Program-made: the position numbers and the translations under genes
The notes under the pieces: model-generated
Databases searched by the model: none
Told to the model about the DNA's origin: nothing
What the model saw: only the letters and a program-made list of their open reading frames with translations
In this document: positions 1 to 64,000 of the stretch, one piece after another
How positions within the stretch are numbered: the stretch's first letter is position 1
How the letters are laid out: every line of letters begins with the position of its first letter
Origin: Hemiscyllium ocellatum
Taxonomy: Eukaryota
Length of the DNA stretch: 64,000 bases
NCBI RefSeq assembly: GCF_020745735.1
Contig: NW_026869311.1
Span: forward strand, 1 to 64,000
Reading direction: 5' to 3'

Positions 1-1699
<1,699 letters not shown>

Positions 1700-1759
1700 C
1701 TTCACACTTACTAACAGAAGGCAAACTCAAAAACACAAGCTAATTCTAGCTACTATGAG

Positions 1760-1865
1760 CCTAGTATTTATACCAATGGGAATCCTGCATTCCAACAGGA
1801 AATGTTATCACCAATAATGATTGGCTATTGGCGATTACCAATAAGGAATCTCTTGTGAATCCAGG
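1760..1865 (-). promoter_or_regulatory. Ferritin copy 1 promoter: TATAAATA box plus CCAAT cluster
   Basis: TATAAATA at 1772-1765, about 66 nt upstream of the ATG, with several CCAAT/ATTGG motifs immediately upstream. Confidence 0.65.
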
Positions 1866-2034
1866 TATTAATTAGAGAGAGGGAAAAGTAACCAGCTTTT
1901 TAACAATTTGGGACCATGGGATCAGGAGGAAACCATCCAAGCCCTCTAACCTGTTTCACTGTTTAACCACATCTCGGCTGGTTTGCATCTCAGTTCCATA
2001 TCACCCACCTTCTACCAGATCACAAAATCAAAGA

Positions 2035-2370
2035 ATTTCAATGCAAATTTACCAAAGATCTTTGGACAGCACCTTCCAAATTCATGACCACTTCTATCTA
2101 GAAGGACAAGGGCAACAGATACATGGGAACACCATCCACAAGTTCCCCTCCAAGATACCCACCATCCTGGCTTGGAAATATATGCTGTCCCTTCAATGTC
2201 ACTGGGTCAAAACCCTGGAATTCCCTCCCTAAGGGCATTGTGGGTCAACCTACAGCACATGGACTGCAACGATTCAAGAAGGCAGCTCACCCCCACCTTC
2301 TCAAGGGGGTGTAGAGGGACGGGGAATACATGCTGGGACAGCCCACTGACACCCAGGTCCCACAACTGAA
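2035..2370 (+). mobile_element. 3' fragment of a CR1/L2-type LINE or derived repeat
   Basis: Matches the 3' end of the RT-bearing fragment at 46650-47520 (TTCAAGAAGGCAGCTCACCCCCACCTTCTCAAGGG). An inverted copy lies at ~2960-3280. Confidence 0.6.
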
Positions 2371-2722
2371 TATAAAAACATTAAAGTGCCAAAGGAGGCC
2401 ATTCGGCCCATGGTGCCTGCACCAGCTCGATTGTGCTCATCTCTTGCCTTTTCTCCATATCCTTGCACATCGCTACTGTCCCAGAAGAAAACCCAATGTC
2501 TTCAACTTTTCAATTGAACCTGCCTCCCCCACATTTCCAGGAAGCACTTTTCATACCCTAACTACTCTCTGTGTAAATTTCTTTTTCTGACATCACTCTT
2601 ACCCTGTTTCCACATTGCTTTAACTATCCCTTCACCCATTTACTTAACTACAGCCAACAATCCCCGACGGAAATTTTCAATTGGTTCCCAAGGTGCTGGG
2701 AGAGCAGGCCTTACATTTTCAG

Positions 2723-2723
<1 letters not shown>

Positions 2724-2753
<30 letters not shown>
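2724..2753. repeat. (TG)n microsatellite
   Basis: About 15 uninterrupted TG units. Confidence 0.95.
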
Positions 2754-2757
<4 letters not shown>

Positions 2758-4547
2758 TGTTTCTGAACACCATCCCTCATGGATGGGCTCTCACCTTCAG
2801 GATCTGCTGCTCCCCTGATAGTCCCCTCAAGTCTGGAAATATCCCACTCAAAGAAACCAATTTTCTCCATTGACCTGATCAAATCAATTAATCACCTTCA
2901 AATCTTAATTATAATTATTTGCTTTTTTTGTACTCATGGAAACACAAAAATGTTTAAAATTCTGTCATTGGCCTCACTGGCTGGGTCAGCATTTAATGCC
3001 CATCCCTCGTTGTCCCTTGAGAAGTTAGGGGTGAGCTGCCTTTTTGAACTGTTGCAGTCCGTGGTGTGTGGGGACACCCTTTATACTGAGGGAGGGAATT
3101 CCAAGACTTTGACCCAGTGACACTGAGGAACGGTGATATATTTCTAAGGCAAGATGGTGAATGGCTTGGAGGGAGCCTTGTGGGTGGTGTTCCAATGTAT
3201 CTGGTGTCCTTGTCTTTCTAGATGGAAGTGGGTGTGGATTTGGAAGGTTCTGTCTAAGGATCTGAATTGTATCTTCAATGCAAATGGTCCTCATTTTTAA
3301 CCCTGCCGTCACCCCAGTGAATTGGTGCTGCATTCCCTCAGAGATGAATAGATCAGGACTGAATACAATATTGTAGATGTGTACTCACTGGCATTTAATA
3401 AAACTGTAACAGAACTGTCAGATGCATAACCTGAGGGGGCATCATTTAAAGGTGAAAGGCAGGACAGGTCGAAGAAAGCATTTGTCACCTGGAGGGTGGG
3501 TGGGCTGCCAGGCAGGGGCGTAGAGATGGGAACCCCACAACCTTTAAAAAGTACACGGAGGAACACTTGAAGTGACATTATATTAAGTCCATGGACTAAG
3601 TGCTGGAAAGTGGGACTAATGTAGACAGGTCAGCACAGACCCAATGGAAGGAAGGACCTCATCTGTGCTGAGAGACTGTGTGACTCAAACATCGAGCTCT
3701 TTGTAGTTCAGGCATTTTTCTGTCTATCCATTTGTTATGGACTAGGCCAGACCACTCAAACCATTCTTAAGCAGGTATCCCAGACCATAACTTTGTAATT
3801 TGTTTCGGTAAGTATCCAGTGAAGATTACCCGGATTAAGTTAGCGAGATTGACTACCAGGTTTAAAACAGACAAAAAATTTATTCACAAAATTACACAAT
3901 GAAACATGAAGAACAGAATAAAGAACGCCTACAGAACTCAGTCTATCCAAACTAGTCTTAATTCAAATATACACGACAGTCCGAATAAGCAAACCCACTT
4001 TAACACACAGCACAAAAAAGGGTCAGATGCTTACAGGTTGAAGTTAGAAGGCAGAAGAGAGACTTTGCACACAGCTCATTTTTAACTCCCAAAACGGTTC
4101 TGGACTGAACTAAACTGCTCAGCTCGAGAGCTGACCACTCCCCTTTCATTATACAGGTCACTTCTAAAACATGACCACTTTGGCCTAAAGGCTCATCTGT
4201 TTATATATAAACAAAAGGCCTCTCAATACCCTTTCATCTCTGTCCCAAACCAGCACTGAGAGCAGTGTATTACCACTCTAAAAAAAAACCAAGGACATAA
4301 TAGCTTTGAGAAAAGGGACAGCTTTTAGAAAAAAGAAACCAGCTTTGTCCATCTAAACAGTCTGGCATTTTTGTCCTTAAATTTTTCCACAAATGTCACC
4401 AGGGTATGATCAGTGAATACAATTGACTCAGATGCATTGCTGGTACTATAGACACTGAAATATTGTAATGCCAACACCAAGCTTAAAGTCTCTTGCTCCA
4501 CCGTTGAATATTTCTGTTGATGAATGTCCAACTTGCTGGAAAAATAC

Positions 4548-5211
4548 TGTTAGGCCGGAACCTCGGGGTTCCAGTCTTTGCGAGTTCTTTGGAAGGAGAG
4601 ACCGCACCAGCTTCTTTAGTTTGGAGCAGAGCACCGTTTATTTTACAGAATCAAAACTGGCAAACTGTACAACGAATTCTACAGCATGCAATTCGTTGGA
4701 GAAGGCGTTCTAACCCCTCTGCTCAAATTCGCCCCAGTTATACCCCTCGCTGGCCAGTGTTCCCGGTCAGGTGTCCACGTCTGGCCTTCCTGTTGGTTAC
4801 TCGTTCCCGGGCAAAGCGTTCCGCTCTCTGGTTGGATGGTTTGAGCTGTCTGTCCGTTTGCCTCGGAGCGGGCAGTCCCGTAGACATTGTGGGGCCACTG
4901 GTCCCGCTTATTTAATTAGTGGTTTACCAGAAACAATAGTTCATTACCATTTAAGTGAGTAGTTTTGATGGTTCAATTGACACCTCAAATAATCCAATTA
5001 ACAATGTCTACCAGTTACAAATTCCAGAGGTACAATTAATAGGCTGTCTATCAGCTAGCCTCTGATCAGATTAGGAGGCCAGCAGTTTCCAGTTCAGTGA
5101 TCATGATAGTTTAACCATTTCAGGCCCGGTGTTAGAAGCACTTGTTACAGTTATAGTTTTTACCCTCCCTAGATCTAGTGTGCCCACCCCACTAGTACAA
5201 CTACCCCAACA
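4548..5211 (-). repeat. ERV 3' LTR (664 bp)
   Basis: TG...CA termini, preceded on the minus strand by PPT AAGGGAGGGAA (5222-5212). TATAA-like motif ~4740, AATAAA 4641-4636. Confidence 0.95.
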
Positions 5212-6899
5212 TTCCCTCCCTTGGCCTCTATTGAGGCCACACCACCCCATGCCGTAAGAAACGCAACACCACGAGGTGACCGGGGTCTGGTGTGCCGGCA
5301 GACACCCCCACAGATGTCCCTTTGTCGTACCCGAGCACGTTGTCTTGACCAGAATCACCGGTTCTAGGGAGACAGTCATGTTGGGATGAAGGGTGCCCTA
5401 CGCAACATGCCGCAACACAATTTACAAATAGATAATTAAAACTACATGCAAATCTAAGTTAATAGATAAAACAACTCCGGCAGGCTTCTGCTGAAAGGAC
5501 AAAAGCACAGAATTAATCAAGCATGGCAAAAAACATGGCAAAAAGACAAACAGAGCACTGTACACGAGTACATAACAGTCGCAAGAGATTTGGAGTGGAG
5601 GAATTAAAATAAGTAAGGTGTCCGCAGAACGCAAGTCTGTAGTCCAAAGGGTACCCAAGTGTAAACATGTTCTGTGAATTGTGAATTAGAACACTAGCAG
5701 CAGTTAGGTACCTGCTAGCGAGCGGAAACCCAGTGAGAAAGTGTACTGTGCCCCGGTGTTCCCGCAGATCAGAATGCTCCACAGGCCAGCAGCTCCGTCC
5801 AGACGTCCGACATGGAAGACAGAGGCCAGAGATCTTATTAAATCATGACGAACGTGGGCCACCAGTTCCGATGTCAATGCGCGTCTGTGCCTGGCTTAGG
5901 TTGTCCCTCGCCCGAGGGATCTTACCCGTCATTGGCTAACCAGTCGTACTGCATTGAATTGTAGATATCGGCATCCGTTTCACCGCCATCAAGAACGGAC
6001 ACAGGCAGTGGCAACCGGCTCAATAGCGTGTTCAGTGGCCCTCGAGACCAGCTGAAGCCAACCGGGAAGCACTGGAGATTACGGAAGACCGGCTCCACGG
6101 TTCATGAATGGAAGTCACCCCACTGCATGTATTCCATATGTCCCTGCATGTTTGTAGGAGATCACACGCAGGCTGTCGTGTACTCAGAGTTGGTGGCGGC
6201 GCAGGCATCTGTTGAGGAGTGCAGAGCCCAGCGTATGGGGGGTTCGGTTAAAAAGTAATGATACCACATTACATTTAGACCAGAGAGATGGGGCTGCAGA
6301 AATGTGGTGAAAAGAGTCCTGCCCTCCCCAGGGTGACATTTGGTGAGGTGAGCCAGAAAACATCCTACTAGTATGGGAAATAAAAGCATTGTATTTAACA
6401 ACTGCCATTAGCACATTCCTGTGAAGGCGGAGCCATTGGGTGAGCTGATCTGGAAAAGCTCCTTGCTATTAGACTCAACGGACATCACTATGCCAGTACT
6501 TCTGGATGTGAAGTCTCATCTAGTAAAAGGAAGAAGGGGCCAGTGCGAAATGTCCAATGCATTCACTAAGACTGCCCCCCACCCAGTTGTGCAACAGAAC
6601 TGGAGAAACCAGATATCAATCAAGACAATGAGAGAGAAAGAAAAAAAAAGTGAAGGTAGGCCTAACCCCTAACCTTTCTCACAGCCCATGGACCTGTACG
6701 AAGCTGTCACCTAAAAAAATAGAGTGATCCCAGTGTGAGGTAAAAGGAGTGGTTCCGTGTAAAAAGAAGAAATAGTACCTTGTACAAAGGAGTGCAGAGC
6801 AATTTGTGAACTCCAATCAGAGAGAAAAAAGGTCCCTGACCACTGGCTGCCACAAAAGGCAATTGAAACAGGGGGAAATAGATCATCCTGTAGGGGAAT

Positions 6900-7730
6900 T
6901 GTTCGTCTTATTTTTAAAGAGTCAGAAAAAAGCGAAAAATGCAACCACCCCACTGATTCAGTATTGGGAGAGGTAACTGCGGAAAAGCAGTCACGCAAAA
7001 AGATACCAAGTAGCAGCATTTCTTAATCAGAAAAAGGTAAAAAGCAAACGTGCGCAGGCTGTGGAAGACATTCAGTAGGAAAGGCTGCGGCCAATTGGGA
7101 AATAGCACTATACAGGGCAGATAAATTCCGGGACAATGATGAAAATGCAAGATAGTACGAGTCTCGGTTATAGCTTGCCGTGCATCTGCACTAGCAGCTG
7201 CAGGCGCAAAAACGTCGTCATGCACATGAAATAAACAATGTTGAAAAGTAAAAATATCCGGCCAAGAGCTCTACCGAAAAAATAGGGTGACCCCCTAGAG
7301 GGGGTCAAAGGATTGGCAACAGTTAAAAGGGAAGAAATAAGTACACTGTATAGGGGAAGGCAAACTATGTCCACTGTCACCACAGGTGATTAAAACAGAT
7401 TGTCGTATGCGCAGGTTACTTCCTTAGGAGGCAAACCGAAAAACAGGAGGAATATAAAGTAGGTAATCAGTTCAGATGAGCTGGACATGGGTGAATGCAC
7501 CACGCATCGCGCAGGAACTGTAACAACTGCAGCGTGTACACTATGTAAATGACAAACCAGAAAGTTGTCGGGTGTGAGATCACGAACATACAGGGTCAGC
7601 TCTGCTGCAGTATGGGTGACCCGTGGCAACAGGACAATAGAGCAGCTAAATTTCCACTGTGTGGTTACGAAAAGACATGGCACAGGGGGCCCCCAATCTC
7701 CCAGGGCGCGCAGCATAACTCGCACGTAGG
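6900..7730 (-). pseudogene. ERV env relic
   Basis: Position between IN and the 3' LTR, plus weak motif resemblances: CLFVTTQWKFSCSIVLLP (~LPxxWxGxC of SU), FGLPPKEV (~IGVPRGVP) and a terminal CC like the TM CX6CC. Highly degraded; alignments by eye only. Confidence 0.5.
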
Positions 7731-8689
7731 GGAGAACCCCGAGCTGTTCGTAAATATTGTTGAGAGGTAATTTAAAAACACAAAGGCAACTCCGAAAGCA
7801 TGGGTAACATCAGCAAAAAGGGCGTATTGTTCCCTGCTCTTCCCAGATATTCATGTACGCCCTGCCCGTGTTTTAGCCTGAGGGTCCCCATGCGTCCAGG
7901 GAGAGGGTGGTGGGGAAGCTATCTGGTGGGGACCGCCGTATAAGATTTCAGAAAAGGTCAAACGAGGCCGTCTCGTCTGTCCGTGGTCCTAAATTATCTC
8001 ATGGCAGGTTTCTCTCTCAAAAGTCGCTATGTGACCAGGGGACATAATTCTCCTCCCCCACACTAGTGGCGAGGAGAGGCGCTTGGACGGTTGGTCTATT
8101 AGCAACGGCCCCCTTTAGCGGGCTACACCCTTCCTCACGACCCGCAATAATCTCCCCCTCGTCCAGCTGGGAGGTGATGTCAAGAGGGGATTCGAACTCA
8201 TTATCCCAGGTGGGTTCCCCAGGGCCAAGGTTGAAGTCAAATTTAGACAAAATGCACGTAAAACATCAACGACGAGCACAATCTTACTTTTACGACTACC
8301 CGCCTGCTCGCAGCGGAATCCATGATGAACAAGGTGGATCACTCAGGACAAGGGTCAATGAAGACGTTAGAGAGCCAGAAGCATTCCCAAAATACCAGCA
8401 AAGATATCACAGGACAGACCTCGTTCGGTGTTGACGGACAATGACCCTAACATTACGCAGAGACCTAGGCAAAGCAGGGCTCTGTTACGCCCCCTCATTT
8501 CCCACGTCCTTGTCGGGCTCAGTCTCCTGAATTGAATTCAGGGCAACGTTTGGCCTCCATGACCTGGGGCAATGGGGGAAATGGTGCCAGTTATTGTCAT
8601 CCTCCCTTCAGACCCTGCACCCAAGTTTTCCATATGTTACCGCAGTCAGGGGCCCACCAGCGGTTGTGAACGGACTTACTGCCTTGGGC

Positions 8690-11430
8690 AACTCTCACAT
8701 GCGTTGCCCCATGTGTTTTCAGCCCGTTCAGTATAAGGGATGGTGATGATTATGGAGAGGGGGCCTTTGTCACGGGGACCCTGGTGAGTAATGTAAAACT
8801 CTGGGCAATTAGGAGATTTGCGGTGGGACGAAATTGGACTGTTTGCCTGAGGGGACTTGTCCCCCTGAACGAGATACAGAACGAGAGGTGCAAGTATAAT
8901 CCTTGTGTATGCAAGAATCTGTGTGTGTGAAGGGCCGTGTGTCATAGCCAAAAGAGAGTGCGCAGGTGCTGCGGGCATATCGGACGTCGTATCTGTGTGA
9001 AACAGAGAGTGAGAGCCACAAGGGGCTGCTCAGCTAGCAGAGAGGTTAACACTGTTCTAGCTCGAAATCATCTGATTGTTAGTGAGTGGATGTGTGAGTG
9101 TTGTTAGCTAGAGCTTGCGCCCCCCTTTTTGACTGTGATATTTATGGATGTGTAACATGATCTTCTCAGGGAAGCTTCTGGTATCCTTGTAGCTTATTTA
9201 ACGTGATAAAAGCCAGAGAATGAAGGGTAATTCAAATGAGTAAGAGTAAAAAATACGTAAGTTGAGATGCATGTAACATCCCTCTGAATACTCCTGTAAG
9301 AAGGGTATGAGTAGAGTGTCCTAATCCGCAGAGGATGTCAGCTCCTATGGTGCAGAGACAAAGAGTGGAATACTGAGGGCGCGCAGAACACAAGTCCCTT
9401 CCCAGTTCAGGGGCAACCAATTGTACCGAATCTGCCCCCCACAATTTCACCACAAATCTGCGCGACTCACCGTTAATGCTGCCGCTTGGCAGCCCGTGAG
9501 TATCCCTGGGTAAGCCGTCCGGGCTTGGTGAAACAAGTGAAGTTTACTAGCGGGTGGAAAGCAGTGTTTCCCCAACCTGCACTCCGATGTGGGGGTAGGT
9601 CGCCGGAAAACACATGTTTTTTGTTTAAATCGTGACGAGGAGTATAGAGAATGATAGAATTTCACAAGAGAGTTTGCTGCATCAACATCCAGCAATCACA
9701 TGCGAATTACCAATGCAGCGACTGAGTTCCAGAAGGTGGAATATTTCAGGTGAAGTGCAGCTGAAATGGAAAAAGGGAAGTTTGAAGTCATGCTCTGCAG
9801 GAAATAGGAAGTATTACCTGGTAGAGGAATACAGTCCGTTGCCTACCGGCCAGAAAAAGAGGAGTAATCATTTAGTTCGCGCACATGGTGAATGACACGG
9901 GTAACGAGTTGTGAGTACAATCTATACAGGTCAGGACAGAAATCCTTTGTGTAGCACTGTCCTCTGTGTAAGGCAAAGTTTGTAGGTAGTAGGAGGCCTT
10001 AAGAGTTACCCGGGGAAAAGAATCATAAAGGAACCTGGTGACCCTGCCGTTTTCAGCGCGAATCTGCGCCTTGCAGGAGGTATGAACAGGTGAATTGGAA
10101 ACAACTACTCGCAGTTGAAGAGACTGAAGGATATGGGCAAGAGCTGAGCTTCGATCCCTATGCTACAGACAAAAGTTGTTGCAACGTGTGCATTGCTAGG
10201 CTATTCACACTTGGCAGTCAGTCAGGGACAAATGGGTGAGAACAGAGCATGGCCACCGTGACCGCCTAAGATACAGACAAGTAGGTATAAAATCAAATCT
10301 AGCGGTCAGAATCTGGTAGCAGGAAAGCGTAGCGACCCAGACGTCCCAAGCCCGGTAAAAGGGTCTATTGTAGGAACATGAAAGAAAGTGTAAAGATAAG
10401 CATAACGTATTGACAAGAAGAATAACAGCACAAACCCCCCAGGATCTCACCCTCGTCCTCTGAGGAGGTAGTGTCAGGCGGGGAGGTGAGCTCACACCCC
10501 CCTGCACAAGTTCGCCCTGGAGGTGGGCTCCCGTGACTATTCGAGTGTCGTTTTATGCTGCAAGGGGGTGTACCCCCGTCGGGGCTTGTGAACTCTGCGG
10601 GGCAGCAGCAGGGGCCGCGGACAGTAGGGGAATGATAAGGACGAGGCCAAGGCTCTCTACCCCTGTGGGAGGCGATTGTATGTATGGCGCTTTCAAGCAC
10701 AGGTGAAGGCAAAAACGCTCCGGATAGTGTAGGCGCAGCGGAAAGGCAAAAGAAAACGCAGGCCAGGTCTGTGACAGAGAAAAAATGACAGGCAGGCGTG
10801 AGCGCCTGCAGTGCAACAGCGGGGTCCGGAACCTTCAGGTTTAAAGTGACTGTGGCCCCGTTTATCCTTCGGGGGTCATGTAACGAATCCTGGTAGCAAA
10901 CCTCAGGGAGCGTAATACTGGGAAAAAGGGATGAGACGCAGAGTACAGCAGCAGGAGCACAGTGAGTGAAAAGCTTTTGATGGAGAGATGAGGCCAGAAG
11001 ATGAGTTACTGTGACCTGGTAGAAAACCTCAGGGAGTATAAGACCTAAAAAAGGGGATGACACTCGGAGACCAGCGGAATTTCAGGCCTGCGGACACTAG
11101 TTGAATTCAATGCTTCAAGAAGATGAGTGAAAGATAGAAAATGACGATAGAAACGACCTCAGATCCGACAGAGAACATCGAGTGGAAATAAAGGGTGAGC
11201 AGGGGTGTAGGATGGGGCACTACATACGGCAATAGAAGTCGGAATAAGATTTCAATGGGACAATTTGATACTGGCTGGCAGTTACAGGCTCTATGATCTA
11301 ATTATCAAAGAATGTAGCTTCAGACAGGTAGCCCTGCTGTTGCTAGCTGCACCCCGCATGGCTGTGAATAACCGTTTGGGGACTGGAGCTGGCAGTGTCT
11401 GTTGCAGCAATGGCACTACCCTCCCTAGCC
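8690..11430 (-). pseudogene. ERV pro-pol relic (protease, RT, integrase), catalytically dead
   Basis: PR-like ATDTAS and LFPLDVLCRI (~LLGRDLL). RT-like HDPRRING...VPDPAVALQALTPACHFFSVTDLACVFFCL, FAFTCA*KRHTYNRLPQG*, and ILLVNTLCL at the LQYVDDLLL position. IN C-terminal PRDKGPLSIIITIP (~PRWKGPYxVLLTTP). Many stops and frameshifts. Confidence 0.8.
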
Positions 11431-12223
11431 CCAACCTTTAGGAGGAGGACGAATAATAGTACGAAATAAGTGCGCATATACTCGTAAAAAGACGAAAAGA
11501 GCGCGCATGTGATTGTAATGAAAAGATGAATGAGCGCACATAACACTTTAGCGTAAGGGAAAATCTGTGGATCTGAGAGAAAGGATGAAATGGGTGTGTA
11601 AGATAGGTCAGCAAAAAATTGGAGGACATAGGCGGAAAGATGAATGAGTGCCCCCATCTCATTAAAGAATCTGTGAGCATGGGAGTGGAAAAAATGGCTG
11701 AAGCACCCATGTCGGCGGACAAAAATGAGTGACTGGTCGCGAGGAAAAAAGATGAATGAGCTAGGCCAAACCCTTTACTGTCTGCTGAGTCGCAGGTCCC
11801 GGTTGGAGACCTGAGATCTGCGGCCACCGGGAAAAAAGGAGGAATAGGCAAAAATAAGTGGGCTGGGGGATGTCAGAGCCTAATGCCGGCTTCGGTAATG
11901 CCGGGCAAACAGCGGTCGCATGAAAACCACTTTAAAAGGGGCGAGTAGTAGTGGCCTCTGTGCCACCGTATGGTAATGCTGCACTGCGCATGTTGTTGTT
12001 CGGTATTTTCTATTTAAAAGTAATAAAAAAAAGGGTACAGCCTGTCGAATAAGATGTAGTTAGAAGCAGGATTCATGTCATCATCATGATAATTTAAGAA
12101 GACCTTCCCATCAGATTATCCCCTGGACCAGGACAATCGCGCCTACGTGTCCCTCCGATGTAGTGGTGGCTTAGTGGTCGACCTGTTAGGGTCGCAGACC
12201 CCTGAAAACGAGTAGCCCCTCCC

Positions 12224-12357
12224 AGAGTGAGCAATCCCGCCAAGAGTGAGCATTCGCGCCAAAACTAAACGGACCCCGCCCAAACTGAGCATTCGCGCCA
12301 AAACTGAGCAAACCCGCCAAAAGTAAGTTGACCCGCCAGAACCAAGCTGACCCCGGG
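12224..12357. repeat. About seven degenerate 19-20-bp tandem units with E2F-like cores, inside the ERV gag region
   Basis: Units such as AAACTGAGCATTCGCGCCA. TTCGCGCCAAA at 12253 and 12292; CCCGCC(A) in most other units. Confidence 0.8.
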
Positions 12358-13235
12358 ACACCCCGGGATTTACCGTCTTGGGACGGCACAACCGTAATGG
12401 TCCAACAATTAAATGCTCCACCATCCCTTACTCTGTCACCTCTCTGTACCCATCTCTACCTTTTCAAGTAAAAGAGTAATTAAAAATGATAGTGGGACAG
12501 TACACAATGTTGGGAGGACAGAAGTCATTAACCCTAAAAATCAATGTGAGTCCACAGAGATAAATCCCAGCCCGTTAAATCCAGGGAACAAAACTCACAT
12601 ACTCGCAGAGCTGCAGATCTGCTCCTGTTTGCTGGACAGCTTTCCACGCTCTCTCTCTCTCAGGGGCTGCCGGTGCAGGTCCGCTGCACCCCGATGCCTC
12701 GCTGCCGACGCGGTCTAGCAGGTCCAGACCTGGGAGTAAGTGTTCCTGCAACACTCCCGTTCGCCACGTCCGTCAAAATCACAGCACTCACTCTTTCTCT
12801 CTCACTGGGCCGGCCCCACACTGGTTGTCACCCGCATACATGCCAAGCCACGCATACTGTCGGTGTCTCCGCATCCCCGTCTCGGCCTGTCGCAGTCCCC
12901 TGCCCTCTGTCTTAGTAACATGCTCCGAGGCGTTACAGCCTCGGCGGTCCGAGATCAGGTCCCCCATGTCGGATCTCCCCTGATGGGAACCGTGATAAAA
13001 ACAGAGCATCTTTCAAAGCCTGACCTTCGCGTGGCAGATCTCTGCTCTTAACAACCGGTCTAAGGCAGACGTCTGTGCGGATAACCCTGTTCAGAAGATG
13101 AGATCCGACCTCTGTCACCCCGGGGTTTGGTAGATGCTAGCAGCAAGTGTGTATAGCAAGATTCGTCGGTCTTAAGTGCTTTGTAACGTGGATCCAAGCA
13201 GTCAAGTATGGTCAGCACTGCAATAGGTAATCTCA

Positions 13236-13635
13236 GGGACGCGCTCGGCTCCGAAAGCCACGCGAATAAAAGGCAACAAGGGACGCGCTCGGCTCCGAAA
13301 GCCACGCGGATTAAACAGGCAACAAGGGACGCGCTCGGCTCCGAAAGCCACGCGGATTAAACAGGCAACAAGGGACGCGCTCGGCTCCGAAAGCCACGCG
13401 GATTAAACAGGCAACAAGGGATGTGCTCGGCTCCGAAAGCCATGCGGATTAAACAGGCAACAAGGGACGCGCTCGGCTCCGAAAGCCACGCGGATTAAAC
13501 AGGCAACAAGGGACGCACTCAGCTCCGAAAGTCACGCGGATTAGACTGACAACAAGGGGCGCGCTCAGCTCCAAAAGCCACGTGAAATCAAACAACAGGG
13601 GCGCGCTCAGCTCCGAAAGCCATGCAAAATCAAAC
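13236..13635 (-). repeat. Tandem array of nine ~46-bp hairpin units in the ERV leader
   Basis: Unit (+) GGGACGCGCTCGGCTCCGAAAGCCACGCGGATTAAACAGGCAACAA. Units start at 13236, 13280, 13326, 13372, 13418, 13464, 13510, 13556, 13598. Confidence 0.95.
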
Positions 13636-13875
13636 CAGTTACAAATTAAAAGGTTAGTGGTAGCTTACCAGTCAGGATTCTGCGATGCTGCTGCCAAACT
13701 GATCAGTTTTTTGGGTTGGTGAGGGTCAGAGAGCAGACAAGAAACTAACTAAAGAAATGTAACTACTGGAAGCCTTAGGTTTAACAGGCGCTTCCTCACC
13801 TTAGAAGGTTTCGGCCGAAGGTTGTCTGCCCCCTGATCCACCAACGTGGCCAACTTGCCGTGGTCTCTTTCCCTT

Positions 13876-13893
13876 CCCGCGTCAGGCTCACCA
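13876..13893 (-). promoter_or_regulatory. Primer-binding site (TGGTGAGCCTGACGCGGG; most like tRNA-Trp, imperfect)
   Basis: TGG-initiated 18-mer 2 nt after the 5' LTR. Partial match to the tRNA-Trp PBS TGGTGACCCCGACGTGAT; tRNA identity uncertain. Confidence 0.7.
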
Positions 13894-13895
13894 GA

Positions 13896-14560
13896 TGTTA
13901 GGCCGGAACCTCGGGGTTCCAGTCTTTGCGAGTTCTTTGGAAGGAGAGACCGCACCAGCTTCTTTAGTTTGGAGCAGAGCACCGTTTATTTTACAGAATC
14001 AAAACTGGCAAACTGTACAACGAATTCTACAGCATGCAATTCGTTGGAGAAGGCGTTCTAACCCCTCTGCTCAAATTCGCCCCAGTTATACCCCTCGCTG
14101 GCCAGTGTTCCCGGTCAGGTGTCCACGTCTGGCCTTCCTGTTGGCTACTCGTTCCCGGGCAAAGCGTTCCGCTCTCTGGTTGGATGGTTTGAGCTGTCTG
14201 TCCGTTTGCCTCGGAGCGGGCAGTCCCGTAGACATTGTGGGGCCACTGGTCCCGCTTATTTAATTAGTGGTTTACCAGAAACAATAGTTCATTACCATTT
14301 AAGTGAGTAGTTTTGATGGTTCAATTGACACCTCAAATAATCCAATTAACAATGTCTACCAGTTACAAATTCCAGAGGTACAATTAATAGGCCGTCTATC
14401 AGCTAGCCTCTGATCAGATTAGGAGGCCAGCAGTTTCTAGTTCAGTGATCATGATAGTTGAACCATTTCAGGCCCGGTATTAGAAGCACTTGTTACAGTT
14501 ATAGTTTTTTTCCCTCCCTAGATCTAGTGTGCCCACCCCACTAGTACAACTACCCCAACA
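13896..14560 (-). repeat. ERV 5' LTR (665 bp)
   Basis: Direct repeat of 4548-5211, followed on the minus strand by TC and the PBS. Confidence 0.95.
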
Positions 14561-15727
14561 ATACCTACTGGGTCTTTCTATTGCCTCATCATCTTCCTGC
14601 AGGAGCACTGCACCGATACCCACATCACTGACATCAATAACCACTTTGAAAAGCTTCGTATAATCCGCTGTGGCTAATACTGGGGCGATGGTTAACACAG
14701 TGTTTAGGCTGTCAGTCTGCTGTCCACTGAAACTTCTTGCTCTTTTTTTAAACAACTCAGCTAATGGAGCAGCCACACTGCTAAAGTTCAGCACAAACTT
14801 TCAGTAAAATCCATTCAACCCCCAGGAACGGTAGTCCAGCTTTTTTCGTCAACGGTGTGGGAAGTTCCCCAACTTCTTTTGTTTTCACATCCCATGGGGC
14901 CATTTGTCCATGTCCAATAACATGGCCCAGGAAGGTGACTTGGACTTTGGCAAATTCACTTTTAGCCTGGTTTACCACCTTCTGAAGTCGACCGACCAAG
15001 TCCGATAAATGTTCCTTCCAGAAGTAACTGAAAATCACCAGGTCATCAATATGCGTCACACAGTTGGGTCATCTGGCAATGGCCTTATTAGTCAGTCTCT
15101 GAAATGTGGCTGGAGCATTTTTCATACTAAGTGGCATGACTTTGAACTGATATTGTCCATCTGGCATTATGAAAGCCAAAATTGCCTTTGCTCTCTCTGA
15201 CAGGGGTACTTGCAGGTAGCCTCTGAGCAAGTCTGACTTAGAAATGTAAGTTGCTTGCTCCACTTTTTTGACACAGTCCTCCAACCGTGGATATGCATCA
15301 ATCTCTGTAACAGCGTTGATTTTGTTATAGTCCACACATAACCATTGGGTATTATCTGGCTTTGTCACCATGACTATGGGTGAGCTCCAATCACTCTAAC
15401 TCACTTTGATTATGCCAGTTTGGAGCACGTGCCCTAGTTCCTTCTAAACCTGTGCCAACTTTCAGTTGTTATGCCCATAAGGATGTTGCTTAATCAGAAC
15501 AACATCTATATCTACATCATGCCCAGTTAAATTAGGACTTCCCAACAGAAAGCCTCACTCTTCCTCACATTGAGTCCTGTCTGTTAGTGTTTACTCATTC
15601 ATTTTTACAATGTCTTGTTGCAAACTTTCTGCTCCCAGCCACACCACTTACTTTATCACCCAGAAACGTGGGCATACATCTTTATTCCCCTTCATCTAGA
15701 TCGATCTATAAATGTGAAACTTGAAGC

Positions 15728-15882
15728 NNNNNNNNNNNNNNNNNNNNNNNNNNNNNNNNNNNNNNNNNNNNNNNNNNNNNNNNNNNNNNNNNNNNNNNNN
15801 NNNNNNNNNNNNNNNNNNNNNNNNNNNNNNNNNNNNNNNNNNNNNNNNNNNNNNNNNNNNNNNNNNNNNNNNNNNNNNNNNN
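15728..15882. other. Assembly gap (155 N)
   Basis: Run of n characters. Confidence 1.
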
Positions 15883-16417
15883 GCAGCCACACTCCCTGCC
15901 TCCTTCGCTCTTCCTGAATCCCAACCCCACATCCAAAAGGTATCTTCCTATTCCATGTACACACATTCCCCCCACTCCCACCCCTCCCTCCATTATCTCA
16001 TCAGCAATGAAATTGATTTTAGTTGCATTGATTTTCTGCAAACTGATAGCATCAGCTGTCCAGAATCAGAGCTCCCCAATTCATCTCAGTATTTGACAAG
16101 TTTGGCAATGGATATTTCTCCCTGTACACAGTGTTGAATACAATGATACCTGAAGAACTGGTTCACCTCAGCTAAGGGTCCCTGATATTGATCACAGCAG
16201 TTGAAGGATATTGATCTGTACTAGATCCACTACCCAATCTGTAAACCAATCATGTTGTGGAGATGGACAGTAGAGTGGTGGGATGCTTCTATTCAGTGAA
16301 TGTTATTTCTATTGTTGTTGTGTTTCACAGGATTGCTACTATCCATCCTTTCTCCTTCTATAAAAAGAGACAGCTATTGGATTTGAGGTAGGATATTAAA
16401 AATATGAACACATGCAT

Positions 16418-17125
16418 ACCTATACAAGGTATTTGCCAAAAACGGATACCCGCGCAACTTTATCAACAGATGCCTAAGAGATAGACCACGGAACGTGGAC
16501 ATGCCACAACCAAAAGGACTAGCCACACTACCATACATCAGGAGCGTTTCAGAACTGACAGCCAGACTACTGCGACCCTTAGGACTCATAACGGCACACA
16601 AACCAACAGCCACGCTCAGACAACTCACTAGAACAAAGGAGCCGATACCCAACATGAGCAAAACTAATGTAGTTTACAAAATACCATGCAAGGACTGCAC
16701 AAAACACTATATAGGACAAACAGGAAGACAGCTAACAATCCGCATACATGAACATCAACTAGCCACGAAATGACACGGCCAGCTATCCCTAGTAGCCACA
16801 CACAGACAACAAGCAACATGAATTCGACTGGAAAAACACTACTATCATAGGGCAAGCCAGACAGAGAACAGCCAGGGAATTCCTAGAGGCATGGCATTCA
16901 TCCACAAACTCCATCAAACACATCGACCAGGACCCAATATACCAACCACTACAGCGGACAGCTGAAACTGACACCCGGAAGCGGCAAGGACAGACCACTA
17001 TAAAGACCAGACGAAACATCAAAGAAGCGCTTCGCAGGAGGCTCCAGAGCACTGATGATGTCTCCTAGCCAGGGGATGAAACGTTTGCAACAAAAACTTC
17101 CAGCTCGACGAACAGAACCACAACA
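16418..17125 (+). mobile_element. 5'-truncated Penelope-like element (GIY-YIG 3' end plus terminal hammerhead motif)
   Basis: NVVYKIPCKDCTKHYIGQTGRQLTIRIHEH...[11 protein letters not shown] (AACA)CATGCAT. CTGATGA...GAAAC-GTT at 17052-17085. Confidence 0.9.
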
Positions 17126-17738
17126 CATGCATCATTTCAGGACAGCAGTCCATTCTTTCTGCTTTGCCACATGCTCAGAGGGCATCATCCTTGAATGTAG
17201 AGTGCAGGAAGTTGTTTAATAATAAATATAAACTTGCATTTACATCTAAGGCCACAGATTTCATTCCCAATGACATTATCTGTTTCACCAATATGGTGTT
17301 TAATATTTGACAGCTTCAGCTATTTATCTACAATGATTAAAAACCCCATGAGACAGCTGTTGTATGTTGCTGCAATTTTCATTAAGATGACACTCAGGAG
17401 GATGATTAACCACCAAAGTCTAAAGGAGGACAAGAAACTCCAGAAGAATGTTTAAACAGGCTGTTGTGGTGCAGTGGTAGTGTCCCTTCCCTGATACAAG
17501 ACCTACCTGCTCCACATGTGTAACGATGTCTGAAAAGGGTGATTAAGAAAAATAGTTCAAAGCAAGTTAAAGGTCTCACATGTCATGCAGCTAAGAACCA
17601 TGGATATGAAAGCAATCATTGAATTTTATAAAAAAGGTGTTTTGTCATTCACAGATTTTATTTTCAAGTTCAATGAGAATTCACAATTTAGTACTATACA
17701 TTAGAATAATTGCATATTGCAGTTTGACAGAGTCTCAC

Positions 17739-19406
<1,668 letters not shown>

Positions 19407-19459
19407 CTTCACTATTCCTGCTCACTATCACCTGAACAACTCCAGAACTGACCCACAAA

Positions 19460-19615
19460 CTCTTGTATTTATCCTCCTGGGACATCCCACACCCAACCAG
19501 GGAATGACTCACCAATGATGATTGACAATCATAACAGCCAATCAGGAATCATCCATAAATCCAGACACCAATGAACGGCATGGGGTGGTGTCAGATACCC
19601 AGAGCCAATCAGAGG
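19460..19615 (-). promoter_or_regulatory. Conserved ferritin promoter (copy 2 shown; homologues at ~25820-25985, 31430-31565, 37850-37985, 44630-44790, 52785-52950, 58435-58600)
   Basis: GATAAA(T/C) TATA-like box ~60-70 nt before the ATG, up to four inverted CCAAT boxes (copy 2: 19512, 19538, 19568, 19605), a GATTGACAATC palindrome and a TGAC(A)TCA-like motif. Conserved across copies 2-8 although the introns diverge. Confidence 0.7.
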
Positions 19616-19622
19616 TTTGAAA

Positions 19623-19903
19623 TGGCAACATAGTGGCTCAGTAGTTCACACTGCTGTCTCACAGTGCCAGGGACCTGGGCTCGATTCCAACCTGGGGCAA
19701 CTGTCTGTGTGGATTTCCTCTGGGTGCACCAGTTTCCTCCCACAGGCACAAAGATATGCAAATCAGGTGAATTGGCCATACTAAACTGCCAATAGTGTTA
19801 AATGTATTAGTTAGAGGGAAATGAGTTACTCTTCAGAGGGTCAGTGTGGTCTTGTTGGGCCAAAGGGCCTGTTTCCACACTGTAGGGAATCTAATCTAGT
19901 CTA
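19623..19903 (+). mobile_element. HE1-like tRNA-derived SINE
   Basis: Pol III A/B boxes (GTGGCTCAGTAG...GGCTCGATTCC), conserved core, LINE-like tail GGGCCTGTTTCCACACTGTAGGG plus (AATCT)n. Confidence 0.8.
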
Positions 19904-22749
19904 ACCTGTGATTGCACTTAATTACAGAAGGTGACCGTAGGCCGACAGCAGTGTGTGGACTTAGAGCTTGCTTCTGAGATGGTGTCAAGTCACTCAGTCC
20001 AAGGGCAATTAGGGATGGTCAGCACTGGTTGGCATCAACAGCAACAGCTCCATTCCATGGATTAATTTAAAAAACATACTCACTCCAAGGCCATAATATG
20101 AATACAGAACACAACCCTCCAGCTGTGTGTACTCTGCACTTTATACGAATGTGACACAACCTGTACATTCCAGTCGCCTCTCCCCAACAGATGAAGACTA
20201 AAATGATGTCAGCCTTTTAAATTCAGTTTTGTTACTGATTGTGGTGTTTTAGTAGTTTCTGCACGTGGTCTCCTAACTCTCTGCTCCTCTTCAGTTCTTG
20301 GCTCTTCATTATATTGAAATAAGTCTGATTTATCTAGGTCCAAAGTGCACTTTTCCTCACATCGAATTGTTGGCTAGTCTTGTCCGCTTATTATATCAGT
20401 GTTCCCCACAATATTCTGCCTGTTAATGTGCGATCCAACTGAACGTAATCAGGAAGTGTGATATAGCTCTCTATTCTTTGAACTGTGTCGCCTGGAAACA
20501 TATTGAAGTCTGAGATGCCTGTGGGGAAGACACAGGGACATCAAAACCGAGATAAAAAGGAGGAGGCCATTCAGCCCCTTGAGCTTACTCTGCCATTTTA
20601 TATGATCATGGTGGATCCCATCAAACCCAATAAGCCCTGATCTTGCTTCCTTGCATATTAGTCAATCCCTTTAGCCCCAAATGCTCGATCTAAATCCTTG
20701 GAGTCAAAATTCTGACCTTGACTGTATTCTGTGGTTGCAGGTCCCACAGGCTCACCACTCTCTGGGTGATGAAATGTATCAGCATGTCCACGACACCAAG
20801 TTGCAGACAAATTGCCGATCGAGGGGGAGAGTCTGATCTGTTTCAGAGAGTCTGCAGTCAGTGTGCGTTGGTTTGCTACCTGGGGTGTTAAGTATTTTGA
20901 CTAATTAACATGTATTCCTGCATTTACTAGAGATTCGTGAAGGTTAGGAATTGATATGTAAAGTTAAAAGCAGCAAGGAATCCGACGTCAACCTGGTCAG
21001 AGACTTTTCCCCAGTTAGCGTCTGCAAAAGAATTAGAACTTTTGGCAATCCAGGAAGGCTTGTGACAATCTTATGTAGAAACACCTGAATTACACACTGT
21101 CCCCCAGGCCCTTGCAGAGAGGGAGACTGAAACAGCTTTGACCCAGCCACTGAATGCAGTAACCAGTCCCTTCCTGATATTTCACTGCTTCATGATATTA
21201 TAGCTGACAGTGACACAGTCCCGAAACAACAGGAATTGAGAGATTACATTTGTAGGGGAAAGAGAAAACAGATGGGTTCTGAAGGGTCACAACTTGAAAT
21301 GTTTATTGAGTTTCTCTCTCCATAGATGCTGCCAGACCTGTTGAGTTTCTCCAGTAATCAGTTTTGCTTCAGATTGCCAGCATCTGCAATTCTTTAATTA
21401 GACTCACTATATGGATAGCTGAGCTATATATCCTAAAGTGTCTCAATAAAGATTGTGGTATCAAGCTCATGGCCTTATCACTAGGCTATTAATGCAGAAG
21501 CCCAGGCATGAATTCAACTATAGCAGCATGTGATTTTAATTTACTTAAAGTCTCAATTTAGTCTAATAACAATCACAAAACCACTATCAGAAAAAAAAAA
21601 ACGCCACATTATTCTCTCAATGCCTTTGGTGAAGAAAAAGTATCCATTTTGATCAGTAGAATAAAGGAGGTAGCTTGTGGGCAAAATAGACAGAAGGCAG
21701 AACGCTTCACTACAGAGGGAGCTCACCAGCAGGAATTGTGGAAAGTTATTAAAACAAATGGAACTTTGTAAATATCACCAAAGGAGTGTTGCTGCAATTG
21801 TACAGGGTGGTGGTACAAAAGCATCAGGGATATCACTCCATACTCCGAGGGGAAATAGAGGTACTTTAAAAGGGAGATTAGCAACAGTTCACTAAATTAC
21901 TGATCAGTAAGAAAAGCCTTTCATTACTATCATCTCTTGTAACTCACATTTGCAAGCAATGGCAGAAGGATGAGAGGCAATCCAATTATTACATGATGCT
22001 CAGGGGATTGGGTGGTTAGATACAGCTGATATTTAGTCTTGCTGCTAAATCTAGGGTGAAGTCTTGTTCCTCAGATGCAGCCTAATCTCCTGTGGTATTT
22101 CCCCCACTGCCACATGTGATCATCTGATTTCTGCAGTCCTCACCATCTCAGTTTTAAGGTAGGGTAGCAGATTTAAAAATATGGAGGAGGAGGGATTACT
22201 TCCCATAAAGAGTCATTCGCTAGCCTGGATTGCAGTGAATTTAAAGGAAGAGACATTTAGTAATGATTGACAAGTTTATGAAGAAGCATGTCCTATGGAG
22301 GGCAGGTAGGCCACCAGCATTGTACCAGACTGAGGGGACAAATTGCCACCTCCTACATACTGTCCTTACTGGGATAGGCCTATACCCAAAGCACAGCAAT
22401 GTGCTTGACTTTATCCCCAATGAAGGGCTTTTGCCTGAAATGTCGATGTCGCTGAACTTTGGATGCTGCCTGAACTGCTGTGCTCTTCCAGCACCACTGA
22501 TCCAGAATCTAGTTAGAATGGAGCAGGATGTGCCTTGGCCAATGACCCCCACACAGCAAGTGATAAACATCCTGAGGAGGCAATACTGAACCAAGACTGG
22601 TAAAGGGACATGGAAGGCAGATATTGGAGTCACATTCTAGGAATTAACTACTGAATGATACGAGACACTATACCAGTGTATATTTTATTTCCACGTTCAG
22701 CAATAGAGAAATCAATTTTACTTTCACATACAGGACTCCAGAATCCCAC

Positions 22750-25755
<3,006 letters not shown>

Positions 25756-26705
25756 CTTCACTATTCCTGTGCACTATCACCTAGACAACTCTAGAAATAA
25801 GCCTCTTTCCCACAAGCTCTTGCATTTATCCTCCAAGGCCACCCTGCACCCAACCAGGGAATGATGTTAGTGATGATTATTGACAATCCCTGATAGCCAA
25901 TCAGGAATCTTCATCTATCCAGGCACCAATGAACAGAGGAGAGAGGTCTGTGGGGGTGGAACCAAGACCCCGAGCCAATCAGAGGTTGGGAAAATAGAGA
26001 GAGTTTGAAAATAGAGAGGCTTGATGATTTTGATCCCATTGACACTCTTCAAATCTGAAAATCTCTGGAAGTTTGATACTCTCAAAATATTTCTTACTTT
26101 CTTCTGAACAGCTTTTCAGAACCTGGTCAGGTTTGTTACTCGTGAGGAGTTGTGAAGCTGATACAGTACCCTAAACAAATTCAATTACCTGGAGGCGACT
26201 TGTAAACCAGCCATTGGACAGAGAAATGGACATGTGAGACTGAGAGGGAGTGAACGTGACTATACTCAGTGCCACCCACAGACTCGTCCCCCATTGGCTG
26301 CAGTGGGGTTGGGGACAGGCTTGATGGAGCAGCTGGTCTTTTCCTACCCATCTGTGTTGTTTGTTCAATGAGTACTTTTTTGGGTGACTTTCAGTCTGGG
26401 TGAGGACTATTTGAATCTGTGTGAAATGTTGTAACTCAGATGTTTTCCACCTCTTTGATTCAGACTCAATGGGGACCATTTAGCCTATTTTGGTTTTGCT
26501 GGTGTTTTCAAATTAGTCCCACTCCTATTGGCTTTCCCAAGAATGCTGCCATTTATTTCCTGTCATTCTATGTCTCCAAATCCCTCTTTAACACGTTCAA
26601 GGCATCTGCTTCCATTATCCTGTCTTGACAGTGCATTCCCAATTGTAACAACTCACTACCTAAAAATAATTTTAGTCTCTCCCTCTGGCCTTGCATTGGT
26701 ATTAT

Positions 26706-27445
26706 AGCACGGTGGCTCAGTAGTCAGTGCTGCTGCCTCACCACACCAGGCACCCAGGTTCAATTCCACTTTTGGGTGACTCTTTGTGGGAGTTTGCATA
26801 TTCTCCCTGTGTCTGTGTGGGTTTCCTCCAGGTGCTCCAGTTTCTTCCCACAGTCCAAAGATGAGCAGGTTAGGGTGGATTGGCCATGGGTAATTGTCCA
26901 AGGATGTGCAGGCGAGGTGGGTTAGCCATGGGAAATTAGGGGAGTTACAGAGATGGGGTCGGGAGTCCTGTTGGGATGCTGTTTGGAGAGTTGTACAGGC
27001 CAGACTAGTCGAATGGCTTCGTTCTGCACTGTACGAGTTCTACCTTTCTCTAAGATCCCAAGTGTTGATGTCTGGGTTTATGAGAGAAGTAGTTCTTGCC
27101 TGGGACAGCACGGTGGCTCAGTGGTTAGCACTGCTGTCTCACAATGCCAGGGACCCAGGTTTGATTCCAGCCTCAGGCAACTGTCTGTGCGATGTTTCCG
27201 CATTTTCACCGTATCTGCATGGGTTTCCTCCATGTGCTCTGGTTTCCTCCCAAAATCCAAAGATGTGCAGGTTAGGGTGGATTGGCCAAGCTAAATTACC
27301 CATAGCATATAGGCTAAGTGCATTAGTTAGGGCTAAATGTAGAGAAAGCAGGAAATGGGTCTGGGTGGGATACTCTTCATAGGATTGGTGTGGATTTGTT
27401 CAGTAGAAAGGCCTGTTTCCATGTGGTAGGGATTTTATGATTCTA
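26706..27445 (+). mobile_element. Two tandem HE1-like SINEs (~26706-27040, ~27102-27445)
   Basis: GCACGGTGGCTCAGT(A/G)G...CCCAGGTT heads and shared core. Confidence 0.8.
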
Positions 27446-29152
27446 GATGAATATGTGGTTTCCATGGAGTAAACCCTGGTTTAGATGGAAATAAGGCTAA
27501 GATTCAAATCGGAATAAACTGCTCATGTTGCAGACACAACCTTCTTCGGAGAGGTGCCACTAAATGGGCACAGTTGACCCACCTAAATAGACAACGTATC
27601 TAGGTATGGACAACTGTCTTTGTTGAAAAGACAAAGGGAGTGTCCAGTGGTCATAAAGGGCTTTGTCCAAGTGCATGAACATCACATGGTTACTCAAAAG
27701 CCTCCACCGTGGACATCAAAGACTTTGATAATGGTCTGTTTGGACTTTTCATAGAAACACCAAATTCAGCACCTGACTTTAGGGAACAGGAATGGTATTG
27801 GGTTGAAAAATGCTCATCATTTTTTCTATTTGAGGGTCATAAGATGCAAAGTTATGACTCAAAGTGACTGAAGATTAAGTTTCTTGCTGTAACAGCCAGA
27901 TCTTAACTAAGTTCCTCAAGTTCACTGCTAAATATCAGAAATTCAGTCAGAACAAAAGGAAGGTTAAATCATTGAGAAGTGATCCAACAGGATTGAAATG
28001 GATGTTTCATTTGCATTTTACACCAAACAAATTTATGAAGGAGTTGCTGCTATTAAGTTTTATAAACTGATGGAACCAGCCTGTCAAATGAACTACTCCA
28101 TTCAATTGACACCAAGTCATTTACTTTTAGTGGGCCCACATCAATTCCAATCCTGGGGAGGGAGAGAGAGGCGCTCAACTGTTTGATCACTTTGAAGCTC
28201 AGATATGCAGAGCCAGCTTTAGTCTCCAACCCCACTAAAAGTACACTCCACATTGCCAAGAGAGCGTGCTCAGTAAAAGATGGAGGTCACAGAAGATTCC
28301 AGAATTTGAGACTGCTTATCATTTACAACTTTGCTCAAATGTTACCAGAATTCTAAGAGGAGTGTGAAAGGTTTAAGTGAACACAACCAGACTAGTTGAT
28401 TTTTTAAATCCATTGGAATTTAAGTAGAACATTAAAATTATTTCGCAATGTAATAGTTTGGGCCATAATGGTGTTTACAAACATTTGTTGAACTTGATTT
28501 AAAGTTCACAGGAGTTGTTTTGTCTGGCAGTGCTGTTAGAAAACCTGACCTATCTGGTCTTCTCCAAAACACTGACTGCTAGAAATCTGAAAGTGAAAAG
28601 GATTGGAAAACCCAATAAGTCAATTGACTCAAATCCTTTGACTTTGTCCCTTATTTATAGACAGCAGCCATTTGTATTTATTAAGGCTTCCTCTTGCACA
28701 CTGCTGTATCCCTACCTATCAGGCAGGAGGCCCTGAACAACTCCGTCCTGGAGGAGGGCACCTTTAAACAGAAGGTTTAGGCAGAAGTGTGCTTTAAGGA
28801 AAATCAATAAAGTCCAGGCACATGGCCCCACTGTCAAATGTTAGTTGGGCAAACAAAAAGGTACAATATGATAATACAACTGTTCTAGTATCTCCAACTA
28901 TTGACAGTGCAATGCACAAATTATGCAAATATTGAGTTTGTCCATGTTATTTGTGGGAATGACGATCACTCAAAACATTTAGCTGGTCTGGTGCAATAGA
29001 AAGGATTTCAGAACTAATACATTTACAAAACCATGAGAGTCCACTCAAACTGTTTATTGTCTGTTAGTAACTGACAAACAGAACCTCACTAGTTACGAGT
29101 ATCCTAGTTGTACTAGTACAAAAACACCACAAACTCATTCCCTGCAGTCAGT

Positions 29153-31363
<2,211 letters not shown>

Positions 31364-32186
31364 CTTCACTATTCCTACTCACTATCACCTCAACAACTCT
31401 AGAACTGAGCCTCTCTTCCACAAGCTCTTGCATTTATCCTCCTGGGACACCCTGCACCCAACCAGGGAATGATGTCACCATGATTGACAATCATGACAGC
31501 CAATCAGGAATCACTCATGCATCTAGGCACCAATGAATAAGGATATGAGCTAGAGCCAATCAGAGCTTTGGAATGCAAACAAATTGAGAGGCTTTTTCTC
31601 AATGATGTCACTGCTCTTAGGTTTCGTTTCAAATTGAAGGTGTTTAACATTCTTGTTTGAACTTAGTGATAACGACTAAAATGAAATAAGGAACTGCAGC
31701 TGCTGGAAATCTGAAACAAAAACAGAGATTGCTGGAGAAACTCAGAAGGTTTTGCAGCATCTGTGAAGAGAGAAACAGAGTAAATCTTTCAAGCCCTGAC
31801 CCTTCGTCAGAATAGATTATCTGAAGAATGAGCACTGGACTTGAAACGTTAATTTTGTTTCTCTCTCCACAGTTGCTGTCAGACCTGCAGAGTTTCTCCA
31901 GTAATCTCTGTTCGTGTTGTTAATGATAACTTGTAACTTTTGCTGAAATAACATTTCAGAACCTGGTCATGTTTGTTGCGTGTGAGGAGCTGTGAAGCTG
32001 ATACAGTACAAATTAAATCATTCTGTGGGACTTTGCCAACCGGCCACTGGACAGAGAAATGGAAATGTGTGAATGAGAGGCAGTGAATGTGACCAACTCC
32101 AGTATCACCCACACACTCAGCTGCTGTTCCACAGTAGGGAGCCTCCATTTGTAACAGGAAGTTTCAATGTCCCACTATCAGAGATC

Positions 32187-32373
32187 AGGAGAATCGATGT
32201 TTCGGGCGTGAGCCCTTCTTCAGGAGTGATGAAAGACACTTTCCTCATTCCTGAAGAAGGGCTTATGCCCGAAACGTCGATTCTCCTGCTCCTTGGATGC
32301 TGCCTGACCTGCTGCGCTTTTCCAGCAACACATTTTCAGCTCTGATCTCCAGCATCTGCAGTCCTCACTTTCT
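32187..32373. mobile_element. Short palindromic Penelope-end insertion with two opposed hammerhead motifs (paralogous copy at 38606-38792; similar unit at 62336-62583)
   Basis: Inverted repeat of AGGAGAATCGA(C/T)GTTTCGGGC...GCCCTTCTTCAGGA. TSD CCACTATCAGAGATC (perfect in the 38.6-kb copy). TSD AACAGCTYCATGGTC for the 62.3-kb unit. Confidence 0.8.
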
Positions 32374-35300
32374 CCATATCAGAGATCCCCAATTATCCTT
32401 TGTCACAGATAGTGGGGCAACATCTCACCCTTCTCTTTTTGGGGCTTTGGTCAATTGTCCTTGCTGAGGTGATACCTGAGAAGTGACATCCCCAGCAACA
32501 TTTGACAGTCTCAGTGGGATCTATACATTTGTAAGATTTTGGATTTGGGGATTACAGATACCTAAGGTCAGCTGTTGAGGATTTGTAAGTAGTTTTAAGA
32601 TCGTTTATTCAGTTTATAGTAACAGTTTAGACATGTGAGATAATGGAGAGTTTTATTGATCTCAGAGAATGGATAAATGGATGCAACCAATCTCTATAGC
32701 ATTTGATAGCAGGAGTGACCGTCTTTCAGCATTTACTGATGGTAAGGCTCTTTCTTTTCTTTATTGTTTTATTCCCAGGTCAGCTGAGGCACCAGGAAGG
32801 TTTTGTTCCTCTCCCTGGCAAATTTTTAACTCCCCTCACCCCTCCTCCACAGATCATAGACCATAAAACCATTAGGTCTCTGGGTTGGAATAGACCGTTC
32901 AGTCCCTTGAACCTGTTCCACTGTTCTATAGGATCACAGCAGATCCAATGTTCCTCCCATCTACTTTCTTCCCTTTCCCGTAACCCTTGATTCCTCAATC
33001 CTCAAGAATCTATCGTGGCTTTAAATATACGCAAGATATCCACAGCTGTCTGTGGCAAGGCATTCCAAAGACCCACAACCCTCTGAGGGAAGGAATTCCT
33101 CCTCATCTGAGTCTTCGATGGGGGTTCCTTTACCCTGAGACTGTGGCAGTGATGGGTCCTTCCCTTAGTGGCTGTAAACTACGTTCCCGCAGATGTTTCC
33201 CGCCGCTGCGTGGATCTCCGAGATTCATGTTCAGCAGTGACCTCTGGAACCGATGTCACCTTGTCCAACTGCTGATTACCACCTCAAGCTAGTTTCAGTT
33301 GTTTTTCTAATCAAACCAATGGAGATGCTGTGACACACCTCTGGAGCAGGTGAGACTTGAACCCAGGTCTCCTGGCTCAGAAGTAGAGACACTACCACTG
33401 TGCATCAAGAGCATGGACCCATTGAGTAGCTGCACATTTACCTTGTGTCAACCATTGGTTTGAACCCTTGCCCCCAGTGAGTATTGGGCAGCTACCAAGA
33501 CAGCAGAATGGTCATCTTCCTTGTGCCCAGCACTGGAGGTCAGCTCTTGATGTCGCATTAGAAAGGGTCAAGAGATGACCCTCAAAACACTCCCATGGAT
33601 AATCGAAAATTTAATGGTGGTGAAAGCAGCCATTTCGCCCATCGTGCATGTACTAGCCTTCTGAATGAGCATTTTGACTTAGCATTCGCCAGCCTCTTCC
33701 CTGTCACCCTGTACTTTATTCCCATTGAAATAATCCCATTCCCTCTTGAATAGCTCAGTTGAACCGATCTTCACAAAGCTGGTGATCAAAATGTATTGTT
33801 TGTTTAATAGCCTAAATATTGTATTCTCATGTCAATAGGAGTCTGAATTTAGGACCATGGCATAGGCGACGGGGGTGAAAGTTAAAGTTATCCTTTGCTA
33901 ATTGAGATGGAGAGGAGCATAAAGTACTTTGCTCAAAAGATTGGGTGTTCTTGAAATTCCTGCACTGGAGATATGTAGATACCAAGTTAGACTTATGTAA
34001 CACTGGTCTAGATGGACTTTGAGTTACTCAGGACTTCAAGGTTATAGAAGGAGATGGAAAAGTTGAGTTGAAGCCCAAAAGTCAGCCATTATTGTACTTA
34101 ACAGGCAAAGCAGTCAAAGGTCAGAGGCTGGGAATCCTGTAGCAAGTATCTTACCTCCTGACTCCTCAAATACTGTCCACCATCTGCAAGGCACAAGTCA
34201 GGATGTGATGGAATACTCACTTGCCTGGATAGGTGCAGTACCAATACCACAAGCAGCTTGACAGCATCCAGGAATGCAGCCACATCCACTCCCTCCATCA
34301 CTGACACTCAGTGGAAGTGTACACCATCTACAAAATGCACTTTGGAAATTCAAACACCTTTAACAGTCTCTTCTAAACCAACAAGCACTTCATCTGGAAG
34401 GAAGAATGCAGCAGATACATGGGACACCACTTCCTGCAAGATCCCCACCCCAAGCTACACACCAGCCTGACTTGTAATTCCATGTTGTTGGATCAGAATA
34501 CCTGGAAGCCCTTCCCTCTGGGTAATTGGATGCACTCTCAGCCATTCAAGGTGGCATTACATCACCAGGGGATGGGTCATAAATACGGGCCCAGTCAATA
34601 GTGCTCACATCCAGGTGAGCTGAGTAACAGTGACGGGTTGTATGGTTTACTCTCTTAAATAGCGACTAAGACCATATTAAAATGCAAACTCCATTGAATG
34701 AAGTTTAGTGTATACTAAAACAACTATTACACTTCCTATTAGCTTGCTGCAATTGGATTATGGTAGCAAATCCAAAAAAAAAACCACACTTGGAAGTAGT
34801 GATTAATTACAAAAAACCATCAATGTTATTGTCTATAAACTGAAATTGCATGGAAGTTGTTAGAAAAGAAGGACTTAAAGTATTGCCCCCAGGAAATCAT
34901 GAACAGTTTGTGGCAACTCAAGGAAAAATAGTTACTGGAAATATTTTGCTGGAGTGTTAAGTCCCAGTTATTTCCTCAAGTTCATTCCAGAGAGAGATTT
35001 TCAGACAGTTGAAACCTGTGGAGAAGTGCTGTTGTTGTAGTGTCACTGGTTTAGTAGCCTGCAGGGTTAATGCTCAGAGACCATGGATTCAAATCTCACC
35101 ATGGCAGCTGGAGGGATTTAAATCCCTCATGAATGATGTTGACCATGTAATTCTGTTGAATTACAAAATTTGAAACATTATGCTTGGTGATTTCCCTGGG
35201 ATGCAAAGGCATCATTATTGCTAGTGGGACCCTGGTGCTCAGACTCAAGTTAAAACAAATATGGCTTTAGTTATTCCCTGTACTGGAAAACAATACATAG

Positions 35301-35611
35301 AGCATCTGGCAGTTTTTTTGTACTACAATCTCTGCTGTTGAGCATTTGACTGGAGTGTTGCAAAATTGTGCCTCTACCCAATGTTAGACAAGGCAGCTGT
35401 AAAACCAAACTTTTAGAAAATTAGCAAGCCAACCAAAGTCCAATATTTGAACAGTTTATTTTACCAGAGTCTAATACATTTCACAATAAAGAGCCCAGAT
35501 TTCAACCCTGGTACAATTTAAGCAAATCACATTTCTTTCCTCCTACACAAAATGATAGAATGTTGTCTATTTTAGTATAGTAGACAACTAAACTTGCTCT
35601 CTGCAGTCCAT

Positions 35612-37782
<2,171 letters not shown>

Positions 37783-39142
37783 CTTCACTATTCCTACTCA
37801 CTATCACCCAGACAACTCTAGAACTGAGCCTCTCTGCCACAAGCTCTTGCATTTATCCTCCTGGGACACCCTGCACCCAACCAGGGAATGATGTCACCGT
37901 GATTGACAATCATGACAGCCAATCAGAAATCACTCATGCATCTAGGCACCAATGAATAAGGATATGAGCTTGAGCCAATCAGAGCTTTGGAATGCAAACA
38001 AATTGAGAGGCTTTTTCTCAATGATGTCACTGTTCTTAGGTTTTGTTTCAAATTGAAGGTGTTTAACATTCTTGTTTGAACTTAGTGATAACGACTAAAA
38101 TGAAATAAGGAACTGCAGCTGCTGGAAATCTGAAACAAAAACAGAGATTGCTGGAGAAACTCAGAAGGTCTGGCAGCATCTGTGAAGAGAGAAACAGAGT
38201 AAATCTTTCAAGCCCTGACCCTTCGTCAGAATAGATTATCTGAAGAATGAACACTGGACTTGAAATGTTAATTTTGTTTCTCTCTCCACAGATGCTGCCA
38301 GACCTGCAGAGTTTCTCCAGTAATCTCTGTTCTTGTTGTTAATGATAACTTGTAACTTTTGCTGAAATAACATTTCAGAACCTGGTCATGTTTGTTGTGT
38401 GTGAGGAGCTGTGAAGCTGATACAGTACAAATTAAGTCATTCTGTGGGACTTTGCCAACCGGCCACTGGACAGAGAAATGGAAATGTGTGAATGAGAGGC
38501 AGTGAATGTGACCAACTCCAGTGTCACCCACACACTCAGCTGCTGTTCCACAGTAGGGAGCTTCCATTTGTAACAGGGAGTTTCAATGTCCCACTATCAG
38601 AGATCAGGAGAATCGACGTTTCGGGCATGAGCCCTTCTTCAGGAGTGATGAAAGACACTTTCCTCATTCCTGAAGAAAGGCTCATGCCCGAAACGTCGAT
38701 TCTCCTGCTCCTTGGATGCTGCCTGACCTGCTGCGCTTTTCCAGCAACACATTTTCATCTCTGATCTCCAGCATCTGCAGTCCTCACTTTCTCCACTATC
38801 AGAGATCCCCACTTATCCTTTAACACAGATAGTGGGGCAACATCTCACCCTTCTCTTTTTGGGGTTTTGGTTGATTGTCCTTGCTGAGGTGATACCTGAG
38901 AAGTGACATCCCCAGCAACATTTGACAGTCTCAGTGGGATCTATACATTTGTAAGATTTTGGATTTGGGGATTACTGATACCTAAGGTCAGCTGTTGAGG
39001 ATTTGTAAGTAGTTTTAAGATAGTGTATTCAGTTTATAGTAACTGCTTAGACATGTGAGATAATGGAGAGTTTTATTGACCCCAGAGAATGGATAAATGG
39101 ATGCAACCAATCTCTATAGCATTTGATAGCAGGAGTGACAGT

Positions 39143-39616
39143 TTAAAGTCTGGTTGAAGATTTGTAGCTCGGGTGTCCGTTGTTGTGGTTCTGTTTGCCG
39201 AGCTGGAAGTTTTTGCTGCAAACGTTTCGTTCCCTGGCTAGGGAACATCATCAGTGCTATTGGAGCCTCCTGTGAAGCGCTGCTTTGATGTTTCTTCCGG
39301 TATTTAGAGTGGTTTGTTCTTGCCGCTTCCGGGTATCAGTTTCAGCTGTAGTAGTTTGTATGTGGGGTCCAGGTTGATGTGTCTGTTGATGGATCTTCTT
39401 GCCGTTTCCGGGTGTCAGTTTCAGCTGTAGTGGTTTGTATATGGGGTCCAGGTCTATGTGTCTGTTAATGGAGTTTGTGGATGAATGCCATGCCTCTAGG
39501 AATTCCCTGGCTGTTCTCTGTCTGGCTTGTCCTATGATGGTAGTGTTTTCCCAGTCAAATTCATGTTCCTGGTTGTCTGAGTGTATGGCTACTAGGGATA
39601 GCTGGTCGTGTCGTTT
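39143..39616 (-). mobile_element. Penelope-like insertion specific to the second duplication unit
   Basis: 11-bp TSD GGAGTGACAGT (39132-39142, 39617-39627). Empty site at ~32712-32722. Hammerhead motif at 39257-39218 with perfect stem II GTTCCCT/AGGGAAC. Confidence 0.92.
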
Positions 39617-42485
39617 GGAGTGACAGTCTTTCAGCATTTACTGATGGTAAGGCTCTTTCTTTTCTTTATTGTTTTATTCCCAGGTCAGCTGAGACACCAG
39701 CAAGGTTTTGTTCCTCTCCCTGGCAAATTCTTAACTCCCCTCACCCCTCCTCCACAGATCATAGACCATAAAACCATTAGGTCCCTGGGTTGGAGTAGAT
39801 CGTTCAGTCCCTTGAACCTGTTCCACTGTTCTATAGGATCACAGCAGATCCAATGTTCCTCCCATCTACTTTCTGCCCTTTCCCCATAACCCTTGATTCT
39901 TCAACTCCTCAAGAATCTATCGCGGCTTTAAATATACGCAAGATATCCCAAGCTGTCTGTGGCAAGGCATTCCAAAGACCCACAACCCTCTGAGGGAAGG
40001 AATTCCTCCTCATCTGAGTCTTCGATGGGTGTCCCTTTACCCTGAGACTGTGGCAGTGATGGGTCCTTCCCTTAGTGGCTGTAAACTACGTTCCCGCAGA
40101 TGTTTCCTGCCGCTGCGTGGATCTCCGAGATTCATGTTCAGCAGTGTCCTCTGGAACTGATGTCACCGCGTCCAACTGCTGATTACCATCTCAAGCTAGT
40201 TTCAGTTATTTTTCAAATCAAACCAATGGAGATGCTGTGACACACCTCTGGAGCAGGTGAGACTTGAACCCAGGCCTCCTGGCTCAGAGGTAGAGACACT
40301 ACCACTGTGCATCAAGAGCATGGACCCATTGAGTGGCTGCACATTTACTTTGCGTCAACCATCGGTTTGAACCCTTGCCCCCAGTGAGTATTGGGCAGCT
40401 ACCAAGACAGCAGAATGGTCATCTCCCTTGGTGCCCAGCACTGGAGGTCAGCTCTTGACCCTTTCTAAACATTCACATGGATAATCAAAAATATAATGGT
40501 GGTGAAAGCAGCCATTTCGCCCATCGTGCATGTACTAGCCTTCCGAATGAGCGTTTTGACTTAGCATTAGCCAGCCTTTTCCCTGTCACCCTGTACTTTA
40601 TTCCCATTGAAATAATCCCATTCCCTCTTGAATAGCTCAGTTGAACCTATCTCCACAAAGCTGGTGAGCAAAATGTATTGTTTGTTTAATAGCCTAAATA
40701 TTGTATTCTCATGTCAATAGGAGTCTGAATTTAGGACCGTGGCATAGGTGACGGGGGTGAAAGTTAAAGTTATCCTTTGCTAATTGAGATGGAGAGGAGC
40801 ATAAAGTACTTTGCTCGAAAGATTGGGTGTTTTTTGAAATTCCTGCACTGGAGATATGTAAATACCAAGTTAGACTTATGTAACACTGGTCTAGATGGAC
40901 TTTGAGTTACTCAGGACTTCAAGGCTATAGAAGGAAATGGAAAAGTTGAGTTGAAGCCCAAAGTCAGCCATTATTGTACTTAACAGGCAAAGCAGTCAAA
41001 GGTCAGAGGCTGGGAATCCTGTAGCAAGTATCTTACCTCCTGACTCCTCAAATACTGTCCACCATCTGCAAGGCACAAGTCAGGATGTGATGGAATACTC
41101 CTCACTTGCCTGGATAGGTGCAGTACCAATACCACAAGCAGCTTGACAGCATCCAGGAATGCAGCCACATCCACTCCCTCCATCACTGACACTCAGTAGA
41201 AGTGTACACCATCTACACAATGCACTTTGGAAATTCAAACACCTTTAACAGTCTCTTCCAAACCAACAAGCACTTCATCTGGAAGGAAGAATGCAGCAGA
41301 TACATGGGACACCACTTCCTGCAAGATCCCCACCCCAAGCTACACACCAGCCTGACTTGTAATTACATGTTGTTGGATCAGAATACCTGGAAGCCCTTCC
41401 CTCTGGGTAATTGGATGCACTCTCAGCCATTCAAGGTGGCATTACATCACCAGGGGATGGATCATAAATACAGGCCCAGTCAATAGTGCTCACATCCAGG
41501 TGAGCTGAGTAACAGTGACGGGTTGTATGGTTTACTCACTTACTCTCAAGTAGCGACTAAGACCATATTAAAATGCAAACCCCATTGAATGAAGTTTAGT
41601 GTATACTACAACAACCATTACACTTTCTATTAGCTTGCTGCAATTGGATTATGGTAGCAAATCCAAAAAAAAACTTGGAAAGTGATTAATTACCAAAAAA
41701 CCATCAATGTTATTGTCTATAAACTGAAATTGCATGGAAGTTGTTAGAAAAGAAGGACTTAAAGTATTGCCCCCAGGAAATCATGAACAGTTTGTGGCAA
41801 CTCAAGGAAAAATAGTTACTGGAAATATTTTGCTGGAGTGTTAAGTCCCAGTTATTTCCTCAAGTTCATTCCAGAGAGAGATTTTCAGACAGTTGAAACC
41901 TGTGGAGAAGTGCTGTTGTAGTGTCACTGGTTTAGTATCCTGCAGGTTTAATGCTCAGAGACCATGGATTCAAATCTCACCATGGCAGCTGGAGGGATTT
42001 AAATCCCTCATGAATGATGTTGACCATGTAATTCTGTTGAACTAAAATTTGGAACATTATGCTTGGTGATTTCCCTGGGATGCAAAGGCATCGTTATTGC
42101 TAGTGGGACCCTGGTGCTCAGACTCAAGTTAAAACAAATATGGTTTTAGTTGGCACTACAGGGAATAACTATAGAGCATCTGGCAGTTTTTTTTGTACTA
42201 CTATCTCTGCTGTTGAGCATTTGAATGGAGTGTTGCAAAATTGGGCCTCTACCCAATGTTAGACAAGGCAGCTATAAAACCAAAGTTTTGGAAAATTAGC
42301 AAGCCAACCAAAGTCCAATATTTGAACAGTTTATTTTGCCAGAGTCTAATACATTTCACAATAAAGAGCCCAGATTTCAGCCCTGGTACAATTTAAGCAA
42401 ATCACATTTCTTTCCTCCTACACAAATGATAGAATGTTGTCTATTTTAGTAGAGTACAAAACTAAACTTGCTCCCTGCAGTCAGT

Positions 42486-44563
<2,078 letters not shown>

Positions 44564-45006
44564 CTTCACTATTCCTGCTCACTATCACCCAGACAACTCT
44601 AGAACTGAGCCTCTCTCTCACAAGCTCTTGTGTTTATCCTCCTGGGGCACCCTGCACTCAACTGGGGAATGACATCACCAATGATGATTGACAATCCATA
44701 ACAGCCAATCAGGAATCTCTATCAATCCAGGCACCAATGAAAAAGGAGAGAGGGCTGTGGGGCCAGTACTGAGACCCAGATCCAATCAGTGATTGGGAAT
44801 GCAGAGAGGTTTGGACAATTAGTCTTGATTATACAAGTGTGTTTGAAGTGATGGATCTTCAACACACTGCAAACTAACTGGCTGCTTGCTGTTTAATATG
44901 TGATACAGTGGTAGTGTCCATACCTCTGGTTCTGAAGACTCCAGGTTCAGATTTCCCTGTCTCTGGAACTAGATGCCCAGAAAATACCTACAATGGGATT
45001 GGAATG

Positions 45007-45625
45007 TGTTATGGAGTTCGCCAGACCGCTCAAAACATTCTGAAGCAGAAAGCCCCAGACCATAACTTTGCAATTTGATTTGATCAGTGTACAGTGAAGA
45101 TAACTAGGTTGACTACTAGATTTTAAAACAGACAAAAAAGTATTCATAAAATTATACAATGAAATCAAAGAACAGAATAAAGAACCCTTACAGAACTCAA
45201 CCTATCCACTAGACTTAATTATGCTGTTCAGAATATACACAATAGTGCCAATAAAAAACTCCCTTTAGAAACTAGTATAAATGGAACACATGCTTACAGG
45301 TTGAATTTAAAGGGCAGAAAAGAGAGATAGTTTCCACACAGCTCCCCTGTTGAACTTCCCTATTCAAGACTGAACTAAAACTGCTGCTAGTGAGCTGACC
45401 ATTTCCCTTTCATTATACAGGTCACTTCTAAAACATGACCACTTTGGCCTGAAATCTCATCTGTTTACATATAAACAAAAGGCCTCTCAAATCCTTTTCA
45501 TCTCTGTGTCAAACCAGACTGATCAGAGCCCGGCCTGGTTTATTGCCCCTCGGAAAAAAATCAAGGACAGAGTCTCCTTGAACCAAGGAACAGTTTTTAG
45601 TAAAAAAGGGACTAACTTTTTGGCA
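45007..45625 (-). mobile_element. Gypsy solo LTR (619 bp), same family as 3733-4348
   Basis: TG...CA termini and 4-bp TSD AATG (45003-45006, 45626-45629). Colinear with the LTR at 3733-4348. Inserted into a tRNA-SINE-like fragment ~450 bp upstream of the copy 6 ATG. Confidence 0.9.
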
Positions 45626-46649
45626 AATGAGGTAATTAAAACCTCAACCTGAGCTACAAATCTTCTCAAAACTCGCAACGTAATTAAAGAATGTTACTTT
45701 TAGGGAAGCACTTTTTCATCATCTGACCAAACCTGGTCCTTTTGCCTCGACTTTCCATCTGGTTTCATTCTAAAAGTGGTTCAGTCCTGGATTAGGTGAT
45801 GAGATTTGTTCCCTTGGATTAAACTCTGGTTCAGGTGGGCTAGATGGGGGAAGCATGTGATTGACAGCAGGAACCACCAATCACCATCTAAACACTACTC
45901 TCCTGAGACAGACCCCACCAATGGACACAGTTGACCCACCCAGAAACAAAGTGTATTTGGAGATTGATACATGTCCTGGTCAAAGTGGGTCTGAGATACA
46001 GGGAATACCCAGTGATCACAAAGGACTTTGGTCAAACATTGTCAGTTACCGGCTGATGCATAAAGTAAGATTGATTCTTTATTAAAATAACTGAAGGTCT
46101 AACAGAGTGTCAACGGTGTATCAAACCTGGTTTTGCTTTCCATTTTTGTGATCTTTAAATGGTACGGTATAATGCTTTTCTATGTTTTTGTTGGCTTCTG
46201 TGCTCTTTTGTTAGTTGTATGTTGCTGCCCATTTAAGAATGGCAGTCCTGTAGGAGTGGGATTTTCCTGCAGATAGCATCCTCACCAAAAAAACGGGGTG
46301 AATATATCCTAACGGTTCCTGTTCTTGTTCCCTCTGACAATAGTCCTTGGAATTTAGAATTTCATAAAGAACACTATCACACAGATGCAGTGTTTGATCA
46401 ACCACAAACCTGTTTGTTAGAATAAACCTCATGATGCCCTGGTACAATACCTCTCAGCTTGTCTAAACGGTACAACATCTTGACTGGTTTGTCCAGTTTA
46501 ATATTGAGACTCACCTAAAACAGACAGCAGAGGGGCATGGCTGATTTGAATGAAACTTCAACCAACATAACCTTACATTTCTGTCCAAATTGTATACAAC
46601 TCAAATCCAAAAACGCCTGGTTTGGTTTGTTGCCACTAAATTACTTTAT

Positions 46650-47520
46650 GTTTCCCTCCCTCATAAGGTCAGAACTGAGGATGTTTGCTAATGATTGTAC
46701 AATGTTCAGCACCATTCACCACTCCTCAGATACTGAAACAGTCCACATACAAATGCAACAAGATCTGGACAATATCCAGGCTTGGGCTGAGAAGTGGCAA
46801 ATAAAATTACACCCGGCAAATGCCAGGCAATGACCCCCTGCAATACAATCTACCAAAGGTCACTTGACTTTCAATGACTCTACAATCACTGAATAATCCC
46901 GTTATTAACATCCTTTAACTTACCATTGACCAGAAACTCAGCTGGACTCACCACATAAACACAATGTCTACGAGAGCAGAGGCTCGGAACGCTGTGGTGA
47001 TTAATTCACCTCCTCACTCCCCAAATTCCGTCCACAGAATACAAGGAGTGTGAAGGAATACTCCCCACTTGCCTGGATGGGGGCTGCTCCAACAACACTC
47101 AAGAAGCTCGACACCATCCAGGACAAAGCAGCCACCTGATTGGCACCACACCCACAAACATCCACTCCCTCCATCATCAACGTTCAGAGGCAGCAATGTG
47201 TATTATCTGAAAGATGTACTGCAGAAATTCACCAAAGATCCTTTGAAACCCATGACTACTTGCATCTAGAAGAGCGAGGGAGGTAGATGCATGTGAACTC
47301 CAGCCCCTGTAAGTTCCCCTTCAAACCACTCACCATCCTGACTTGGAAATATATCACTGTCCCTTCAGAGTCTCAGGGTTAAAATCCCGGTATTCCCTCA
47401 CTAAGGGTATTGTGGGTTTACCTACAGCACATGGACTGCTGTGGTTCAAGAAGGCAGCTCACCCCCACCTTCTCAAGGGGCAACTAGGGACAGACCAACC
47501 AGCAACCCCACATCCCATGA
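46650..47520 (+). mobile_element. CR1/L2-type LINE fragment (RT C-terminus and 3' end); related pieces at ~34095-34620, ~40980-41500 and (minus) ~58850-61320
   Basis: LRMFANDCTMFSTI...MQQDLDNIQAWAEKWQ matches the (Y/F)ADD region of LINE RT. Confidence 0.8.
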
Positions 47521-48087
47521 GAGAATTTTTAAAAATTGTGTAAAGCTCTCAGCCCCTGTGCCCCTCAGATATAGCTGATGATGGACCTCCCTCCTCTCAG
47601 TTTCTGGTGAGAATGATGGCTTGACTGATTCGCACCCTCCCTCCAGCTGCAGACCCCTCCAGTCCAGGATCACTCCGATTTGACAGGAACACTCGCCATT
47701 CCCAAAACCCCCAACCCCACGGCTCCGTCTGCTTTTCATTAGAGGCTGGAGTCAGGCCGACCGATCCTATCCCATCTTCCAACTGCAATGCCAGGTGTTT
47801 CATTCAGGATGATCCTTATTGAAATAATATCAGCACATTTCTTGAGGCTAGCCTGCTGAGTGGTCAATGCGTAGCCCCCTCTTTGATCCAGACAGGCCTG
47901 CTCAATGTTATTATTTCCACAATCCAATCCTCTGAATGGCAGTTGTCTGGGACCACTTGGTTCTTCAATATCCTTCTCCATGCCTCAGTTAGATGACATG
48001 ATGGTGGTTATCCTGTGCCATTGTTGTGTTCAAATCCCAACTTCCAGCCCATTTAATATCATCAGTTCTGTTCTGATGTTGGAATAA

Positions 48088-48706
48088 TTAGATTAGATTA
48101 CTTACAATGTGGAAACAGGCCCTTCGGCCCAAGTCCACACTGACCCGCATACCACCCAGACCCATACTCCTACTCCTACATTTACCCCTTCACCTACCAC
48201 TATGGGCAATTTAGCATGGCCAATTCACCTAACCTGCACGTTTTTGGATTGTGGGAGGAAAACGGAGCATCCAGAGGAAATCCACGCAGACAAGGGGAGA
48301 ATATGCAAACTCCACACAGAGAGTCGCCTGAGGCTGAAATTGAACCCGGGTCTCTGGCGCTGTGAGGCAGCAGTGCTAACCATTGTGCCACCCAGTAAAT
48401 TTGATAGCATTCTTAACTTCCTTATTTAGATTAAATTACTTACTGTGTGGAAACAGGTTCTTCGGCCCAACAAGTCCACTCCGACGCGCACCCACCCAGA
48501 CCCATTCGCCTACATTTACCCCTGCACCTAACAGTACGGGAAATTTAGCATGGCCAATTCAACTAACCTGCACATTTTTGGACTGTGGGAGGAAACTGGA
48601 GCACCCGGAGGAAACCCACACAGATACGGGGAGAATGTGCAAACTCCACACATTCAGTCACCTGAGGTGGGAATTGAACCTGGGTCTCTGGTGCTGTGAG
48701 GCAGCA
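48088..48706 (-). mobile_element. Two tandem HE1-like SINEs (~48088-48392, ~48426-48706)
   Basis: Reverse complement of the same SINE; the second copy is 5'-clipped. Confidence 0.8.
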
Positions 48707-50481
48707 GGAATGTCTGAGATTAACCTCTCAAACGTATCATTCATCCACATGTTTTGTAGTGAGTCTTGTCTTTTATTCACAGTACTTGTATCTGGGAGGT
48801 TTTGAATTTATTCCCACTTTATTCCATTAATTCCCATCGGAGGGGAATCCAATCTCCCAACAGCACGTTTCCCTAACTATTCCAATAATTTGGAAGTAGA
48901 AAATGACAGATGGCTAGCATATGGACAGAGGTAATTCCTTTTTAAACAAAGAGTTCTCTGGGTTGGCCTTTCAGGAGTGTTTAAAATTTCCTTTCTCAAA
49001 AATTGGATCAGCAGCCTCTCATACTGTACAGAGACTCACCACACTTCTGTTTATCTCTACATCAACTTGCAGGCTTACTCTCACCAGTTCGGTGTTAGCC
49101 TCCATGGGCTGCTCCCATGGTTTAATTTGTGGTTTACACGGAGCACATTTAGTCTGGTTTCTGTGCCTTAATGTCACTGTCTATTCTAACAACAGACCGA
49201 GCAGACTGTTACAGAGCAGGTGCTATTACACTGGAATGTCACACTGTGACATCGTACAGTGATCTTAAGGACTGGCGGGAGATATGTAACAGGAGCAATC
49301 TTTCCCCAAGGAGTATTTAAATTCGGTATCCCCTGTTGGCAGAAATTATTTAAATCTTAAATTCATTTCCCTCCATGAATTTCTCACAACAGCAAAAACA
49401 TAAAAAGAACCCTGAAATGAAGAGGCATTAATAGTGGATAAAGCACTGAAATCTTATTAAACCTATTGCATCCCTCAAAGCCCTTTGGACACTGGATAGT
49501 TACAACTGAAACATCATTTGAAGCCATTCAACAGCATTAATAGGACAAGCAGCAGCAGGAGGAGGAAAGATTGCCAGTTGCGTAAATAAACTGAGTAATT
49601 CCCCCACTACAAATTGATTGCCATATGCAGTTATGCGAGACTGATTTTAGCAATACCTAGGTATAGCATGGTGGGAAGGTGAGATTTAGCTATCCCTACT
49701 CTTTGCACATTTTATGAACTATGAAGGAGTTTAACTACCTTAACTTGAATGATTGCAGCACTCCATTGCCCATGGATGACTCCCACATTGGGACAGGACC
49801 CACAATCCAATGATGTTACATTAACAACTTGGGGGAAAGAAATGGATTCTCCCTCTGGCAACTATGGTGAGATTTGGAACTCCCATGGAGACAAACTCGT
49901 TTGGTTGATTGTTGGGGTTTCTAACAGGCTTTTCAGAGACTTCCTATACTGGTGACCACCATTGACTAGGTTTGGTCCTGTAATGAAGTGACCCACTACT
50001 GGAGTCATTGGGAAACTAACACCCAGATCACTTGCAGCAGTTTTGTTGCAGCAAGAAACCTAGATTCTGAGAACTTTGACAGCACAAGGAAAGTCACTAA
50101 AAAAAACTTGTACATAGGTAAGCAAAAAAGTCAGAAGTTGCTTTCTCTCCCCAGTTGTTGCTAGAAATTCAGAGCTTTTCTCTCCTCCCCCCCAGCAATT
50201 TGACTTCTAGCATCTGTAGATCATTGTTTTGGATTAAGACAAGTCTGTTTTCTCACATTGGATCATAACAAGATTTACCGGATGCACTCCAATCGACCCT
50301 GAATATTTAGATAGTGATCCCATTCCATAATGTGGAAAAATCCACAACTTGATCAATTCATCCACAAAGAAAACCCCCAATTCATTTGAGAATTGTTTAT
50401 TTAGTAATTTACAAAAGAGAGCCCAGGACACTTTCATGTATTAGAAGCAGCAGCTCTACAGGTTTCTCCACTGCAGTCAGT

Positions 50482-52718
<2,237 letters not shown>

Positions 52719-53629
52719 CTTCACTACTCCTGCTCACTATCACCCAGACAACTCTCGAACTGAGCCTCTTCCCCCCCCCTTGCTGTTGCATTTATCCTCC
52801 TGGGACACCCTGCACTCAACCAGTGGTGACATCACCAATGATGATTGACAAATCTTAATAGCCAAACAGAATCTCTCATCAATCCAGGCACCAATGAACA
52901 AAGGGGATGGAGATTAGTGGGGCAGGGCCAAGACCCAGAGCCAATCAGAGGTTTGAAATGTCAATATTTGGGATATTATTCTTGATGAGGTCACTGCTTT
53001 CAGATTAATAGGTTCTCAACAAACCTCCTGGTTGTATACAGCTAGATAAAAATGGAATGATTTTTTAAAGATTACTTTTGAAGTGCTTTTTCAAGTGATT
53101 TCAAGTGCTTTTTCTGATCCTTTTGCTTCAAGTGGCTGTGTTACTGAGATCTCCTATGTTGACTTCTGGCTTCATTTGAGAAGGGTTTATTCTTGGATGA
53201 AGTGATGAGATGTGCTCCCTTGGATTAACTTTTGCTTGGGGTGCACCAGACAGAGCAACAATGATTCCCATCTGGAACTGTTAGTTACATGACAGGCAGG
53301 AGCTTCCAGGGAGAAATACCACCAACAGACACAGTCAATCCACATGAACAGAAAATACATTCAGATCTTGATACCCGTTCTAGATGAAACAAGAATTCAA
53401 GATGCAGTGAATGTCCAATGGTCACAATGGGCTTTGACCAAACTGACAGACATCATGTGGCCACTCAATGGTCCCCACAGGCTTTGATGAAAGCCTATGG
53501 TTGTACTGGCTCTGGGGGCAATTATTGATTGATCCTTCCCACAGGAACTGCTTCCAATCAATATCTACCTGCGGACATGGATTAAAACATCAAAGTGGTA
53601 AGAAGCATAAATTCTTATTGTTGAACTTC

Positions 53630-53963
53630 TATAGAATCATCACAGAATCCCTACAGTATGGAAACAGGCCATTTGGCCTGACAAGTTCACATTAACCCTC
53701 TCAAGAGTAATCCACCCAGATCCATTCCTGGACTACTCTACAGTTACCCCTCACTAATACACCTAGCACATCCCTGAACATGATGGGCAATTTAGCATGG
53801 CCAATTCACCTCACCTGAACATCTTTGGATAGTGGGAGGAAACAGGAGCACCAAAGGACACCCACGCAGACACGGGGTGAATGTGCAAACGCCACACAGA
53901 CAGTCACCTGAGGCTGCAATCAAACCAAGGTGCTGGCAGTGCTAACTACTGAGCCATTGTGCC
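53630..53963 (-). mobile_element. HE1-like SINE
   Basis: Reverse-complement head GGCACAATGGCTCAGTAGTTAGCACTGCC and conserved core. Confidence 0.78.
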
Positions 53964-53999
53964 CTATACAGCGGCAAAATGAAATATGACTGCAAACAT

Positions 54000-55830
54000 A
54001 AAACAATGCAGGGACTTAAATCTCATATTGCTGATGTCAGTTCGCAAGAAGAATGTAGATTATCCAAATGGCAATAGTTTGGGAAGTTGGAGTGCGGGGA
54101 AGATGCAACAAGACCTGGGTATCCTTGAACACCAACTGCTGAAAGAAACATGCAGCTGCAGCAGGCAGGGATGACCGCAGATGGCCTGTTGGCCTTTGCA
54201 ACAGAAAGATGAGAATATAGGAGCAGGGACGTCTTGCTGGAATTGTACAAGTTATTGATAAGACCATACGCTGAATGGTGTGTGCAGTTTTGGTCTCATG
54301 GTGGATATTCTGACTGCAAATGGAGTTTAATACAGGTATGTGTGAGGCCTTGCATTTTGGAAAGTCAAATCAAGGTAGGAGTTTTATGGTGAATGGTAGA
54401 ATCTTAAGGAGTGTAGTGGAACAGAGGGACTTTGAAGTTCAGGTTCACAATTCTCTGAAAGTGGAGTCACATGTAGACAGGGCAGTGAAAAATGCTTTTG
54501 GCACACTGGCCTTCATTGGGTAGAGCATTGAGTATAGAAGTTGGGAAATGTTGCAGTTATTACAGGACTTTGATGAGGCCACACTTGGAGTATTGTGTTC
54601 AATTTCAGGCACCTTGCTATATGAAGGATGGTATTAAATTGGAAAGAGTGCAGAAGAAATTTACACTGACTCAATGGTCTAGGTTATAGGGAAAGGTTGG
54701 ACAAACTAGGACTTTTTTCTTTAGAATGGAGGAGACTAAGGGAAGATCTTACAAAAGTGTATAAGATCATGAGGAGTATAGATAGGGTGATTGCATTCTG
54801 TCTTTTTGCCAGGGCTGGGGAATCGAGGAGAAAGAATAAAAGGGAACCCAAGTGTCAACTTTTTTACAAAGGGTGGTACGCATACGGAATGAGCTGCCAG
54901 TGGAAGTGGGTACATTAACAAAACTTCAAAGACATTTGGACAAATACACAGATAGGAAAGGATTAGAAGAATATGGGCCAACTTGCAGGGAAATGGGGTG
55001 AGCATGGATGGACATTTTGGTTGGCATGGACTGGTTTGGACCAAAGGGCCTGTTTTTGTGCTGTAGGGTTCCATGACTCCAATAAAAATTACCACATGGA
55101 AGGACTGAATGAAGGATAGCTGGATCATTAAGACTATATATACACACACACACACTGGAGCTTAGAAGGTTAGTGGTGATAAGGGGAAGAACGCCAGAAG
55201 CCCATGAAATTATAATAGGGCAAAGAGATCTTGCTCAATAGGCTAAAGAGTAGCAGAGAGACTTGATTTTGGATAAGCGTTAAGGTATTGCATTTTGGTA
55301 AAACAACAAGGGCATGACTTATACAAGTGAAGTAGACCCTTGGATAGTACTGTAGACCAGAGACCAAGGGACTCTGATACATAATCCTTGGAAGTTTGTG
55401 TCACATGTGGACAAGGCTTTTAAAGACATTTAGCATACTTGCTTTCCTTGCTCAGTCATTTGAGTTAGATCATCATGTTGGGATTGTACAGGACATTGGA
55501 GGGGCTTTTCCTGGAGTACTTCGATCAGCTCTGGTCACTACTATAGGAAGGCAATTATTAACTTTGAGGTTTCAGTAAAGATATACCAGAATGTTGCTAG
55601 GATTGGAGACTTTGAATTACAAAGGGAGGCTGGAACAGAGGAGGCTAAATGACCTCAGAGGTATAGATAAGGTGATTGACAGGTGCCTTTGCCTAAGAAA
55701 AGAAGGAATTTCAGATGGTTTTTTTTTTAAAATATAAAATTACAAGAATAAAGTTTGACTTTTTGTGAAACCACCATATTAGTTTTTGTGTGGAATGAAC
55801 TGCTAGAGGAAGTGGTGAATAAGTACAGTT
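54000..55830 (+). mobile_element. Cluster of degraded CR1-type LINE 3' fragments
   Basis: MEFNTGMCEALHFGKSN, YRTLMRPHLEYCVQF, LERVQKKFT, LGLFSLEWRRLREDL. At least three partial copies. Confidence 0.82.
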
Positions 55831-56335
55831 ATACAAGTGTCTTGCCAAGATTGTAAGTTCATACAAAAAGCAAGTGGAGATGTAGGAGCCAAGAACATGT
55901 AGAGGGGACTGGCTTGATTAGGACTAATGAAACATTTCTCCATCCTTGAAAAGCCTACACAGATTTCCCTAACACTGCAGTGGAAGCCAAAACACAGATC
56001 AGAGAAAAATAGAATTAAGGCTAAAGATATCAAAGGTAGAGTTGAATGCTCAGTCATGATGGTGTTGAAATAGTCAATGGACCAAGTGACATTGTTCCAT
56101 TTTCTAGAGCCCAAGATTAGATTGTAAAGAGGAAACTTACATTAAAAAAGTCTTTCAAACAATGCTCTTTGGCCTTGAGCTGGGACTGAGAATTGGCAGA
56201 TTGAAAGAGTGATCTTAAATGGTTTCCATCACTGCACAGATGTTGGTTCCAAATTAAAGAGGCACAAACAAGTAAATATTAAGTGTTTTATTTCAAGTTA
56301 CACATTTCACAAAGCCCAACTGAGAAGTACACAGT

Positions 56336-58384
<2,049 letters not shown>

Positions 58385-59359
58385 TCACTATCACCTAGAC
58401 AACTCTAGAACTGAGCCTCTCTCCCACTAGTTGCTGTATTTATCTTCCTGGGACACCCTGCACTCAACCAGGGCGTGGTAGCACCAATTATGATTGACAA
58501 TCCCTGACAGAAAATCAGGAATTTCCAATCAATCCAGGAACCAATGAACATAACAGGGAGGACTGTGAGGGAGGAGCAGAGACCCAGAGCCAATCAGAGA
58601 TCTGGAAGATAGATAGGTTTGAGAGATGAAACTTAATGATATCATTACTTATGGAGTAATAGATTCTGTGCACACTCCAAACTAGCTGGATGCTTCCAGT
58701 TGGATGTGACTGAATGATAAATGGAAACACGATATTAACTTTCACTCCACCTTTTCTAAACATTTGAATGTGTTCCCACAAATTAAATGCTAAGTATTTA
58801 TTTTGTTGGCTTCAAAATGCACCAAATTTCTAATGTTCATGCATTAATGGGACATGGGCATCGTGAGCTTGGCCAACATTTATTGCCTGTCCCTGGTTGC
58901 CCTTCTGTAGATGATGGTGAACTGCCTTCTTGAACCGAAGCAGTCAATTGGCTTAGCTACACCCACAGGACTGTTAGGGAGGGGGATCCAGGATTTGGAC
59001 CCAGTGACACTGAAGAAAGGCCAATGTATTTCCAAGTCAGGATGGAGAGTGACTTGGGGGGAACTTCCTTGTCCTTGTATATGGTATCGGTCGTGTGTTT
59101 GGAAGGTGCAGACTCAGGTCCCGGAAGGAATTACTCTCGTACATCTTGTGGATAGTACACACAGCTGCCACTGAGTGTCAGTGGAAGGGGGAGTGAATAT
59201 TTGTGGATGTGGTGCCAAACAAGTGGGCTGCTTTGTCCTGGGTGGTGTTGAGCTTCTTGTATGTTGTTGGAGATGTGCTCATTCAGGTAAGTAGGGAGTA
59301 TTCCATCTCACTCCGGAGTTATGTTTTGAAGGTGGGAGATGGGCTGTTGGGAGTCAGAG

Positions 59360-59952
59360 GAGAAAGTGAGGACTGCAGATGCTGGAGATCAGAGCTGAAA
59401 ATATGTTACTGGAAAAGCACAGCAGGTCAGGCAGCATCCAAAGAGCAGGCGATTTGACGTTTCGGGCATAAGCCCTTCTTCAGGAATGAGGAAAGTTTGT
59501 CCAGCAGGCTAAGATAAAAGGTAGGGAGGAGGGACTTGGGGGAAGGGCGTTGGAGAAGTGCTAGGTGGAAGGAGGTCAAGGTGAGGGTGATAGGCCAGAG
59601 GGGGGTGGGGGTGGAGAGGTCAGGAAGAAGATTGCAGGTTAGGAAGGCGGTGCTGAGTTCGAGGGATTTGACTGAACGTGGCTGAAGAGCTTCTGTGCAG
59701 AGGAGATGACCTGGGGTGTGCAGTGAGAGAGGGACTCACTGAAATCCTTGTAGAGGGAGGAAGAGAGCTTCCTCAAGGAAGGCATCCTTGCAAGAGGATT
59801 CGCAGTAGGTTAAAATCTTCGAGGAGAAAGTGAGGATTGCAGATGCTGGAGATCAGAGCTGAAAATGTGTTGCTGGAAAAGCGCAGTGGGTAAGGCAGCA
59901 TCCAAACAGCAGGAGAATTGACGTTTCTCCTCCCAGCAACACATTTTCAGCT
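59360..59952 (-). mobile_element. Second Penelope-like family: tandem terminal repeats with a short inversion
   Basis: Two copies of GAGAAAGTGAGGA(C/T)TGCAGATGCTGGAGATCAGAGC.... CTGAAGA-AGGGCTTATGCCC-GAAACGTC core on the minus strand. 16-bp TSD CTGTTGGGAGTCAGAG. Confidence 0.8.
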
Positions 59953-60053
59953 CTGTTGGGAGTCAGAGATTAGTTACTTGCTGCAGGATCCCTAGCCTCT
60001 CTGAATTTATCTGAACAGTCCCGTTCATATTCTGGTCAGTGGTAATCCCAGGA

Positions 60054-61133
60054 TGTTGTGGTTCTGTTCGCCGAGCTGGAAGTTTTTGCTGCAAACGTTT
60101 CGTTCCCTGGCTAGGGAACATCATCAGTGCTATTGGAGCCTCCTGTGAAGTGCTGCTTTGATGTTTCTTCCGGTATTTATAGTGGTTTGTTCTTGCCGCT
60201 TCCGGGTGTCAGTTTCAGCTGTAGTAGTTTGTATGTGGGGTCCAGGTCGATGTGTCTGTTGATGGATGTTCTTGCCGTTTCCGGGTGTCAGTTTCAGCTG
60301 TAGTGGTTTGTATATTGGGTCCAGGTCCATGTGTCTGTTAATGGAGTTAGTGGATGAATGCCATGCCAGGAATTCCCTGGCTGTTCTTTGTCTGGCTTGT
60401 CCTATGATGGTAGTGTTTTCCCAGTCAAATTCATGTTCCTGGCTGTCTGAGTGTATGGCTACTAGGGATAGCTGGTCGTGTTGTTTTGTGGCTAGCTGAT
60501 GTTCATGGATGCGGATTATTAGCTGTCTTCCTGTTTGTCCTATATAGTGTTTTGTGCAGTCCTTGCATGGTATTTTATAAACTACATTAGTTTGGCTCGT
60601 GCTGGCTATTGGGTCCTTTGTTCTAGTGAGTTGTTGTCTGAGTGTGGAAGTTGGCTTGTGTGTTGTTATGAGTCCTAAGGGTCGCAGTAGTCTGGCTGTC
60701 AGTTCTGAGACGCTCCTGACGTATGGTAGTGTGGCTAGTCCTTTTGGTTGTGGCGTGTCCTCGTTCCGTGGTCTATCTCTTAGGCATCTGGTGATAAAGT
60801 TGCGTGGGTATCCGTTTTTGGCGAATACCTTATAGGTGTTCCTCTTCCTCTTTTCGCAGTTCTAGTGTACTGCAGTGTGTTGTGGCTCTTTTGAATAGTG
60901 TCCTGATGCAGCTTCGTTTGTGTGTGTTGGGGTGGTTACTTTCATAGTTTAAGATTTGGTCTGTGTGTGTTGGTTTCCTGTGTACCCTTGTGGTGAATTC
61001 TCCGTTGGGTGTTCTCTCTACTAACACGTCTAGGAATGGGAGTTGGCTATCCTTTTCCTCTTCTCTCGTGGATCGTATTCCTGTGAGTGTGGCGTTGATG
61101 ATTCGGTGTGTTTTTTCTATTAATTTTTCTGTT
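60054..61133 (-). mobile_element. 5'-truncated Penelope-like element (RT C-terminus plus GIY-YIG)
   Basis: LPFLDVLVERTPNGEFTTRVHRKPTHTDQILNYESNHP...CKDCTKHYIGQTGR. TSD TAATCCCAGGA(T). Hammerhead motif at 60130-60091. Confidence 0.92.
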
Positions 61134-63704
61134 TAATCCCAGGATATTGATAGTGGGGGATTCTTGGTAATGTTATTGAATGTCATGGGGTAATGGTTAG
61201 ATTCTCCTTTAGTGGAGGTGGCCATTGCCTGGTACTTATATGGCTCAAATATAAATTGTCAGTTGTCAGCCTGAACCTGGATATTGTCCAATCCTTACCG
61301 TATATAGAAATTGACCGCTTCACTTTATGAGAAATTATAAGCTACTTTGTAAAAGCAGTTGAGAAATAAAACCAGAACATGCTGGAGAGTCTCCGTGGGT
61401 CTGGCCGAATCTGTGGGAGGATGCGTAAAGTTAATGTTGAGTCCAATGACTGAGTCAAAATGTGACTCAAATTATTAACTCTGTTTCTCTCTCCAAAGAG
61501 GCTGGCAGCTCTGCTGAGATTCTTCAGCAATTTCTGCTGTGGTTCCAGATTTCCATTTTCTGTGGGATTTTGATTTTTTTTTAATCAAAATGGTTCAATT
61601 CCAGGGTGAGGTGGAGATGTGTTCCCTTTGATTAACCTCAGTGTGAGATAGGCCTGACAGAGTGGCTTTGATTCACATCTGGAGCCACCAATAACATCTC
61701 ACTGAGAAGCCTCTTGTGAAAGATGCCTGTGGGCACAGTTGATGTGTCTGACCAGAAACTGTATTCATGTATTTACGCTCGTTCTGGTCAAAAACGATCC
61801 AACACGTATTGATATCCAGCGGTCACAAAGACCTTATCCAAATGGATGGACATCACATGGTCACTCAATGATCATCAGAGACTTTGAAAAATGCCTTTGG
61901 ATACTGGCTCTGGGGGTAACTACTGACAGATGCTTTATCTAAGATTACATTGAATTTAGTATCCCTAATTTATTCGGGAGTAGGGATGGGGATAGATTCA
62001 AAACAAAATCAAGGTGGTGAAAAACAAACTCCTACAGATGATTTTCGTCACAATGACAGAGATGAAATAGGACTGTAAATATCTTTGTGAGCTACAAGGA
62101 CATAAATATCTAACTTTGTTACTGTTCCCATCAAATTCCTAACATTCTATTCTATGGGATATGGATAATGGCCAGGCCAGCATTTACCCCATCCCTAGAG
62201 CCAATCATATTGCTGTAGGTGAGTCTGGAGTCCCGTGTAGGCCAGCTCAGGTAAGGACAGCAGATTTCTTTCCCTGAAGAGCAGTTGTGTACCAGGTCGG
62301 GATTCTCCCTGACAATGGACAACAGCTTCATGGTCGCAGAATGTGGTGCTGGAAAAGCACAGCAGGTCAGGCAGCATCCGAGGAGCAGGGGAATTGATGT
62401 TTGGGGTATGAGCCCTCCATCAGGATAAAAGGCTGATACCCGAAATGTCGACTCGAGGGCCGATGGGCCTATACTACGCTGTAACGTTCTCCTGCTCCTC
62501 AGATGCTGCCTGACCTGCTGTGCTTTTCCAGCACCACACATTTTGACTCTGACCCCCAGCATCTGCATTCCTCACTTTCTCCTAACAGCTCCATGGTCCT
62601 CTTTGACTGGATATTTGGATGTGGAGGAGGGTGAAGGTGAAGCATTTACTTCTGTCCACATTGAATTCACAATGCCCTATCTAAATTGGTTAATGGAGCA
62701 CTGTTCCACAGACTCCACTCCTGCCAATATCTTAACTTGGCTGCTGTTGAGGTGTACTTGTCTAGGTTATAGAGAGGCTTAGAGAGAGGAGTTTACTTCA
62801 AATAGTGAACATTATGGCTACGTTCAGCATCGTCCAAGCAGCCACTCTTGCAGGTTCTCACGGTGTAGGGTTAAACTTCCCCAGTGAGTCTAATGCAGTA
62901 ATTGTGGATTGGAGAGAGGGCCTAGGGCCATCACATGTTAAGATTACTGTGACATTCCACAGATTCACCAACTTTTCAGATTACCTAAACCAGGAAAGCT
63001 CTAAAGTAGACAAAAAAAATTCCAACCTTGCAGATTAGACAATAATATTCACAGGACAGTATCCTCACCACTTCAAGCACAGTTTAATGAGCTATGGAGA
63101 TAAGCCTCCAGGCTTTGCTTCTAAGAAAACCAGCAAGTTTAATACAGTTGTGATTTCCAGAGAGAACTTACTGTGAAACTTGCTCTAATTTAGGATGCAA
63201 GGAGTGGGGAAGGTGGTTATGGATTTGAAAAACCAAAACAGCTGAGGTTTTAGTCTAACTGGTGATGGTCAGATAGTGTTAGCAAAGTTATTAACAGCAG
63301 CACTGGCCCTTGCACTTGTCTACAGACAAAGTTTGTAAAACTCCTCTTGCAGATCAGAATCTGGTAGTGCTAGTCTCCCCCCATACTGGGGTAAACATTT
63401 GCTCCATAAAGCCTGCTCTATACCTGGTCTTATACCCACCCCACATATTTGGTGTCAGATGAAGTAATTTGGACTGGATTTAATTATTGATCTGGATCAA
63501 GAGATCCTCTGATAGCAAGTCACAGCACAGACCTATATACAGTTTGACCTACTAGGCAGCAAAAAACAATCCAACAATGAGCAGTTTATTTACAATTGGT
63601 ACATTCCATCATCAAGCCCAGGACAGTAAACTACTTCCACAGCTTCACATTCTATAGAACTCATTCATAGAGAAAACAACAAAGTCTTGCTCCCTGCAGT
63701 CAGT

Positions 63705-63884
<180 letters not shown>

Positions 63885-64000
63885 TTATGTCAAGATCAAC
63901 TTGACTTTTCTCTAAGCCTGGTATTCCCCTCAGTATGGAGAGTGGACAGTTAAGTGATGTGACAGATTGCTGAAGAGCCTTTAGAAAGTGCTCAGATCTG

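Follow-up and report, generated by a model that had tools for sequence, protein, structure and literature searches.

A non-coding endogenous retrovirus-derived element in Hemiscyllium ocellatum that was coding-dead before its present insertion

The LTR element described here very probably represents one copy of a multi-copy, non-coding family derived from an endogenous retrovirus (ERV), dead at the time of insertion and likely mobilised by the proteins of a related retrovirus. The family is non-autonomous and of a type already known, unusual in its scrambled interior, and the mechanism is not new. The element lies in the first 64,000 nt of contig NW_026869311.1 (the whole stretch analysed, hereafter the window).

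Structure and insertion site

The element, about 10 kb in all, lies on the minus strand, nested inside the RNase H domain of a Gypsy element, and the surrounding locus is a tandem ferritin array. The element's interior is absent from every other ferritin unit of the window. Features outside the retroviral remnants are as follows.

4337-4546, minus strand: interrupted Ty3/Gypsy RNase H, left part of the target element (Pfam RT_RNaseH, E 7.3e-13)
4544-4547, unstranded: left copy of the 4-bp target site duplication (TSD), same 4-mer at 14561-14564
4548-5211, minus strand: 3' LTR (664 nt), TG..CA, with poly(A) signal AATAAA at about 4637-4642
5212-5226, minus strand: polypurine tract (PPT), by sequence reading, ending 2 nt before the TG of the 3' LTR
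5227-8016, minus strand: 3' interior region without recognisable protein homology in profile and homology searches
10889-11075, unstranded: internal duplication with a 126-nt period, 77% identical by sequence comparison
12216-12353, unstranded: degenerate 19-nt tandem array, from repeat analysis
13235-13622, unstranded: 46-nt tandem array of 8.6 copies in the leader region, from repeat analysis
13876-13893, minus strand: primer-binding-site-like (PBS-like) sequence with a TGG start, 2 nt inward of the 5' LTR
13896-14560, minus strand: 5' LTR (665 nt), TG..CA, from the LTR pair comparison
14561-14564, unstranded: right copy of the TSD, same 4-mer at 4544-4547
14817-15428, minus strand: RT of the target Ty3/Gypsy element (Pfam RVT_1, E 1.9e-15), 2 stops in 204 codons

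Paired TG..CA LTRs, a short TSD, a PPT and a PBS-like site together mark an integrated LTR retroelement, and the original prediction was accurate on these points: the LTRs, said to differ at about 7 of 665 positions, differ by six substitutions and one indel, and the TSD, PBS-like site and PPT are in place, the last two each set 2 nt from an LTR. The AATAAA signal is at position 571 of 665 within the LTR, and the PBS-like sequence occurs only once in the window. Rfam gave no match anywhere in the window. Folding of the U5-PBS-leader region (13200-13960) was no better than that of shuffled sequences (z +1.08), so that a special structure is unsupported; the RNA-level or size constraint suggested earlier likewise lacks support beyond weak, indirect hints.

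Content of the interior

The interior comprises 8684 nt and, as predicted, is dense in stops, with 308 summed over the three minus-strand frames. Shuffled sequences carry 350 +/- 14, and this slight deficit is not read as coding. The longest interior ORF, of 238 aa, contains the RT piece, and 1.5% of 200 shuffles reach that length. No Pfam match was obtained in any of the six interior frames with stops read as X, and YxDD is absent from its expected place. PDB searches returned nothing relevant for two of the three minus frames and only MLV-type RT (E 0.07-0.37) for the third, and Atlas searches with the interior ORFs 7390-7809 and 11343-11774 gave no usable match. The element is without coding capacity for Gag, RT and integrase (IN). 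A stretch near 5850-5970, in the 3' interior, appears from depth and loose ends to be common to a far more abundant repeat.

Roughly 8-12% of the interior is recognisably retroviral, in scraps that each scored above the best of 40 shuffles. In the direction of the element these run RT, env, integrase (core missing) and gag, instead of the canonical provirus order gag-pro-pol-env.

10657-10883, minus strand: RT remnant, motifs A and B in two frames, YxDD half and RNase H undetected
9339-9553, minus strand: env surface-subunit remnant, between RT and integrase (59.7 bits vs 3.2 shuffled)
8618-8719, minus strand: integrase zinc-finger remnant, abutting the C-terminal piece (9.0 bits vs 0.7; 33 bits vs 21.5)
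8518-8655, minus strand: integrase C-terminal remnant (tblastn E 1.7e-6; 53% to P0029; 11.4 bits vs 3.7)
8017-8094, minus strand: gag remnant, capsid N-terminal Y.PWS..D motif (16.8 bits vs 7.5, best of 40 shuffles)

The RT piece is the best preserved, retaining the first RT aspartate position (FSVTDLAC, 10769), at no more than 62% identity to any of 58 relatives; in a tree with them its end branch is 1.49 long, the median being 0.17. It groups with ray, shark and teleost class I ERVs in a starred 10-row group (97/84), in a weak tree of a 56-column piece whose reference set was taken from the query's own matches. The env piece is 69% identical over 49 aa to P0132, a Hemiscyllium ocellatum ERV env, and a weak match may extend it to about 9900. 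The integrase pieces are 53-55% identical to a Hemiscyllium pol, and from the spacing in relatives about 820 nt of catalytic core are missing. The gag remnant comes last, where first is usual; weak gag-like matches at 7901-7875 and 6157-6041 were left out of the gag count. Two motifs picked by eye, an env transmembrane motif at about 5640 and QYVML at 10412, were dropped as profile support was absent.

Both RT and env are most similar to class I (gamma/epsilon-like) retroviral proteins. By sequence, the source lineage of the scraps appears to be fish/shark class I (epsilon-like) ERVs, a label that derives from fish hosts, the TLV_coat env and PMC4422223, the tree having lacked named epsilonretroviruses. 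Ray, shark and teleost ERVs of this lineage (P0001, P0026, P0029, P0063, P0132) have open frames, YVDD and the usual gag-pol-env order, whereas the element is 8-12% recognisable and its order is changed.

None of the three motif assignments of the original prediction agrees with homology. The supposed relic of YVDD (LVNT, 10417) has no profile match and falls about 85 codons after L/MPQG, whereas in four of the five intact relatives listed (P0001, P0029, P0063, P0003) YVDD follows at 33 codons; P0026 shows YVDD only. The DTA taken for a changed DTG (11405) has no profile match, nor does RDKGPL (8774), and the integrase C-terminal motif that the latter was thought to be (RWKGPY) aligns at 8655-8560 instead. 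The description of a nearly full-length genome therefore holds for size and not for content, the recognisable pieces being few and out of order. The interior is a scrambled mosaic, and a full-length genome decayed motif by motif is not supported.

Age of the insertion and copies in other runs

Six substitutions per 664 nt of LTR correspond to about 39 (at most 85) substitutions expected across the interior since insertion, and to an age of about 20 (7.5-45) Myr at the shark substitution rate assumed in PMC4422223. The near-identical LTRs thus bear out a recent integration, with "young" to be taken as relative. Set against an RT piece of at most 62% identity, the expected substitutions place the loss of coding before the present insertion. 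The observed/expected CpG ratio is 0.68 in the interior (0.59-0.74 over the element), compared with 0.30 in the Gypsy element and 0.18 in the flank. The interrupted Gypsy is necessarily older and still matches Pfam in RT and RNase H, while the interior of the younger insert does not. With CpG retained and recognisability below that of the older Gypsy, the interior did not decay in place; the earlier argument that the decay was too great for the time since integration is upheld.

Across sequencing runs of three organisms (A, B and C), all 30 bins were covered in all four runs. Each organism yielded fragments of the dead interior with 97-98% identity to the window; the 27 interior contigs listed diverge from it by 2.2-2.9%, depending on the run. 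For organism A, individual contigs of the interior reached depths of 216-349 (run X3) and 666-1129 (run X7) against flank contig depths of 14.8 and 85.6, roughly 10-25 times as deep, although contig depth is no measure of copy number and a single-copy state of the flank contig is unproven. LTR sites in X7 stood at about 1800-1900, nearly double the interior. The integrase-core deletion is crossed by contigs of high depth (X7 8379-8768, depth 973.5; X9 8397-8819), and the RT break together with the expected YxDD spot is spanned by X7 contig 10553-10797 (depth 666). Of the 27 pieces listed, only contig X3 8943-9210, with 2 differences, no gap and at least 3 stops per frame, gives strict proof that another copy has none of the three frames open. 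Organisms B and C gave depths of 4-9 without a baseline and may hold one or few copies. The element was thus coding-dead before its present insertion and is a member of a multi-copy family of near-identical copies, the copy number being a rough one from contig depth. LTR dating and gene decay can therefore be uncoupled: surveys based on proteins would overlook the family (no Pfam match) or class it as ancient, and those based on LTRs would class it as recent.

Among the contigs listed, no single one spans the whole interior; RT and env, and likewise env and IN, are linked by successive contigs and not by one continuous piece. The loose-end rows listed do not include the outer LTR junction, so distinct insertion flanks were unseen there. 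Contigs of organisms B and C run out of the window's LTR just past the tip at 5204 into a different sequence that is common to both, and the interior 3' end is several times deeper in B than the remainder. One 945-nt skip (depth 130) was seen in X7. Depth was higher in bins holding the RT and integrase scraps, and not in that of the env scrap. Three runs from organism A, each of 1 million letters, contained almost none of the element's words and were uninformative. No RNA run was among those listed as containing these words, which carries no information about expression.

Mode of spread and related systems

Death before insertion and membership of a multi-copy family make spread in trans the best reading. 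RNA would be transcribed from the element's own LTR and packaged; Gag, RT and integrase would be supplied by a related class I (epsilon-like) retrovirus of the same host, whose proteins would carry out reverse transcription and integration in trans. Template switching over repeated reverse transcription may have produced the RT-env-IN-gag order, of which the scrambling would then be a fossil record, and selection would act on cis signals only. Of the original proposal of a helper retrovirus, propagation in trans thus stands as the best reading, whereas the helper itself was not found: metagenome scans for P0001 loci and for the PPT-LTR junction were blank, and contig placement at 85% likeness is blind to diverged intact relatives.

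An old, dead mosaic interior may instead have been taken up, on one or a few occasions, between the LTRs of a then-active ERV and spread in a short burst and not as a long-lived lineage, as in recKoRV, for which the available parts of PMC6112702 offer a precedent. The exit at 5204 in organisms B and C and the deeper 3' end in B fit this, the 3' end being apparently tied to more than one LTR. We consider it improbable, since CpG depletion like that of the adjacent Gypsy would be expected in an old genomic interior and is not seen, and since the interiors, although 97-98% alike over three organisms, diverge more from one another than the element's own LTRs do, which suggests continued copying. 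A helper would still be required, so this history departs from spread in trans in its course and not in its mechanism. DNA-level multiplication of one dead provirus, by segmental duplication or tandem amplification and without any RNA step once it had died, is more improbable still: the ferritin array is a duplication-prone locus and no distinct flanks appear among the loose-end rows listed, yet interior contigs have about 10-25 times the depth of flank contigs, the other ferritin units of the window lack the element, and its own TSD and near-identical LTRs make at least the present insertion an integration of an already dead genome. Decay in place of an ancient single provirus, its LTRs made alike by gene conversion or by collapse in the assembly, would suit slow shark clocks and, as to conversion, LTR similarity taken alone, but is already largely refuted and hardly credible, because the element cannot predate the far better preserved Gypsy, its CpG is undepleted, the LTRs, with 7 differences between them, do not represent a single collapsed read set, gene order cannot be altered by point decay, and other runs contain near-identical interior sequence at high depth.

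Spread in trans has several counterparts. Koala PhER, as far as described in the available parts of PMC5696478 and PMC6112702, is a non-coding element of about 8 kb in 30-40 full-length copies, with terminal repeats, a PBS-like site, patchy similarity to env only and no coding capacity; the length of the shark element is therefore, contrary to what had been claimed, not unusual for a non-autonomous element. PhER is reported to be transcribed and to recombine with KoRV, whereas the shark element is known from DNA alone, and no scrambled RT-env-IN-gag order is described in those parts; host and lineage also differ, and the two are compared by description, not by sequence. Mouse VL30, according to the portions available of PMC4859993 and PMC6466679, is likewise class I-derived and non-autonomous, with stop-ridden gag/pol traces, intact replication signals and conserved full-length copies, and is co-packaged by MLV. 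It has 5-6 kb, no env trace there described and a proven helper, as against 10 kb, a remnant of env and a changed order of pieces in the shark element. Mouse ETn/MusD and ERV-beta4_1B (PMC6466679, in part) are non-coding LTR elements with partly non-retroviral interiors, moved by related coding elements; they differ in being class II (beta-like), ERV-beta4_1B in its 5 kb and ETn in its demonstrated mobilisation by MusD. The literature searched, mostly outside subscription papers, held no report of such a shark family or of the RT-env-IN-gag order, and the family may already be catalogued as a repeat. If its copies are dispersed, it would be a fish-lineage counterpart of VL30 and PhER, and its conserved parts could reveal the cis needs of a retroviral RNA.

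A further elaboration of spread in trans is conceivable, though we hold it doubtful: a gene-less shark retroviral "satellite", persisting for tens of Myr in several species, kept at about 10 kb by a packaging or RNA-structure need, swapping LTRs between helpers and taking up out-of-order snippets from co-packaged helper RNA. Hints in this direction are scraps 53-69% identical to shark ERV proteins with unrecognisable sequence between them, an RT-to-integrase spacing of 1958 nt against 1764 nt in P0001 despite the intervening env scrap of about 200 nt, the rise in depth at the RT and integrase bins, and the joining of a second LTR to the interior's 3' end in organisms B and C.

Element ends, insertion site and age

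The ERV-derived element carries paired LTRs separated by 6 substitutions and 1 indel, and is flanked by a 4 bp TSD:

4548-14560, minus strand, ERV-derived element with paired LTRs
4548-5211 and 13896-14560, minus strand, LTRs, both TG..CA

The PBS-like site and the purine tract each lie 2 nt from their own LTR, the usual spacing in retroviruses. A poly(A) signal is close to the 3' end of the LTR, and the leader holds arrays of a 46-nt repeat (8.6 copies) and a 19-nt repeat.

The insertion target is the RNase H of a Ty3/Gypsy element, whose codon run is cleanly split, within a tandem ferritin cluster. The target Gypsy (3733-4543 and 14565-15540) belongs to a very abundant family, with depth up to ~200,000 in X7 (a run from organism A); at 3733, loose ends in the hundreds likely mark that family's LTR edge. 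The ferritin genes, on the minus strand at 1-1700 and 17700-64000, comprise 8-9 four-exon units at ~5-8 kb spacing with exon copies 84-98% alike, and two units border the Gypsy and ERV insertion. A ferritin cluster of such size is unusual.

At an assumed shark rate of 2.2e-10 per site per year, as given in excerpts of PMC4422223, the insertion dates to ~20 Myr (7.5-45). For the epaulette shark, excerpts of PMC10587355 give 7e-10 per generation. At this age, the recent integration originally predicted is recent only in a relative sense.

Remnants in the interior

Translation of the 8684-nt interior in six frames, with stops as X, gave no Pfam match. One X-read frame (8400-11900), searched against 1.84 billion proteins, gave 14 matches, 10 RT-bearing and 4 with an env motif (3 of these with Pfam TLV_coat). 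Profiles were built from fish, ray and shark ERV proteins for pol (45 used of 105 found, without Gypsy-like and bird rows), env (31) and gag (8), and a piece was counted if it outscored every one of 40 local shuffles of the interior. Five pieces were found, all on the minus strand (best shuffle score in brackets):

10883-10657, minus strand, two frames, RT motifs A and B, 58.8 and 14.2 bits (3.7)
9553-9339, minus strand, env surface motif, 59.7 bits (3.2)
8719-8618, minus strand, integrase zinc finger, 9.0 bits (0.7)
8655-8518, minus strand, integrase C-terminus, 11.4 bits (3.7)
8094-8017, minus strand, gag capsid-start motif, 16.8 bits (7.5)

Hemiscyllium and rays supply the nearest named protein matches, pointing to a shark as the likely host; the env motif matches P0132, a Hemiscyllium ocellatum ERV env, at 69% over 49 aa. 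The integrase C-terminal piece rests on tblastn and the shuffle-controlled profile search, since a frameshift-aware scan scored it level with the best control (21.5 bits). Together the pieces span ~720 nt, or ~1070 with a weak env extension (8-12% of the interior). They run RT-env-IN-gag, unlike the retroviral order, and the element is not a canonical provirus. The spacing of the two integrase pieces is 70 nt, against 891 in P0001 (a fish/ray ERV pol protein); the catalytic core is therefore lost. In profile scans of the interior, neither the YxDD half of RT nor RNase H, protease or the transmembrane part of env was detected. Because the RT-to-zinc-finger distance (1958 nt) is near that of P0001 (1764 nt), this stretch may either have been replaced or have decayed until unrecognisable and gained an env scrap by insertion.

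Gene death as originally predicted stands; its motif-by-motif account does not. In the 4 relatives showing both motifs, YVDD lies 33 codons past L/MPQG, whereas the LVNT (10417) read as its derivative lies ~85 codons past. Neither DTG to DTA (11405) nor RWKGPY to RDKGPL (8774) has profile support, and the integrase C-terminal motif aligns ~120 nt further on than the latter.

In P0001 and two further fish and ray ERV pol proteins (P0011, P0026), ~290 residues without Pfam match separate protease from RT, more than is typical of gammaretroviruses. RNA-sense base counts, noted for 5212-12000, are U/C-rich and A-poor (T 2524, C 2317, G 2013, A 1829), which may reflect mutation bias across many copying rounds without coding constraint.

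Timing of gene loss and other copies

Decay in place was rejected. From the six LTR substitutions, ~39 changes (at most 85) are expected across the interior since insertion, against a long RT branch: identity of the RT piece to relatives is at most 62% (58 of 83 relatives that aligned). The suggested RT phylogeny, a tree of 56 columns only with bootstrap unsettled, gives the piece a branch of 1.49 (median 0.17) and places it with ERVs of fish and rays in a starred group. The Gypsy, necessarily older than the ERV that interrupts it, is better preserved: its RT has 2 stops over 204 codons, and it matches Pfam strongly. CpG is retained in the element (o/e 0.59-0.74; Gypsy 0.30, flank 0.18). LTR-LTR gene conversion, which would make an old insertion look young, is ruled out by the same well-kept Gypsy.

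The interior was found in 10 runs among the 13 listed, 8 from organism A (2 studies) and one each from B and C. Four of them (X3 and X7 from A; X9 and X10 from B and C) were aligned to 2760-13200; all 30 bins were covered in 4/4 runs, with no major rearranging joint among the matches listed. Divergence was counted on 27 interior contigs among the 32 matches listed, 5 flank or LTR rows being dropped. Among these matches, interior contigs diverge from the window sequence by 2.9% (X3), 2.2% (X7), 2.2% (X9) and 2.6% (X10), at a similarity floor of 85% below which an intact relative is invisible. Interior contig depth is 216-349 in X3 (flank contig 14.8) and 666-1129 in X7 (flank contig 85.6, other flank rows 47-51). 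This suggests some 10-25 copies in organism A, with the caveat that contig depth does not measure copy number. In X7 the LTR sites reach ~2x interior depth, which fits distinct copies with two LTRs each and few solo LTRs; values in X3 scatter more (200-982).

Deep contigs run across both the integrase deletion and the RT break, each showing 7-8 differences and a single gap, and these lesions are therefore common to copies. To this extent the copies carry the same inactivating changes, the check originally proposed; the three closed frames are strictly proven in 1 of the 27 pieces, which tile the other interiors, no single one spanning the whole.

The flank contig of organism A differs from the window at 4/288 letters, so this organism may belong to a different population or species. 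Organism A has subfamilies, as seen in X7. Its main form is 28 letters longer than the window sequence at 7823 (depth 930); 945 nt are missing from a minor form (7631-8577, depth 130). The stretch 5850-5970 matches a far more abundant repeat (X7 depth 88,000 at 5894) and is taken as a captured piece of another element; in X9 and X10, loose ends fall at 5915 and 5945.

Propagation and known systems

Cis signals are present, the genes are dead, the lesions are common to copies and the TSD is fresh. The element belongs to a real, multi-copy, gene-dead ERV-derived family, which probably spread in trans. Its RNA would be LTR-driven, with packaging and copying supplied by a related class I ERV as putative helper. 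Template switching in copying rounds would delete, duplicate and reorder the interior, a 126-nt repeat there being a candidate duplication, and selection would act only on cis signals. Structure and copy evidence place the element among helper-dependent ERVs, with RNA and helper putative.

Excerpts of the sources cited here describe comparable systems. Mouse VL30 is 5-6 kb, non-coding, with signals intact and MLV-packaged (PMC4859993); the likeness is in way of working, non-coding with intact signals, helper packaging being putative in the shark. ETn/MusD and ERV-beta4_1B work in the same way (PMC6466679). Closest in working among these is koala PhER, 8 kb and non-coding, with terminal repeats, a PBS-like site, patchy env similarity and 30-40 full copies (PMC5696478, PMC6112702). 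Non-autonomous ERV classes occur in zebrafish as well (PMC8672886). Neither strategy nor size is therefore new, and near full genome length is not the oddity once proposed. What appears new is the scrambled interior and the host group; the paper searches listed no such shark family or gene order. A gene-less, long-lived shark retroviral satellite lineage, swapping LTRs between helpers and collecting snippets, is a speculative and rather unlikely extension.

Metagenome scans for P0001 loci and the PPT-LTR junction found no helper. At 5204-5550 in organisms B and C (X9, X10), a common contig passes the LTR tip and at once continues into other sequence, and in organism B depth over the interior 3' end is several-fold higher. 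This second LTR on the same 3' end is a lead towards a helper, the contig possibly representing a sister family or a helper that has the PPT end in common but carries a different LTR.
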